Source: a virus
Length of the DNA: 64,000 bases
Direction: 5' to 3' (one strand)
Virus record (IMG/VR): IMGVR_UViG_3300035698_019437
Coordinates: 83,269 to 147,268 of that record
Part shown: piece after piece, positions 1 through 64,000 of the stretch
Layout of the letters: every line of letters begins with the position of its first letter
Position numbering within the stretch: the first letter of the stretch is position 1
Program-made: the position numbers and the translations under genes
Notes under the pieces: generated by a model
Database searches by the model: none
What the model saw: the letters and a program-made list of their open reading frames with translations, nothing else
What the model was told of the DNA's origin: nothing

Positions 1-3000
1 TATTCTTCTATACGAGATGAATACGGAGACACGGTAACAACTGATTTTGATGTGTCTATAGAAACAGATGCATCTTATGAGTTATACGAAGATGCTGCTG
101 AAAACATATTTGTAGGTGAAACTGAGGTTAATAGTCCGGATGTAGAAGATTTATATCAGTTTATACTGTCTGATCCTATTGATGAAACGGTTAAGGCAAC
201 ATTCCAAACTGCTGACGATACTTCTTTATTCGAAAATATTAAGAGTTTAAGGATAGAACTTAAATTACAGATTTCTTTACCTAATCAAGGTGGTACAGGA
301 GAAGTTTTTGAATATAGTTCTTTGCCAGTTGTGATTGAATGGCAAAATCCGATAGAGTTTGATATTATAAATAGAGACTCTAAGCATGTTATAGAATCGT
401 GTAAAAAGACTATAAACGTTTTAGATAATCAGGTTGTAGAATCCAAAAAACAGTACGATGGTATTTATGTAGGAGCTAGCGAGCCTTATGTTGCTAAGCT
501 TTCTGCTACGTACAGAGGAAGCAGCTTAGTCGGTTATTTGACTTCTACAGTAGGGGTTTTTGATTCAACAGTAGATTTGTGTTCTGGAATATTACCAGTT
601 ACAGGAGATCAAAGTACAACTGTTAGTTTTTCTGATATAAACCAAACTTCTGAAGATGAATTTACTTTAAGGAATATAGAGCAAGAGGTTTTGAATGAAG
701 ATGGTAATCCTTCTGATGTAGATGAAGGTGTATTAATTGCAAATGTCGATATGTTTTCTCCTGATTTACCAGAAAATACGATGCTGTATGTTTCAATCAA
801 TCATGGTGGGTTTGTTGTCGTTAAAAAAATCCAAATCATTTTTGGCAATCCCCTTAAAATAGAGATATCTCCAAGAACTTTAATACCAGATGGCATAGAC
901 AGAGCAGAACAGTCTGCTTTAGTATATACCGTAGACCCAGATGACCCAGAAAATATAAACAGCAGAACTACTCCAACGGATAATACTGTTGTTAGATGGT
1001 CGTTGGATGCAAAATCAGAGCAAGCTATTCAAAGATCATTCTACTCAGAAGATTTGGTTCCTATCTATGATGGTGTGTATTCATATACTACGGATGGAGT
1101 GGCAAAGAATGTATTCTTTGGACCCGTAACTGATGTTAATACTCCTGATTACGATGATGATGGTAATCCTATATTTGAACAATATGAGATTACAGCATCT
1201 ATAATAAGTGATAATATCGTAGTTACCGATAGCTATAACTTTGATTTGGTTCCAATAGCATATCTTGGAAAACAAACGGTTTCGTCTTACTTCTTAATGG
1301 AATTCCAGAATTTCCAAGAAAAATTCTGGTCTGATGGAAGTGATTATGTTCGTATGCTTGTTACTAGCGATGCATCTTCGTCTAATACAAAATACTCTAG
1401 TTGTTTTCGTGATTGTATGAGCGAAATTGGGAAAACCATTTATGCTCTACAGCCGGGGCAAAAGGTTAGAATTGATACAGATGATCCAGATGTAGAAATT
1501 ATTTCTGGAGATGTTGTAGAACATATAGACCCCTATACGGGACAAAAATGGTTAGATACTTCTAATGCTGTTATATCTACAGGATATGGATATGTAGAAA
1601 TAGAAAAAGATGGAAGTACATATGTATACTTCAGATTGAATAAATTTTTAGATGAACAAAGAACTATAGGATTCTCTAGGATCAAGCATAATAGTTGTTC
1701 TTGCTTAGGACTTATAAGAGAGGCCAGATACTTCAAAGAAGTAGTTGTGACCGGATCAATAACATCTGTATTCGATGAAAAGGTTGTAACGCTTCGATCT
1801 GGTGGAGATTATGATGATGGCATTCCACCAACAATCATGATTCCGAAAGAACCTCTGGAATTGATTGTAGCAGACAAACGAATAGGGAATGTATCTATCG
1901 AGACATTCTTGGTTGACGGGGTAAGCGAGAATAGCTTTATCACGTATGTATCTTTTGCTGGTTTGCCTGTTCCAGATGGAACTATTATTACTCCGCAAGT
2001 TTTAAGTCTATATGATGAGCTTGTTCAAACGCAAGAAGATTCTATAAACACAAGTCTGTCAATAGACTCTGCCGTAGATTCTGTTGCAAGAAGCTATGCG
2101 GAGTTGGCTTTTGAAGCAACTCCACAAGGAAAAACCTTCTTGTCTCAGGTATATATGTCTGTTTCATATAATAGAGTCGGCAGCGTAGATAGAACGGTTA
2201 CCAGATGCGTGGAAATTTCGTTTGATGCCGAAGATGTTAAGAACAGTCCATCTGTTACTGCGATTCCAAGCATATTTAGCGATAGAATTCAAGCTTCTGA
2301 AATAGGCGTAGCACCAGCAACGTGGGTTGATTTGGCGAATATGGCTTATCCTAGAGGCCATCTGTCAGTAGAGGTTATAGGTAATAAAATATATGCCATC
2401 GGAGGCATTGATGGTAAAGAAGTTACCAATCGAGTAGAACAATATGATCCTGCTGCGGATACTTGGGCTACCATGACAACAATGCCAACGGCTAGAATGG
2501 GAGCTGTCTCTGCTGTTGAGGGTAACTACATATATGTATTTGGTGGAGTAGTATATAATCGTATAGATAATTCTCTAGAAATTTCTCAAGTTGCTGAAAG
2601 ATATGATACTACAGCAGATAGTTGGGAAACTCTAGATTCTATGCCTTCTATTATCGCTGGGACTATAGACCCAGTTACTTATGGAAACGCCTACGGCGTG
2701 GCACATAGCGACGGTAGTAGGGTCTATGTAACTTCTGGTGTAAGGTTTATTACTGAAGACGGTTTAACAATAGACCATAATGATAGGGTCTTCTATTACG
2801 ATATAGCATCTGATTCGTGGGGATATTCTGATATCATCGCGGAAACTGAGTTAGATAACTACTTAAGAATTGGGCCAGCTAGTTTTTTGGATGGAAACCA
2901 GATTGTTGTATTCGGCGGTGCATGGCAAAACAGTTCACAGCTTCTGTTTATGCTTACAGATGCATACACGTATGATATAACAAACGGAGCTTTAGCAAAA

Positions 3001-5685
3001 TCAGAACAAAGGTTTGATGTAAATGTTGTACCAAGATATTTCGTTGCTTCTGCATCATCCTCGCCAGAACATTTTGCTTTGGCTGGTATCGGTAATGATT
3101 CATTTACTCTTAGAACCTTTGAGCAGATTACAGATGGTGGACCTGGCGTAAATCCTATATACGATCTGGCAGAATATGATACGACTGTTAAAGCTAGGAA
3201 CGGAGCAGGCGCAGCTATCATATCTATTGCTGGTAGCGATTATGTAGCTTTGGTTGGTGGTATGGAGAGCGGCAAAGGTTCTGGCTTTTTAAAAATATCT
3301 TCTAACATGTATCCAGATAATATAGAGTTGAATGCTCATCAGCACGCCCAATATAGAACAACATTAACGGATGAAGCTGGCGAAGAGCCAGTGAGTAATG
3401 TCGGTGTAGCTTCTAAGGGATATGTTCAAGACAAAGACAAGTCAGGCGTTTTGCTTCCTATTCTTGAAGATGCTTTGACGAGATATCATGTATTGCTTGC
3501 AGACGATTCTGATACATCGAGTGATGGTCAAACTATATCTCAACTTGAGCCAAGATCAGACGATGTTCTTAAGAACGTTACAACCGATGGATTGGTTTTG
3601 TCTGAAGGTCAGTCACAAGAAAGATATCAGCTTATTATGCAGTCTACTATTGTTGACAGTACGTACTATGGACAAACTCTTATAAATACGGTTAAAGAAG
3701 ATTCTGTTCTTCCTGTAGTTCCAGAAGCTGTGTGTGTTTCTGTAGCTTCTAATATAACGATTGCTCACTTGGCAGAGATTGCAATTACATCTCCATATCA
3801 GTTCTTCGTTATTTCGCCACCTGCTAGACAATCTGATATATCCAACATGCCTGTTTTGGCAGGTATCGCATGGTCTCCTTTTGTTGAGGACGTTACAAAT
3901 GGGGTTCCTGTTGATGGCGAATCCGCTATAACGTTGATTGACAATTTGCCAGAATTTTTAGATATTGGTAGTTCTCCATGGTTTGACGCCCTATATGATA
4001 TGTCGGTGTTGTTCTCAGGCGTCTCGTATGATGGAGAAAATAAAGTTATTTATTCATACGTTGATAATGAACCCAACTCTTCTATCAAGACTATAGACGA
4101 GGCGATAGAAGAAGTGAATACTATAAACGGGTTCAAAGAGGTTCCTGTTGTTGTCGGTAATTTCAACGTTGATCTTCCATCTGTTGTAGATATATTGAGA
4201 GATCGCGGAGAGTACGGAGAAGTTGATCAGGTTGCTTCTGGTACAGGTGGTCAAAACATTAGTATAGTAGATGAGAATTTTGTAGACGATGTTGCTTATA
4301 TTATGGCAGGTATAGCCAAAGGTTCTATGGGTAATGGATTAGCTGAATTTATTATTGATGTGGGCGAAGTGGTTTTTATCAACTCTGCAACTGTATTTTT
4401 TAGATTGTATACGAATACTAACGGCAGATGGAAAATGTCGGTTAGTGACGACAATTATCAGTATACTGATTGGACTATAAAATTTAAAGCTAATGACCAA
4501 GCAGATTTCGATGGTCTTTCTGGTAGATATATTAAATTCAGCACGGAACTGATAAGTGGTTTAAGCGAAGGAAATACTCCTGAGTATGAGATTATTCCTC
4601 TTCCAGCTTCTCCTGCCGTAACTGAAATTGAAATAGGATACATCAAAAGTCGTTCTGACTATATATACTTTGATGCAGATAATGTGAGTGATGAAGTTCA
4701 ACAAGTGGTTGTAGCGGTTAATCCAAGCGTAAATCTAGATAGTCCAAATACAGAAGTAAACATGGGTATAACAACTTGGAATTATTCTCATAACTGGCTA
4801 GATTTTGATAGCAGTTCTAAACCTGCTCAGGAGCAAGCTGGTAGAGTTGTTATTCCTATTAGAGAAGGGACAGTCCAGTCAAATAGAGTAGAGCCTCTTA
4901 TAAGTGTAGATGAATTTATTTTCAATGCGACTTACGGAAGCTGGGACTCAGGTTCTTCGGTTACTGTTTATGATGGAGATAACAACATTATATCGTCTTC
5001 GGATTACATTGTGTATCCTAGAGACGGATATATAGTCTTCGATACTAAACAAGATAGCAATCTTGTTATAAGAATAGATAATCCTAATGTCATTAAAGCC
5101 GGGGTAGAGGTTAAAAACGCATCAACGGATACTAGTATTAATCTCTATGGCTTTGGATATATGTATTCTTTAGAAGACCCCAACAGTAATCCTTTGAGTC
5201 CATTCCCAGAGAGTAGTTCTAGTTCTTCATCATCGACTACTCCTTGTTCAGACGAACCATGTACTGATTGCAATGGGACACAGATTGGTCGTCGTGCGTC
5301 GGTTGCTGTAGATGCTGTTGCAGGTAATGTATGTTACGATAGAATAAATGGAGAATACACGTTTGATAGTTATCTTAAATTAGAGTCATCTTGCACTTGG
5401 TGGTATAGAAATCCGAACGATAGCGATGTAGCATTGACCATAGTATATTGTGAAAATGAGCAAGAATGGTATTCTCAGATATATGATGACGATGCAGATG
5501 TTGCTTTATTCGGAGGCAGTCCAGATGAATGTCCGTGCTTAGATATGGTTAATGACAGATTAGATGAAGTCACTGGACTTATATGTTGTCGCGGAGACGT
5601 TGTAAGCGGTCAATATGAATTAGGCGGGTTGAGCACTTGTGCAGGACGAACGGTATCCATAACTGTAGGGCTAGACCCTCTATAA
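1..5685 (+). CDS. Giant acidic multidomain protein, 5'-truncated by window; Kelch repeats, vWA-like segment, poly-Ser linker, Cys-rich C-terminus; probable virion structural/adhesion protein
   Basis: Frame is open from base 1 (YSSIRDEYGDTVTTDFDVSIET), so the GTG at 52 is not the true start. Kelch motifs (PRGHLSVEVIGNKIYAIGG, ARMGAVSAVEGNYIYVFGG) at ~2340-3270; vWA-like SPWFDAL...DNEPNSS...ASGTGGQ at ~3965-4255; Ser8 at ~5212-5236; many Cys after it. Confidence 0.6.
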   Translation, partial: YSSIRDEYGDTVTTDFDVSIETDASYELYEDAAENIFVGETEVNSPDVEDLYQFILSDPIDETVKATFQTADDTSLFENIKSLRIELKLQISLPNQGGTGEVFEYSSLPVVIEWQNPIEFDIINRDSKHVIESCKKTINVLDNQVVESKKQYDGIYVGASEPYVAKLSATYRGSSLVGYLTSTVGVFDSTVDLCSGILPVTGDQSTTVSFSDINQTSEDEFTLRNIEQEVLNEDGNPSDVDEGVLIANVDMFSPDLPENTMLYVSINHGGFVVVKKIQIIFGNPLKIEISPRTLIPDGIDRAEQSALVYTVDPDDPENINSRTTPTDNTVVRWSLDAKSEQAIQRSFYSEDLVPIYDGVYSYTTDGVAKNVFFGPVTDVNTPDYDDDGNPIFEQYEITASIISDNIVVTDSYNFDLVPIAYLGKQTVSSYFLMEFQNFQEKFWSDGSDYVRMLVTSDASSSNTKYSSCFRDCMSEIGKTIYALQPGQKVRIDTDDPDVEIISGDVVEHIDPYTGQKWLDTSNAVISTGYGYVEIEKDGSTYVYFRLNKFLDEQRTIGFSRIKHNSCSCLGLIREARYFKEVVVTGSITSVFDEKVVTLRSGGDYDDGIPPTIMIPKEPLELIVADKRIGNVSIETFLVDGVSENSFITYVSFAGLPVPDGTIITPQVLSLYDELVQTQEDSINTSLSIDSAVDSVARSYAELAFEATPQGKTFLSQVYMSVSYNRVGSVDRTVTRCVEISFDAEDVKNSPSVTAIPSIFSDRIQASEIGVAPATWVDLANMAYPRGHLSVEVIGNKIYAIGGIDGKEVTNRVEQYDPAADTWATMTTMPTARMGAVSAVEGNYIYVFGGVVYNRIDNSLEISQVAERYDTTADSWETLDSMPSIIAGTIDPVTYGNAYGVAHSDGSRVYVTSGVRFITEDGLTIDHNDRVFYYDIASDSWGYSDIIAETELDNYLRIGPASFLDGNQIVVFGGAWQNSSQLLFMLTDAYTYDITNGALAKSEQRFDVNVVPRYFVASASSSPEHFALAGIGNDSFTLRTFEQITDGGPGVNPIYDLAEYDTTVKARNGAGAAIISIAGSDYVALVGGMESGKGSGFLKISSNMYPDNIELNAHQHAQYRTTLTDEAGEEPVSNVGVASKGYVQDKDKSGVLLPILEDALTRYHVLLADDSDTSSDGQTISQLEPRSDDVLKNVTTDGLVLSEGQSQERYQLIMQSTIVDSTYYGQTLINTVKEDSVLPVVPEAVCVSVASNITIAHLAEIAITSPYQFFVISPPARQSDISNMPVLAGIAWSPFVEDVTNGVPVDGESAITLIDNLPEFLDIGSSPWFDALYDMSVLFSGVSYDGENKVIYSYVDNEPNSSIKTIDEAIEEVNTINGFKEVPVVVGNFNVDLPSVVDILRDRGEYGEVDQVASGTGGQNISIVDENFVDDVAYIMAGIAKGSMGNGLAEFIIDVGEVVFINSATVFFRLYTNTNGRWKMSVSDDNYQYTDWTIKFKANDQADFDGLSGRYIKFSTELISGLSEGNTPEYEIIPLPASPAVTEIEIGYIKSRSDYIYFDADNVSDEVQQVVVAVNPSVNLDSPNTEVNMGITTWNYSHNWLDFDSSSKPAQEQAGRVVIPIREGTVQSNRVEPLISVDEFIFNATYGSWDSGSSVTVYDGDNNIISSSDYIVYPRDGYIVFDTKQDSNLVIRIDNPNVIKAGVEVKNASTDTSINLYGFGYMYSLEDPNSNPLSPFPESSSSSSSSTTPCSDEPCTDCNGTQIGRRASVAVDAVAGNVCYDRINGEYTFDSYLKLESSCTWWYRNPNDSDVALTIVYCENEQEWYSQIYDDDADVALFGGSPDECPCLDMVNDRLDEVTGLICCRGDVVSGQYELGGLSTCAGRTVSITVGLDPL

Positions 5686-5716
5686 GCCAATGGGATATGA
5701 TTGTGTCTAATAGTTA

Positions 5717-6508
5717 ATGTACATTATAAATATGAAGCAGTATTATGAGATTATAGTAAATCCTAAGCAGGATGCATATCTTAACATAGTTGTTTTGTGT
5801 CATAACAACGTCAAAGTTACGCAAGATTTTTTGCGCCTTCTGTATAGGAATACCCCATCGGATGCATTCAATCTTATGATGATAGATAATGATTCTTCTG
5901 ATTCAACTCCAACATTTTTGTCTGAATACTTGAAAGAAAAAGACAATGCTACTTTAGTACTTTCTAAAGAAAATTTAGGTGTTGCAGGTGGCAGAACGTT
6001 AGGATGTAACCTGTGTATGAAACAGAGGATACAACCAGAGTTTGTTATGTTTATAGACAACGATCAATTCGTATTAGAGGGTTGGCTAGAACAACACATT
6101 GGAGTTATGGGGAGAGGTTACGATCTGGTAAGCGTAGAAGCATGGCAAATGGATAATAAGTTTTTCCCAATCAAGAAAAATACGCATTTATCTGAACATT
6201 TCGCTTATGTGGGAGGGGGAGGCATGATAATACGTAGGAATGTGATTGAGTCTCTTGGTATGTTTGATGAACAATTTTATCCAGCATACTATGAAGACCC
6301 TGATTACTGTTTTAGAGCATATGACGCTGGATTCAAAATAGGATGGAATATAAAGTCAAAAATAGTGCATATGGCTCACCAGACTCTTGGAGCTAATCAG
6401 CAGGAAAAACAAAAAGTCTTTCTTCGCAGTTGGAAAAAATTTAGGGACAAGTGGAAGAACAGAAAGCTTCCTACTATAAGGCAGATAGATTTGCCGGAAT
6501 TTAAATGA
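5717..6508 (+). CDS. Glycosyltransferase family 2
   Basis: IVVLCHN, IDNDSSDST, ENLGVAGG, FIDND, FDEQFYPAYYEDPDYCFRA GT2 motifs. Confidence 0.9.
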   Translation: MYIINMKQYYEIIVNPKQDAYLNIVVLCHNNVKVTQDFLRLLYRNTPSDAFNLMMIDNDSSDSTPTFLSEYLKEKDNATLVLSKENLGVAGGRTLGCNLCMKQRIQPEFVMFIDNDQFVLEGWLEQHIGVMGRGYDLVSVEAWQMDNKFFPIKKNTHLSEHFAYVGGGGMIIRRNVIESLGMFDEQFYPAYYEDPDYCFRAYDAGFKIGWNIKSKIVHMAHQTLGANQQEKQKVFLRSWKKFRDKWKNRKLPTIRQIDLPEFK

Positions 6509-7650
6509 CAGATAAATTTAAACTTGTTATAGCAGCTAATCACAGTTTTCCTCATGTAGGAGGTACTGAGGTAGTCATCCAAAACATTGCTGAAAGTTTT
6601 GTCAACGACTTTGATTGTGAATGTACCATAATAAGTAGAGTATTAATAGAGAAAAAGATTTCTCAAAATGGTGTAGAAATAGTGAAATGCGGTATAGATG
6701 CTAATGCATTTAGGGATCAACTTGTTTCCATCTCACCAGACCACGTTTTTATATATAGCGATTGCTTTAGATATTGGCCGGATATTTTGAATAGTAATAA
6801 GTTTACAGATTCGAAATACAGCATCGCTCTAGTGGGTATGAATAATATGTTGTCAGGGAATAAGAGTTTATTTTATAAATTCAAAAGGAAATACAATCAA
6901 TATAATGTGATTACACATTCAGACAACTATCAAGATTACATGTATTGTCAAGATGCGGATATACCCGTTCATGTTATACCAAATGGAGTTTCTATCAAAG
7001 AGTTTGACGTAGACTCTTCTGACTTTCGTAAAAAACACAAAATAGATACTGAGAAAATTGTTCTTTGTGTATCTAACTTCTTTCCCGGTAAGGGTCAGGA
7101 ATATCTGTTACCGATACTTGACAAACTATATCAACAACGACAGGATTTTACTGCTGTATTTATATGCAGCACCGTCAATTTTTATGTAGCGAATAATATT
7201 AGAAACAAATTTAGACAGATGTTAAAGCGTGCTAAATTCCCTTCTAAAGTAATATCTGATGTAGCTAGGAAAGAAGTATTAGAGGCTTACAAAGAGGCAG
7301 ATGTTTTTGTTTTCCCATCGCAAAAAGAAGTAGCTCCAATAGTGATACTGGAAGCTATGGCTTCTGGGACTCCTTGGGTAGCGATGCCAGTAGGTAATAT
7401 TGGACAGCTTAAAGGAGGTAAGCAAGTTCCGTACCGTTCTAAGGATGCAGAGGGATTTGCTACCTACAATGCAGAGTCAAATGATTATTTTGTGAAATAC
7501 CTATATGACATATTATCCGATGATCATCTGAGAAAACAACTTGGAGACGAAGGTAGGAAAGAAATAGAAGAAAAATATTTATGGGAAAAAATTGTTCCTA
7601 TATATCATGAATTATTCACTTTAGGCACTAAATATGAAGCCACTAGTTAG
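6505..7650 (+). CDS. Glycosyltransferase family 4 (GT-B)
   Basis: FPHVGGTE, VIPNGV, KGQEYLL, ADVFVFPSQKEVAPIVILEAMASGTP. Confidence 0.92.
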   Translation: MTDKFKLVIAANHSFPHVGGTEVVIQNIAESFVNDFDCECTIISRVLIEKKISQNGVEIVKCGIDANAFRDQLVSISPDHVFIYSDCFRYWPDILNSNKFTDSKYSIALVGMNNMLSGNKSLFYKFKRKYNQYNVITHSDNYQDYMYCQDADIPVHVIPNGVSIKEFDVDSSDFRKKHKIDTEKIVLCVSNFFPGKGQEYLLPILDKLYQQRQDFTAVFICSTVNFYVANNIRNKFRQMLKRAKFPSKVISDVARKEVLEAYKEADVFVFPSQKEVAPIVILEAMASGTPWVAMPVGNIGQLKGGKQVPYRSKDAEGFATYNAESNDYFVKYLYDILSDDHLRKQLGDEGRKEIEEKYLWEKIVPIYHELFTLGTKYEATS

Positions 7651-8380
7651 CGTTATAACAACTTTATACAATTGCGAGAAGTATGTTCGTGAATCTCTGG
7701 AATCAATTGTAGAACAAGATTTCAAAGATTTTGAATTTATCATAATTAATGATGGTTCTACTGACGCTACTTGGGATATTGTAGAATCCATAAAAGATGA
7801 TAGAATAAAGCTTTACGACTATAAAGACAATAAAAGAATTCCTACTAGAAGGAATCAAGCTATAGATTTTGCGAAAGGCAAATACGTCGCTATCCACGAT
7901 GGTGATGATATAAGTATAAGAGGTCGATTGACTGCTCAAGTAGAAAGTCATGAGAGTTACGATAATTTGTTTTGCTTGGGTGCTCATGCCGCTAAAATCA
8001 ACGTTGAGGGAGAAACCACTGGGTTTATGACATACCCTCCAGTCAATCATGATAATATTGTGAGATCGTTTTTACGTAGTATGAATCCCATGATAGACCC
8101 GACTACAATGTTTAAGAGAGAGGACTTTCTAGAACTTGGGGGCTATACATTGGACAAGAGTATTTATACGGTGCCAGATTTGCATCTGTGGACAAGAGCA
8201 GCATTGAAGGGATTGAGATTTCATAATATCCCTATATCGCTGATAAAATATAGGATCAACCCAAATGGTGTTACTAGGAGTCATGCCAAGGAAATGCAAT
8301 CAGCACATAGCAGGGTACTGAGAGGGTATTTCGAACAGTTTATTAAGCAAAATAAGATAAGAAATGCGAGGAAACGCTGA
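7634..8380 (+). CDS. Glycosyltransferase family 2
   Basis: PLVSVITTLYN, IINDGSTD, RNQAIDFAKGKYVAIHDGDD. Confidence 0.92.
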   Translation: MKPLVSVITTLYNCEKYVRESLESIVEQDFKDFEFIIINDGSTDATWDIVESIKDDRIKLYDYKDNKRIPTRRNQAIDFAKGKYVAIHDGDDISIRGRLTAQVESHESYDNLFCLGAHAAKINVEGETTGFMTYPPVNHDNIVRSFLRSMNPMIDPTTMFKREDFLELGGYTLDKSIYTVPDLHLWTRAALKGLRFHNIPISLIKYRINPNGVTRSHAKEMQSAHSRVLRGYFEQFIKQNKIRNARKR

Positions 8381-9573
8381 TGAGTAAACATAACAAGGCT
8401 TGGACTGATAAAGAAACAGAAATCTTGTACGTACTAAGAGAAGAAGGAATTCCTTACAAAATTATTTCAACGGAATTGAAGAGAAGTGTAAAATCGTGCG
8501 AAAGAAAGTATAATAGTACTAATTGGTCTTTAACTGATCTATATGATCCTGTAAAAGGCAGAGTAAAACAATCTTTGAGACGAGCTTATTCAGAGCATCT
8601 TACTAGGAATCAGGATAAGAGACAGAATACTCGTCATATGGTAGGCGATCTTATTTCAGATAGGATAGAACGATGTGTTGAGGCTTTGCCGAAAGTTCCC
8701 AAGCCTACTTATAGAAAATCGAAGTCTAGGAAAAAGGTTGTTCATTCAGATGAAGATGTGGGACTTATTATGAGTGATGCTCATGTAGGTCACCATCATA
8801 CGTTTGAAGAGACTGGCGGTATATCTGAATACAACACAGATGTATTCAAAAAACGTATTAATAATTTAATGTATGCAGTCAAAGATATTAAAGAGTTGCA
8901 TTCTAGATTGTATAATTTACCAACGTTGCATATATTCGCATTAGGAGATATGGTTGCTGGTATGAATCATGTAGGAGCATGGTCTCCAACGTATATCAAT
9001 TTACCGATCTATGATCAAGTTATTATGGGAGTGGATGCAATCGCTGGTGCGATAAACTATTGGCTTGGTCTGTTTGGAGAGATAAAGTTTTATGGTGTTG
9101 TAGGTAATCATGGTCGTGCCGCACCTGTTGGCAGTGAAAAAGAATACGTTAACTGGGATTTGATTTGTTACAAATTCTTGGAAGCTCGTTTTAAAGATAA
9201 TCAAAGAGTAACGTTCAATAATACTTTGACTTGGTGGATTATGGAACGTATTAGAAATCATAATTTTCTCATGGTTCATGGAGATACCATTAGAGGCTCT
9301 AATCCCTTGAGAAAACTGGTTGATTTGGAAGAAAAAATGACAGGTATTTTAAAAGAGATGCCAGATTATACGCTTGCTGCTCATTTCCATAATCCTGCTG
9401 AGATGACAACTAATCATGGTAGGGTTATTATTAATGGGTCTTTCATAGGTAGCGATATATATAGTTTGAAAGACTTGAAACGAAGTTCTCCACCAGAGCA
9501 GAAGGTTTTCGGTATTCATGATAAAAGAGGTATTACATGGACTTATAACTTGAATCTCAATATTGACAGGTAA
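8380..9573 (+). CDS. Myb/SANT-like HTH fused to calcineurin-like metallophosphoesterase
   Basis: N-terminal WTDKETEILYVLREEG...IISTELKRSVKSCERKY; MPP motifs SDAHVG, GDMV, GNHG, HGD, AHFH. Confidence 0.8.
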   Translation: MSKHNKAWTDKETEILYVLREEGIPYKIISTELKRSVKSCERKYNSTNWSLTDLYDPVKGRVKQSLRRAYSEHLTRNQDKRQNTRHMVGDLISDRIERCVEALPKVPKPTYRKSKSRKKVVHSDEDVGLIMSDAHVGHHHTFEETGGISEYNTDVFKKRINNLMYAVKDIKELHSRLYNLPTLHIFALGDMVAGMNHVGAWSPTYINLPIYDQVIMGVDAIAGAINYWLGLFGEIKFYGVVGNHGRAAPVGSEKEYVNWDLICYKFLEARFKDNQRVTFNNTLTWWIMERIRNHNFLMVHGDTIRGSNPLRKLVDLEEKMTGILKEMPDYTLAAHFHNPAEMTTNHGRVIINGSFIGSDIYSLKDLKRSSPPEQKVFGIHDKRGITWTYNLNLNIDR

Positions 9574-9610
9574 TAACAAGGATTAAAAAGTCTAATGAAG
9601 TATATGTATA

Positions 9611-10135
9611 ATGGATGGGAATTATAATAAAATGCTAGATTTACCAGTATGGTTAAAACTTGTGGTGCCTACTTTAAATTGTCCTCATTGCGATGCGGCA
9701 TTGAGGAAGGAGAATATTTTATCTATAGGCATAAGAATAAGTGCAACTTCAGAAGACAAAAGCGTGTTGTTTTTTGAATATCAGTGTGATTCCTGTAAAA
9801 ACAGGTCCATTCTAGAACTCAGCGAAATGACGGTTGAACAATTTGCGAAATCGATGCAAGATATGAAATCTGAGTATCTTCCTAAGCATATTGATGATGA
9901 AGAAGAAGTTGAAGATGAATCTCGTAGACCTAGACGTGTGTATATAAATAGAAATGCTAAAAAGCGCAAGCCTAAAAAATCTAAGATAACTAATAAAGAA
10001 GTTAAAGAGGCTGTTAAGTGGATAGAGGGATGTAAAGATTCTCAAGAATTTTTGTTAGGAATAGGATTGTCCAAAGAACAGATAGAAGCTATACTCACGA
10101 CAAAAGACAAGGACGAAAAGAAAAATAATGAATAA
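9611..10135 (+). CDS. Hypothetical protein with zinc ribbon
   Basis: CPHC...CDSC pairs; overlaps next gene. Confidence 0.6.
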   Translation: MDGNYNKMLDLPVWLKLVVPTLNCPHCDAALRKENILSIGIRISATSEDKSVLFFEYQCDSCKNRSILELSEMTVEQFAKSMQDMKSEYLPKHIDDEEEVEDESRRPRRVYINRNAKKRKPKKSKITNKEVKEAVKWIEGCKDSQEFLLGIGLSKEQIEAILTTKDKDEKKNNE

Positions 10136-11204
10136 AGTTACAGACTACCAATTTGTTTATGCAATTATTAAAGCGGCATGCAAAGCGGTATGTTGTGACT
10201 TTGTTGACGTACCTGTTGTTATAGATGAATTCAATGATTTTGTAGGTATAAAAGATGGAAGTATATATGTAGGACATCCAACTAATTTGTCAGAGATGAT
10301 GGCTAATATTATTTTGATATATATGGGTTCTTTTGAAGAGATAACTGGGAAATCCCTATTTTGCAACAGAGATCAGGAAGATAACACACTTTTACTTATA
10401 GCTAATTTTATTAGGAAGTTATCAAATGTAGAAGATGTACTACCAGAATCTATATCATTAGACCCGGTAGTACAGAGATTATATCAATATAAGCTATCTT
10501 GGTTGTTAATGAAAGATTTGGTGTGTCCAGCTTTTTCAGTCCCGATAATAAATCATCGAGTTATAAGCTATCATTCTCCTCGTTTCGATATTGCAGGTGC
10601 TTTTGAAGAAAATAAAGATGACGATGTAGAATTGACAGCTTTTGTAAATACAGATGTTGAGTATAAACCATGTTTAGAAGCAGCCTTGTTTATTGCAAGT
10701 TTAAAGTGTCATGAACTAGACATAACAAGAACAGTACAACAGATTGTAGAATCTGGACTTAGAGATCAGCTTCAAGGTCTAGTTAAGTTGGCTTTTAAAA
10801 AAGATGAAGAAGTAGATGATTTCATGGGATTTCTTCTTACATTTTCTGGTATTGGCAATAAGATGGAATCAATTATTGGTAAAGTTCCTGATGTATTATC
10901 TTCTGGTGAAACGAATGAGATGTATAAAGAGTCTCAGAACACAAGAGATTTTACCAGTAGTTCTTGGTGGTATTTTGGATTGATTGAGAAAATGCTTGAA
11001 GAAGTGAGAGGTTCGGATTGGACTACTTACAAAAGTCTGACTCCTTATCTCAAAGAACACTGGGATAAAATTCATGCTGCAAGAAAAGCTAAAGGTCGAG
11101 ACGGCTTAAGCTATGAAGCATTATTGAGAGTTAAGTATAAAGATAACGAAGATGAAAAACCTAGAATTATGGAAAGTCTTCTAGGTGCTAATAGAGTATG
11201 GTAA
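10128..11204 (+). CDS. Hypothetical protein
   Basis: 358-aa ORF in co-oriented array; no motif recognised. Confidence 0.6.
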   Translation: MNKVTDYQFVYAIIKAACKAVCCDFVDVPVVIDEFNDFVGIKDGSIYVGHPTNLSEMMANIILIYMGSFEEITGKSLFCNRDQEDNTLLLIANFIRKLSNVEDVLPESISLDPVVQRLYQYKLSWLLMKDLVCPAFSVPIINHRVISYHSPRFDIAGAFEENKDDDVELTAFVNTDVEYKPCLEAALFIASLKCHELDITRTVQQIVESGLRDQLQGLVKLAFKKDEEVDDFMGFLLTFSGIGNKMESIIGKVPDVLSSGETNEMYKESQNTRDFTSSSWWYFGLIEKMLEEVRGSDWTTYKSLTPYLKEHWDKIHAARKAKGRDGLSYEALLRVKYKDNEDEKPRIMESLLGANRVW

Positions 11205-11219
11205 TTTTAGGAGAATACA

Positions 11220-11441
11220 ATGAACAAAGAACTAGAAAAAGAATTAAAGGAAACGATAGGAAAGATTCAAGGTTCTATCAACATATTACGTTCGTCTCCG
11301 GTAATTCTAGCATATAATAAGCTTGTGGGAATTAACCAGAAGCTGACTATGCTACTGTCGAATTTAGAAATAGGCGCATGTGATCCAGAAGTTACATGTA
11401 AAGATACGGATAAAGAAACCAATGAAGGTAATTCAAACTAA
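11220..11441 (+). CDS. Small hypothetical protein
   Basis: AGGAG RBS upstream; helical 73 aa. Confidence 0.6.
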   Translation: MNKELEKELKETIGKIQGSINILRSSPVILAYNKLVGINQKLTMLLSNLEIGACDPEVTCKDTDKETNEGNSN

Positions 11442-11634
11442 ATCTTACATAAAGTTGGCGTATACGTCTTATGACGACCAGCCTGGTTTTGTTAACCGAG
11501 ATGATAAGGATCAAGGGTCTACTTTATTCTTTGATCCTAATCCTGAGAGTGAAGATAATATCAAAAAAAAGTGGACAAAGAAAAGGAAGTTTCGTCCGCA
11601 AATTCTAGAAGAGATGCCTAAAGGTTCTATCTAA
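11422..11634 (+). CDS. Small hypothetical protein (MKVIQTKSY...)
   Basis: ATG at 11422 preferred over the longer track ORF; fills gap before helicase. Confidence 0.5.
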   Translation: MKVIQTKSYIKLAYTSYDDQPGFVNRDDKDQGSTLFFDPNPESEDNIKKKWTKKRKFRPQILEEMPKGSI

Positions 11635-11636
11635 GT

Positions 11637-13172
11637 ATGACGGATAAACTCATTCTGCATGTAGGAAACACTTCCATTTCTATAGATGGGAAGTTCCCCA
11701 AGGGATTGTATAAGAACTTCAAACAATCTCTAGGTTATCGTCCTGAAGATGCTATATTTAGGATGAAGATGAGTCAAAATAAATCAGCCAAATCGGGTCG
11801 AAAGTGGGCTTGGGATGGTTATATAACTACAGTATGCTATAATAGGCATCATTGTAAATGTCCTATCAAAAAAGATGGTACCCATTTCCCAACAGGGCTT
11901 CTAGGAAAAGCCAGAGATTTCTTCCAGACATACGAAATACCTTATCAATTTGTAGACGATAGAGTTAAAGTTGTAAGAAGCACTGGTATGACTATGAGTG
12001 ATGATTTCGAGAGTCGCCCATATCAGCTAGAAGTAGTAAACAATGCCGTTAATAGCCAGAGAGGTATCATCAGAGCTTGTACAGGCAGCGGTAAGACCGC
12101 TATGGCGGCTCAAATCATAGCAAAGCTTGGTGTTTCCCCTTTTATATTTTATGTGCCTTCTATAGACCTTCTGATACAAGCAAGAGATGAATTGAGCAAG
12201 TTTATCGTTAAAAATGGAAGTAATCTTAAAGTAGGTGCAATCGGAGGCGGTTTTTTTGATATACAAGATGTAAATGTTATGACAATACAAACCGCAGTAA
12301 GAGCGACTGGTGAGAAATACATCAAGTTTGATGAAGAAGAAAACAAGATAAATGATTTAGAAATTATAGATCAAAACAAAATCGACATACGTGATTTGAT
12401 TATATCTGCTAAAGGCTGTATATGTGATGAAGTTCAGCATTGGGCTGCTGAAACTTGTCAGATTATATCTGATTATTCGTCTTCTTGTTATTACAAATAC
12501 GGTATGTCTGCTACTCCTTGGAGAGATAAAGGAGATGACATATTAATAGATGCTTGTTTTGGTAAGCTAATAGCTGATATAAGTGCATCGTACTTAATCA
12601 AAGAAGGATTCTTAGTTAAGCCCAATATCTATTTTGTTCCTATGAAACATCCTTCATATAAGGGACAAGTATATAGCTCGATTTATGAATCTGCTATTGT
12701 AGAGAATACGATGAGAAATAATTGTATTGCTTCGGTAGCTAAAAAGTTTGCGGATCAAGGAAGAACTGTTTTGGTTCTTTGTAGATATATAGCTCACGGT
12801 AAGACTTTGAATTCTTTAATGGATAACAGCGTTTTCTTGCATGGTAAACATAGTGGTTTAGAAAGAGAAGAACATCTTAATAAGATGAGATTACAGCAGG
12901 CTCCAATAACGATAGCAACTTCTATCTTCGATGAAGGTATTGACTGTAGACCACTAGATACTCTTGTTTTAGCTGGTTCAGGCAAGTCTCAAACTAGAGC
13001 GTTGCAAAGAGTTGGACGTACTTTGAGACCATTTCAAGGAAAAAACACGGCAATAATAGTTGATTTCGATGATAAGTGTAAATATTTATCTTCTCATAGC
13101 AAGAAGAGAAAAAAGATATATGAAACTGAAGAAGAATTTTACATAGAGAACCTGCAAATAGACAATGGCTAA
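11637..13172 (+). CDS. SF2 DNA helicase, UvsW/XPB-like
   Basis: RPYQ Q-motif, CTGSGKT, DEVQH, SATP, EGID, QRVGRTLR. Confidence 0.9.
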   Translation: MTDKLILHVGNTSISIDGKFPKGLYKNFKQSLGYRPEDAIFRMKMSQNKSAKSGRKWAWDGYITTVCYNRHHCKCPIKKDGTHFPTGLLGKARDFFQTYEIPYQFVDDRVKVVRSTGMTMSDDFESRPYQLEVVNNAVNSQRGIIRACTGSGKTAMAAQIIAKLGVSPFIFYVPSIDLLIQARDELSKFIVKNGSNLKVGAIGGGFFDIQDVNVMTIQTAVRATGEKYIKFDEEENKINDLEIIDQNKIDIRDLIISAKGCICDEVQHWAAETCQIISDYSSSCYYKYGMSATPWRDKGDDILIDACFGKLIADISASYLIKEGFLVKPNIYFVPMKHPSYKGQVYSSIYESAIVENTMRNNCIASVAKKFADQGRTVLVLCRYIAHGKTLNSLMDNSVFLHGKHSGLEREEHLNKMRLQQAPITIATSIFDEGIDCRPLDTLVLAGSGKSQTRALQRVGRTLRPFQGKNTAIIVDFDDKCKYLSSHSKKRKKIYETEEEFYIENLQIDNG

Positions 13173-14289
13173 AATATATGATCAAACAGATTGTAACTTT
13201 GATACTGGGAAGATTACTAGACCTTTTATAACTGAACTTATATATAGTATTAATCAGGTCAAGGCTATAACAAATCCATATGTAGGAAATAAGAGGAAGA
13301 TTCTTTTCAAAATATTCCAGACTCTAAATAATTACGAATTCGATTCCATGCTGGATTTGTTTAGTGGTAGCGCGTGTGTTTCAGTAGTTGCTAGACGTAT
13401 GGGTAAAAAAGTAGTAGCTAATGATCTATTAGCTAGTTCTTGGGTATACGCAAAGAAGTTTTTGGAATGCGATGAGAAGCTTTCAGAACAAGAGAAAAAG
13501 TTTTTAATCTATAACGACAATAACTCAAGTTCTGATTTTGTATCTAAAAATTTTGGGGAACGATTCACGAAAAAGGAAAGTAAATTTCTAGACAATTATT
13601 ATGCTAATATGGATACTCTTTTCAGAGTATCTAATGCGGCAAATTTTCCTAATTTATGTTCAAACAAAGCCATTACAGCTTTAGTATCTATACAGCTTTA
13701 TATACTTGATAAGTGCTTTGTAGGTGGAAGACTTAATCGCGGTCAAGTACTGGCTAAACTAGAACATAGAATTCAACACAAGAGGAACGATGGTTCTGAA
13801 ATGTGTTTTCAAAAAATGGAGTGGTCTCATATAGATCAGGATAACGAACACCAGTGTTTTGCTTATCGTATGGATGCAATAGAACTTTTGAAGAGCGATA
13901 TTATAATTGAGTTTCAGCCAGAATTGGTTTATATAGACCCTCCCTATGGTGGTAGTCAGAGCGATTATGGAAACATGTATTCGTTTTTTGAGTCTTATTT
14001 GACTCAGAAGATGCCGGATGAATGGGACCATATCAGCAAAGATTCGCTGAAAAAATTTGCGAATAAGAAAAATTATGAAGCCAATTTTGTAGAACTGATG
14101 AAAGGGACTCAATTTTCTCCTAGAGTTGCAATTAGTTATAACGACTCTAGTTGGGCAGATATAGACAAGCTCAAGGAAATTATTTATGGATTTAGGAAAA
14201 AAGTGGAAGTTCATAGTATAGATTATGAGTATAAGTACAGAGATAAGAAAAACAAATCAGGTACTGAGTACCTAATTGTGGCAACATAA
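13165..14289 (+). CDS. DNA adenine methyltransferase (D12/Dam-like class)
   Basis: PYVGNKRK, DLFSGSACVS motif I, YIDPPY motif IV. Confidence 0.88.
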   Translation: MAKIYDQTDCNFDTGKITRPFITELIYSINQVKAITNPYVGNKRKILFKIFQTLNNYEFDSMLDLFSGSACVSVVARRMGKKVVANDLLASSWVYAKKFLECDEKLSEQEKKFLIYNDNNSSSDFVSKNFGERFTKKESKFLDNYYANMDTLFRVSNAANFPNLCSNKAITALVSIQLYILDKCFVGGRLNRGQVLAKLEHRIQHKRNDGSEMCFQKMEWSHIDQDNEHQCFAYRMDAIELLKSDIIIEFQPELVYIDPPYGGSQSDYGNMYSFFESYLTQKMPDEWDHISKDSLKKFANKKNYEANFVELMKGTQFSPRVAISYNDSSWADIDKLKEIIYGFRKKVEVHSIDYEYKYRDKKNKSGTEYLIVAT

Positions 14290-15140
14290 TGATGAATAAA
14301 AAAGAAGAAAAGAGCTTGTTGCTAGAAGCTTTGAAGGATTCTGGAATAGTAGGTAAAGAAGCTTCTATCAAGCAAGGTGTTTCGCTAGTGGGGAAAGTCA
14401 AAGGTGTTAGAACCATTGAATTCGGCAAAATCAAAAAGACAGGTTGGGAACTCAAGCCCGACTTGGCTAATTGGACTAATAGAGATTTTGCTATTTTTAT
14501 TAGAGATAGGTACACATCTCAATACTCGAAAAACTGGGAACTGAATACTCTTGGTGTTACTAGTTATATGGGACGAATCAAGGAAACATTGGTCAATTCT
14601 TTAGATTTCTGTGACAATATAGTTCTTAAAGATTATATTGAATTTTATTTTGATAGGTGGTCTGACAAGTTTTTAAGAGATTCTTTTTCAGTTCATCCTA
14701 TGAGATTTGATACTCCAATAAAAGATTTTGTTCAACAATATGATTACAAAGCTAGAGTTAGAGAATATGTCAGGAATAGAAATGATTATATAGAAGTAAA
14801 GAGCGATAATCTGTCGGCTAAGGATATAGAAAGTGCTTATCTATTAGGCGAAGAAGCATTTGTTATGTCTTGTGGGATTATCGTTTCAGTTAATTGGTTA
14901 GCCTGTAAACAGAATATGTCTGTACTAGAAGCCGTTGATTATGTCTGTTCAATTTTGAAGGATATATCTGTTGAGAATGGTGTAACGACTGTATTAGAAG
15001 CTACTCTTATGCATTCTCCGTATTCAACTGAATGGCTATTTAAGGATGTAGAGACGCTTTTGTTAAAATGTAGCATTAACCCCTCAAAAGATTTTTTGGA
15101 GAGTATTAAGTTCAATGAAAAATGTAATATTAAATTCTAG
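14289..15140 (+). CDS. Hypothetical protein
   Basis: 283-aa ORF, TAATG-coupled to upstream gene. Confidence 0.6.
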   Translation: MMNKKEEKSLLLEALKDSGIVGKEASIKQGVSLVGKVKGVRTIEFGKIKKTGWELKPDLANWTNRDFAIFIRDRYTSQYSKNWELNTLGVTSYMGRIKETLVNSLDFCDNIVLKDYIEFYFDRWSDKFLRDSFSVHPMRFDTPIKDFVQQYDYKARVREYVRNRNDYIEVKSDNLSAKDIESAYLLGEEAFVMSCGIIVSVNWLACKQNMSVLEAVDYVCSILKDISVENGVTTVLEATLMHSPYSTEWLFKDVETLLLKCSINPSKDFLESIKFNEKCNIKF

Positions 15141-15155
15141 GGAGCAACATTAGAA

Positions 15156-15650
15156 ATGTCGCAAGAAATTAGAGTTAACACTCGTATCCGTGCATCATTG
15201 GTTATGCTTATCGATTCGTTAGGTGAAAACAAAGGAACAGTAAATAGAGATCAAGCTATCTCTATGGCTGAAGTAGAATGTTTGGACCTTATCCAAATGT
15301 CATATCCAGAAAATGGTCAACCGCCGGTGTGTAAAATCATGGATTATGGTAAATATAAATACAAGCAATCTAAGAAATCTAAGAACAAACCTGAGAGCGT
15401 GAAAGAAATAAGAGTAAGCTATAAGATAGCTGATCATGATTTGGGTGTTAAGATTAAGAAGGTAAAACAGTTTCTTAGTAAAAATCATAAAGTACGCATG
15501 GTAATGATGTTAAGAGGACGTGAAAAACATCTTCATGCAGCAGCAGCAGAACGCTTCAAAGGCATGTTGAAAAAGTTTGACGACGATGCATCTTGGGATA
15601 ATGTAAGTACATCAAGTAATCAAGTTTTTGTTGTGCTAAATCCTAAGTAA
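15156..15650 (+). CDS. infC: Translation initiation factor IF-3
   Basis: NTRIRA..V.LID..GEN.G, DLIQM...PPVCKIMDYGKYKY, VKEIRV...IADHDL, KVRMVMMLRGRE. Confidence 0.93.
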   Translation: MSQEIRVNTRIRASLVMLIDSLGENKGTVNRDQAISMAEVECLDLIQMSYPENGQPPVCKIMDYGKYKYKQSKKSKNKPESVKEIRVSYKIADHDLGVKIKKVKQFLSKNHKVRMVMMLRGREKHLHAAAAERFKGMLKKFDDDASWDNVSTSSNQVFVVLNPK

Positions 15651-15669
15651 TACTTCTGAAGGAGATGTA

Positions 15670-17391
15670 ATGCCGATTAAGACGAAAGTAGAAAAAGCCA
15701 CAGTCAAATCGCAAACGAAAGCAACAAAGCCTGTTACGGCAAAACAAGAGCATGAAGAAACTCTTGAAGCTATGGCTACACCTGAATTCTCAGATAACCT
15801 CATGGCTCTGTTGAAAATCAGGTCTCCTATTATTTATCTCACGGTTAATGAAGAGAAAAGGATGCTTAATTACTTCAAGCATCTTTCCATTGCAAAGGGT
15901 TACAGAACATCAAAATGGGACTGCTATCTTGGTTTGTTGGATTTGATTAGTGACCAGAAAAGTAAAGCTAGTACGGATGATATTAAAGAACCAGAAGTTA
16001 TCCTAGAGAAGATTATAGAACAGGCCCAACAAGATATCAAAAATCAAGAAGCTATGACATCTGATGGATATAAGGGAAATATCTATATCCTATTGGACTT
16101 CCATAGATTTATTGAAGATGCGGATTCAGGTATTGAAAGAAGACTCAAGGAATTATGTAATATAGAGTCTATGACTACAGTTATTATAACTGGTCCTCAT
16201 TTCGAAACGACTCCTGCGTTGGAAAATAGTTTTGCGGTATTAGATTTCCCGTATCCTAATAGAAAAGAAATCGGAAGTGCTTTATATACGTTGGTTAATT
16301 CCGAGAACATTCAAGCAAAATTACCGAAGCTAGCAAAGGTAGCAAAAGCCAGAGAGAATGAACTAATCAATGCTGCCAGTGGATTGACTTTGAATGAGGC
16401 TCAAACAGCATATTCAAAGTCTGTTGTTATGCACAGAGATTTTGATATTTCTACTATCCTTAATGAGAAGCAGCAGATCATCCGTAAAAAGGGAATCCTT
16501 GAATTCTACAAAACCAACGTAAAAATCGAAGATGTTGGTGGTTTAAAAAGGATGATACGTTGGTTTGAAAGACGCCGACTCGCGTTCCACCCAGATGCTA
16601 AGGAATATGGTTTGAGATATCCAAGAGGCGCATTGTTTATCGGAATGCCGGGTTGTGGAAAATCCTTAACGGCAAAGGCGATTGCATCAATGTATGAGAT
16701 GCCTTTGCTTAGACTCGATTTTGGAAGGTTGTTTAATTCTCTTGTTGGAGAGTCTGAGAAAACCGCTAGAGATGCGATTAAGCTCGCAGAAACAATATCG
16801 CCGTGTATTCTTTGGTGCGATGAAATAGAAAAGGGATTAGCTGGTGCTAAGTCTAGTGGACAAACAGATGGTGGAACTACAAGTAGGGTTATATCAACTT
16901 TCTTGACTTGGTTGCAAGAAAAGGAAACGCCTGTATTTGTTGTTTGTACCGCGAACGATCATATGCAAATACCTCCTGAGTTTATGAGAGCAGGTAGATT
17001 TGATGAAGTATTCTTCGTAGACCTCCCTGACGTAGATGAGAGAGAACAAATTACAAATGTACTTTTGCGTAAATTCGGTAGAGATTCAGAAAAATTCAAT
17101 GCTAGAAAGATTGCTTTGGCTAGCGATAGCTATAGCGGTGCAGAAATAGAAAAAGCTATTGAATGCGCAATGTTTGAAGGTTTTAATGATGGTAAGAGAG
17201 AGATTCTTGAAAAAGATATTATAGATGCGCTTAATGAATTTGAACCTCTTAGTGCTACTCGTTCTGATGTGTTCGATAGTATGAGAGAATGGGCGCACAG
17301 TTATTGTGTTTTAGCTAATGGGAGTGACAAAAATTTTCCCAAGGCTAAAGTCTCTTCTAAGAAAAAGAAAGCAAATATAGATTTAGAATAA
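15670..17391 (+). CDS. Ycf46-like AAA+ ATPase
   Basis: Degenerate N-terminal AAA (LLDFHRF, LDFPYP), EKQQIIRKKGILEF, DVGGL, GMPGCGKS, LLRLDFGRLF, WCDEIEK, RAGRFDEVFFVDLP. Confidence 0.9.
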   Translation: MPIKTKVEKATVKSQTKATKPVTAKQEHEETLEAMATPEFSDNLMALLKIRSPIIYLTVNEEKRMLNYFKHLSIAKGYRTSKWDCYLGLLDLISDQKSKASTDDIKEPEVILEKIIEQAQQDIKNQEAMTSDGYKGNIYILLDFHRFIEDADSGIERRLKELCNIESMTTVIITGPHFETTPALENSFAVLDFPYPNRKEIGSALYTLVNSENIQAKLPKLAKVAKARENELINAASGLTLNEAQTAYSKSVVMHRDFDISTILNEKQQIIRKKGILEFYKTNVKIEDVGGLKRMIRWFERRRLAFHPDAKEYGLRYPRGALFIGMPGCGKSLTAKAIASMYEMPLLRLDFGRLFNSLVGESEKTARDAIKLAETISPCILWCDEIEKGLAGAKSSGQTDGGTTSRVISTFLTWLQEKETPVFVVCTANDHMQIPPEFMRAGRFDEVFFVDLPDVDEREQITNVLLRKFGRDSEKFNARKIALASDSYSGAEIEKAIECAMFEGFNDGKREILEKDIIDALNEFEPLSATRSDVFDSMREWAHSYCVLANGSDKNFPKAKVSSKKKKANIDLE

Positions 17392-18242
17392 TGGAAGATA
17401 TCACTAAATTAAGAGAGTTGCTGGAAAAGAAATACGCTAAGAAGTTTTGTGATATAGATGATATTTCTAAATGCCCTCATGGTGATAAGTGTACGTGTAA
17501 AATAGCTGCTGAAATTAAAGCATATTTGTATACTATTATTCCATCTTCTTTTAGAAATCTTACGTTATCAGATTTTGATGGTCGTAATGGAGATGGGAAG
17601 CAGCTTATTTCTGATGGGGTTGCTCTGAAAGCAAAGAAAAAGATTCTTAGCTATTGTTGGAAAGATGTATCCTTGAATAATCTAGTTGGTCCTAAAAAAC
17701 TTACAACGGATCAGTTGGACTCTTATTCTATTATAGATAACAGGAGATATTCTGGTGATAACGTTGTTATTTATACAGATTCTCCTACTCAAAGTAAAGG
17801 GTTGACTGGTAAAGGGAAAACTATGGTAGCTTCTTTGATTATGAAAGAAGCTATAAAAAGACGATCTTCGCCAAAACATAGTTCTGATACATATGAGTGG
17901 ATTTCATTTAGAAGTTTGTTGCAAAAAATCAAGTTAGAAGATAGGGGAGATAGATATATCAATCTCTCGGATATAAAGTTTTGTGACTGGCTTGTTGTAG
18001 ATGATATACCAGACGATTTCGGAAGGACCGTAAAAGGTCAGGATTATATTTCTTCTATATTAGACCCATTCTTTTCAGATAGATATACTGCTAGACTTCC
18101 AACCATATTCGTATTCAAATTTGATATTATGCAACCATCGGTTGAGATAGAAAGAAGTTTCGGTATATCAATTGGAAAAGTTGTACAAGATTCTCATACT
18201 ACATTAATACCTCTGTGCGAATATAATAATGATAACGGATAA
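17391..18242 (+). CDS. DnaC/IstB-like helicase loader ATPase
   Basis: N-terminal Cys cluster, IPSSFRNLTLSDF, Walker A GKGKT, WLVVDDI, RY.ARLPTIF; immediately upstream of DnaB. Confidence 0.75.
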   Translation: MEDITKLRELLEKKYAKKFCDIDDISKCPHGDKCTCKIAAEIKAYLYTIIPSSFRNLTLSDFDGRNGDGKQLISDGVALKAKKKILSYCWKDVSLNNLVGPKKLTTDQLDSYSIIDNRRYSGDNVVIYTDSPTQSKGLTGKGKTMVASLIMKEAIKRRSSPKHSSDTYEWISFRSLLQKIKLEDRGDRYINLSDIKFCDWLVVDDIPDDFGRTVKGQDYISSILDPFFSDRYTARLPTIFVFKFDIMQPSVEIERSFGISIGKVVQDSHTTLIPLCEYNNDNG

Positions 18243-19716
18243 ACAGAAAATAGACATCGAAAGAGACTTTATAGCTTTACTTTTGAAGCATAAAGATTTG
18301 GTATCAGAATGGATTGAAGGTGGACCTTCTACAGACTTTTTCGATGAAACACATCACTTATTATTGTACGCTATCATGTCAGCCTACAATAATAATGCAT
18401 TACTGACTTTAAGAGGTTTAAGAGGATTCTTAACTGTTCAATCTTCTAGCAAATTAAATAATCTAGCTCATGAAAAAGAATTCAACTTAGCTAATATGGC
18501 TTTTGTTGGTAAAGATGATTTTCATGTGTTGCGTACTAAAATTACAGAAGCGCACGTTTCAAAGAACTCGATAGATGCTATTCAGAATTTTAGGAATGAC
18601 TTGGGTTCTAAAGGGGCGATGTTTGCTGTTAAGAAGTTAGAAGATAGTCTGTCTAGTCTTGTGCTTAATACGGAAGTGCAGAAACCTATCGTTTATGAGT
18701 CTTTGATGGATTATATGCCAGAGTTTATGCATCTTCTTGAAGCAAGGAAGGATGGCAACGGCGAAGAAATCATTTCTTGCGGAATCAAGGAAATAGATTA
18801 TGCGATGGTTGTAGGGTTCGCTCCCGGTACTTTGACTTTGTTTTGTGCAGATGTAGGCGGATATAAAAGCACGATGATGCTTAACATAGCCGTGAACATT
18901 TGGAAGAAATCAAAGAAGAACGTTTTGTTCGTACCTCTAGAAATGCCAAAAGACAAAATCGCAGAAAAAATACTTTCTAGAGAAACAGGTATTCCGTTCG
19001 AAAGGTTTGAGCATAGTGAACAACTAACCGATGATGATTGGAAAAAAATCAAAGAGTTTAGTGAAGAGAGAAAAAATTGGGATCATAAGTTGTTTATTAT
19101 GGATGCACCTGAACGTATTCCAGTATCTGTTATTCGTAGAGAAATAGAAAAGCATATAGATATATTCCAACCCAACTTAGTGGTTGTAGATTACATAGCA
19201 AACTTGATTCCTGATAAAAGATATAGAAATGACAGAAACGACTTGCAAATTGGTGAGATGTTGAAAGACTTGAGACATATGGGAAGGGTTAATAGTATTT
19301 CTAAGAAGGGCTTTGCGATTGTATCTGCTGCTCAAATAGGTAGAGAGGGATTAAAGCGAGTAAGAAAGCTAGGTGCAGGTAAGAGTACATTCTATTCAGA
19401 AGATTTGAGAGGTAGTCATGAATACGCTGCTGATGCGGATAATATATTCGGACAAATGGAAGACCCCTCTCAGCCTACTTCTAATTTACAGCTAGTTGTT
19501 ATTAAAGCGAGATACGGAAGAAAGACTTTTTCTGATGGAAAAGTTAAATCCATATTGGATATCAAACCAGAGATTGCTTTAATTCAAAGTAAAGATGAGG
19601 CATGGCTTAATTCAGAACAAGCTCAAGCTAACATCCTTACCAAAGTAGATACTCCTGACGAGGATTGGGATATACAGATAGATTCTCCTGATTTTGGAGT
19701 AGATGGACAGATATGA
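18229..19716 (+). CDS. dnaB: Replicative DNA helicase DnaB-like
   Basis: ADVGGYKST, LFVPLEM, VVDYI, AAQIGR, DLRGS..YAADAD, KARYG. Confidence 0.88.
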   Translation: MITDKQKIDIERDFIALLLKHKDLVSEWIEGGPSTDFFDETHHLLLYAIMSAYNNNALLTLRGLRGFLTVQSSSKLNNLAHEKEFNLANMAFVGKDDFHVLRTKITEAHVSKNSIDAIQNFRNDLGSKGAMFAVKKLEDSLSSLVLNTEVQKPIVYESLMDYMPEFMHLLEARKDGNGEEIISCGIKEIDYAMVVGFAPGTLTLFCADVGGYKSTMMLNIAVNIWKKSKKNVLFVPLEMPKDKIAEKILSRETGIPFERFEHSEQLTDDDWKKIKEFSEERKNWDHKLFIMDAPERIPVSVIRREIEKHIDIFQPNLVVVDYIANLIPDKRYRNDRNDLQIGEMLKDLRHMGRVNSISKKGFAIVSAAQIGREGLKRVRKLGAGKSTFYSEDLRGSHEYAADADNIFGQMEDPSQPTSNLQLVVIKARYGRKTFSDGKVKSILDIKPEIALIQSKDEAWLNSEQAQANILTKVDTPDEDWDIQIDSPDFGVDGQI

Positions 19717-20381
19717 GCAAAGCAAATAAATATCTTATAGATCAGATAAGAAAGAAACATAAGATAACTGAGTTCTTAGCGTCTAAGAATATACAGCCAA
19801 AGAATATAGGAGATCGTAGAATAGGCTACGTGTGTCCAATACATAATGATAGTCAACCTTCTTTCTTTGTATATACAGACCCTGGAACATATGAAAACTA
19901 TTTTTGTTTTGGATGCAAAAGTTTTGGTGACATTATATCTTTGTATGCAGCTATGGAAAAAGTGTCGTGGTTAGAAGCTATAAACATACTAGGAAAGGGT
20001 ATGACGGTTTCTGACGACCATAGACTTGATGTAACTATAGATGAAATCAAAAAAGAGATATCAGACATACATGAAGATAAACAAGATAATAAGTTTGGTG
20101 AGTTTTCTTTGTTAATATCTGTAATGGGTAATAACCATGCCAGAAAGACCGAACAAGATAAAGCAGAGTTAGAATTACTAGAACAGTTATACCAGAGAAT
20201 AGACAAAATGGTTCATGAATACAACATAGACGAATTACAAGAGATGTACGAATACATAACTGGTAATAACAGTTTAGGAAGAAATGCATTTGAATACCGT
20301 ATGTCTATATGGTATTGTAAGCAGCAAGAGAAATTGAAGAAAGAACTTCATATGGAAAACGTTTTTAATGAAGATGGTTAA
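19713..20381 (+). CDS. Stand-alone CHC2 zinc-finger protein (primase zinc-binding domain plus helical region)
   Basis: CPIHNDSQPSF...YFCFGC...GDIISL...SWLEAINIL; no TOPRIM motifs. Confidence 0.85.
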   Translation: MSKANKYLIDQIRKKHKITEFLASKNIQPKNIGDRRIGYVCPIHNDSQPSFFVYTDPGTYENYFCFGCKSFGDIISLYAAMEKVSWLEAINILGKGMTVSDDHRLDVTIDEIKKEISDIHEDKQDNKFGEFSLLISVMGNNHARKTEQDKAELELLEQLYQRIDKMVHEYNIDELQEMYEYITGNNSLGRNAFEYRMSIWYCKQQEKLKKELHMENVFNEDG

Positions 20382-21108
20382 AAAACTTAGAAATCCCATA
20401 GACTTAGAAATAATACAACGTATATATGACATGTACGTTGAAAAGGCGTATTTAGAAACCCAATTTCAAACGGATATAGATTTATACAAAATATCCGATG
20501 AACTGGAAATGGATTGCAGACAGCTATATGAAAGATTGAAAATATGTGATTATAAATTTTCAATAAAAGGGTATAGGCATAAGTTTATGCCTTCTTATCA
20601 TAAGGATGAGAAACTTCCTTCTAAACAGCAGAAGGGACATAAAGGAAAGCATAATTTGAGATTTCCTTTAGTAGAATATGCGTTGGCTAAATTGAAAGCA
20701 GAGTACCGTACAACAAATTTATTGGATAGAGCTAATGAAAATCAGATTAAGACGAATAACAAACAAAATAAAATTAGTATTACGATTAAAAAATGCACGA
20801 TAGCAATGGTATGTTTTACGGCGTTAATGTTTGTCTGTATGATTTCTAATGTAGTAATATCTGTTATGGATTATAAGAAGGATAATATTCATCTCCCCTG
20901 TAGTAATATAGGAGAGGTGAATAAAAATGGCATTGAATATAACAGAGAAAGAATTACGGAGTTTATACGTCGATCAGAATTTATCGAGTTATCAAATAGC
21001 AAAAATATACAACACGAAAGGACAGTCGATACAGTATTATATCCGGAAATTTGGTATCCCTATGAAGCAAAGAAATGGAAAGTACCAAGTACCATTCCGA
21101 GTAAATGA
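20368..21108 (+). CDS. Hypothetical protein with one predicted transmembrane helix; C-terminus overlaps the homing endonuclease gene
   Basis: Hydrophobic CTIAMVCFTALMFVCMISNVVISVM segment; 182-nt overlap with next ORF. Confidence 0.55.
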   Translation: MKMVKKLRNPIDLEIIQRIYDMYVEKAYLETQFQTDIDLYKISDELEMDCRQLYERLKICDYKFSIKGYRHKFMPSYHKDEKLPSKQQKGHKGKHNLRFPLVEYALAKLKAEYRTTNLLDRANENQIKTNNKQNKISITIKKCTIAMVCFTALMFVCMISNVVISVMDYKKDNIHLPCSNIGEVNKNGIEYNRERITEFIRRSEFIELSNSKNIQHERTVDTVLYPEIWYPYEAKKWKVPSTIPSK

Positions 21109-21859
21109 AAAATACTTTTTAAAATGGTCATATAATATGGCATATGTTTTAGGCTATATTGCCGCAGATGGTTGTGTTAGACCAGATAAATATGAACTCA
21201 AATTGAAATCTATAGATTATGAGTTACTTGAATTTGTTAGAGATCAACTTTCTTCTAATTATGATATAAAGAAAGAAAAAAACTCTTCCTGCTATGTTTT
21301 GTATTTATATGGTAAAAAGCTTGTTTCAAGTTTAGTACAATTAGGGATACATCATAGAAAGACTTATAGCCTTGAAATGCCGGATATTCCGGATAAATAT
21401 TTTTGGGATTTTTTAAGAGGGTATGTCGATGGAGATGGCTGTATACAGGTGTCAGAACACAATAGAAGCATATCAATAGGTATTGTTAGTACTAAGAAAT
21501 TTTTAAATGATGTTTTAAAAGAATTGCATGATCGCATTGGATGCAAAAAGTACGTTTTGAATTGTAATATGAAATCAAAAGTCAATGCGTCTGTTAACAT
21601 ATATGGACGACATGCTTATAATGCTATGAAGCACATGTACGATAATAAAAGATTTGCGATTAGCAGGAAAAAATATGTAGTAAAAAAAGCTCTTAAGGTA
21701 TACAAAAATACTATTAAGTGTAAGTTGTGTAATAAGACAATAGACTTTGCTCATAAAAATCGCAAGTTTTGTAAAAAGTGTTCTTATGAAAGAAATAAAG
21801 AAATATGGAGTCAACATGGCAAAGACTGGTATAAGAATCATGAAAGAATACGAAAATAA
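20927..21859 (+). mobile_element. Free-standing LAGLIDADG homing endonuclease gene
   Basis: GGAGAGGT RBS; N-terminal HTH, YVLGYIAADGCV and FLRGYVDGDGCI motifs, C-terminal CKLC...FCKKC ribbon. Confidence 0.88.
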
Positions 21860-22616
21860 AATCATTACAGGTGATTCTCTTAAAGTACTTAAAACTATAC
21901 CAGATGAAGTTGTTTCTTTAACAGTTACATCTCCTCCTTATTGTTTAAAAATTAAGTATAATTCCTATGAAGATGATATGCCATATGATGAATATATAGA
22001 TTGGTTAAAATCCATATTTCAAGAGGTTTATCGTGTAACTAGAAAGGGTGGTCGAATAGCTATAAATATAGATGCTATGACCAACCGACAAGAAGATAAA
22101 GATAAAGAATACGTAAGAGCTATATATGCCCATCTTTATAACAAGATGAAAGAGATAGGATGGAAATTCCGTACGGAGATATGCTGGTACAAACAGAATG
22201 CCGTAGGACGTGCAACTGCTTGGGGTTCTTACAAATCTCCATCTAATCCCATTATACGAAGAAATCATGAATATGTGTTGGTATGGTCAAAAGAAGAGTG
22301 GAGATTGGAAGGCACAGAGAAGCCTGATATAACGGCAGAGGAATTTCAACATTGGACACTTAGTACATGGTTCGTACAACCAGAAACTAGGAATGTGGGT
22401 GGTCATCCTGCTCCATATCCTAAAGAACTTGTTAGAAGGGTTATAAAACTATTTTCCTATCCTGGCGATGTTATACTGGACCCGTTTAATGGCATAGGAA
22501 CGACTACGCATGTAGCTAAGATGAATAACAGGAAATACGTAGGAATCGACGTAGATTCTGAATATTGTAAATATACTAGAGAAAGAATGGAAAAGAGTAA
22601 GGACTTATTGGCTTGA
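21816..22616 (+). CDS. Site-specific DNA methyltransferase (N4-cytosine/N6-adenine, beta class)
   Basis: TSPPY, HPAPYP, LDPFNGIGTT; start at 21816 (GGAG RBS) or 21840. Confidence 0.92.
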   Translation: MAKTGIRIMKEYENKIITGDSLKVLKTIPDEVVSLTVTSPPYCLKIKYNSYEDDMPYDEYIDWLKSIFQEVYRVTRKGGRIAINIDAMTNRQEDKDKEYVRAIYAHLYNKMKEIGWKFRTEICWYKQNAVGRATAWGSYKSPSNPIIRRNHEYVLVWSKEEWRLEGTEKPDITAEEFQHWTLSTWFVQPETRNVGGHPAPYPKELVRRVIKLFSYPGDVILDPFNGIGTTTHVAKMNNRKYVGIDVDSEYCKYTRERMEKSKDLLA

Positions 22617-23062
22617 GTGAAGATGAGAATGAATTTGACTTAGAATTTTCAGATATGACTCTGATTGAAGCCAAAGGTAACTACGCTAAAGTAGTTGAGA
22701 TCATGGATGATGAATTTACAGGTGATGTATGGATGCTACGTACAGATGTGACCATTGCAACTGATGCTGGTTCTACTTTTATGGTATTGCATTTTTATAA
22801 TGACGGAAATGTTTATATCTTCAAATATATGCCATCATCATCTGATATATTCTTTAATACTGATATACAGTATTTATCTTGGTGGATGCAAGATAGTGGC
22901 TGGAATGTTCCAAGAGTTCATAAAGAATTGATAGATGAAAACATTTATATGTGGAAACAATATTGGGAAACAATGCTAGTAGATTCTGAATATCTAGATG
23001 GTATGTTCGGAGAAAGAATTGCAGATTATTCTGATGAAGAGGACGATGATAGTATAGAGTAA
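22613..23062 (+). CDS. Acidic hypothetical protein
   Basis: TTG start overlapping upstream TGA, AAGGA RBS. Confidence 0.6.
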   Translation: MSEDENEFDLEFSDMTLIEAKGNYAKVVEIMDDEFTGDVWMLRTDVTIATDAGSTFMVLHFYNDGNVYIFKYMPSSSDIFFNTDIQYLSWWMQDSGWNVPRVHKELIDENIYMWKQYWETMLVDSEYLDGMFGERIADYSDEEDDDSIE

Positions 23063-23079
23063 ACATAAGGAGTTACAAA

Positions 23080-23772
23080 ATGCCTATTAAACATAACGAA
23101 AAAGATGTCATTATAGATTTTGAGTATAGTGAAGAACCCGATGATACAGGTACGGTTAGAGGGATTAATAGATTTAAAATACGTTATCATTTTATAGAGA
23201 GTTTTGGAGCTACAGTTTCGTTAGCCCCTTATAATAATGAATTCAAATCCTTTGACGATAATGGACATAGCTATATATCCATGCCCGCAGAGATGATAGC
23301 AGAAATAGCCGATTTCTTAATTAGTAAGGGTATGATTGAAGGTAGGGGAATTCCTGTAAAACGTAAACCATATAACACTACCCCAATATCTGATGGGACA
23401 AAGAAAAAGACTCCACTTTCTGGTACTAATATATCTGGTAATTTAGAAATTCCTAATCCTCATAATACCGCAACGTTGTCTTCTCCTAAAGTAGAAAAGA
23501 CTTCGGAATACGAAGCTGAATTGTCTGCTCCGCTGGTTGAGACAATGGATACTGTTGAGGGAGAACCTATACAAACGTTTTCAGGTGGTGATGACATAGA
23601 ATATGAAGAAACTGTTGTGGCTCCTGATCCTGTTCCTCAATTGAGTAGTCCTAGAGTTATGCCAAAAACAAAAGAAGTTAATCCAGCAGTAGCTGAATTG
23701 TCTCAAGAGAGAGAAAAAGCTTCTGAAAGAGCATCTACCGGGGAAGAACAGAATAAGATAAACAAACGATAA
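23080..23772 (+). CDS. Hypothetical protein with disordered C-terminal half
   Basis: AAGGAG RBS; Pro/Glu/Thr-rich tail. Confidence 0.6.
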   Translation: MPIKHNEKDVIIDFEYSEEPDDTGTVRGINRFKIRYHFIESFGATVSLAPYNNEFKSFDDNGHSYISMPAEMIAEIADFLISKGMIEGRGIPVKRKPYNTTPISDGTKKKTPLSGTNISGNLEIPNPHNTATLSSPKVEKTSEYEAELSAPLVETMDTVEGEPIQTFSGGDDIEYEETVVAPDPVPQLSSPRVMPKTKEVNPAVAELSQEREKASERASTGEEQNKINKR

Positions 23773-23987
23773 TGGAATACCAATGCAAGACAATATCGAT
23801 TGAAGTATTACCAATAGGTCATCAAGGCACTATATGCCCTTTATGTGACATATGTTCGTCTATGGACTGTTCTAATCCAATTCAGAAGTCTAAGGTTAGC
23901 GTTCAAGGCATCACAGAAGAACACAGAACGTATATGAGGGGCAAAGAGCCATATTACGTTATAGCATGTCAGGGATTTATAAAATGA
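23772..23987 (+). CDS. Small Cys-rich hypothetical protein
   Basis: CPLCDICSSMDC...C; coupled at both ends. Confidence 0.6.
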   Translation: MEYQCKTISIEVLPIGHQGTICPLCDICSSMDCSNPIQKSKVSVQGITEEHRTYMRGKEPYYVIACQGFIK

Positions 23988-24781
23988 GAAGATTTTCGCT
24001 TTCTGATGTTATGAGGTTTAAGGAAGCAAAGAGAAATGCTTTCCAAAAACAAATCGCGCTGTCCGAAGGACATATAGAGAAGATCAAAAATCATAAGAGT
24101 ACAAAGATTGTAAAATGGTCTGACTCTCCTAAAGCATTTGCTTATGTGGATGCTTTATTCCCAGAAGCAGAGGTTGATAAGGTCTGTGTATACTCTCCCG
24201 ATAGCTCATTGACCAGTAGGCTTGGTTACAAGGGTATTGGAGGGTTCTTTAGTAGAGTCGATAGATGTATTGTTATACCTAAAGAAAACAAAAGAAAAAT
24301 CAAGAAGAATAACATTGATATTTGGGAGCAAGTTAGCGCAAAGGTTTCTTTCGATGAAGTTCTTGTACATGAGTTGTTGCATTATGCATCTAATTGCCAG
24401 AAAAAGGGTTTCAGTAGTGTAGAGATGGAAGAAGAATTTGCATATGGGAATTCCATAGAATATCTACGTAAAAAGAAATATACCGATGAAGATATCATTA
24501 ATAACAACTTCATGCCATTTTTGATTGCTACATTGGACATGAAAAAAATCGTTCAAGGGGTTTTAGCATTTCACGGGTATACGGTATGGGACATGAAGAA
24601 TTGGTCTGAGGATAAACAGAAACGAATAATAAAAAAGCATGAAGAAGATATATTTAAGTCAGCTACTACAAAAGCATTTAAAAAAGGTGAAGAACTTATA
24701 GGAATATATGCTAGATATCCAGAAGATATAGAAGTAAAGATTGACGATGGATCAGCTAGGTTCAACTTACTGGATTTATAA
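23984..24781 (+). CDS. Putative zincin metallopeptidase
   Basis: EVLVHELLHY followed by EEEFA; ATGA overlap gives start at 23984. Confidence 0.7.
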   Translation: MRRFSLSDVMRFKEAKRNAFQKQIALSEGHIEKIKNHKSTKIVKWSDSPKAFAYVDALFPEAEVDKVCVYSPDSSLTSRLGYKGIGGFFSRVDRCIVIPKENKRKIKKNNIDIWEQVSAKVSFDEVLVHELLHYASNCQKKGFSSVEMEEEFAYGNSIEYLRKKKYTDEDIINNNFMPFLIATLDMKKIVQGVLAFHGYTVWDMKNWSEDKQKRIIKKHEEDIFKSATTKAFKKGEELIGIYARYPEDIEVKIDDGSARFNLLDL

Positions 24782-25266
24782 TGCTTAAAGTGAATTGGAA
24801 TCAAATTGATGGATCATATATCTATCTCGATAGTGATGGATATCTGACATTCAGACCACAGGATGCTAATGGTATACCTAATAAAGGTATCGGTCTTGTA
24901 AGCCAAAAAGGGATGTCTGGTATTTCTAAGCTAGGCTCGTATGGAGTAAATATTGATTTAAGTATAGAAGTATTTGATTCTTCTATGAACCCTATGGTTA
25001 GTGTTGATCAAGATGCGGCGTATAATGCTTTGAAAGTTATACAGGGAAAAAATCCAAATTCAAATTCCATAGAGGGTATAAGTATGGGTGACATAGAGGA
25101 ATCCCAGTTATTAGAAGTAAAGATGCCAAGTAATCCTCCAACAGTTGTTGATGGAAAGCTCGTTCTTGATGCAAATAAAAAAAATGGCAATATAGCGAGT
25201 AAAAAAGATTCTAAAGGCTATGAAAAATCTTATAAGTTTATTGATATAGAAGATTCAGATACATAA
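24781..25266 (+). CDS. Hypothetical protein
   Basis: TAATG-coupled ORF. Confidence 0.6.
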   Translation: MLKVNWNQIDGSYIYLDSDGYLTFRPQDANGIPNKGIGLVSQKGMSGISKLGSYGVNIDLSIEVFDSSMNPMVSVDQDAAYNALKVIQGKNPNSNSIEGISMGDIEESQLLEVKMPSNPPTVVDGKLVLDANKKNGNIASKKDSKGYEKSYKFIDIEDSDT

Positions 25267-25541
25267 TGCCAACATATTCATATAGACATCCAGAAAGTGG
25301 TGAAATCTTAGAAGATTTTAGAACCATAAGCAAAAGAGAAGAACCATTTATAGCTCCCGATGGAGCGGAATGTGAATTCGTTCCATTCTGTCATGGGAAA
25401 GCTCCTGAGATAGGCATTGGTAAAAAAGAAGGATGGGAACTTGATGAGAAGTTCTATCGAAAGACTAATCCAAAATTTGTAAAATATCGCGATGGCCGAA
25501 GAGAACGATATGATCCTAATAAGCATCGTAAACAATATTAA
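25266..25541 (+). CDS. FmdB-like (degenerate zinc ribbon) small protein
   Basis: MPTYSY..PESGE..E start typical of FmdB family, but most Cys absent. Confidence 0.55.
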   Translation: MPTYSYRHPESGEILEDFRTISKREEPFIAPDGAECEFVPFCHGKAPEIGIGKKEGWELDEKFYRKTNPKFVKYRDGRRERYDPNKHRKQY

Positions 25542-25900
25542 TGAGATATATACGTCAACAACAATTTATTACAACTGTCACCGATCAAGAAATTAAAAAA
25601 CACGATGACATAAATAATCTTCTAACTGCTATAAGAAACGGAAGTGCAGATATCCATTTAGTCTATGAAGATGCAAGAACGTCTTCTATCATATCCCATA
25701 AAAAAACTCGTATTAAAAAAGTGGAAGACGGTAAAATAGACATTACATCTTTCGGTAAAAGCGGTAGCATCTCTGTCAAAAATATTACTTTTGATAATAT
25801 CATATCGATTAGAATAGTGACAGATACTGAGAATATAATGGTAGATGAAAAGAAGATTACAAGAGCAGATTTACTTGATATAGAAATAGAATCGGAGTAA
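25541..25900 (+). CDS. Hypothetical protein
   Basis: TAATG-coupled, beta-rich. Confidence 0.6.
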   Translation: MRYIRQQQFITTVTDQEIKKHDDINNLLTAIRNGSADIHLVYEDARTSSIISHKKTRIKKVEDGKIDITSFGKSGSISVKNITFDNIISIRIVTDTENIMVDEKKITRADLLDIEIESE

Positions 25901-25905
25901 TCAAT

Positions 25906-27219
25906 TTGCAATTCTCTAACTCAAACTTTGTTCATTGTCATGTACACTCAGAGTATAGTCAGTTCGATGGAATATGTTCTATCAATAAATTGGTTATGAA
26001 GGCTAGAGAGATGGGTTTTCCTGCTTTAGCTTTGACTGATCATGGTTCGGTAGGTGGATGGATTAAGTTTTTGAATGAGTGTAATGCAACGAAAACCAAA
26101 AAAGGAGAATCTATTCCTTTTCCAAAAATTAAGCCTATTCTTGGAAGTGAACTATATGTTTCTAAGGATATGTATGCTCAGAGTAAAAATGAGCAGCCAG
26201 AAGGCAGGAAGGGAAACCGTCACTTAGTACTGCTTGCTAAAAATTGGGAGGGTTACAAGAATCTAGCTAGATTGTCCAATGCGTCTTGGACAAAGGGGGT
26301 ATATTATAATCCTCGTGTAGATTTCGACTTATTGTCGAAACATTCTGAAGGTATTATAGCTAGTTCTGCATGTCTTTCAAGCGTTATAAATGCAAATTTG
26401 TTACATGATAGATATGATCAAGCTAAGGCTGCTTCATCTTTATTTAAAGATATTTATGGTGAAGACTTCTTCTTAGAAGTTATGTATCACGGTATTGATG
26501 CTCAACGAGTAATTATAGCTGATATATTTAAGCTAAGTAAAGAACTGGATATTCCTGTAATAGCTACAAATGATGTTCATTATCTTAGCAAGGCTCAATC
26601 CAAATCTCATGAAATTTGGATGTGTATGAAAAGCGGTGATAATGTTAAATGTATTCATGATACAAAAAGAATCAAGTTCCCGTTCCCAGAAATGTATTTG
26701 AAAAGTGCAGAAGAGATGTCAGTTGTATTTGGGGATTCTCCTCAGATTCTTTTCAACACTCTATCTATAGCGGAAAGAGTAGATGATGCTGATATAAATA
26801 AAAACCTCTTTGGTGGTATGAGACTTCCTGTATTTCACGTGCCAGAAGAATTTGAAACTTCTTACGACTATCTAAAGAAGTTATCATTAGATGGTTTAAA
26901 GAAACTTGGTTGGGATAAAAGCCCACAGCACGTAGAAGCGTTTGAAGTTGAGATGGAAGATATAAGGATAGCTAAAGAGAATAACGATTATGATTTTGCT
27001 ACATATTTTCTTATCGTAAGAGATTATATCAAAAATGCGAAATCAAAGGGGATTCTTTGTGGACCCGGTAGAGGTTCAGGTTATGGAAGTGTTGTTCTAA
27101 GATGTATAGGAGTTACATATGGACCAGACCCATTAAAGTATGGATTGCTTTGGGAAAGATTCTTGGGTTTTGATAACAAAAGATTTGTTATGGAAAAAGA
27201 CTTTGGTTTTGAGGAATAA
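25906..27219 (+). CDS. dnaE: DNA polymerase III alpha subunit, N-terminal part (PHP domain and first part of palm)
   Basis: FVHCHVHSEYSQFDG, ALTDHG, KPILGSE, HLVLLAKN, SACL, TNDVHY, YFLIVRDY, GPGRGSG, LLWERFL then stop. Confidence 0.93.
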   Translation: MQFSNSNFVHCHVHSEYSQFDGICSINKLVMKAREMGFPALALTDHGSVGGWIKFLNECNATKTKKGESIPFPKIKPILGSELYVSKDMYAQSKNEQPEGRKGNRHLVLLAKNWEGYKNLARLSNASWTKGVYYNPRVDFDLLSKHSEGIIASSACLSSVINANLLHDRYDQAKAASSLFKDIYGEDFFLEVMYHGIDAQRVIIADIFKLSKELDIPVIATNDVHYLSKAQSKSHEIWMCMKSGDNVKCIHDTKRIKFPFPEMYLKSAEEMSVVFGDSPQILFNTLSIAERVDDADINKNLFGGMRLPVFHVPEEFETSYDYLKKLSLDGLKKLGWDKSPQHVEAFEVEMEDIRIAKENNDYDFATYFLIVRDYIKNAKSKGILCGPGRGSGYGSVVLRCIGVTYGPDPLKYGLLWERFLGFDNKRFVMEKDFGFEE

Positions 27220-27220
27220 T

Positions 27221-27388
27221 ATGCTTCATAATGAAATGGCAGATATGTTTGTTATAAAATATAAAGAAGAATTGTCAGAGTTAGTTAAGGATGTGCCTCG
27301 ATTAAGGTGGACAATAGTTCAGGAATTCAAAGTAAATTTTCCTACTGCCATGTCGGTGGTGAAACATATAATGGAGAATAACAGATGA
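27221..27388 (+). CDS. Small hypothetical protein (55 aa) between dnaE halves
   Basis: GAGGA RBS then ATG at 27221; ATGA overlap with next gene. Confidence 0.55.
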   Translation: MLHNEMADMFVIKYKEELSELVKDVPRLRWTIVQEFKVNFPTAMSVVKHIMENNR

Positions 27389-27906
27389 TGATAGATGATT
27401 TTATGAGTGATCTAGACTTTTTAAGAATTGCGTATCGCGTAGCAGAACAACATTCAACTGATCCAAGCACCCAGAACGGTGCCATTCTTGTGAAGAAGTG
27501 TTTTGATCCTAATTCCATACAAGTATGGGGCATGGGCGCTAACCATTTTCCAGAAGGTGTGAAAGATATTCCCGAGAGATGGGAAAGACCACAGAAGTAT
27601 GGATATGTAGAACACGCTGGAAGAAACGCTATATACGATGCCGCTAGAAAAGGTTTTGGTACAGAAGATTTAGTAATGTACTGTCCTTGGTTTGCATGTT
27701 CTGATTGTGCTAGAGCTATCATACAAGCAGGTATTTCAGAAGTTATAGGTCATCAGGATCAACTGGATCGAACTCCTGAGCGATGGATGGAAACGATTGA
27801 TGTCGCCCTTAATATGCTTAAGGAAGCCGGTGTTGACTATAGATTTGTCCCTGGCAAAGTTGGTGGAGTAAAGATTACATTTAATGGAGAAATTATTGAG
27901 CCGTAA
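27385..27906 (+). CDS. dCMP deaminase family protein; catalytic Glu replaced by Gly
   Basis: S.DPSTQNGA, GANHFP.G, RPQKYGYVEHAGRNAI, CPWFACSDCARAIIQAGI. Confidence 0.88.
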   Translation: MMIDDFMSDLDFLRIAYRVAEQHSTDPSTQNGAILVKKCFDPNSIQVWGMGANHFPEGVKDIPERWERPQKYGYVEHAGRNAIYDAARKGFGTEDLVMYCPWFACSDCARAIIQAGISEVIGHQDQLDRTPERWMETIDVALNMLKEAGVDYRFVPGKVGGVKITFNGEIIEP

Positions 27907-29867
27907 TGTCTGATATTAGAAACGAAATTCTGAAGCATATAGGTGATGTTGATTCTAAGTCGTGTGATAAGGTTAATATTGAACTTGATATCATGGAAAT
28001 CACTGATGCTTTAGAAGGTGGAAGCTCTCTAGAAGTTTTCTATGATATATGGCAAAAGAATCGTCATAGAACAGGAAAAACCAACAACGTAAATAGTTGG
28101 ACTGCTTATCTATTAGGCATTACGTCTATGAAACCTGATGGCGATTTTATGCCTGAACGTAGAGCATTTGCAAGAGCAGGATTTCCTGATATTGATTCTG
28201 ATTTTGACTATTTCAGAAGAGATGAAGTCTATGATTATATTATAGATAAGTTTGGTCGAGATAATGTAGCTAACATAGGAACGTATCAGGCTTTAAAGTT
28301 GAAATCTGCTGTTCGTCGTATAGGTAAGGTTATTGATATTGCAGGAGCTTATCATAAGGGTAAAGATAAATATACAACTGAAAATGAGAAAAAAGTTTCA
28401 GAGATTATCAATTCTTTGCCTTTCCAAGTTGGTGCAAAACTAAAAATAAAAGACGATAGCGGTGAAACGCAAGAAATAAAATCAATTGAAGATGCATACA
28501 AGTACTGTAAAGATTTTAGATATTACATGGACAAGTATCCTGATATTCGAAATCATGCTAAGAACATTGAAGGTCTTCTTTCTATATTTGGGAAGCATGC
28601 CGCAGGTATTGTTGTTTCTGATGTTCCTTTAGACGAAATTGCTCCTGTTAGAACGGCAAGAGGCAATAGTCTTGCAACACAGTTCGTGTTGGATGAGCTA
28701 GATCAGATCGGACTTATTAAGTTTGATATTCTTGCTTTAAGTGCGCTTACTGTAATAGATAGAGCGGTCAGTATGGTTAAAGAAAACTATGGTATAGATA
28801 TAGACATAGAAAATTTGCCATTAGATGACTCTAAGACCTTGGCTCTTTACAGGACTGGGAAACTTGCTGGGGTATTTCAAGCTGAAACAAGTGCAATGCA
28901 AAAAACTATGATGGATATCAGTATAAATAGATTTGAAGACATCATAGCTTCAATTGCGTTGTTTAGACCTGGCCCAATGGATAGTATTCCAGAATATTGT
29001 GCCAGAAAAAGAGGAGAGAGAAGTGTAGAATATTTTCATCCGTCTATTGAGCCACATGTTAAGAAGTACTTAGAAGGTACATATGGAGTTTTGGTTTATC
29101 AAGAGACGGTTATGCAAATATGTAATGCCCTTGCAGGTTTTTCTATATCCGATGGTTATGTTGTCATTAAGGGTATTGGAAAGAAGAAAGAACATATTAT
29201 TAAGAAGTTTAGGGGTCAGTTTATAGAAGGTTGCGTGAAGAATGATGTCCCTAGAGATGTAGCAGAAAAATATTGGGACAAGTTCATTACTCCGTTTGCA
29301 TCTTATGGATTCAACTTAGCTCATAGTTGTTGCTATGCATACTTGAGTTATATAACCGCTTATCTCAAAGCAAATTATCCTGACGAATTCATGTGTTCTT
29401 TCTTGAACGTAGAAAATGAAAGAAAGAATCACGATAAGGTCGCGGTACTTATGAAAGATTTGAAAAATTTCAATATAGAGCTAGGCCCAAAAAGAATTAA
29501 CTCATGTAGCGTAGATTTTTGTATTGTGAAAAAGAGGGATGTATCATCTGGTATAGAGAAAACCGTTATATCCCCAAGTATTGCATGTAAGGGTGTAGGG
29601 TCAAATAGTGCAGAAGAAATAGCTAAGAATGGTCCTTATGGAGGTCTTAGAGACTTAGCTACTAAAACCAGTTCTAATATAGTAGATCAAGAAGTAATCA
29701 GCAACTTATTCGACGCAGGGTTTTTTGAATCTTATCTTAAAGATTATAAAAAGAAGAATAAGAAGGCAATGACCAAAGAATTATTGGTTAGTCGATTTGC
29801 TTCTATAAGAGAAGATATGAAGAAAGCCGCCCAGAAGGGCGTAATATCAAAAGACCTATTTGGTTAA
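27906..29867 (+). CDS. dnaE: DNA polymerase III alpha subunit, C-terminal part (catalytic palm, thumb, fingers, HhH; no OB fold)
   Basis: RAGFPDIDSDF, HAAGIVVS, GLIKFDILAL, GVFQAE, ALFRPGP, TYGVLVYQE, YGFNLAHS, YLKANYP, KGVG, ends SKDLFG. Confidence 0.93.
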   Translation: MSDIRNEILKHIGDVDSKSCDKVNIELDIMEITDALEGGSSLEVFYDIWQKNRHRTGKTNNVNSWTAYLLGITSMKPDGDFMPERRAFARAGFPDIDSDFDYFRRDEVYDYIIDKFGRDNVANIGTYQALKLKSAVRRIGKVIDIAGAYHKGKDKYTTENEKKVSEIINSLPFQVGAKLKIKDDSGETQEIKSIEDAYKYCKDFRYYMDKYPDIRNHAKNIEGLLSIFGKHAAGIVVSDVPLDEIAPVRTARGNSLATQFVLDELDQIGLIKFDILALSALTVIDRAVSMVKENYGIDIDIENLPLDDSKTLALYRTGKLAGVFQAETSAMQKTMMDISINRFEDIIASIALFRPGPMDSIPEYCARKRGERSVEYFHPSIEPHVKKYLEGTYGVLVYQETVMQICNALAGFSISDGYVVIKGIGKKKEHIIKKFRGQFIEGCVKNDVPRDVAEKYWDKFITPFASYGFNLAHSCCYAYLSYITAYLKANYPDEFMCSFLNVENERKNHDKVAVLMKDLKNFNIELGPKRINSCSVDFCIVKKRDVSSGIEKTVISPSIACKGVGSNSAEEIAKNGPYGGLRDLATKTSSNIVDQEVISNLFDAGFFESYLKDYKKKNKKAMTKELLVSRFASIREDMKKAAQKGVISKDLFG

Positions 29868-29880
29868 TTGGAGAAATTAG

Positions 29881-30186
29881 ATGTCAGAACAAACACGCAA
29901 ATCTATTATTCATAAGACAATCACTAGAAAACTTAGTACCGCAAAATTTGAGAGTCTAGACTTAACTGTTGAATTTGAAGAAGAGGTAGAGTGGAATTCT
30001 ATTAAAGAAAGACAAGAAAAGTCCGATAAGATTACAAAGCTTCTTTTGGTTGATTACACGAAAACAAGAAATGCTGTTTTGGATGTTCTTGGTTTGACAG
30101 AAAAGAAAGCGTCTGTAAGCAGCACAGTTACAACTAAAAGCAAAGAATATAATGTTCAAGAACTCGGCTTGGACGATTTGAAATAG
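29881..30186 (+). CDS. Hypothetical protein
   Basis: GGAG RBS; RKLSTAKFESLDL segment. Confidence 0.6.
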   Translation: MSEQTRKSIIHKTITRKLSTAKFESLDLTVEFEEEVEWNSIKERQEKSDKITKLLLVDYTKTRNAVLDVLGLTEKKASVSSTVTTKSKEYNVQELGLDDLK

Positions 30187-30194
30187 GAGTAAGT

Positions 30195-31181
30195 ATGAAA
30201 GATTTAGATGATATTTTTGATATACCTACAGAGAAAAAAGAACAGCAAGAAGATGATCCGAATACGAAGTTCGGAGACAAAGTTGCAGACGTTGTAGGAG
30301 ATTTGTCTAAAGACTCTGTAGCTTTGGAAGTTACGCATGTTATGGCAGCAGATGATGCGCCTCCCGGCGTAGCTGAAGATTTAGAGAAGATAGTTGAAGC
30401 TAAATCAGAACCCGAGTCTCTTCCAGAAGAGGTTGTACCCGCACAAGGTGGTGAAGAAGTAGGGAAATATTACGACGAACCCGGTGCCATACCAGGTGGT
30501 CCATGGATACTTAAAAGTCCAAATTCTATGTATGATAATTTCTATGAAGAGAAGAAGGAATTATTAACACAGATACTTGTTGATGGAGCTATACCATTTC
30601 CTAAATACAGGAACGAGCTTAAAACAAGTAGCGTAGATATATCTGTAGTTACCTTTGATAAAGATGAGATATACCAGAAGATGTCTGCTGTTCAAGGTTT
30701 GAAAGAAAGAGTTAAGCAAATTCAAATTCATTGCAATAGCCAATTTTTTCTTTGGGAACGTTCTTTACAGCTTATGCACGGTGTTCTAGCTCGTATAGAT
30801 TACGAAAAACCAGTTGTTAAGAATGAAGGCGTTGTATATGAACATATGAATGATATGGAAAGATACTTTGGTAATCTTAAAGGGTTGACCAAATCTGCTG
30901 ATGCTGTTATGAAGACGCTAGAAGGTGCGTTTGATTGTCTTTCCAGGAGAGTAACTATAGCTATGCCGATGCGAGGTATAGAAAGAAAAGAACCTCAACC
31001 TCAACTGCAACCGCAACTGCAACCTCAACCGCAACTGCAACCTCAACCGCAACCCAAGTCGGAAGAAATGTCTTATTTCGATAAATTAGATTCATCTGCG
31101 TCTAAGCAAATTATTGAAAGTCATAAAGTTTCTGAGAAAAAAGTCAAGGGTACACAAAGTGTGAGTTGGGGAAACATATAA
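30195..31181 (+). CDS. Hypothetical coiled-coil protein with PQ repeat, upstream of SSB/RecA
   Basis: AGGAG RBS; acidic N-terminus, long helical core, PQPQLQ repeat. Confidence 0.6.
   Translation: MKDLDDIFDIPTEKKEQQEDDPNTKFGDKVADVVGDLSKDSVALEVTHVMAADDAPPGVAEDLEKIVEAKSEPESLPEEVVPAQGGEEVGKYYDEPGAIPGGPWILKSPNSMYDNFYEEKKELLTQILVDGAIPFPKYRNELKTSSVDISVVTFDKDEIYQKMSAVQGLKERVKQIQIHCNSQFFLWERSLQLMHGVLARIDYEKPVVKNEGVVYEHMNDMERYFGNLKGLTKSADAVMKTLEGAFDCLSRRVTIAMPMRGIERKEPQPQLQPQLQPQPQLQPQPQPKSEEMSYFDKLDSSASKQIIESHKVSEKKVKGTQSVSWGNI
30993..31055 (+). repeat. Coding tandem repeat of CCTCAA/CCGCAA/CTGCAA hexamers (PQPQLQPQLQPQPQLQPQPQP)
   Basis: Directly visible in sequence. Confidence 0.85.
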
Positions 31182-31224
31182 TAGTAATGTTGTCAAATAA
31201 TGTTCTACTTTAGAGGAGATCGCA

Positions 31225-31890
31225 ATGAGCAATGAGATTAACTGGAAGGAAGTTGGCGAGAATTCCAAGCTGAATTCATTTGATGGAGAAAGCAAGAAGA
31301 TTAACTTTTTAAGGTTGTCAAGTGGACAAACTTATAAAGTAAGACCTTTGGGAAGTCCTGTTATGTTTTACAAGTATGTTGTAAATCACGAGGGTTCTTG
31401 GCGTTGGGCTATTTGTTCTGATCCTGATACGTGTCCCGTAAGAAGCAAGCATAATGTAGAGCCAAGAGAGCGATATGCTGTCAATATCATCGACCGTTCT
31501 GATGGTCAGATTAAGATTATGGAAGGTCCGGTTACTGTATTCAAGAAGTTCAGAGAGTACTTCGAAATGACTGATGCCTCTCCCGGTGGGAAACAAGGTG
31601 CTGATTTTATTATCAAGGTAACTGGTGCTGGATTAAAGACTCGTTACGAAGTTTCTAAGGATCAAAGAACCCCCTTCACTGAGGAAGAGACTGCTTTTAT
31701 CAAGGATAACTTCTACACGCTAGAGAATATTTTTAAGGCTACTCCGGAAGATGAGATTGAAGATGTATTGTTCGGAGAAGGTAAGAAAGAAAAGGTCAGC
31801 GAACCGCAAGTTGCTGTTGCGGAACCTGCTCCTTCGCCTACTACCACGACTGAAGCTGCTGCAACAGATGGTGATGAGCTTCCTTGGTAA
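31225..31890 (+). CDS. Phage single-stranded DNA-binding protein (gp32-like OB fold)
   Basis: FLRL...YKVRPL, CSDPDTCPV, RYAVNIIDR, GADFIIKVTGAGLKTRY, acidic tail DGDELPW; adjacent to recA. Confidence 0.75.
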   Translation: MSNEINWKEVGENSKLNSFDGESKKINFLRLSSGQTYKVRPLGSPVMFYKYVVNHEGSWRWAICSDPDTCPVRSKHNVEPRERYAVNIIDRSDGQIKIMEGPVTVFKKFREYFEMTDASPGGKQGADFIIKVTGAGLKTRYEVSKDQRTPFTEEETAFIKDNFYTLENIFKATPEDEIEDVLFGEGKKEKVSEPQVAVAEPAPSPTTTTEAAATDGDELPW

Positions 31891-31939
31891 TATGATTCTT
31901 TAGCAACTTAACACTGTTTATATATACAAGGGAGATGCT

Positions 31940-33178
31940 ATGTCAAAATCAAAAGATATTGTAGTAGAAAATTTGAAAGGGTTTGTAAGAAAAGGAGCAT
32001 CTTCTTGCAGTCCGGGAAATATCCCGACTGGTCATTTCCCTCTTGACTTTGTTATTCATCACGGGACTACTCCCGATAAAGTCGATCTCAACAAAGTAGA
32101 TGGATACGATCCCTCTAAGCCACTAGGTTTACCGCTTGGAAAACTTATCGAGATTTTCGGTGGGGAAGGAGCCGGTAAATCTAGTTTGGCTTATAGGGTA
32201 GTAGGATATGCTCAGAAGCTAGGGCATGCCTGTGCGTGGCTAGATACTGAAAATAGCTTTGCTGAGAACCTAGCTACAATTAACGGTGTCAATAAAGAAG
32301 AACTGTATTATTCTGATATGTCAACTGAGGAAGAACTAGATAAAGTCTTCTATGCAGAAGATGTTTTTGACGCGATTATAACTCTTATCAAGAGTGGCGT
32401 TAAGGTTATTGTCTTAGACTCAGTTGCAAATTTAGTCCCGAAGGTTCGTATGGAAGCACAAGCAGAACAAAGAACTGTTGGTGTCCTTGCTAGACTTATG
32501 AGTGAAAATCTTGGGAAGATTGTTAACTATGCTGGTAGTCATGGAGCTATGGTTATCTTTATCAATCAGTTAAGAGAAAAGATCGGGGTTTTCTTTGGAA
32601 ATCCAGAGACAACTCCTGGCGGTAGAAGTCTAAAGCATAATTGTTCTGTAAGGATTCAGATTTCTAAGAAGGGCGGCAAAGAAGCTGATATCTTCATAGA
32701 GAACGAAGAAGGCAATGAATCTCTTATCGGAAGATATGCTAGAGTGAATGTTAGAAAGAATAGAATGGCTAAGCCATACATGGAAAGCATTTTGGTTCCT
32801 GTTTATTACGAAGCATATTTCCCAGACATTGAGGAAATGCTATTTGATGTCGGTCGTCAACTCAAATTGATTTCAGTTAGAAAAGGCGTATTTAAATGGG
32901 AAGACAGTAAAGGAAAAGAACATAAGTTGGATGGCAGAAGAGCTTTCATTGATTACATTAAAAGTAATAAGTTGGAGTTTTTGCTTGCTAATAGCCTTAT
33001 CGCTAAGGCTGCTGAGGTAGGCGTATTTTTGCCGCCAGAAATTACTCAATGGTATATGAATAATACGAAAGCAGAAGAGGGTATCGGAAGTGACGAAAAA
33101 ACATCCAATAAGGAGGGATCGGCTTCCGGACGCAGAAAGGGAAAAAGTAGCAAGGTGGGCGACGGAGACTCTCAATAA
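31940..33178 (+). CDS. recA: RecA recombinase
   Basis: GLPLGKLIEIFGGEGAGKSS, LDSVANLVP, FINQLREKIGVFFGNPETTPGGRSLKH, KNRMAKPY. Confidence 0.93.
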   Translation: MSKSKDIVVENLKGFVRKGASSCSPGNIPTGHFPLDFVIHHGTTPDKVDLNKVDGYDPSKPLGLPLGKLIEIFGGEGAGKSSLAYRVVGYAQKLGHACAWLDTENSFAENLATINGVNKEELYYSDMSTEEELDKVFYAEDVFDAIITLIKSGVKVIVLDSVANLVPKVRMEAQAEQRTVGVLARLMSENLGKIVNYAGSHGAMVIFINQLREKIGVFFGNPETTPGGRSLKHNCSVRIQISKKGGKEADIFIENEEGNESLIGRYARVNVRKNRMAKPYMESILVPVYYEAYFPDIEEMLFDVGRQLKLISVRKGVFKWEDSKGKEHKLDGRRAFIDYIKSNKLEFLLANSLIAKAAEVGVFLPPEITQWYMNNTKAEEGIGSDEKTSNKEGSASGRRKGKSSKVGDGDSQ

Positions 33179-33833
33179 AAGAGAAAATGGAGAATCAAAA
33201 GAAGCGTTTGAGTATTTGAGAGATGTTAGAGGGCTATCTGAAAGAACTATTAAGGACTTTCGAATAGGTTATGTTCCCAAGAGTGTCCAGAATGAGTACG
33301 GTAATAGACACGAATGTGCAGGTAGGATCATTTTTCCTATCTTCGATGCCTATAACAGTTTAGTAGCTTTATCTACAAGAGACTGGCGAGAAAATGCCAA
33401 GATGAAACATTGGCATGAAAGTTTTGCCAAATCTCTTTATCTATACGGTTTGAATGCTGTAAAAAAATGGGTTTCTCATTATAATCTTTGTATGATAGTC
33501 GAAGGTGAATTTGACCTATTCTCCGTATATAATGTAGGGTTATATCCAGTTGTAGGTACTTTGGGAACATCTCTTAACCTTTTTCAAATTTCCATGCTTA
33601 AAAGATATTGTGATAACATATACCTTATATTTGATGGTGATGAACCTGGTAGGAATGCGACTCAAAGAGTGTTAACTGTAAGTAAACAACATGGGTTATC
33701 TAGTTTCGAGATAAACATAATACCTGTATATATGCCTGAAAAATCAGACCCCGATAGTTTCGTCAGACAAAACGGCAAATCATCATTTGTAAGTTTGATG
33801 CGCGAAGCTAAGAAATTGAAAGAGAAGAAATAA
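33090..33833 (+). CDS. DnaG-type primase catalytic core (TOPRIM) lacking zinc-binding domain
   Basis: EYLRDVRGL...FRIGYVP, GRIIFPI, KSLYLYGL, IVEGEFD, LGTSL, IFDGDEPG, DPDSFV; GTG start after AGAGGG. Confidence 0.88.
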   Translation: MTKKHPIRRDRLPDAEREKVARWATETLNKRENGESKEAFEYLRDVRGLSERTIKDFRIGYVPKSVQNEYGNRHECAGRIIFPIFDAYNSLVALSTRDWRENAKMKHWHESFAKSLYLYGLNAVKKWVSHYNLCMIVEGEFDLFSVYNVGLYPVVGTLGTSLNLFQISMLKRYCDNIYLIFDGDEPGRNATQRVLTVSKQHGLSSFEINIIPVYMPEKSDPDSFVRQNGKSSFVSLMREAKKLKEKK

Positions 33834-34771
33834 TGGATAATTGGAATATGGTATCTCCTGACGTTGCTGCTGTCATGGGAGTTGTTGATACTGTTATGCA
33901 ATGGAAGCGTCTTGGTTCTCACCGTTCTTATATACATTATCATCCTTCTGAATTTGGTAAATGTCTTCGAAAGATGCAATACAAGCATTATGAATCGCTT
34001 GGTCTTATTGGACCCGCTAAAGAAGAATTAGATAGTAAGCTTCTTAGATTGTTTGATAAGGGTCATAATATGCATGCGAGATGGACAACCTATTTTGAAG
34101 CTGCGGGAGTGTTGAGAGGATACTGGGTTTGTCAGAATTTGCTTTGCGATAAATCCAAAGATGGTAGAAGAAAGATTTATGGTTTGGATGATGTTCTTGG
34201 GGTATTTAAACCAGAAGTATGCGAATGTGGATGTAAACTTTTTGCTTATGAAGAAGTAAAAGTTGAAAGTAAAGAGATGAATGTATTTGGTCATGCTGAT
34301 ATGATCTTAGATTTTTCTGCTTTTGACGGGAGTTCACTTAAAGGAGTCGATCCACAATTCACAATAGCAGATTTACCAAGTAAACCGATTGTAGTTGATA
34401 TGAAAACTGCCAATGACAATAGTTTTAAAAGAGTCATAAAAGATGGTCCGTCTCCCGAATATCAAATACAGCTAACTATCTATGCCAATATACTTGGATG
34501 CCAGTATGGTCTTCTAGTATATGAAAATAAGAATAATTCAGTAACTGCTAGTTATAAAATAGCTACAAAGACTGATACCCTTTTTGAACTTATAAATCGT
34601 CAAGCGAAGTTAATGATTGAAATGGTTCCACATAAATTATTACCTCCACCTAGACCTAATAAGCGTGATTGTTATGAATGTAAAGGATGTCCCTTCAACG
34701 CAGTATGCAAGAAGTCCGGTATTTGGGAGAATCCTAAATTGGAAGAGATAAAGAAAAAGTTTTACGGCTAA
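33833..34771 (+). CDS. Cas4-like PD-(D/E)XK exonuclease
   Basis: HPSEFGKCLR, GHNMH, GHADMILD, VDMKT, QLTIY, CKGCPFNAVC (Fe-S ligands); internal CQNLLC..CECGC insert. Confidence 0.82.
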   Translation: MDNWNMVSPDVAAVMGVVDTVMQWKRLGSHRSYIHYHPSEFGKCLRKMQYKHYESLGLIGPAKEELDSKLLRLFDKGHNMHARWTTYFEAAGVLRGYWVCQNLLCDKSKDGRRKIYGLDDVLGVFKPEVCECGCKLFAYEEVKVESKEMNVFGHADMILDFSAFDGSSLKGVDPQFTIADLPSKPIVVDMKTANDNSFKRVIKDGPSPEYQIQLTIYANILGCQYGLLVYENKNNSVTASYKIATKTDTLFELINRQAKLMIEMVPHKLLPPPRPNKRDCYECKGCPFNAVCKKSGIWENPKLEEIKKKFYG

Positions 34772-34787
34772 GTCTATATGCCAAATG

Positions 34788-34810
34788 CTTTTGCCGATAC
34801 ACTAAATTAG
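34788..34810 (+). promoter_or_regulatory. Putative phage promoter motif (T-rich + CCGA + AT-rich)
   Basis: TTTTGCCGATACACTAAATT in intergenic gap before spoVS; recurs before other genes. Confidence 0.35.
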
Positions 34811-34843
34811 TAATACTTGATAACTAATTCGAAGGAGAAACTA

Positions 34844-35191
34844 ATGCACGACAACCAAGTAGATGATTCTGGAAATAGTAAGCATCCTTTTATCAATTCA
34901 GAAGACCCGAAGTTGTTACTTATAAAAGGTAATTTGACAAAAGAGAAATCAAAAGATTATGTCAAGAAGGTAGCCAATGCTATTAACAAAGTAATTAGCA
35001 AGCATGAGACGGCTATTCTAAGATGTGTTGGCGCTGCGTCTGTTAACAATGCAGTCAAGGCGACCATCATTGCATCTGGAGAAGCCAAAAAAAGAGGAGA
35101 TGATTTAGCAATTGTTCCAAGCTTCCATAACGTAAATTTTGATGGTGTGGGAGAGAAGACCTCTATAGTATTAGAAGTTAGGAAAATTTGA
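34844..35191 (+). CDS. SpoVS family (Alba-like) protein
   Basis: KVANAI...LRCVGAASVNNAVKATIIASG...IVPSF....DG..EKTSI; AAGGAG RBS before ATG 34844. Confidence 0.85.
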   Translation: MHDNQVDDSGNSKHPFINSEDPKLLLIKGNLTKEKSKDYVKKVANAINKVISKHETAILRCVGAASVNNAVKATIIASGEAKKRGDDLAIVPSFHNVNFDGVGEKTSIVLEVRKI

Positions 35192-35206
35192 TCGAAGGAG
35201 ATAACA

Positions 35207-35791
35207 ATGTTATATAGGTTGAACCAAACAAAGATTGCGGAATTAATAGAAGCTGGTGAAGTCAAACCACTCGATTCTGATTTAGAAATTGAAGATTGCA
35301 TTACAGCCGTATCAGATTTAGATAGGAAAATAGATTTCCTAAAGCGTCTAAAGAAAAACAGACAAGAAACTATTGATAAGGTTATTAAGAAACATGAATC
35401 CACCAAGAACCTGATTAGACAGGTTATTCTTGAAACTCTCAAAGTCAATGAGATCAAATCTTTAGATTTTCCCGGTGTAGGAAGAGTTGTATCTAAAAAT
35501 ACAAAGGGCAAATGGATTATTGATGATGAGGAAACTTTGATATCTATTCTTGAGAAAGAACTAGATAAAGATCAATTAGAAGAAACCGTTAAGAGTAGCA
35601 AGAGTTTAGTTAAGAAGCATCTTAATAAGATTCTTGAGCGTTGGTCTAAAACAGATTCTGTACCTAAATGTGTAAAGAAAGAAGATGATCAAGTTGGGTT
35701 GTCTGTATCTATTTATGAGCCTGAGAAGCTTCCTGAAGCTAATGCAAATAGTGCAACAGACACTGAGGATTTGGATAAGCTAGATTTTTGA
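35207..35791 (+). CDS. Gam/gp157-like host nuclease inhibitor (putative)
   Basis: Long coiled coil then KSLDFPGVGRV...KWIIDDEETL pattern. Confidence 0.55.
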   Translation: MLYRLNQTKIAELIEAGEVKPLDSDLEIEDCITAVSDLDRKIDFLKRLKKNRQETIDKVIKKHESTKNLIRQVILETLKVNEIKSLDFPGVGRVVSKNTKGKWIIDDEETLISILEKELDKDQLEETVKSSKSLVKKHLNKILERWSKTDSVPKCVKKEDDQVGLSVSIYEPEKLPEANANSATDTEDLDKLDF

Positions 35792-35792
35792 T

Positions 35793-37715
35793 ATGAAAAA
35801 GAAGAAAAAGAAGACAAAGAAGACAAAGACAAATAAAACTGATCTAATCAGTAAGGCTAGAGTAAAGCTAGAAAGAATATATAAGAAAATACCAGATACT
35901 CAGGGATGTATGGAGAATTTGAAGAAGGAAAATGGTTGTAGTGCTTGGTGCTGCGTTGCGGCTGGAACTAAAGTATATACTCCTTCTGGATTGATACCGA
36001 TTGAAAACTTATCTGTCGGTGATCCTATTTTTACTAAAAATGGTTTGAGTAGAGTTGTCAGAACAGGTAATAGGTTTATCAAGGAACATATTTTAGAGAT
36101 AAAAACGTGCTATGGCAGAACAATCAGGCTTACAAAAGATCACAGAGTATTTGTAGATTTGATAACTAGAAAAAGTAGGTATGTATATGATAAATCGGAA
36201 TTTGTAGAATCTGAGTCGTTAATTCCTAAAACGGGTAAAAACGACCCTGGTCATTATGTAATTTTTCCAAAGATAAATATAAGAGAGAACGATAATCCGA
36301 TTTATATTCAAGTAAACAATTTCGCTGATGTTTTTGTTTGCAATGAGGGGGATGATCTTTCAAAAGATTCTGAATATTGTTATGCTTCATCTGTTAAAAG
36401 AGGTCGTAAAATCAAGAAAAATATTTTGTTAGACCCCGATTTTTGCTGGGTGCTGGGGTTATATCTAGCTGAAGGGTCTGTTTCTACAGATAGTGTAGAT
36501 TTTCATATTAGTTCTGACGAAGTAGATTTATTAAGTAAGTTAGAAAAGTTTGCTAAATCTTTGAATGTTTACTGTTCTAATAAAATTAATATAGGGAAAA
36601 GTAAAACTGTTAGAATTTTTAGTAGGGTATTAGCTAGATTTTTTAAGAATGCGGGTGGTTCTGGCTGTGAAAACAAAAAACTTGATGATAGACTTTTCAA
36701 ACTTATTGTATCAAAAAAAGAATTAAGAAACTCATTTCATCAAGGATTATATGCAGGAGACGGAACAAAAAAACTTTATAAAAATTTAAAATATGCTTAT
36801 ACTACTACTTCACGGAACTTAGTTGATCAGGTCGTATTTTTAAATTATCTAGATAATGAAATTCCTATAGTTCATCGTACACGAAGATATAATAGAAAAG
36901 ATTCTTTTTCTATATCTATCTCTAAGGGTAAGTTTAAGGATTATGTTGAAACCGATAATGATTTTAGGGTTCCTGTGAGAGATGTAAAAACCGTGTCATA
37001 CGATGGTTTAGTTTATGATATTGAGGTCGCTCACGGAGAATCTTTTTTGACTGAGGCAGGAGAAATACATAATTGTCAGATACAGTCTCCACAGGTTCTA
37101 TATGCTGAATTCCTTAATGGTTGGCAGTTTATTCTAGATAACTGGAAGCCTGTTGATATTATAGAGCTTGTAAGAAGGTCTCTTAATACTTATGTAGATA
37201 ATAAACCCACTAAAGGGTGTGTTATGTGGGATTCTGAGTCTAAGCTTTGTTTGAGTCATACGACTAGACCGTTTAGCTGTAGAATGTATGGTATTATTCC
37301 TGCTGAAGAATTTGCTTCTAGAATAGCTAGAGTAAAAGAGCAACTTAAGGATAAGAAAGATGCCGTTATCCATGATCAATGTGTTTTGGTTAGTACAGTT
37401 AGCGGAGAAAAAGTATCTACCATACAGACTGATATTTGGATGGATCAACTAACTCAAGTGGAAATGTTCATAGGCGTTCCACGTCATAGCATTCATGATC
37501 AATTTGGTGGTAGTTACAGAACATATCATGATCATGTATTAATTCATCTTTTTCCTGATGATGTGATGCAGAACCTTTCTATAGTAAGGGTACAAGGAAC
37601 GGATGAAGAAAAGGAAATTGTTGTAGAAAAGTTAACTAATCACTTTAGACAAAGAATGTTTAATATATTCACTGAAGGTGAAGAAAGTGGCAAAACAAAC
37701 ACAGAAGAGAGTTAA
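35793..37715 (+). CDS. YkgJ-family cysteine-cluster protein containing an intein (mature ~266 aa)
   Basis: Spliced product restores GC...GCSAWC-CQIQSP; downstream GCVMWD..SKLCLSHTTRPFSCRMYG. Confidence 0.8.
   Translation: MKKKKKKTKKTKTNKTDLISKARVKLERIYKKIPDTQGCMENLKKENGCSAWCCVAAGTKVYTPSGLIPIENLSVGDPIFTKNGLSRVVRTGNRFIKEHILEIKTCYGRTIRLTKDHRVFVDLITRKSRYVYDKSEFVESESLIPKTGKNDPGHYVIFPKINIRENDNPIYIQVNNFADVFVCNEGDDLSKDSEYCYASSVKRGRKIKKNILLDPDFCWVLGLYLAEGSVSTDSVDFHISSDEVDLLSKLEKFAKSLNVYCSNKINIGKSKTVRIFSRVLARFFKNAGGSGCENKKLDDRLFKLIVSKKELRNSFHQGLYAGDGTKKLYKNLKYAYTTTSRNLVDQVVFLNYLDNEIPIVHRTRRYNRKDSFSISISKGKFKDYVETDNDFRVPVRDVKTVSYDGLVYDIEVAHGESFLTEAGEIHNCQIQSPQVLYAEFLNGWQFILDNWKPVDIIELVRRSLNTYVDNKPTKGCVMWDSESKLCLSHTTRPFSCRMYGIIPAEEFASRIARVKEQLKDKKDAVIHDQCVLVSTVSGEKVSTIQTDIWMDQLTQVEMFIGVPRHSIHDQFGGSYRTYHDHVLIHLFPDDVMQNLSIVRVQGTDEEKEIVVEKLTNHFRQRMFNIFTEGEESGKTNTEES
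35952..37073 (+). mobile_element. Intein (374 aa) with LAGLIDADG homing endonuclease
   Basis: Block A CVAAGTKVYT, block B LTKDHRV, WVLGLYLAEGS, FHQGLYAGDG, block F VYDIEV, block G EIHN followed by +1 Cys. Confidence 0.93.
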
Positions 37716-38028
37716 GGTAGTTAGTTGTGAATACCATAGCGATAAAAACCTTGTAGTATGGACTGTTCAACCTCTGGACGAAGATAAACCTATTAAAATG
37801 GCATTTAAAAGTACTGAGTTAGGTGCTGCTGTAGGAATATCAGGATATATCCCACCAGATGCAATAGAAAAATTCTGTAAAGAAATTACAGGGAAAGAGA
37901 TTAATTGGGTTCATGAAGTTACCTATGAAAATTCTCCTTCTTTAGATGATGTTAGTAATGAAGACTTAGCAGAACAAGTCCATGAGTTAGATAGTTATCC
38001 ATATGAAGAGATTGAGGACTTGGAATGA
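37678..38028 (+). CDS. Hypothetical protein
   Basis: GTG-start ORF, ATGA-coupled downstream. Confidence 0.55.
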   Translation: MKKVAKQTQKRVKVVSCEYHSDKNLVVWTVQPLDEDKPIKMAFKSTELGAAVGISGYIPPDAIEKFCKEITGKEINWVHEVTYENSPSLDDVSNEDLAEQVHELDSYPYEEIEDLE

Positions 38029-38336
38029 ATATAATATTTTTCGGAAGTGATGATTGTAAAAAATGTATAGCTGCTATAGAAGAAATGAAAGAAACAGGTT
38101 TAGACAAACTTGCTTCTCATTTTCTATATGTAGATGCATTCGATGATGACAAACAACCATTATGTGATGAACATGATGTAGATAAATTGCCTCATGTAAA
38201 GGTATATAGTAACGGACAACTTGCATATGAATCAGTTGGTTCGTGTGATATTGATAAAATAGGAAAAGTTTACGCTGAAGAGCGTGGCAAGATGAAAAAG
38301 TTCAATTTTTTGAAACGTCGAGGAAAGTCTGATTGA
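38025..38336 (+). CDS. Thioredoxin/glutaredoxin-like protein
   Basis: FFGSDDCKKC, VDKLPHV cis-Pro motif. Confidence 0.75.
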   Translation: MNIIFFGSDDCKKCIAAIEEMKETGLDKLASHFLYVDAFDDDKQPLCDEHDVDKLPHVKVYSNGQLAYESVGSCDIDKIGKVYAEERGKMKKFNFLKRRGKSD

Positions 38337-40243
38337 TGATCAATTTAAATTCGCAGCAGAAGAAAGCAGTTGAACACGAAGAAGGTCCATGTCTAGTTGC
38401 CTCTGTTCCCGGAAGCGGTAAAACAGCGGTTCTAGTAGAACGTACTGCTAGGCTTATAGAGAAAGGTGTAACGCCTTCGTCTATATTGAGTGTTACGTTT
38501 ACTAATAAAGCATCTAAAGAAATGCGCAAACGAGTTACTAGTAGACTCGGTACTTCTAAAGTTGATTGTGTCATATCTACGTTTCATTCTTTTTGTGTAA
38601 AAGTTCTCAGGAATTATGGTTCGAATATAGGTTATGGTAGCAATTTTTCTATATTAGGTGATTCCGATCAAAAAGCTTTGATTTCTCAAATCGGCAAGAA
38701 GCTAGGTATTCCTAAGAAGAAAATCAATGCATATTCCATACTTTCTAAGGTAAATATATCCAGAGAGAATCTTGAGGAATTTATCGTTCTTGCAGCAAGA
38801 TTCGATAACGATCCAGCATCATGGGCTATAGCTAAAGAATATCTTGAAGAGATGAAGAAGCAGAACGCTATTGATTTTAGTGGTTTGCTATATGAGACTG
38901 TTCAGTTATTCCAGAAGTATCCTAAAATTCTGGAAGCTTTTCAGAATACTTTTAAGTATATACAGGTAGATGAAACCCAAGATACAAACTACATCCAATT
39001 TTACATGATTAATATGATTGGAAAGAAACATAGAAACATTATGCTTGTTGGGGATATCGACCAGTCAATCTATGCGTTCAGGAATGCAAGATATCAGAAT
39101 ATCGTTGATTTCCTAGAAGATCATAAAGATTGCGTTCGTATTCCACTTGAGAAGAACTACAGATCGACTCCTCAGATTATTCGTGTTGCGAACAAGTTGA
39201 TATGCCATAATTCTTCTCATATCGTAGATAAGTTTGAGACAGATAACCCTGATGGGCCTCCTGTTGTATATAAGGAGTTTAATGAGCCTCAAGACGAAGC
39301 TAGGTGGATCGCTTATAAGATTAACAAATTCAAAAATGAACTTGGGTATGATGGAAGCGATATAGCTATCTTCTATCGACTTAATAGGTTGTCTATGGAT
39401 TTGCAGCCTGCATTACGTCATGCAAATATTCCTTTTGTAGTTATAGGTGGTCCCAGCTTCTTTGATAGGAAAGAGATAAAAGATTCGTTAGCTATGATGA
39501 GATTTCTGTCTAATCCTAAAGACGGTACTGCTTTTTACAGATTGATAGACTTGTTCGACGGTATTGGCGATGTAACTGCGCATAAGATACAAGAATTGTC
39601 TAGACAAAACGATATTAGTCTTATTGATGCTTGTAGGAAAGTAGATGGATTGACAAATAGGACTCCTATCCGTAAGGCAGCTAAAAGAATAGCAGATGTT
39701 TTCGATTTCGATTACAAGGCATGCAATTTGACTCAGTGTTTCGATACGCTTATGAATAAACTTCGTTACAAAGATACTTTAGAATTGAAGTGCAAAACCG
39801 GCAAAGAATTTTTGGAAAGACAAGATAATATCGATTCCTTCGTCTCGGATGCAGTAGGTTTTACGAATAACAGTACAGCTAAAATAGATGATTATCTGAA
39901 GAACGTAAGCTTAATGTCTTCAGAAGATGGTGACGCGGATGAGCAATCGATTAGTCTAATGACGTTCCATGCAGCTAAGGGATTAGAATTTCCGATAGTA
40001 TTTACGGTAGGTGTCGAACAACAGATATTGCCTCATTATCTTGCTGTGGCTGATGCGACAGATGTTCAGTCTAAGAAAGAAGCCATAGAAGAAGAGAGGC
40101 GTATATTTTATGTTGGTATGACTAGAGCAAAGAAACATCTGAATATTTCTTCATGCAAATATCGCAGAGTACGTCAGCAAGGAATGTTCATACAACAATC
40201 AGGATTGCCTAGTCAGTTTTTAAAAGAATCTGGTTTAAGATGA
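38333..40243 (+). CDS. uvrD: UvrD/PcrA/Rep SF1 helicase
   Basis: LNSQQ, PGSGKT, TFTNKA, DETQDTN, VGDIDQSIYAFRNA, NYRST, TFHAAKGLEFP, EERRIFYVGMTRA. Confidence 0.95.
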   Translation: MMINLNSQQKKAVEHEEGPCLVASVPGSGKTAVLVERTARLIEKGVTPSSILSVTFTNKASKEMRKRVTSRLGTSKVDCVISTFHSFCVKVLRNYGSNIGYGSNFSILGDSDQKALISQIGKKLGIPKKKINAYSILSKVNISRENLEEFIVLAARFDNDPASWAIAKEYLEEMKKQNAIDFSGLLYETVQLFQKYPKILEAFQNTFKYIQVDETQDTNYIQFYMINMIGKKHRNIMLVGDIDQSIYAFRNARYQNIVDFLEDHKDCVRIPLEKNYRSTPQIIRVANKLICHNSSHIVDKFETDNPDGPPVVYKEFNEPQDEARWIAYKINKFKNELGYDGSDIAIFYRLNRLSMDLQPALRHANIPFVVIGGPSFFDRKEIKDSLAMMRFLSNPKDGTAFYRLIDLFDGIGDVTAHKIQELSRQNDISLIDACRKVDGLTNRTPIRKAAKRIADVFDFDYKACNLTQCFDTLMNKLRYKDTLELKCKTGKEFLERQDNIDSFVSDAVGFTNNSTAKIDDYLKNVSLMSSEDGDADEQSISLMTFHAAKGLEFPIVFTVGVEQQILPHYLAVADATDVQSKKEAIEEERRIFYVGMTRAKKHLNISSCKYRRVRQQGMFIQQSGLPSQFLKESGLR

Positions 40244-40941
40244 TATCTTACGAAACATTGATAGGAAAACACGATGGGGAGTCGGCATTTGTGTTTGGTG
40301 CTGGTACAAGTCTATTCGGAGTTGATCTTTCTCCTGTTCATAAACATATAGTTTTATGTGTTAATTCGAGCTTCATACTAATGCCGTGGAACGAGGGAGA
40401 ACCAGATAGAAGGTATTGGTTATCTAATGATGCTTTAGTAAGAAGATGGACTTACTGGTCTAAAGTGAAGAAATCTAAAGCCATTAAAATAGTACGCGAT
40501 AGTTGGAAGAAGTATGAAAAAGAGATAAGCGACTTTCTTGTTTTTTCTCCTAGACCGACTAAGGAAAGTGTTATCAATCCAGATGATACTGGTTTGTGCT
40601 ATTGTTCTAGCGTTCCAAGTAGTATAGATTTGGCAATACAAATGGGATGTAAAAAAATATTTGTAATGGGCTTGGATCAATATAAAGTTTCAGATCGCAG
40701 ATATTTTTGGGAATTTATGCCAAGGAAAGAACAGCCTACTTGGTCTCATGGATTTAGATATTTACCAAATTATGATCAGCAACTTTGGACGTTTGGTTTT
40801 GATAGACAAGCATATTCGGCGTTAGAAGAATTCTCGAAAATCAAAGGTGCAAAAATATACAATTGTAACATGATTAGCAAGATAGATTCGTTTGAGAAGA
40901 TAACGTTTGATCAAGCTTTGGAGATCGTCAATGGGAATTAA
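40240..40941 (+). CDS. DUF115/Maf-like, GT42-like putative nonulosonic acid transferase
   Basis: AFVFGAGTSL...VLCVN, SVPSSIDLAIQMGCKKIFVMGLD, KIYNCN..SKIDSFEK. Confidence 0.7.
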   Translation: MISYETLIGKHDGESAFVFGAGTSLFGVDLSPVHKHIVLCVNSSFILMPWNEGEPDRRYWLSNDALVRRWTYWSKVKKSKAIKIVRDSWKKYEKEISDFLVFSPRPTKESVINPDDTGLCYCSSVPSSIDLAIQMGCKKIFVMGLDQYKVSDRRYFWEFMPRKEQPTWSHGFRYLPNYDQQLWTFGFDRQAYSALEEFSKIKGAKIYNCNMISKIDSFEKITFDQALEIVNGN

Positions 40942-41440
40942 ATGGACACATTTCAAAGAAACATCCAAACATAAGTTTTGGGTTTCTTTTTATATAGTAA
41001 AGATATGTCTGAAGCTTCTTAAGAGAGCGATTGTTCATGACGATAGCAAATATTCAGGAGAAGAAGGTAGACTTTTCGCTTTATCAGTTCCTAAGCTTAG
41101 AGGTTTAACTTATGGCTCGGAAGAGTATAAAGATATCTTAGCCAATATGCTCAATCCCGCAATCAAAAGTCATTATGCTAGGAATCGTCATCATCCGGAA
41201 CATCATGATAATGGAATTAATGGCATGTCATTTATTGATAAGATAGAAATGGTGTGTGATTGGAGAGCAGCAACAAGAAGACATGATGATGGTTGTATAT
41301 TTAAGTCTCTTGAAATAAATCAGAAACGATTTGGATATGATGATAGAGAGAAAGAATTGTTCTTGAGTATAGTAAAAGAATTGGAGAACGATAATGCAAA
41401 AAAGAGATACAATCAGGAGAAGATACACAGTGAGAGATAG
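40931..41440 (+). CDS. DUF5662-like HD-domain protein
   Basis: HFKETSKHK, VHDDSKYS, HYARNRHHPEHH, EMVCDW.AA. Confidence 0.75.
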   Translation: MGIKWTHFKETSKHKFWVSFYIVKICLKLLKRAIVHDDSKYSGEEGRLFALSVPKLRGLTYGSEEYKDILANMLNPAIKSHYARNRHHPEHHDNGINGMSFIDKIEMVCDWRAATRRHDDGCIFKSLEINQKRFGYDDREKELFLSIVKELENDNAKKRYNQEKIHSER

Positions 41441-41750
41441 AGTATATAGAAAAAGTCATTTTCATAAATTCCCTTTCGATGCTATAAAGTATCGTAAAGA
41501 TGAGCATGGGTATCAGACTGAATATCCTTTGAACACATCCTTTGGTCTTGGCGGTCATGGATTTGCTGATGGAGTCTGGACTATTTCTATTATACATAAA
41601 GACTCTAGTGCGGATATATATGAATTGCCTGATTATCTGCAATACGTTCTGAATACAGTTAGAGACTGGGGCAGAAGTGACGTTAAGAACGATCTGAGAG
41701 TCAAGCTAGAAGATGTAACAAGATTATTAGGTATAGTCAATGAAGATTGA
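41394..41750 (+). CDS. Hypothetical protein
   Basis: GGAG RBS; fills gap between flanking genes. Confidence 0.5.
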   Translation: MQKRDTIRRRYTVRDRVYRKSHFHKFPFDAIKYRKDEHGYQTEYPLNTSFGLGGHGFADGVWTISIIHKDSSADIYELPDYLQYVLNTVRDWGRSDVKNDLRVKLEDVTRLLGIVNED

Positions 41751-42510
41751 AGAACTAGAAAATATGCATGCAGATTCTCCCCTGATATTCGTAACAGGAT
41801 CAGGTCCATCTCTTCATGATGTTAATATTGATATGATTAAGGAATATCCTATCATATCTGTTAACTCTTCTATTATGAAGTTCGGAGCATTTGCGAATCA
41901 TTTTGTTTCAGATGATATAGGTGCAAAAAACTGGAATTACTATACTCAAATACTTCCCAATATTCCATGTACCAAGTTGTTGTATAAAGACAAGTTGAAA
42001 ATGCATGCTAAATATTTTGATAAAGATAAGGTAGTATTCTTTAAACATAAATGGTGGTTTTCTCCTAAAGAAAACAAGTACAACTCAAAAGGTCTTGTTT
42101 TGACCAAGGATGCGAAGGCTCCAATTGTAGGTGCTAGAACTTCTTTGGGTACTGCTTTACATTTTGCGTACATAATGGGCGGAGAAAATACGAGAATAGT
42201 ATTATTGGGTTCTGATTGTTGTTACAGAGGAAATAAAAGATATTTCTGGCAACTTGATGGTGAACCTCAAGTATTTAGAACTACAGGAGAACCAGTATTT
42301 TCTACTCCTAATAGGGGTAGGTATATGGGAGAGCCAGTAGATGCTCATTCTATGGACTTCCTTCAATATTGGAAAGCGTTTGTAAAACAAAATGAAGGTA
42401 CTCCTAATCTTCATATTATAAATTCGTCAGGCGGCATTCTAGATTATTTTGAACGTATGCCTTTGGAAGAAGTGTTGATTAAATATGGAAACAAAAAGGA
42501 GCAAACATAA
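41740..42510 (+). CDS. DUF115/Maf-like, GT42-like putative nonulosonic acid transferase
   Basis: IFVTGSGPSL...IISVN, TSLGTALHFAYIMG...IVLLGSDCCY, IINSSGG.L..FER. Confidence 0.72.
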   Translation: MKIEELENMHADSPLIFVTGSGPSLHDVNIDMIKEYPIISVNSSIMKFGAFANHFVSDDIGAKNWNYYTQILPNIPCTKLLYKDKLKMHAKYFDKDKVVFFKHKWWFSPKENKYNSKGLVLTKDAKAPIVGARTSLGTALHFAYIMGGENTRIVLLGSDCCYRGNKRYFWQLDGEPQVFRTTGEPVFSTPNRGRYMGEPVDAHSMDFLQYWKAFVKQNEGTPNLHIINSSGGILDYFERMPLEEVLIKYGNKKEQT

Positions 42511-43258
42511 AATATTATCTGTAGTGACTGCTCGTGCTGATTCAAAAGGATTACCGGGTAAAAATTTCAAGATACTTGGGGGAAGACCTCTTTTTGAGTA
42601 TTCTGTATTTGCATCTCTTGACAGCGAAAACGTAGGGTTGACAACTGTAAGTTCCAATTGTAACGAAGTAGAAAAATACACCAAGATCATGTTGAATAGG
42701 ATGAATAGGAATATGGGGGTGTTGAATGATCGAATTTCTATGTTTAACGGTGGCGGTTACTTCATTGGTTGGTTAGAGTTTATAAGAAGGCCAGATGAAT
42801 TTGCTGGTGATATGAGTAAGAACGAAGATGCTTTGATACACACTTATAATTATTGTAAAGACAAATGGAACTTCGATGCGGATATCATAGTCAATCTACA
42901 GCCAACATCTCCAATTCGCAATAATGGTTTGCTTGATAAATGTATAGAGAAATTCATAGATGACGATGCGGATAGTTTATTCACATCATCAAAGCATACG
43001 CCGTTCTTCTTCAAGGAAAGAGATGGATTAGTGGTAGCTGAATGGGATGTGAAAAACAGGCCGATGCGACAAGAAATTTCTGATTTTATGTTTCACGACA
43101 ATGGGAATATTTATATAATGAAGAGAGACTTATTATTAAGTGAAAGATGTAGATTGGGTGGTAAGATGATAATGATGGAAACTGATAAGTTTCAAAGCAT
43201 GCAAATAGACGATGAAGATGATTTAGCTATCATAGAAAATGTCATGAGCAGATTATGA
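42485..43258 (+). CDS. neuA: Acylneuraminate cytidylyltransferase (CMP-nonulosonate synthetase)
   Basis: TARADSKGLPGKN, IRRP, LQPTSPIR, RPMRQE, NGNIYI, QIDDEDD. Confidence 0.92.
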   Translation: METKRSKHKILSVVTARADSKGLPGKNFKILGGRPLFEYSVFASLDSENVGLTTVSSNCNEVEKYTKIMLNRMNRNMGVLNDRISMFNGGGYFIGWLEFIRRPDEFAGDMSKNEDALIHTYNYCKDKWNFDADIIVNLQPTSPIRNNGLLDKCIEKFIDDDADSLFTSSKHTPFFFKERDGLVVAEWDVKNRPMRQEISDFMFHDNGNIYIMKRDLLLSERCRLGGKMIMMETDKFQSMQIDDEDDLAIIENVMSRL

Positions 43259-43551
43259 TTATTGTAGATATCGTATGGATAAATAAAGAAGATCACAGTG
43301 GTTTTGGTTCTATGGTAGCTCAAAAAATGGCAGATTATTTTCGTAGTCCTTATGGTTTTAGGACTCTATCTTATAAAGCAGATATCAAAAAAGAAAGATG
43401 GTTAGACCCTGATTATCACACTAAAGGTATGCAAGAGCCTAGATGCACTTTGTGGTACAAAGGGGATAAGCCAGATAATCACTTAGAAATCTCCGAAAAA
43501 TTGAAAGATATAGTGAATAAACTGTTTTTCTGGGATGTTATTATGGTTTAG
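43255..43551 (+). CDS. Hypothetical protein
   Basis: ATGA-coupled 98-aa ORF. Confidence 0.5.
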   Translation: MIIVDIVWINKEDHSGFGSMVAQKMADYFRSPYGFRTLSYKADIKKERWLDPDYHTKGMQEPRCTLWYKGDKPDNHLEISEKLKDIVNKLFFWDVIMV

Positions 43552-43621
43552 TCGCGTGATAAGATTTCCTGTAACATCGTCATATGATGGACGATATGGT
43601 ATCAGTAGCAGGAGATAAATA

Positions 43622-44848
43622 GTGTATACACAGTCAGATTTTTTCGGCAACGTAATCGATTTAGATTTGAAAAGAGGGGTTAAGAAAATAGACTTACTTG
43701 ATGAAGGAAGAGAATCTTCTACTTTTAGTCTATGGGACGAAGAATTTACTCTACAAGAAGTTTCTAGTTGGATATATGGCATACTGGGAAGCCGATTTGT
43801 TAAGTGGACTAAAACCACGGAAACTGAAAACCGGAAATTTGTTTTTGGACCAGAAGTAAGGGTGTGGATGAATAGAAAATCAAATAGAAACTTATCTTCT
43901 ATTTTATTAGATACTGGCGTGAGCATAGAGCGTCAAAAACCATTTAGGAACTATTATGGAGGGACTTTAGTAGGCCCATCGCAGTCTAAGATATGGGCCT
44001 TTTTCCGTGAATCCGGTTTGAATAAATTTCTAGAACATTATTTATACGAGATGGATGGAGTAAAAATATATGAACAGTCAATCCCTGAGTTGAATCTTGA
44101 AAAAGAATATGAAAAGAATAGAAAATGTTTTTTAGGGGAAAATTTCTGCAATAGAAGTTTTAAACTAGGTATATCTGGATTGTCTTTAAGTTCGTCTTTA
44201 AATGTAAGTATATTAGATCAAGAAAATAAACTGCTAAAGTTAAAAACTGAAAAGCTTGCTAAGCGAAGTAAAAACTTATCGGATGTACCAATAGAAAATA
44301 TAAGAATTGCAGCTAGAAATTCTCATTATATTCCAAGGATACCTGTATATATAGATGGCTATGCAAATCATGTATCGTTATTTAAAGACGAGATGGTAAA
44401 TAACATGTCTGCTTTAGAAAATGTAGTACCTAAAAATATGTTAAGGCTAATAGAGAGTGAAGTCTGTTTGCACGGATTATCATCTACAAAAGAATCAAGG
44501 AAGTATCAAGCTTACAAGATAAGTAAAGAGCATATTGTAGATAACTCATACTTACAAAATTTTTTGTTCTACCCTCATTTTGTTGAAAACATAACTTTTT
44601 TACCTGTCGGTTATAATTGTTCGCTACCTAAATGGCAAAACGTAGAATCAGGAGTCAGGAAATCAGTAAAAACGATTAAAGACGGATGCTATTATGATTT
44701 TGACGAGTGGCGAGATTTAATATATGCTATTTTACAGAAATTGGAAGTTCAGTTATTAGATGAAACAAACAAATTACAAAAGAGTAAAATGACTAAATGT
44801 ATAAAAGAAATAAATCAAGTTATTGTATTAGTAGGAAAAGTTTTTTAA
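43622..44848 (+). CDS. Hypothetical protein
   Basis: AGGAG RBS then GTG; 408 aa; no motif recognised. Confidence 0.6.
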   Translation: MYTQSDFFGNVIDLDLKRGVKKIDLLDEGRESSTFSLWDEEFTLQEVSSWIYGILGSRFVKWTKTTETENRKFVFGPEVRVWMNRKSNRNLSSILLDTGVSIERQKPFRNYYGGTLVGPSQSKIWAFFRESGLNKFLEHYLYEMDGVKIYEQSIPELNLEKEYEKNRKCFLGENFCNRSFKLGISGLSLSSSLNVSILDQENKLLKLKTEKLAKRSKNLSDVPIENIRIAARNSHYIPRIPVYIDGYANHVSLFKDEMVNNMSALENVVPKNMLRLIESEVCLHGLSSTKESRKYQAYKISKEHIVDNSYLQNFLFYPHFVENITFLPVGYNCSLPKWQNVESGVRKSVKTIKDGCYYDFDEWRDLIYAILQKLEVQLLDETNKLQKSKMTKCIKEINQVIVLVGKVF

Positions 44849-45720
44849 CCTCTTAACTTCTTTCTTTGTTCTGCTTCCATTTCATCTAATCCTTCAGGTT
44901 TGCTTTTTAAGCTCTTATATACAGCTTTAAGGTCTCTGCATAGTCTTCTTAAACCATCTGGCTCTAAGCTAGCTGCGGCATCCGTGTGAGGGAAAGCTCT
45001 ATCATCAACGAAGTGCCTTTCGATGTATGTAGCTCCCAATGTGTATGCTGCGATGTCTGCTGCTATTCCGTACCCATGATTAGAGAATCCAGTTTTGTAA
45101 GGAAAGTCGTATTTTATTCTTTTATTGTAATCAAATTCTGCTAAGTGTCTAACTTCTTCAAGATACATCTTTTCAAATGGAACAGGATATCCAGACGTAC
45201 AGTGGTAAATTACCATTCTGTCAGAATGTGCTTCATCTAGATCATGAATAAAATTGCTTCGTTCTTCTTGTGTCGTCATACCTAAAGAGATATGAATCTG
45301 TCCCTCGAAATTTTTATACAGATAATCTAATATATCTTTTCTGTGATTGCAGGCGCTTGGTATTTTTATCATATATGGATTTAGTTCTACAACTTCTTTC
45401 ACTGATGTCATGTCCCATACAGATGTACCGTACCCTATACCAATGTCTGCGCAGTAGTCTTTTAGCTTCGCATGTTGTGAAATATCTAGTTCAAGATTCA
45501 TTCTATGTTCTAGATAGGTATCTCCGTAAGCAAATTTTTCGTTAGGATGAGGCTTGTTCCACCACTCTTTTGGAACGCATTCCTTTGGATTTCGTTTTTG
45601 AAATTTGACAGCGTTTGCGCCAGCGAGTTTCGCTAGTTTTATAAGGTCTTTTGCTCTATTTATATTGCCAGCATGAACACACCCGATTTCCGCTATTACT
45701 TTACACAATTCATAATTCAT
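44845..45720 (-). CDS. neuB: N-acetylneuraminate/nonulosonate(-9-phosphate) synthase, short form without SAF domain
   Basis: VIAEIG..H.G, GANAVKFQKR, SVWD, IKIPSA, ISLGM, YHCTSGYP, GFSNH, GATYIERHF, DAAASLEP; AGGAG RBS on minus strand. Confidence 0.93.
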   Translation of the reverse strand: MNYELCKVIAEIGCVHAGNINRAKDLIKLAKLAGANAVKFQKRNPKECVPKEWWNKPHPNEKFAYGDTYLEHRMNLELDISQHAKLKDYCADIGIGYGTSVWDMTSVKEVVELNPYMIKIPSACNHRKDILDYLYKNFEGQIHISLGMTTQEERSNFIHDLDEAHSDRMVIYHCTSGYPVPFEKMYLEEVRHLAEFDYNKRIKYDFPYKTGFSNHGYGIAADIAAYTLGATYIERHFVDDRAFPHTDAAASLEPDGLRRLCRDLKAVYKSLKSKPEGLDEMEAEQRKKLRG

Positions 45721-45731
45721 TAGTATTCTCC

Positions 45732-45756
45732 TGCTTATATAATCGGAAATAAAATA
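45732..45756 (-). promoter_or_regulatory. Putative phage promoter motif upstream of neuB
   Basis: Minus strand TTATTTCCGATTATATAAGCAGGAG directly before RBS. Confidence 0.35.
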
Positions 45757-45788
45757 ACAGGTGTAAAACTGTTAGTTAAAATATATTC

Positions 45789-46292
45789 ATGGGAAAAAGA
45801 ATAAAATTAGTTGTATTCGATGTTGATGGAACTCTAACAAATGGAGTGTACTATATCTCAGAGAGTGGGGCAACCATGAAGGGTTTCCACACCAGAGATA
45901 TGTATGCACTGAATTTGCTTAAGAAATATGGTATAAAAGTTCTTATTATGACACAATCTCATGACAATTGTATGCAGGCGAAGTTGCAAAATGCATTTAA
46001 TTACGATACTAAGGATTGTCATATTGAACTTGTAACTCAAATTCAGGATAAATTTGAGTTCTTAGGAAACTACATAATTCAAAGAGGAATCACTTGGGCT
46101 GAAGTTGCTTATATGGGAGATGCAGAAAATGACAGGTTATGTTTGCTGAATGCTTGTAAGTCAGGTTGTCCAAAAGATGCTACTCAAGTAGCTCGTTGCG
46201 CATCTAGCTTTTTATCCGATAAAGATGGTGGACATGGTGCAGCATATGATTTTGTCATGCATATAACAAAAGATATCGAGGAAATAGAATGA
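45789..46292 (+). CDS. KdsC/YrbI-type HAD phosphatase (putative nonulosonate-9-phosphate phosphatase)
   Basis: FDVDGTLT.G..Y, KGFHTRD, AYMGDAEND, GGHGA. Confidence 0.88.
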   Translation: MGKRIKLVVFDVDGTLTNGVYYISESGATMKGFHTRDMYALNLLKKYGIKVLIMTQSHDNCMQAKLQNAFNYDTKDCHIELVTQIQDKFEFLGNYIIQRGITWAEVAYMGDAENDRLCLLNACKSGCPKDATQVARCASSFLSDKDGGHGAAYDFVMHITKDIEEIE

Positions 46293-46759
46293 AAGACAAT
46301 ATTACATTAAGATCATGGCAAAAAGTAGTAATAGACATTATAGATGATCATGAAGATTTTATAAGCGGAGAAGAGTTTCAATCTCTTTCGGACTATGACA
46401 TAAATAGGCTTTCTTCCGTAACATTGAAGATGCCTCAAGGCTATGGTCATACAATTCTTACTTCACATATAGCAACTAATTATTCTTCTGTAATTGTTTA
46501 TACTAACATGGATCATTGGAATAGGGTAGAAAAGAATATGGGAGATGAGTGCGATGATTTTTGTCCCATGTCTATGTATGAGTTATATTATATATTGATG
46601 ACTGCAAATGATCCCGGTGGGCAGATTACTGTGGAAAATTTGAAAGCAAAGTTTATTGATAGAAAAGTTGTAGTAGTAGATGGAGCATCTAATTTACCAG
46701 CAGGCATGAAAGACTTCTTGTTAAACGTAGCAAGAGGTATCGTAATATTCTTAGATTGA
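46289..46759 (+). CDS. Hypothetical protein resembling a degenerate SF2 P-loop domain
   Basis: LRSWQ, KMPQGYGHT, VVVVDGAS. Confidence 0.5.
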   Translation: MKDNITLRSWQKVVIDIIDDHEDFISGEEFQSLSDYDINRLSSVTLKMPQGYGHTILTSHIATNYSSVIVYTNMDHWNRVEKNMGDECDDFCPMSMYELYYILMTANDPGGQITVENLKAKFIDRKVVVVDGASNLPAGMKDFLLNVARGIVIFLD

Positions 46760-46772
46760 TTGGAGATCGAAA

Positions 46773-47237
46773 ATGGCATTAGACATATCTAAAAGAAAAG
46801 TAGTAGCAAAGAGAATCGGTGATATCACCAAAGTGAAGAACAGTGAAAGAAAGTTTGGAGCGGCGTTGAATTACAGTCATCTTCGCGTTCAATTCTCTAA
46901 AGACGTTGAATGTCATCTTCTATTCACTGATAGTCAGATTAAGGTTGGTCTAAAAAGAGCAAGAAAAAACACTGAAGACCTTCCTAAAGTGCATTGGTTT
47001 CGTGATATTCTAGAAGACATCGTAACGGAAGGTAGAATCGCTGATGTTCAGGATGTGATTAATCAGGGTAAACTTCCAATGGCTGCTAAGAAGTATAACC
47101 ATATACGTGCAGAGTTTGGTGATAAGGAAGTTCATCTATTGTTTACGGATAACGATATACGAATTGCTTATGAAAGAGCTTTGAAAAATAGAGAAGACCT
47201 TCCTAAAGCCTCTTGGTTTAGGGACATTTTGGATTAA
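46773..47237 (+). CDS. Hypothetical protein built from two tandem ~70-aa repeats
   Basis: Y.H.R..F...E.HLLFTD..I....RA.KN.EDLPK..WFRDIL occurs twice. Confidence 0.75.
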   Translation: MALDISKRKVVAKRIGDITKVKNSERKFGAALNYSHLRVQFSKDVECHLLFTDSQIKVGLKRARKNTEDLPKVHWFRDILEDIVTEGRIADVQDVINQGKLPMAAKKYNHIRAEFGDKEVHLLFTDNDIRIAYERALKNREDLPKASWFRDILD

Positions 47238-47247
47238 GGAGAATATA

Positions 47248-47439
47248 ATGGCTGATTCACTTTTATTGGGAATTAAGAGCAATAATTTAAATGTTGATCA
47301 AATGCAAATTCTTTTGCAGATGCATGATAAGAGGCTTATATCCAACACAACATTTCTGAAAGAACTAGGTTATGACGAAGAAACAGAAGTAACAAATATG
47401 ATTAAGGAACAAGCCGATAGAGATACCAAAGGTTTGTAA
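47248..47439 (+). CDS. Small hypothetical protein
   Basis: AAGGAG RBS; 63 aa. Confidence 0.6.
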   Translation: MADSLLLGIKSNNLNVDQMQILLQMHDKRLISNTTFLKELGYDEETEVTNMIKEQADRDTKGL

Positions 47440-47478
47440 TAACAGAAAGTTGTAATATAAAGATGTTGTTACATTTTT
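47435..47478 (+). terminator. Imperfect inverted repeat followed by T5; possible weak terminator or operator
   Basis: TGTAATAACA (47435-47444) / TGTTGTTACA (47464-47473), 9/10 complementary, 19-nt spacer, then TTTTT. Confidence 0.25.
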
Positions 47479-47496
47479 GCCGAGAATATGTATTTG
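47474..47496 (+). promoter_or_regulatory. Putative phage promoter motif upstream of DUF1257
   Basis: TTTTTGCCGAGAATATGTATTTG. Confidence 0.35.
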
Positions 47497-47523
47497 ACCG
47501 GCAAGAAAGGAAGGTTAAGTTCA

Positions 47524-47922
47524 GTGTCAGAATACCACGTAGTAGATATTGAAGTAACAGACCAGCAGACTCTCGTTGAAACTCTCATTGAAATGGGATA
47601 TGCTCCTAAAATATATGATGAAGCTAAGGCTCTTTATGGATATCAAGGTGACGCTAGGTCTCAAAAGGCTCATGTTGTTGTTCCACGAAGTCAAGTAGGT
47701 AGCGCTAGTAACGATGTAGGTTTTGAACGTAAAAATGGAAAATTCATTATGCATATTTCTGCGTATGATAGAAACCATAAAAAGCTTAAAAAGAAAAAGA
47801 TACTTCAGCTTTATGCTAAGAACAGGATCGCTAAGGCTGTCAAGATAAAAAGCAAATATTCTATTGCTTCTCAAAAGACTGAGAAGGATGGAAGAATTCG
47901 TTTAAGAGTAAGGGTGTCTTAA
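47524..47922 (+). CDS. DUF1257 (Ycf35-like) protein
   Basis: SEYHVVDIEVTD...L...L.EMGY, LYGYQGD.R.QKAHVVV, SNDVGF, IS.YD, QLYA; GTG start after AAGGAAGG. Confidence 0.8.
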   Translation: MSEYHVVDIEVTDQQTLVETLIEMGYAPKIYDEAKALYGYQGDARSQKAHVVVPRSQVGSASNDVGFERKNGKFIMHISAYDRNHKKLKKKKILQLYAKNRIAKAVKIKSKYSIASQKTEKDGRIRLRVRVS

Positions 47923-48503
47923 TGTCAAATAAATTATCTAGAAGACAGAAGAGTAAGTTTCGCAAGAAGGATCGTCTAAGGCAAAAAGATCAGAAAGCTA
48001 TATATAAAGCTGGTCTCAAGGCAATGGTAAAGAAATTTGATGACCCTATTCTTTCTTGTCAATGCTATTTTGTTAGGGAAGACGAAGATTTGAGTTTTGT
48101 CAAGACCCTTAAGAAAGTTCTTCTTGTTCATGACAATGGTGTCGGTTTGGCTGCATCGCAGATAGGAATCACTAAAGCCGTTGTAGCTGTGAGATTCGAT
48201 ATCAAGAAATACGATGTTAAGATTATGATTAATCCAGAAATTGTAGAGCATACTACGGAGATGGAAGCTGGTCAAGAAGGTTGCCTGTCCTACCCAAAGG
48301 TGGTTGGTAACATAACTCGATATAAGGGCGTTACTGTAAAATATCTGGATGAAGAGATGAAGGAACATGTTGAAAAGTTTACTGGTTTTAATTCTCGCGT
48401 TGTACAACACGAACTGGATCATATCGACGGAGTTTGTAAAATAGGAATCTGGTGGAAAGAGAATCAGGATCAGAAAGTCTACTCTGCACAGCCTTCTTCA
48501 TAA
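47922..48503 (+). CDS. def: Peptide deformylase
   Basis: GVGLAASQIG, MINP, EGCLSYP, QHELDHIDG. Confidence 0.95.
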   Translation: MSNKLSRRQKSKFRKKDRLRQKDQKAIYKAGLKAMVKKFDDPILSCQCYFVREDEDLSFVKTLKKVLLVHDNGVGLAASQIGITKAVVAVRFDIKKYDVKIMINPEIVEHTTEMEAGQEGCLSYPKVVGNITRYKGVTVKYLDEEMKEHVEKFTGFNSRVVQHELDHIDGVCKIGIWWKENQDQKVYSAQPSS

Positions 48504-49525
48504 TGAAATATTCAGAAAAACTTAGGGACGTAGTTTCTAGAACGGAAATCGGTAAAAAGTTCCGTTGTCTTATTTGTCCAAATAAATGTCTGATATCTCC
48601 AGGTGATCGTGGTAAATGCTACGTTAGAAAAGCTAGCAATGAATCCGTCTTCCTTGCTGAATATGGGAAAGTATCTTCTGCTGCCGTAGAGCCAATTGAG
48701 AAGAAACCAATTTATCATTTTATGCCTGGCTCTAAAGTTTTTTCGATAGGTACTCTTGGATGTTCGTTTAGTTGTGTATATTGTCAGAATCATCGTATCA
48801 GTCAAGACCAAAATTGTCCAGTTGTAGACATGCCTGTCAGTAAGGCTATAGACATAGCTTTGCATAAAGGCTGTGATGGTGTTTGTATGACATATAACGA
48901 GCCAATTCCTTCATATGAGTACCTTATAGAACTGGCTGAGGCGGCTCACAAGGAAGGTTTATATTTTGCCCTTAAAACTAATGGTTATGCAGAAAAAGAG
49001 CCTTGGAGGGACATCTGTGAGGTCACAGACGCTGTTAATATAGATTATAAGGCTGACAGTACCGAAAACTTTGCTAGTATTACAAGAGTTGGGTCTGATG
49101 CGGGTATAAGTTTTCGTAAAATACTCATGAGAATACAAGAAGCTATAGAAGATGATAGTATACATGTAGAAATGAGTCTTCCTTTGTATACCGGTTCAGA
49201 CGATTACAGTACTTTTAGAGGTATTATATCTGATGTAGATAGGAACGTTCCTGTTCATATCCTGAAGGTTTTTCCAGATCATGATTCCATGAAGTACAGC
49301 AGCACCCCAAATAAATCTTTGTTCGTTTTGAGAGATTATCTTAAAGAAGAACTTAATTTTGTATATGTAGAAAATGTTTTTGATGAACAAGGCCAAGAGG
49401 CTAGAAATACTGTTTGTACTAAATGCGGATATGTCGTAGTAAGAAGAAATAAGTTCGACATATATGTTACTAATTCCAATTGCGATGAATGCTCATCTTC
49501 TTTGGTATTGCAGTATGAGAGATAA
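48503..49525 (+). CDS. AmmeMemoRadiSam-type radical SAM enzyme (PflA-like)
   Basis: CLICPNKC.I..G.RG.C.VR, EPIEKKPIYHF.PG, GCSFSCVYCQNHRISQ, TYNEP, TNGY, NTVCTKCG. Confidence 0.9.
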   Translation: MKYSEKLRDVVSRTEIGKKFRCLICPNKCLISPGDRGKCYVRKASNESVFLAEYGKVSSAAVEPIEKKPIYHFMPGSKVFSIGTLGCSFSCVYCQNHRISQDQNCPVVDMPVSKAIDIALHKGCDGVCMTYNEPIPSYEYLIELAEAAHKEGLYFALKTNGYAEKEPWRDICEVTDAVNIDYKADSTENFASITRVGSDAGISFRKILMRIQEAIEDDSIHVEMSLPLYTGSDDYSTFRGIISDVDRNVPVHILKVFPDHDSMKYSSTPNKSLFVLRDYLKEELNFVYVENVFDEQGQEARNTVCTKCGYVVVRRNKFDIYVTNSNCDECSSSLVLQYER

Positions 49526-49542
49526 TATTCCGAATAATACTT
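49524..49542 (+). promoter_or_regulatory. Putative phage promoter motif upstream of glycan island
   Basis: ATATTCCGAATAATACTT immediately before ATG with no RBS. Confidence 0.3.
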
Positions 49543-51459
49543 ATGGGTTCACCGGAATTTACTATTGTACACTACATAGACAGTTTAGGCATAGGCGGCG
49601 CACAGTCTATGCTTTTTGAGCTGTACCATGCCTTAGAAAAATACTATCCAGAAGTATCTCAAAGCGTTTGGTTATCTAACAAAAAATGTACATGTTCTTC
49701 TTTTATCAAATCTTATGGTATAGATTACCATTTTGTTCCTAAAAGTAGCTTCGTAATGACTATTACGGCTTTTGAAAAGCCCGTAATATTGATCTATCAT
49801 AAATTGATGGGTTCTCATACTGACATATACAGAGGTATCAGGAAAAGAGTGCCAATCATAACCATTAATCACACCTTTACCAAGAATCCTGTTTATAATA
49901 GAATTAGTCCATGCGATATGGTTGTATGTGTCAGTAGACATATGAAGTCGTTTCTTAGACGAAGACTAAAAAATCAACGTATGGCTGTTATACGAAATGG
50001 TATAGATTTAAATAGATACAGCGGGATCGCCCCAAGAGAGAATCCATATAAGGATGTATTTCTTACTGGTAGAATCAACTCTTTCAATTCTATTAAGTTT
50101 TCTAAATCTTGGGTGAAGTGGTGTATCGATGTTAAGTTGTCTAAGAAGATGATCCATGAATATATAGGAGATGGTCAATACTATAAAAGTATAAAAACGT
50201 TTTTGAAAGAGAAAACTGATTCTAGAAACGACGTTGTTTTACTAGGTAAGATTAAAGACTTCGACAGAAAAATATCCATAGTCAAAAACTGGGATATCTT
50301 TTTGTATGAGGTTAATCGTGATGAGGGTGTGAGTATAGCTATATTAGAAGCTCTTGCTTGTGGTGTTCCCGTAATATGCAGTAATCATTTCGGTAACAAA
50401 GAAATTATAGAAGAAGGCGTCAATGGATATGTATTTACAAAGAGAGAAGAAGCTGCTTCTATTTTGAAAAGACTTTCTTCTAGACCTGATGAGCTAGATG
50501 CTTTGAAAAAAAGTACGTTGGAGCATTTCAAAGAAAATCTAGATATCAAATATGCAGCAGAAGGATACATGGAAAAAATAGTTAATATTTGTAAGAAAAA
50601 GAAAATCAGGATTCCTTCTGGTATAAAAAGCAAAATAGAGGGTAGGAAAGAGAAGGAAGCTATTAAAGAGATTGTTGAGAAAAAACCACAATCTAAAGAC
50701 AACAAGCTTTTTTCTATATTGACTGCTGCTAGGAATGTGAGTCCATATCTAAATGATTGGGCGATGTCTATCTTAGAACAAACTTATAGACCTTTGGAAG
50801 TTATTTTCGTAGATGATTCATCTACAGATGATACGTTTGAAAAAATAATTAAACTGTATCCTAAATTCAAAAGAGAAGATATATCTATGAAAGTTGTCCA
50901 CAATGATAAAAGATATCATTGTGGCACGGCTTATGCGAAGGCATGGGAGATCGCATCTGGATTCTATTTCGGAGTTCTAGATGGCGATGACATGTTATAT
51001 CCAGATGCTGTTGATTATATAGTAGATTTGTACGAATCTAATCCTGATATAACATACATATATACCCAGTTTATGTTATGCAACACTAAAATGAAAAATG
51101 TCAGAAAAGGTTTTTGTCATGCTCCTAAGAGGGGTAAGTCTTTATTGGATATGGGAGGTGACAAAGTTCATGGGTTCTCCCATTGGCGAACCTTCTCTAA
51201 TAGATTACCAAAGATAGAAAAGATTTGGGGTAGAGGGCTTAGAGCAGGAATAGACAAGTATATGGGATATAGATTAGAAGAATTTGGAAAAGGCATGTTC
51301 ACTAATAAGGTGTGTTATAAATACAGGTGGGCTAGACCGGGATGTATATCTAAAACTGAAAAAGCCATAGCTTCATGGCAAAAGATTATTAAAGAGGCTG
51401 AATGGCGTAGGAAGAAGTATAACATTAAACCTTACCCAATAATAGACCATAAGGGATGA
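49543..51459 (+). CDS. Bifunctional glycosyltransferase (GT4 + GT2 fusion)
   Basis: IDSLGIGGAQ, IRNGID, EGVSIAILEALACGVP; then FSILTAARN, VDDSSTD, LDGDD. Confidence 0.9.
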   Translation: MGSPEFTIVHYIDSLGIGGAQSMLFELYHALEKYYPEVSQSVWLSNKKCTCSSFIKSYGIDYHFVPKSSFVMTITAFEKPVILIYHKLMGSHTDIYRGIRKRVPIITINHTFTKNPVYNRISPCDMVVCVSRHMKSFLRRRLKNQRMAVIRNGIDLNRYSGIAPRENPYKDVFLTGRINSFNSIKFSKSWVKWCIDVKLSKKMIHEYIGDGQYYKSIKTFLKEKTDSRNDVVLLGKIKDFDRKISIVKNWDIFLYEVNRDEGVSIAILEALACGVPVICSNHFGNKEIIEEGVNGYVFTKREEAASILKRLSSRPDELDALKKSTLEHFKENLDIKYAAEGYMEKIVNICKKKKIRIPSGIKSKIEGRKEKEAIKEIVEKKPQSKDNKLFSILTAARNVSPYLNDWAMSILEQTYRPLEVIFVDDSSTDDTFEKIIKLYPKFKREDISMKVVHNDKRYHCGTAYAKAWEIASGFYFGVLDGDDMLYPDAVDYIVDLYESNPDITYIYTQFMLCNTKMKNVRKGFCHAPKRGKSLLDMGGDKVHGFSHWRTFSNRLPKIEKIWGRGLRAGIDKYMGYRLEEFGKGMFTNKVCYKYRWARPGCISKTEKAIASWQKIIKEAEWRRKKYNIKPYPIIDHKG

Positions 51460-51460
51460 T

Positions 51461-52036
51461 ATGAAAGATACTCTGAAATTTTATGATAAAATATATAGTC
51501 CACTTTTTAAAAAAAATTATACGAAAAAATCAAATCGAGCAGGACCGTCATTACAACAGTTAGAAGTTTTTAGAAAATCTAATAAAATAGACATACATAA
51601 AGTAATAGATGTTGGGTGTTCGTGGGGAAGGGCTTTAAAATATTGGAGAAAGCGTAATGTCTATGCTGTTGGGGCAGATGTTTCTAAAATCGTTGTAAAA
51701 CATTGCATTAAACATAAACTTAATTGTAAACGATCTTCTGCAACTGATTTATCTAAGTTTAATGATAAATCTTTTGACCTTTATATGTCAACAGATGTTT
51801 ATGAGCACATTAGAGAAAAAGATTTACAATTTGCTATAGAAGAAGCAATACGTGTTACAAATAAGTATTTTCTTATCAGAGTACATACTATGCTAGATAA
51901 AAGAGGTACACTTCATTTGACTGTGTGGAACCTTGATCGTTGGGCCTCTTTTTTTATGAATAATGGTTTAAAAATACTTAATTTCGGGGATGGTAAATTT
52001 AATACATATAAAAATACGTTTTTCATGGAGATATAA
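51461..52036 (+). CDS. Class I SAM-dependent methyltransferase
   Basis: VIDVGCSWG, GADVS, SFDL..STDVYEHI. Confidence 0.85.
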   Translation: MKDTLKFYDKIYSPLFKKNYTKKSNRAGPSLQQLEVFRKSNKIDIHKVIDVGCSWGRALKYWRKRNVYAVGADVSKIVVKHCIKHKLNCKRSSATDLSKFNDKSFDLYMSTDVYEHIREKDLQFAIEEAIRVTNKYFLIRVHTMLDKRGTLHLTVWNLDRWASFFMNNGLKILNFGDGKFNTYKNTFFMEI

Positions 52037-52542
52037 TGGCAACTGAATTAAGGGCAAAGCACAATAAATGGCTTAAAGAGATTTTGAAACATAAAAAATT
52101 CGGTATCGTATTAAATCTTGGCTGTGGTAAAAATAGAGATTCTGAGGGGCATACATATAAATCTTATATAAATTGTAAAAAGATTATAAAGATAGACCCA
52201 GACCCAAAATTTAAGAAAATAGTTGACTTTAAGGCTAAAGGAGAAGATATACCGCTTGAAGATGGTTTAGTTGATCTAGTATTTATGAATTGGGCGTTTC
52301 ATATGACTGACATGACTGTTGTACTTTCTGAGATTTGTAGGGTTCTTCGTAAGAATGGAAAGGTACTTATAAGTTATGCAGATCATAATTATGATGAAAC
52401 AGTGGCAAGGAAAAAAGTAGCTGATATTAGATTTTTGTTAGAGAGTAAGATTACTATTGAAAAGTTTTTTGAAAATGAAGCTCATGGTATTACTGGTGGT
52501 TTTTTTCAAAGAGCCGAAGCTATATATGGTAGGTTAAAATGA
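52036..52542 (+). CDS. Class I SAM-dependent methyltransferase (type 11-like)
   Basis: VLNLGCG, IPLEDGLVDLV, EICRVLRKNG. Confidence 0.82.
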   Translation: MATELRAKHNKWLKEILKHKKFGIVLNLGCGKNRDSEGHTYKSYINCKKIIKIDPDPKFKKIVDFKAKGEDIPLEDGLVDLVFMNWAFHMTDMTVVLSEICRVLRKNGKVLISYADHNYDETVARKKVADIRFLLESKITIEKFFENEAHGITGGFFQRAEAIYGRLK

Positions 52543-53380
52543 CAAAAAAGTGTTTCGATATATCTGGTAAAATAATATGTGGTATTCGAGCTGCTTTTGT
52601 TAAAGAGGATGGGTTGCTTGGAGATATCATTCCTAGAAAAGATAGTTTGAACGAAGCTGTTCTTAAATTACAATCGAAGATGAAATTACATAAATCGTTA
52701 TTAATATCTTCGCCAAGTAATTTAGCTTTTAAAGATGGTCATTTTTTTTGCTATTATGGGAGCAAGAAATTTTATTATCCGATGTCAGAAGAAAAAGGTG
52801 TGTTTATTTTTATGCCATTAGTAACTGGTAGAAAGGATTCTAAGGATACTTTTATATCGAATTATATTCAATGCGCTCGTATATTGGCAGTTAAAGGTAT
52901 ATTTCCAAAAATTCTAGGTGCACAAAGTGTAAATGTAGATATTGATGTATATTATGTTAAAAAAATCTTGATGATCTTGGACAAAAGATAAAAAAATGTC
53001 ATAGAGATAATGCTGTAGGAATGATAGTAAAGAGAATAATATCTCCTTCTTTTGATTTTGATTTATGTGAAAAAAATAGAGATATGATTATATCTATTTT
53101 TACGAAGTTATGGAAAGAAAAAAAGTATGATGCATATAATCTTAGTAATCATGAAAAGGATTTTTTATATGGTAATGGTTTCTCTGATGAGAATCCATTA
53201 TTCACAAAATATTACTTTAAAGAATTTTGTAAAAAGATTATAAGTGAAGTCAAAAAAAATAAAATGTGGAAATATATGAATCGTGAAAAATCAGCTTTTA
53301 TGAATAATTTAGATTTAAAATATGGTAATATATTATACAGTAAAGAAGAAAAGAAATGGTACTATATAGATTTTTGTTAA
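52539..53380 (+). pseudogene. Kinase-like gene split by a frameshift at an A7 run (ORFs 52539-52991 and 53021-53380)
   Basis: One extra A at 52959-52965 fuses the two ORFs (YVKKNLDDLGQKIKKCHRDNAVGMIVKR); C-terminal DLKYGNIL...YYIDF resembles kinase catalytic-loop and DFG motifs. Confidence 0.55.
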
Positions 53381-53390
53381 AGGAAAATAA

Positions 53391-54278
53391 ATGATACCAA
53401 ATATTTACAAAGGTCTCAGTTTTGATGATTTGTTAAAAATCATATCTCGTGGTATAAATATAAAAAAGAATAATAAAGTTGGTCCTTTTAAAGATTCTTG
53501 TTGTAATGGTGGTTATTATATGACTGCTCCAGGGACTGATATATATTGTTGCTTACCATATCTCAACGAAAAGCAAATTAAACTTGCAGGAATTAAGTTT
53601 GCTCATGCTTGGCCTAAAAAGGCACCTGTTTCTCATTTGTCTTACGCTGCATGTGTTCGTTTTATATATGGACAGTTAGATAAAAATGGTGGGTTGTTAT
53701 CTGATCCTACTTTTTATCTTCCGATAGATTCGGCAGAAGATATAGGGACTTCTTCTATATATAGAATGAGAGAGTCTCCACCAGACTGGACATTAGCTAG
53801 AAAATTTTTAAAGTATACAATTGAAGAGATGATAAAAATTAAACAGTATTATGGTTTGTGTATATTATATGAAATGGAAGGACATCGAGTCGGAGATGAA
53901 TCTCTTATTTATAAAAGTAAGACAAAATTATTAGAAATGAAAAAAATGTATAAGAGGTCATATCGTTATGCAGTTAAGTCTAAGAGTTTTAAACAAATGT
54001 TTACTCCTTTTTATTGGGGGTCTCGCTATATGATGAAGTTTGGAGATAAAGAAATGGCATTAAATTTTTGTAACAAGGCTATAAGGAAAGCAGCAGTTCA
54101 CTGTCCAGACAATAGAAAATCATATATGCAAAAGATACACAAATGTTGTGTGTATATGCAATTAAATCATGATAATCCTAAAAATTATTTTAAGGAAATT
54201 CTTAGCAATAAAGCAAAAAAAGCTGTTAAAGTTGCAATCTCTAAAGCACGTTCGTTGAAACTTCCACATTTAAAATGA
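53391..54278 (+). CDS. Hypothetical protein in glycan island
   Basis: AAGGA RBS; 295 aa, helical C-terminus. Confidence 0.55.
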   Translation: MIPNIYKGLSFDDLLKIISRGINIKKNNKVGPFKDSCCNGGYYMTAPGTDIYCCLPYLNEKQIKLAGIKFAHAWPKKAPVSHLSYAACVRFIYGQLDKNGGLLSDPTFYLPIDSAEDIGTSSIYRMRESPPDWTLARKFLKYTIEEMIKIKQYYGLCILYEMEGHRVGDESLIYKSKTKLLEMKKMYKRSYRYAVKSKSFKQMFTPFYWGSRYMMKFGDKEMALNFCNKAIRKAAVHCPDNRKSYMQKIHKCCVYMQLNHDNPKNYFKEILSNKAKKAVKVAISKARSLKLPHLK

Positions 54279-55228
54279 TTATAATGGATAAAAAAATAAC
54301 TATATTTTTACGTAAACCAAAATTTTCAGGTGGACCAAGAATTTTTCTTGATAGAATTTTACCTTTTTTGGAGAAACAAAAAGGCATCTCAATAACCTAT
54401 AATGAGAAGAAAGCTTTTGATACAGAATTGGTCATTGTTACAAAAACTACTAAACATAATAAACAATATACTGTTAGACTAGATGGATGTTATTACAGGA
54501 AGAAAGTTTTCAATAAAAATATTCCGATTATCAAAACAATTAAAAATGCAAAACATCTTATATTCCAGTCTGAATTCTCATATAAGATGTGTAAGAAATT
54601 GTTAAAATTTGGTAATAAGCCTTATGATATAATACGTAATGGTATAGATTTGGAATGGGTCAAAAGTATAAAAGCAAATGATAAAATAGTTCTAGGATCG
54701 TTTGTTGCTTGTTCTAATTGGAGAGGAAGAGATAATAAAAGGCCGTTGTCAATAATACGAGGGTTTCTAGAAGCTAATACTGGTAGGCATTTGTATTTTA
54801 TAGGAGAGTTTGAAGATAATAGTATTCCACTTAAATATAAAAGTAATTTTATACATTTCCTTGGAAAGAGGTCTAGCGAAGATATTATATCCATAATGAA
54901 AGCATGTGACTATCAAATTCATCTTTGTCATATAGATTCTTGCCCGAATGCCGTTATAGAGGGTTTAGCATGTGGTCTTAACGTTCTTTGCACAAATCTG
55001 GGGGGAACACCAGAGCTTGTTGCTTCCGATGGCGTTGTATTGAATGTAGATAAATGGAATTTTAAAGTCAAAAAGTTCAAAATTCTTGATAATTTACCAG
55101 TTGATGTAGTATCTAACGGTATCAATGATATTCTTGAGAAAAAAGAAAGATGCCTTCGGCCTGATGTCGATATAAATATAACAGCATCAATGTATGCGAA
55201 TTCCATAAAAAGGTCAGTAAATAAATGA
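54275..55228 (+). CDS. Glycosyltransferase family 4
   Basis: GGPRIF, RLDGCYY, IRNGID, DSCPNAVIEGLACG. Confidence 0.88.
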   Translation: MIIMDKKITIFLRKPKFSGGPRIFLDRILPFLEKQKGISITYNEKKAFDTELVIVTKTTKHNKQYTVRLDGCYYRKKVFNKNIPIIKTIKNAKHLIFQSEFSYKMCKKLLKFGNKPYDIIRNGIDLEWVKSIKANDKIVLGSFVACSNWRGRDNKRPLSIIRGFLEANTGRHLYFIGEFEDNSIPLKYKSNFIHFLGKRSSEDIISIMKACDYQIHLCHIDSCPNAVIEGLACGLNVLCTNLGGTPELVASDGVVLNVDKWNFKVKKFKILDNLPVDVVSNGINDILEKKERCLRPDVDINITASMYANSIKRSVNK

Positions 55229-55995
55229 ACAAACTTTTCACAATAATGACAGCAACATATAATTGTTCTAAATATCTGGACGACTGGGCCAGGTCTATCT
55301 TAGAACAAACTTATAGACCATTAGAAGTTGTTATCGTAGATGATTGCTCTAATGATGGGAATAAAACAAAAAATACTATTCGTAAGCTTGAAAACAGTTT
55401 TGCGAAAAATGATATCTATATTAAGTATATTAAGAACAAAAAAAGAAAGTATTGTGCAAGCTCATATGAGATATGCAGATTACACTCTAATGGAGATTTT
55501 ATGGGAGTTCTGGATGCTGATGATATGTTGAAAGCTGGTGCAGTTGATCATGTTATGGATTTATACGAAATGTATCCAGAGGTTACATATATTTATACAC
55601 AATTTCAAATATGTAATATGAAGATGCGTTCCATTAAGAAGGGCATGAGTTGCCACCCTGGCAAGCATGGTTCGTTGTTAGCTCTTGGCGAACATGGCAT
55701 ACATGGTTTTTCTCATTGGCGAACATTCTCTACACGGTTCCCAAGACCTGAAAAAATCTTCAAGAAGGGGTTGACTTGTGCTGTAGATAAATATATGGGA
55801 TATAGATTAGAAGAGTTTGGAAAAGGCATGTTCTCAGACAGTATATGCTATAGATACAGACAACGTATGGGATACTCATTAACCACATCAGGTACACCTA
55901 CTAAGATAATATGGGCTGGTATCATAAAAGAAGCAAAAAAGCGCAGAATAAAGTATGGATTGAAGGCACATCCAATTATACAACATAGGCTATAA
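55225..55995 (+). CDS. Glycosyltransferase family 2
   Basis: FTIMTATYN, VDDCSND, LDADD; paralogue of the GT2 domain of 49543-51459. Confidence 0.88.
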   Translation: MNKLFTIMTATYNCSKYLDDWARSILEQTYRPLEVVIVDDCSNDGNKTKNTIRKLENSFAKNDIYIKYIKNKKRKYCASSYEICRLHSNGDFMGVLDADDMLKAGAVDHVMDLYEMYPEVTYIYTQFQICNMKMRSIKKGMSCHPGKHGSLLALGEHGIHGFSHWRTFSTRFPRPEKIFKKGLTCAVDKYMGYRLEEFGKGMFSDSICYRYRQRMGYSLTTSGTPTKIIWAGIIKEAKKRRIKYGLKAHPIIQHRL

Positions 55996-55996
55996 T

Positions 55997-56929
55997 ATGA
56001 TTACAGTTTTTATACAAACAGAAAAGTTCAAAGGTGGTCCTGCTGTTTTTAGGTCGAGGATTATCCATCAGCTAAAGACGTATGACGATATCAATGTTGT
56101 TACGAATCATAAAAAGCATTTTGATATTGAGTTGTGCTTTATACGTCAAATCCATAAACATAAGAAGCCACGCATAGCAAGGATGGATGGTTGTTATTAT
56201 ATAGGTAGTACGTTGCCAAACGATTCTCTTAAGCATAATGTGAAAAAATCTAAGTACGTTATCTACCAATCGTCTTTCTCAAGGCAGATGTGTCATCATT
56301 TTTTGGGAGTTCATAAACCATCCAAGGTTATCTATAATGGAGTCGATACAGATTGGATAAATAGTATTGAACCAAATAAGAATATAGAACCTGGTTCTTT
56401 TGTAGGCGTTAGTCATAGGTGGCGTAAGAACAAAAGACCCGTTTCGATTATAAATGGTTTTGAAGAAGCTGATTGTGGACGAACCTTATATATTATTGGT
56501 TCGGCTGGTAAAGATATTATTTTCCCTAAGAATGTGTCACACCGTGTCAAATTTTTAGGCGACAAAACGTCGGAAGAAACTATTGCTATTATGAAAGCAT
56601 GTGATTATCAAATGCATCTATGCCATATAGATTCATGTCCAAATGCGGTTATCGAAGGGTTGGTATGCGGTCTTAACGTATTGTGTACTAATCTGGGCGG
56701 CACCAGCGAGCTTGTGAAGGAAAATGGCGTAATTATGAAGGTTGACCCATGGGAAAACAAAAAGCTTCCTAAAGCTGATTTAGACTCTTTAAAGCCGCAT
56801 GTTGTTGCAGAGGGCGTTCATAATCTTCTTAAGATAACCAAGCGGCCTTTACGGCCTGATTTAGATATAACCGTTGCTGCTGATAAATACTCAGATGTTA
56901 TTAGGAAGGTTATAGCCAATGACTTTTGA
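55997..56929 (+). CDS. Glycosyltransferase family 4
   Basis: GGPAVF, RMDGCYY, IYNGVD, DSCPNAVIEGLVCG; paralogue of 54275-55228. Confidence 0.88.
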   Translation: MITVFIQTEKFKGGPAVFRSRIIHQLKTYDDINVVTNHKKHFDIELCFIRQIHKHKKPRIARMDGCYYIGSTLPNDSLKHNVKKSKYVIYQSSFSRQMCHHFLGVHKPSKVIYNGVDTDWINSIEPNKNIEPGSFVGVSHRWRKNKRPVSIINGFEEADCGRTLYIIGSAGKDIIFPKNVSHRVKFLGDKTSEETIAIMKACDYQMHLCHIDSCPNAVIEGLVCGLNVLCTNLGGTSELVKENGVIMKVDPWENKKLPKADLDSLKPHVVAEGVHNLLKITKRPLRPDLDITVAADKYSDVIRKVIANDF

Positions 56930-57641
56930 GCCTGAAGTTTCTGTTGTTACTACGCTATATAACTATAGGAACTATATAGGAGATGCTATAGAGTCTTTTC
57001 TGTGTCAAGACAAAGAAGAATCTGAGATGATTATTGTAGACGATGCATCTACAGACAATCCTTATAAGATTATATCAAAATATGAGTCAGAACGTGTGCG
57101 GTATATTCGACTAGATAAGAATAAGGGCTATTCGCACGCGAAGAATGTAGGTATTAAGGCTTCTCAAAGCGAAGTTCTCGTTATGCTCGACGCGGACGAT
57201 ATGTTGACTAAGAACGGTGTCTCGTCACGTTATGACAAGTTGATGGAAGGATATGATTTTGTTCATGGTCCCGCTTTAGATTATTGGATGAATAATCAGA
57301 AGACAAGTAGAACTAAGATGTGGAAACAATGGATGAAGAGCAACGCACATAAATACGTTCATGCTCAAGGTGTCATGCTCCGTAAAAACATACATCGTAA
57401 GATAGGTTTGTATGATGAATCTTTGAGATGCAACTCTGATAGAGAGATGTTTGCACGCATTTTTAATCGTGATTTTAAAATAGGATATGTTACGATTGAT
57501 GTATCCATATATCGTAGACACCCTAAGCAAATGCATAAATCTAAAGCCAAGCTATTGATAAATAATAAGTTGCAAAAAATAGTAAAAGCAAAAGTAGAGA
57601 AAAGAAAAACAGATTTATCTGATCTAGATTTTCTTAAATAA
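56919..57641 (+). CDS. Glycosyltransferase family 2
   Basis: VSVVTTLYNY, VDDASTD, NKGYSHAKN, LDADD, GLYDE. Confidence 0.9.
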   Translation: MTFEPEVSVVTTLYNYRNYIGDAIESFLCQDKEESEMIIVDDASTDNPYKIISKYESERVRYIRLDKNKGYSHAKNVGIKASQSEVLVMLDADDMLTKNGVSSRYDKLMEGYDFVHGPALDYWMNNQKTSRTKMWKQWMKSNAHKYVHAQGVMLRKNIHRKIGLYDESLRCNSDREMFARIFNRDFKIGYVTIDVSIYRRHPKQMHKSKAKLLINNKLQKIVKAKVEKRKTDLSDLDFLK

Positions 57642-57651
57642 AGGGAAATTG

Positions 57652-58653
57652 ATGCGTGTAAAGCCTAATAGTTTTAAAAAACTTATAGCAGTTACTAAAG
57701 AAGGAAAGATCACCAACTTAGATATTACGTTGATGAGAAAACCTTTTGGTGCTGAAGTACAGAATAAAAAGATAAAAAAAGCTGGTATTTGTATTTCTTG
57801 TGATTATAGATTTGCAGAAAAAAATATAACTTGGTCTAAGAAGGTGAAGGCTATTTGTCATCCGTTTAGGATTAAAACCTATTTACCTTCATCTATCCCA
57901 CAATATTCGTTATCCGAATCGGATTTCTGTGATGATCTTTTGACCAGTATAGGAGATACGTCTGAAATTCCTCAATATGATTTTGTTTATTTTACTCTTT
58001 TATCTAGACAAGGCATTAAATGTAAGGGTCTTTATATGCTTCGTCTGATAGATAGAGCGGCTAGGGAACTTGGGTTGAATGGACTTATTGTTGACTATTG
58101 TACTAATAACTCAAAAAAGTATAAAAGACCTATCTATAAAAATCTTTTAAAGATAGCAAAAAAGGAGTGGAATAATTTTACGAATATTAAAACAAAACAT
58201 AAACTTTTTACAGATAAAAAATTATCTTCCGTGATAACTTCTGCAAAATTTGTTCTTTTCCCCAATACCGCCGATAGCAGCCCAAGAATAATAACTGAAG
58301 CAATTGTAAATTCTAGGCCAGTTGTTGTCAATGGTAATATATATGGTGGATGGAAGTATGTTAATGAAAATACAGGAAGATTTTTCGAAGCTCCTAGCCT
58401 GAAGGACGCTCCAGATAAAATAGAAGAAGAACATTATCTTGATTCTTTAAAAAAGGCTATGAAAGAAGTTTTGGTCTTAGATCGAAGTAAAATAAGAGAT
58501 AGTTATTACAAAGAGTTTGGGTTTTTAAATACTTCTAAAAGATTGGCAGATATCGTATTTGATGTTACAGGAAAAAGATATAGAGCGGTTGCGTTTAGGG
58601 ATTGGAAAAAACAACTTTTGATAGTATCTAAACAAGAAGGTTGGATTAAGTGA
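57652..58653 (+). CDS. Putative GT-B glycosyltransferase
   Basis: FVLFPNTADSSPRIITEAI...PVVVN. Confidence 0.65.
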   Translation: MRVKPNSFKKLIAVTKEGKITNLDITLMRKPFGAEVQNKKIKKAGICISCDYRFAEKNITWSKKVKAICHPFRIKTYLPSSIPQYSLSESDFCDDLLTSIGDTSEIPQYDFVYFTLLSRQGIKCKGLYMLRLIDRAARELGLNGLIVDYCTNNSKKYKRPIYKNLLKIAKKEWNNFTNIKTKHKLFTDKKLSSVITSAKFVLFPNTADSSPRIITEAIVNSRPVVVNGNIYGGWKYVNENTGRFFEAPSLKDAPDKIEEEHYLDSLKKAMKEVLVLDRSKIRDSYYKEFGFLNTSKRLADIVFDVTGKRYRAVAFRDWKKQLLIVSKQEGWIK

Positions 58654-59567
58654 AAATTGGATTTAGTGTAAATATAAAAGAGAAAGATGTTAATTCTGGT
58701 AAACATCGTTTTTTTATTAGGTTAGCCAAATGTTTCGAGGAGCAGGGTATTGATGTTTCGTCTTCTAATCCAGATATATTTTTAATGAATTCTAATGACA
58801 AACGTAATACAAAGGCAAAAGTTAACATCTTGCGACTTGATGGTTTAATATTAAATAGTGAACAAAATTATAAAATTAAAAATAAAAAAATAGTAAACAA
58901 TATAAAAAAGTGTGATGCTATTGTATATCAATCTACATTTTGCAAAGATGCTTATAGAAAATTTCTTAAAGTAAAAAAAGAGCCATATGCAATTATAAAT
59001 AATGGTGCAGATATTTACGAATTTCTTCCCAGAACTACTGAGAATTTTATTTTAGCAAATTGCAAATGGAGACCACATAAAAGACTTAATGATATAGTTA
59101 AATCTTTTATAATTGCTCTTGATATGGGTTTGGATTCTGATCTTGTTATTACTGGTAAACCTGATAGGAAAATTAAGAAACACAAAAGAATTAAATATAT
59201 TGGATGGCAACAGGTTAATGAGTTAAAAATATTGTTATCAAAAGCAATATGTACGATACATCTTACATGGTTAGATTGGTGCCCAAATGCCATGATAGAG
59301 TCTATTATGGCTGGATGCCCACTTGTATATACAAAATCAGGTGGACATACAGAACTGGGCAGAGGTTCAGGTATAGGGATAGATGACCAGAAATGGGATT
59401 TTAAACCATGTAAGTTATATTCGCCTCCAAAAATAGATAGAAAAAAAGTAGCAGAAGCGATGTTATCTATGAAGAACGAAGGAATGAAAACAGATAGAAA
59501 AAGATTTGACATTGTTTCGATTGCAAAACAGTATAACGAGTATTTTTTAGATATACTTTCTAAGTGA
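58650..59567 (+). CDS. Glycosyltransferase family 4
   Basis: LRLDG, VYQSTF, INNGAD, WRPHKRL, DWCPNAMIESIMAGCP. Confidence 0.85.
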   Translation: MKIGFSVNIKEKDVNSGKHRFFIRLAKCFEEQGIDVSSSNPDIFLMNSNDKRNTKAKVNILRLDGLILNSEQNYKIKNKKIVNNIKKCDAIVYQSTFCKDAYRKFLKVKKEPYAIINNGADIYEFLPRTTENFILANCKWRPHKRLNDIVKSFIIALDMGLDSDLVITGKPDRKIKKHKRIKYIGWQQVNELKILLSKAICTIHLTWLDWCPNAMIESIMAGCPLVYTKSGGHTELGRGSGIGIDDQKWDFKPCKLYSPPKIDRKKVAEAMLSMKNEGMKTDRKRFDIVSIAKQYNEYFLDILSK

Positions 59568-59574
59568 GGACATT

Positions 59575-60198
59575 TTGAACTATTATATTGAATTAGGAAT
59601 GTATGATGCATCTACTTTTTTACGAGGAATAAAACTTTTTCCAGAATTTGATCGTTATATAGGTTTCGAGCCAATTCCTGTTTTATATAAATCTATAAAA
59701 AAAAGTCTTAAAAAAAAGTTGAAACTTAAAAATCCCTCTTTGTATGAAAAAATTACTTTAGAACGTAAAGCAGCTAGTGTCGTTGATGATTCTAAGGCAA
59801 AATTTTATGTAGGGAAAAATAAAAAAAGTAAATCAGGTATAAGTGAAGGTTCTACGTTAAATATAAATAAAACGTCAGGACAAATATCAAAAGAAAAGTT
59901 TATATATGTACAGTCTGTCGATTTTTCTCAGTATATATATGATACTTTCAAAGAAGATGATTTTATTGTTTTAAAAGTTGATATAGAAGGAGAAGAGTAT
60001 AACTTGTTTCAACACATGATAGAGGAAGGTTCTATATCTTATATAGATAAGATATTTTGTGAATGGCATTATAAAAAAGTTGAAAACGTTAACGAGATAG
60101 ATCATAATGACATTGTTACTCGTCTTAATAAATTCGGATTTGAATTAACCGGATATAATTCTGATGATGATTTTTCTCGTTTGTATTCTAGAAAGTAG
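59575..60198 (+). CDS. FkbM-family methyltransferase
   Basis: YIELG, GFEPIP, VQSVDFS, LKVDIEGEEY, IFCEWH; TTG start after GAGGA. Confidence 0.85.
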   Translation: MNYYIELGMYDASTFLRGIKLFPEFDRYIGFEPIPVLYKSIKKSLKKKLKLKNPSLYEKITLERKAASVVDDSKAKFYVGKNKKSKSGISEGSTLNINKTSGQISKEKFIYVQSVDFSQYIYDTFKEDDFIVLKVDIEGEEYNLFQHMIEEGSISYIDKIFCEWHYKKVENVNEIDHNDIVTRLNKFGFELTGYNSDDDFSRLYSRK

Positions 60199-60251
60199 TA
60201 TTAGATTGATATCGAAAGTATAGTAGGTCATAGAAAGAGTTGGAGTCAATT

Positions 60252-61112
60252 ATGAATTTTAGTAAAGGTAATCTTGTTAAAAAGAAGATAGATGGATTTA
60301 AGTTTTATTTAGACCCGCGAGATAAAGGGGTGTCTTCAGCTTTGTTGCACGCTGGATCGAGAGAGCCAGAATTTATTTGGATGATTAAAAAAGAAGCAAA
60401 GGGTGCATTGGCTATTGATATAGGAGCTAATATAGGACATATAAGCATGTATCTTTGCAGAAGTATGGATCATGTTGTATGCATAGAAGTTGATAGTCGT
60501 ACAAGGCGGATTCTGAAAAAGAATATAGACAAAAATGGTTTTAAAGAAAAAACAACTGTTCTTAGCTGTGCTATTTCTAATGTTGCAGGAGAACAAGATA
60601 TATATTATGCCGATAGTCCTAATTTGACGACAATGAACAAACCTGATAAATCTAAGATACAAAAAGCAGGGATAGTAGAGACCAATACAATAGACCAGTT
60701 AGGGTATGCCCCAGATTTTATAAAGATGGATATAGAGGGATATGAGATAGAAGCTTTATTGGGAGGAATGAAAACATTTTCCGAAGCTAAGCATTGCAAA
60801 ATTTTGATAGAGGTTCATCCAGAAACTTATAGTGAGTCTCGTAATTTTTCAAAGGTTCTTAGAGAGTTACTGGATATAGGTTATAATTTTAAATATGTTG
60901 TATCTGCCGCCGTTGCTTGTCCAGACTTATTTAGAGATAGAGGTTATAGTCCACATAAAGTTTTTAAAGATGGGAAATGGGCTAGGGGCATATATACAGA
61001 TGTAAGTAATGAAGATGCAATATTCTTTTGCGAGAAATCTCATAAGCAATATATCCCAAAATATGACAAGACAAGTCCAAGAATAGTTAGATCAATACTC
61101 CTAGAAAAATAA
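60252..61112 (+). CDS. FkbM-family methyltransferase
   Basis: IDIGANIG, CAISN, DFIKMDIEGYE, ILIEVHP. Confidence 0.9.
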   Translation: MNFSKGNLVKKKIDGFKFYLDPRDKGVSSALLHAGSREPEFIWMIKKEAKGALAIDIGANIGHISMYLCRSMDHVVCIEVDSRTRRILKKNIDKNGFKEKTTVLSCAISNVAGEQDIYYADSPNLTTMNKPDKSKIQKAGIVETNTIDQLGYAPDFIKMDIEGYEIEALLGGMKTFSEAKHCKILIEVHPETYSESRNFSKVLRELLDIGYNFKYVVSAAVACPDLFRDRGYSPHKVFKDGKWARGIYTDVSNEDAIFFCEKSHKQYIPKYDKTSPRIVRSILLEK

Positions 61113-61885
61113 TGTCTACAATAAACCAATGTAGAATGAATAAGGGTTCTAAGCTTTTATTCTCTGATTTTATGCACAAATATAGTTTGCGTAATATTAA
61201 TAGCAGGAACAAGCCGTGCATCTTTTTTGGCGTTTATTGGAATGATATAACTGTTCTACTTAGTCATAAATCTTTAGCTATAGCGGTCTGGCGAGGCTCA
61301 GACGCTATGAGCGATAATAGGATTAAAAAGTGCAAAAAAAAATCTAATATAAAACATGTTGCAATTTCTTCTTTTATAGAAAATGATTTCAAAAGATTAG
61401 GCGTTGAATACAAATTTTTACCCATAATTGGAACTAATGCAAAAATGTTTAAACCCTGTCCTCTGGGTGATGAAATATACACTTATATACCTAATTCAAA
61501 ACCAGATTTTTATGGGTTGGAAATCATAAAAGACATACAGCGTAAATCTAAGTTCAAGATTAATATTATAGGCGGAGATAAAAGATATACAAGACAAGAA
61601 CTTGTAGATATATACAAAAGGTGTTTTATAGGATTAAGGCTTACTCCACACGATGGAATCGCTAATAGCGTTATAGAACTGGGTCTTATGGGAAGAAAAT
61701 GTATATATAATGATAACCGTGTACCGGGAGCTATACACTGGGACAGAGGGAATGTAAACAAAATAATGGAATCTATAGATATCGAGTCTAAAAAAATAGG
61801 ACAAATTAATTTATCTCTGTATAAGTCAGTGAAATCCTATATAGACATAGGGAAAAATTGGCTAAAACCTAAATTTTGGATATAA
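61112..61885 (+). CDS. Putative GT-B glycosyltransferase
   Basis: WRGSDA, YKRCFIGLRLTPHDGIANSVIELGLMGR. Confidence 0.6.
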   Translation: MSTINQCRMNKGSKLLFSDFMHKYSLRNINSRNKPCIFFGVYWNDITVLLSHKSLAIAVWRGSDAMSDNRIKKCKKKSNIKHVAISSFIENDFKRLGVEYKFLPIIGTNAKMFKPCPLGDEIYTYIPNSKPDFYGLEIIKDIQRKSKFKINIIGGDKRYTRQELVDIYKRCFIGLRLTPHDGIANSVIELGLMGRKCIYNDNRVPGAIHWDRGNVNKIMESIDIESKKIGQINLSLYKSVKSYIDIGKNWLKPKFWI

Positions 61886-61887
61886 AA

Positions 61888-62682
61888 ATGTTAAATAATC
61901 CACTTGTGAGCGTAGTTGTAACTTTATATAATTATGAAAAATATATAAAAGATTGCCTTCTGTCAATCAAAAAACAGGATTATGATAATATCGAGATTAT
62001 TGTAGTAGATGATTGCTCTAAAGATAAATCAGTGGATGTTGCAAATTCCGTTGATAAAGTTAAGGTTATAGCATTGACGGAAAACAAGGGTTATTCTTTT
62101 TGCAAAAATGTAGGTATTAAATCATCTAAGGGTAAAGTTATAGTATTGTTAGACGCAGATGACATGTTAACGAAGAAGTCCGTGTCGCACAGGCTATCGT
62201 CTTTGTTATCAAACGATGTTGAATTTGTGTACGGTAATGCTATAGCTGTTTATGGTGATATATCTCTTAAAAAATGTTACAAACTTAAGAATTTACCATA
62301 TCAAAATATCAAATTGTATGCTAAGAAAAAACCTTCTATAGAGATGTGTAATACTTTGTATAATATACATGCTCAAACAGTAATGGTGCGTAGGCATGTA
62401 TATCAGGAGTATGGTTTATATGATGAGGATTTAGTATCTAGGTCTGATAGAGAGATGTGGTGGAGGCTTTTTGGGAAATCTGACGATGATAAAAAATTAG
62501 TAACGCATGCTTTTGTTAATAAACCATTAGCATATTATAGATATCATAGAAAGTCTATGAGATATAAGAGAAAAAAGAATAAAGAGAAAAATCAAGTGAT
62601 TATAGCTGCTTCTGAGAAATCTTTTGAAAAAAGGAAAAGAGAAGGTATTACTCTCGATAATACATCTTTTTTACAATACTAA
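61888..62682 (+). CDS. Glycosyltransferase family 2
   Basis: PLVSVVVTLYNY, VDDCSKD, NKGYS..KN, LDADD; paralogue of 56919-57641. Confidence 0.9.
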   Translation: MLNNPLVSVVVTLYNYEKYIKDCLLSIKKQDYDNIEIIVVDDCSKDKSVDVANSVDKVKVIALTENKGYSFCKNVGIKSSKGKVIVLLDADDMLTKKSVSHRLSSLLSNDVEFVYGNAIAVYGDISLKKCYKLKNLPYQNIKLYAKKKPSIEMCNTLYNIHAQTVMVRRHVYQEYGLYDEDLVSRSDREMWWRLFGKSDDDKKLVTHAFVNKPLAYYRYHRKSMRYKRKKNKEKNQVIIAASEKSFEKRKREGITLDNTSFLQY

Positions 62683-62683
62683 T

Positions 62684-63763
62684 ATGAAAATATTTGTTCA
62701 ACATGGTTCGGTTCGGAAAATTGCTCCTTTCAAAGGATCAGGCGTTATTACAACAATTAATATGTGTTGCGCTCTTAGCTTGTTTACAGAAGTTTATTAC
62801 TCCGGTTATAAAATTATCCCAAACGAACCCCATTATGGTACAAAGTCTCATCGTTCTACTTTTGAATTGAAATCTATAGAAAGAGATTATGATCTATATA
62901 TAATCAGAAATAACATGTCGTTACTAAGATTTCTAAGAAAAAAAAGACCTAATGCTAATATAGTTTGGTTTGTTGATAGTTTTTCAAAAAAAGCTTTTAA
63001 AAAATCTACCATATTAGCAACTACAACAATGTCCTGGGCAGATTTATTGAGAAATGGCAAAAAAGCGGTAAAAATAAATCCTGAAGGTTATAGACATAAG
63101 AGAGTAATCACATTACAACAATCTTTTTTACCTAGTTTTAAACCTCTTCAAGATCATGCTGAAACACAAAAGATAAGGGAAGAAATAGGTGGAGATTTTA
63201 TAATAGGATACTTTAGCAAATCTTTGGGAGGGTTTAATCATCCATATATTCTTTTGAAATCTATACCTGAGATAATGAAAAAAATTCCAAATGCTAAGAT
63301 TGTTATAGGGACACGTGATACTCGCAAAAAAAGAGAAAAATTAGAGAAAAAAACTGGTGTTAAAGTATGTAAAGTTAGTCATAAAAAAATGCCGTATATG
63401 TTATCTGCATGTGATTTGGTGATGATAACTTATTATAAGTCTGGTTGGGATTATTATGGTAGCTTAAGAACGTTAGAGACAGCAGCATGTGGAGTCCCTT
63501 TAATATTACCCAAGTCTATTGCTAGAAAAGAAGTTTTAGGCGATGATTATAAGCTATTTGTAAATAGAAGTATTTTTGAACCACCTATAACAAAAGATAA
63601 AGTAAAACGATTTGTTAAAATAATAAAAAAATTATCAGATGATGAAAGTTTGAGAAATCAAATATCTGCTCAGTTAATACAAAAAGCATCTATGTATACT
63701 ATTGAAAAAACCGCTGAATCTATAAAAACTCAATTATCTGTATATTGTAGAAAATTAAAATGA
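62684..63763 (+). CDS. Glycosyltransferase family 4-like
   Basis: MPYMLSACDL, SLRTLETAACGVP, LSDDESLRNQI. Confidence 0.78.
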   Translation: MKIFVQHGSVRKIAPFKGSGVITTINMCCALSLFTEVYYSGYKIIPNEPHYGTKSHRSTFELKSIERDYDLYIIRNNMSLLRFLRKKRPNANIVWFVDSFSKKAFKKSTILATTTMSWADLLRNGKKAVKINPEGYRHKRVITLQQSFLPSFKPLQDHAETQKIREEIGGDFIIGYFSKSLGGFNHPYILLKSIPEIMKKIPNAKIVIGTRDTRKKREKLEKKTGVKVCKVSHKKMPYMLSACDLVMITYYKSGWDYYGSLRTLETAACGVPLILPKSIARKEVLGDDYKLFVNRSIFEPPITKDKVKRFVKIIKKLSDDESLRNQISAQLIQKASMYTIEKTAESIKTQLSVYCRKLK

Positions 63764-64000
63764 AAAAGAAAATATTATTTATATACAATAAAATAAGAGC
63801 CACAAAAAAGACTAATAGAATCATACACTGTGGATGGATAACAGATTGTCAAAATCTTTATGAAGTAGAATTTTGGGGAAAGGGATTTTCGGAGACAAGC
63901 ATAGATTCTCTCCAAAAGAAGATAGATTCATTTAAACCTGATTATATATATAGCACAAACAGAAAGGCATCTGAAAAGTGGTTGCCAGATATTAGTAAAA
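63760..64000 (+). CDS. Partial CDS running off window, probably another glycosyltransferase
   Basis: ATGA overlap at 63760; MKKKILFIYN...VEFWGKGF...KIDSFKPDYIY open to window end. Confidence 0.5.
   Translation, partial: MKKKILFIYNKIRATKKTNRIIHCGWITDCQNLYEVEFWGKGFSETSIDSLQKKIDSFKPDYIYSTNRKASEKWLPDISK

Follow-up and report, generated by a model that had tools for sequence, protein, structure and literature searches.

All bacteria replicate their DNA with C-family polymerases, which to our knowledge have so far been described as single chains or as chains that an intein rejoins. The window analyzed here, a 64,000-nucleotide stretch of a viral record, encodes such a polymerase (DnaE) in two genes, which raises the question of whether these are remains of a broken gene, pieces that become joined, a polymerase with a detachable partner, or subunits of one enzyme. 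We consider it likely that dnaE-N and dnaE-C each encode one subunit of a DnaE-type (C-family) replicative polymerase from a large uncultured phage, the two subunits being associated non-covalently and sharing one active site. According to the ORF list, the locus contains the following genes.

25906..27219, + strand: dnaE-N gene, 437 aa, PHP domain and initial part of the palm; 55-66% identity to >140 stand-alone N-proteins (430-500 aa)
27221..27388, + strand: inserted small ORF, 55 aa (82 aa if started at 27140), of no known family
27385..27906, + strand: inserted dCMP-deaminase-like gene, 173 aa; PF00383 1.8e-13, phrog_174 4.8e-26
27906..29867, + strand: dnaE-C gene, 653 aa, with pseudo-copy, catalytic strand, thumb, remaining palm, fingers, HhH and a C-terminal DLF motif

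The distance from the dnaE-N stop to the dnaE-C start is 686 nt; an earlier sequence-only reading had counted 687 nt, and its two-ORF gap (the 55-aa ORF and the deaminase-like gene) stood. Start-to-start spacing is 2000 nt and the reading frames differ, and therefore read-through is unable to join the halves; one continuous DnaE polypeptide is replaced by two ORFs that are out of frame with each other and separated by two genes. The four genes are tightly packed. The ATG of the small ORF, preceded by GAGGAA, lies 1 nt past the dnaE-N stop, and the deaminase-like gene overlaps the gene upstream (ATGA) and dnaE-C (TAATG). Because these stops and starts overlap or nearly abut, the layout suggests that the four genes may be made together. 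A promoter and terminator scan between the halves yielded sites no more numerous than in shuffles.

The ORFs and Pfam agreed with the sequence-only reading that the cut falls in the palm, with the PHP domain and GS motif in the first protein and FPDIDSDF and K-F-D in the second. Profile PF07733 was matched at positions 2-98 in the N-protein and 68-260 in the C-protein; these ranges overlap, so ~30 profile positions occur twice. The features of dnaE-N are as follows.

25933..26490, + strand: PHP domain, residues 10-195, PF02811 4.1e-43, full profile
26869..27216, + strand: copy 1 of the duplicated palm segment, residues 322-437; PF07733 positions 2-98, invariant columns
27067-27084, + strand: GRGSGY, intact, in copy 1
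27151-27165, + strand: WERFL, in copy 1

Residues H12, H14, D21, H46, E82, H106, C156, D223, and H225 were invariant in the N-protein alignment, and we take these nine to be the metal ligands of a proofreading PHP domain (from M. tuberculosis and T. thermophilus DnaE). GRGSGY and WERFL, invariant across N-proteins, are the equivalents of E. coli G363/S364 and R390, respectively. Copy 1 matched bacterial DnaE (hhalign E 1.7e-33) and ends in a conserved KRFxxxKDFGF tail, with the catalytic aspartates absent. An ...EDDLGGVDRY tail, found in 93 of 150 relatives, is absent from the window's N-protein. The catalytic aspartates are found in dnaE-C, with the following features.

27906..28163, + strand: copy 2 (pseudo-copy) of the palm segment, dnaE-C residues 1-86; helix order as in copy 1
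28182..28205, + strand: catalytic strand FPDIDSDF with D95 and D97; invariant in alignments, Pfam alignment
28719..28727, + strand: K272-F-D274, invariant columns
28746..29243, + strand: finger domain, PF17657 3.3e-50
29475..29735, + strand: helix-hairpin-helix (HHH_6) DNA-binding module, PF14579 3.3e-07
29844..29864, + strand: C-terminal ISKDLFG; KGVxSxDLF conserved in relatives (alignment)

R86/R90, D95/D97, and K272/D274 were invariant across C-proteins. D95 and D97 are the equivalents of E. coli D401 and D403 in the Pfam alignment; K272 and D274 we take to be those of K553 and D555, with D274 as the third catalytic carboxylate. The palm elements of Pol III alpha were found across the two chains (GRGSGY on the N-protein; D95, D97, and D274 on the C-protein), and the PHP domain, finger domain, and HhH module were all present. 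An obligate heterodimer with its active site spread over both chains, one of two options in the sequence-only reading, is the best-supported interpretation of these invariant residues. Since ISKDLFG resembles the clamp-binding consensus QL[SD]LF, it may be a beta-clamp-binding-like motif; no beta-clamp families were found in the record, which is a fragment. The dnaE-C model (pLDDT 89.9) aligned to Pol III alpha structures with Z 30 (2hpi, rmsd 7.8, 510 aligned; 3e0d_A, rmsd 4.3, 513 aligned).

The start of dnaE-C had been read as carrying a second copy of one palm helix, NSWTAYLLGITSMKP, located at 28092-28136 in copy 2. The duplication is real, but it spans ~85 residues by hhalign, from the RLxxEL-type helix to the strand preceding the catalytic aspartates. 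Copy 2 has GxxNxxNSWTAY where GPGRGSxxGS is expected, and GRGS is missing in every member seen (GxxNxxNSW instead). Compared with the bacterial palm N-segment lacking the catalytic strand, copy 2 scored 87.5% in hhalign (E 3.6e-6, 58 columns in register), with a best E of 0.011 in 20 shuffles; against copy 1 of its own clade it was not significant (E 0.1), significance being obtained against bacterial DnaE only. A copy 2 profile search retrieved 56 representatives, nearly all at C-protein residues 1-90, and canonical DnaE was not reached, so that the case for homology is made by Pfam, hhalign, and the shuffle control. A word-based search with pseudo-copy residues 1-85 alone gave no matches because the shared words are too few. 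Copy 2 is conserved among relatives.

The same break was present in >140 relatives (counted as clusters at 90% identity) from independent samples and sources. The breakpoint is thus shared, as the sequence-only reading had proposed to check, and the split, far from being confined to one genome, is the form that most members of a large phage clade have. Of the split loci, 8 were checked, and all 8 have the C-gene after the N-gene, separated from it by 0, 1, or 2 unrelated genes; the split loci share synteny (DnaB, Zn-ribbon primase, methylase ... dnaE-N, dnaE-C ... RecA, Toprim). Other relatives carry, at the syntenic locus, single chains that hold both copies (~1100 aa) or canonical forms (~995 aa). 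The latter keep copy 1 and lack the C-copy, and they are nested among the duplicated forms in trees of both the N-region and the C-region (AU p 6e-5). One two-copy chain, P0122 (locus L008), is encoded at the same locus under translation table 11; its model had pLDDT 84-96 through the region, with one 10-residue linker at 68, and matched Pol III alpha structures with Z 40-47 (7pu7_A, Z 43.7, rmsd 3.6, 902 aligned; 3e0d_A, Z 40.4, rmsd 2.8, 896 aligned). In the phage GenBank collection, no relatives above 40% identity were found; the best-covering match, 'Pseudomonas phage Y1', was rejected as a phage relative, being P. aeruginosa-like chromosomal DNA.

The other option in the sequence-only reading was a C-protein able to polymerize by itself, its palm completed by its own pseudo-copy, with the N-protein as a separable PHP subunit for proofreading. 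When the C-protein is modeled by itself, the pseudo-copy is indeed a confident helical unit (pLDDT ~91), and 5 of the 10 best structural alignments start at residue 34-36 against E. coli 330-333 or Taq 394, the place of the canonical palm N-segment. A model without its partner will occupy the empty site anyway, however, and the four highest-Z alignments that start at residue 86-88 (2hpi, 3e0d_A, 5lew, and 7pu7_A) omit the pseudo-copy. GRGS occurs in no pseudo-copy, whereas GRGSGY and WERFL are invariant in the N-proteins, and it is the pseudo-copy that canonical-length relatives dropped and copy 1 that they retained. On these grounds a self-sufficient C-half is disfavored, and we regard it as unlikely.

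The two gap genes are the only feature particular to this window. The small ORF is absent from the gap in L002-L004, L039, and L040. The deaminase-like gene keeps its zinc ligands and has HAG instead of HAE (GGA at 27619-27621), with loss of the catalytic Glu; 17 relatives have EHAERN, and none of these is located between dnaE halves. A 151-aa gap ORF in L002 was considered as a homologue and rejected as unrelated. A 14-nt inverted repeat flanks the inserted genes. No homing-endonuclease gene was found in the gap, which holds the deaminase-like gene and the 55-aa ORF. The loss of the catalytic Glu, together with the continuous dnaE of some relatives, could point to a broken or misassembled gene, that is, a decaying dnaE with an insertion. 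This reading is very improbable, given that the identical break recurs in independent clusters, that the motifs are intact and invariant on both halves with no internal stops, and that the break is present without any inserted gene in L003, L004, and L039. The sequence-only reading would have been overturned by relatives that were all continuous with decaying halves here; a continuous gene does occur in some relatives, but neither half is decaying here, both being fully conserved.

This DnaE gene family is very rich in inteins, and in L001 an intein-type cut was found farther downstream, between FASYGFN and C. At the present break, intein absence was corroborated: no Pfam intein family matched either DnaE protein, and the protein ends (...KDFGFEE and MSDIRNEIL...) are without Cys/Ser+1 or an HN motif. 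Joining of the halves after transcription or translation by an unrecognized intron, intein, or ribosomal bypass, for which the frequent inteins and the inverted repeat bracketing the inserted genes might speak, has hardly any likelihood, as intein blocks are at neither end, no Rfam family including introns matched in 25000-31000 at E<=1, the gap consists of two intact genes packed against their neighbors, and nothing needs removal from the chain because single-chain relatives retain both copies and the linker.

We infer from the sequences that the two subunits would assemble, without covalent joining, into an active heterodimer. The N-subunit would contribute proofreading through its PHP nuclease, along with the half of the active site that binds the nucleotide, and the C-subunit would supply the Mg-binding aspartates, thumb, fingers, HhH, and clamp-binding-like tail. 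The interface probably consists of the pseudo-copy that opens the C-subunit, together with the KRFxxxDFGF tail ending the N-subunit. In the ancestor of the clade, a tandem duplication would have doubled the opening stretch of the palm, which runs from the RLxxEL helix up to the strand that precedes the catalytic aspartates. Complementary decay would have followed, with copy 1 losing the aspartates while retaining the triphosphate-binding GRGS together with the ERFL arginine, and copy 2 losing GRGS while retaining the aspartates. The chain would later have been cut within the poorly conserved linker between the copies, and the small ORF and deaminase-like gene would be later insertions into a gap that repeatedly takes up foreign genes. 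More tentatively, and with somewhat more doubt than confidence, we propose that tandem duplication and complementary decay made the active site divisible, that the pseudo-palm and degenerate tail serve as a clasp, and that split, duplicated, and canonical forms interconvert, the canonical-length forms being secondary deletions and not ancestral.

Single-chain DnaE proteins (E. coli 2HNH, T. aquaticus 2HPI/3E0D, and M. tuberculosis DnaE1 5LEW/7PU7, with active PHP) have the same domain order (PHP, palm, thumb, fingers, HhH) and active-site residues; in contrast, the present enzyme consists of two polypeptides with an additional degenerate ~85-residue palm copy and lacks the OB-fold and tau-binding C-terminus. 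In literature searches, an intein-free split DnaE with PHP was not found in phages. The nearest published case found, of a different form, is the minimal intein-free split Pol III alpha of group 2.2 jumbo phages (Iyer et al. 2021, Viruses 13:63, PMC7824862), which is cut between the NTP-binding and Mg/DNA-binding subdomains with reassembly proposed. That enzyme is reduced to a minimal core that lacks PHP and all other domains; its genes lie far apart, it occurs alongside a family B polymerase, and a duplicated segment was not described (PMC7824862). Both are intein-free phage Pol III alpha proteins cut between the same subdomains, but the present one is full-size with PHP, finger, and HhH, and its halves are neighbors (abutting in relatives). 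Neither PolA nor PolB (PF00136) was found in the present record, which is ~29% complete (CheckV); at this completeness, a second polymerase could lie elsewhere, with the split DnaE as an accessory.

Cyanobacterial split-intein DnaE and 'fractured genes' with split inteins likewise have dnaE in two genes, with the finger region cut and the chain rejoined by trans-splicing (Dassa et al. 2009, PMC2677866). Here, by contrast, intein blocks are absent, the cut is in the palm, joining is not expected, and the finger site cut there between FAxY and CFNKSH is unbroken (FASYGFNLAHS). Phage enzymes made of two proteins that reassemble without splicing include the split NrdA of Aeh1, the T4 topoisomerase gp39/gp60, and the family B polymerase 43A/43B of Aeromonas phages 25 and 44RR, which co-purify and are active (Edgell et al. 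2010, PMC2988022). These cuts are linked to homing-endonuclease or untranslated insertions and occur in few phages, and partial duplication was not reported (PMC2988022). Reassembly was observed for 43A/43B and is proposed here; the polymerase family differs, and the present split is widespread and accompanied by partial duplication.

If true, the two-subunit reading would mean that a Pol-beta-like palm can be assembled from parts, with its nucleotide- and metal-binding halves on separate proteins. It would also illustrate how an essential enzyme can pass through duplication, complementary decay, and fission, and structural and engineering studies would gain a naturally occurring two-piece polymerase. 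For annotation, 'truncated' DnaE genes of large-phage contigs should not be labeled pseudogenes.

In the window, the DnaE-type (Pol III alpha) polymerase was encoded by two separate genes, dnaE-N and dnaE-C, with two other genes between them (ORF list):

25906-27219, + strand: dnaE-N, 437 aa
27221-27388, + strand: small ORF, 55 aa (82 aa with a start at 27140 within dnaE-N)
27385-27906, + strand: deaminase-like gene, 173 aa
27906-29867, + strand: dnaE-C, 653 aa

The PHP domain was complete in the dnaE-N protein, which also matched positions 2-98 of the PF07733 (Pol III alpha NTPase) profile, and the dnaE-C protein contained positions 68-260, a finger domain, and an HhH module; ~30 profile positions occurred twice, once per protein (Pfam). 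The reading frames of the two dnaE genes differed. The ATG of the small ORF was located one base past the dnaE-N stop, with GAGGAA just upstream, and overlaps joined the small ORF to the deaminase-like gene (ATGA) and the latter to dnaE-C (TAATG). No intein family matched either dnaE protein (Pfam), and no Rfam family, including group I and II introns, matched across 25000-31000 at an E of ≤1. The sequence-only reading had described an intein-free split here; every particular of the split was correct (ORF list, Pfam, Rfam), and the absence of an intein was borne out. A 14-nt inverted repeat (13/14 complementary; 27219-27232 and 27927-27940) flanked both inserted genes, its arms lying at the dnaE-N stop and 21 nt inside dnaE-C, respectively; it could be an insertion trace, reflect RNA pairing, or be due to chance (expectation, roughly 0.2 to 1 in 1.6 kb).

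All C-proteins started with a conserved stretch of ~86 to 91 residues (alignments), the pseudo-copy, with the consensus ...KVxxELDLMExTEgxxxxxNLExFYxIWxxxxxxxGxxNxxNSWTAYALGxTSxKPxGxFxPxRR, then AFARAGFPDIDSDF. Its profile matched 56 proteins (E ≤ 1e-3) among 1.84 billion representatives, nearly all at residues 1-90 of proteins of ~650 to 680 aa or ~1050 to 1076 aa, or of fragments, and internally in three longer single-chain forms. When 37 pseudo-copy stretches, cut before the catalytic strand, were compared by hhalign with the corresponding bacterial DnaE segment, truncated ahead of ERFL, 58 columns aligned in register (87.5% probability, E = 3.6e-6); the best of 20 column shuffles reached an E of 0.011 and the reversed alignment 0.38. 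The ELxxI helix paired with RxxyEL, FYxIW with YFLIVWD, GxkNxINS with GPGRGSaAGS, and WTAYxLGmTsxkP with ivaYxLgItdIDP. The start of dnaE-C is thus a genuine, diverged repeat of the palm segment at the end of dnaE-N. The duplication noticed in the sequence-only reading therefore stands, but it spans ~85 residues and not the one helix proposed (profile, hhalign). The pseudo-copy lacked GRGS and had invariant G57, N60, N63, S64, W65, T66, and A67 (C-protein alignment); on sequence grounds, it is itself under selection. It had no significant similarity to copy 1, the palm segment ending dnaE-N, of its own clade (hhalign E = 0.1). Copy 1 had diverged in its own manner (SVLLRCLGITYG), with GRGSGY and WERFL invariant (N-protein alignment), and ended with a conserved KRFxxxKDFGF tail without the aspartate pair. 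The N-tail in the window contained a 31-nt direct repeat (74%; 27143-27173 and 27182-27212, 39 nt apart; LLWERFLGFD / FVMEKDFGFE), and the DFGF tail may be a short repeat of ERFLGF and not a decayed catalytic strand.

Stand-alone N-proteins of 430 to 500 aa (55 to 66% identity) formed at least 120 clusters in a search among proteins of similar length, all with PHP and partial PF07733, and motif classing of 240 proteins from the similar-length and longer-protein searches yielded ~150. The DNA around seven of them was inspected (relatives' loci L002, L003, L004, L039, and L040, a Logan contig, and the contig of protein P0049). With the window included, a C-gene lay downstream in the same orientation in 8/8 split loci, encoding 650 to 663 aa; in L040 and the Logan contig, the contig ended within this gene. 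Split loci whose flanks reached far enough shared the order DnaB, stand-alone Zn-ribbon primase piece, methylase, small ORFs, dnaE-N, dnaE-C, small ORFs, RecA, and Toprim primase piece. The break, which the sequence-only reading had proposed to look for in related phages, is therefore both old and shared. In L003 (stop and start abutting in frame), L004, and L039 (8-nt overlap), the gap held no gene; it held one in L002 (151 aa, unknown), the P0049 contig (76-aa ORF), and L040 (ClpP), and two in the window. The gap is a repeated landing place of foreign genes. Across the clade, the primase was also in pieces (L002 to L004, L039, and the single-chain loci L008 and L009), with a stand-alone Zn-ribbon DnaG gene beside DnaB and the Toprim gene after RecA, several kb away.

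Two single-chain architectures occurred in the same clade at an equal level of identity: chains of ~1090 to 1117 aa with both copies and a short linker between them (e.g., P0121, P0122, and P0173; longer-protein search) and chains of ~991 to 998 aa, of canonical length, without the pseudo-copy (P0126, P0127, and IMG/VR locus L001). P0122 (L008) and P0127 (L009) were translated with table 11 and had the same synteny. In trees rooted on bacterial DnaE, all phage forms were one clade (support, 100), with split or duplicated forms on the deepest branches. Canonical-length forms were nested in at least 4 places in the N-region FastTree tree (179 rows), in at least 3 in the N-region IQ-TREE quick tree (77 rows), and in the same groupings, at least 4 places, in the IQ-TREE quick tree of the C-region after the catalytic strand (45 rows); single chains with both copies occupied at least 6 places in each tree. 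Constraining all duplication-bearing rows to one clade cost 176 log-likelihood units (p-AU = 6e-5), a test weakened by the choice of the constrained group after the first tree was seen. The simplest reading of these sequences is that the clade ancestor already had the duplication, that fission and re-fusion occurred repeatedly, and that canonical-length forms would be later deletions of the pseudo-copy. In L003, a lone stop codon separated the two in-frame dnaE genes. Alternatively, one deleted allele may have spread by short-patch recombination, in favor of which all canonical forms share the junction ERFL(A/G)F-x4-7-GKR(V/F)FAR. With either origin, canonical one-chain forms retained copy 1 and dropped copy 2, which marks copy 1 as the working nucleotide-binding part.

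P0122 was modeled as a single chain (1089 aa, alignment of 52 sequences; mean pLDDT 91.2, pTM 0.85) and matched Pol III alpha structures with Z scores of 40 to 47 (4iqj_A, Z 46.9, rmsd 5.7, 884 aligned; 7pu7_A, Z 43.7, rmsd 3.6, 902 aligned; 3e0d_A, Z 40.4, rmsd 2.8, 896 aligned). The copy 1 tail was a strand at 416-419, pLDDT dropped solely at residues 431-440 (to 68), and the pseudo-copy (441-530; pLDDT 84 to 96) repeated copy 1 in its helix-helix-helix order. The window C-protein modeled alone had a pLDDT of 89.9 (~91 at residues 1-80, 61 at 81-90). Four of its best structural matches started at model residue 86-88, with the pseudo-copy outside (2hpi, Z 30.6, rmsd 7.8, 510 aligned; 3e0d_A, Z 30.3, rmsd 4.3, 513 aligned; 5lew, Z 28.6; 7pu7_A, Z 23.3). 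Among the top ten, five had ranges that opened at residue 34-36, aligned to E. coli 330-333 or Taq 394, where the palm N-segment canonically lies; these ranges are first and last aligned residues only, and a partnerless model tends to fill an empty site. The C-protein model supports the predicted fold of the pseudo-copy only, not its place in a complex.

We take GRGS to contain G363/S364 and ERFL to contain R390 in E. coli numbering, counted on the canonical sequence with the Pseudomonas dnaE of L005 as a check, and C-protein R90, D95, D97, K272, and D274 to be the equivalents of R396, D401, D403, K553, and D555. The nine ligand positions known from proofreading PHP domains were all invariant (N-protein alignment), and C-proteins ended with a conserved KGVxSxDLF, which looks like a beta-clamp-binding motif (putative). 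A non-covalent heterodimer of the dnaE-N and dnaE-C products is proposed as the best-supported reading: the N-subunit would provide PHP and the nucleotide-binding subdomain, and the C-subunit the pseudo-copy, catalytic carboxylates, thumb, fingers, HhH, and clamp-binding-like tail. The sequence-only reading, which offered this heterodimer or a self-sufficient C-half, was half right; the latter is unlikely, as the pseudo-copy has no GRGS and canonical-length relatives kept copy 1. Misassembly and decay of the split dnaE are very unlikely, as is splicing of the halves: in the one-chain forms both copies coexist in one enzyme, with nothing needing removal. No clamp, PolA, or PolB gene was found in the record, a fragment ~29% complete (CheckV), so these absences mean little.

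The two genes between the dnaE halves and a short N-tail without the GGVDRY ending are specific to the window. Near-invariant ...EDDLGGVDRY-COOH, after an acidic linker, was the C terminus of 93 of 150 stand-alone N-proteins (relatives P0001 to P0120); the window N-protein, ending in KDFGFEE, is one of the short-tailed minority, and a GGVDRY-type end was found nowhere in its 147-kb record. The deaminase-like family is present elsewhere in phage genomes; 0/27 fetched IMG/VR relatives had dnaE motifs within 3 kb. The window gene reads EHAGRN (codon 27619-27621), with Gly in place of the catalytic Glu, one base away from Glu; 17 IMG/VR relatives (45 to 55% identity) read EHAERN, and HAE was found in two annotated phage dCMP deaminases. 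EHAGRN reflects a sequencing error, an inactivation that occurred recently, or a pseudo-enzyme.

Inteins with LAGLIDADG domains were present in many N-proteins of the clade (P0124, P0128, P0130, and others, 840 to 900 aa) and in the neighboring DnaB and RecA in L003 and L009; the dnaE halves of the window were intein free. In L001 (7300-9339), the 62%-identical relative was continuous at the window's break and cut further down (FASYGFN/CLDG... and ...VFSAN/SHS) by intein halves flanking a free-standing 384-aa LAGLIDADG-type ORF, as in the "fractured genes" of Dassa et al. 2009. L005 (OQ572403.1, 1-7127; "Pseudomonas phage Y1," UNVERIFIED) had a full 1185-aa dnaE with rnhB- and lpxB-like genes; this end resembles P. 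aeruginosa chromosomal DNA and probably entered the assembly as host contamination.

Two surveys of C-family polymerases in bacteria describe intein-split or frameshifted genes only. The "minimal" Pol III alpha of T4-like jumbo phages consists of NTP-binding and Mg/DNA-binding proteins, encoded far apart, without PHP and beside a family B polymerase (Iyer et al. 2021, PMC7824862); it is cut conceptually at the same place but differs in the enzyme, the gene arrangement, and the duplication of the window clade. Aeromonas phages (split 43A/43B), Aeh1 (split NrdA), and T4 (topoisomerase) provide precedents for phage enzymes that reassemble (PMC2988022). A literature search of incomplete coverage found no published PHP-bearing, duplication-associated split DnaE. 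The split DnaE of the window belongs to a large DnaE variant that is apparently undescribed.
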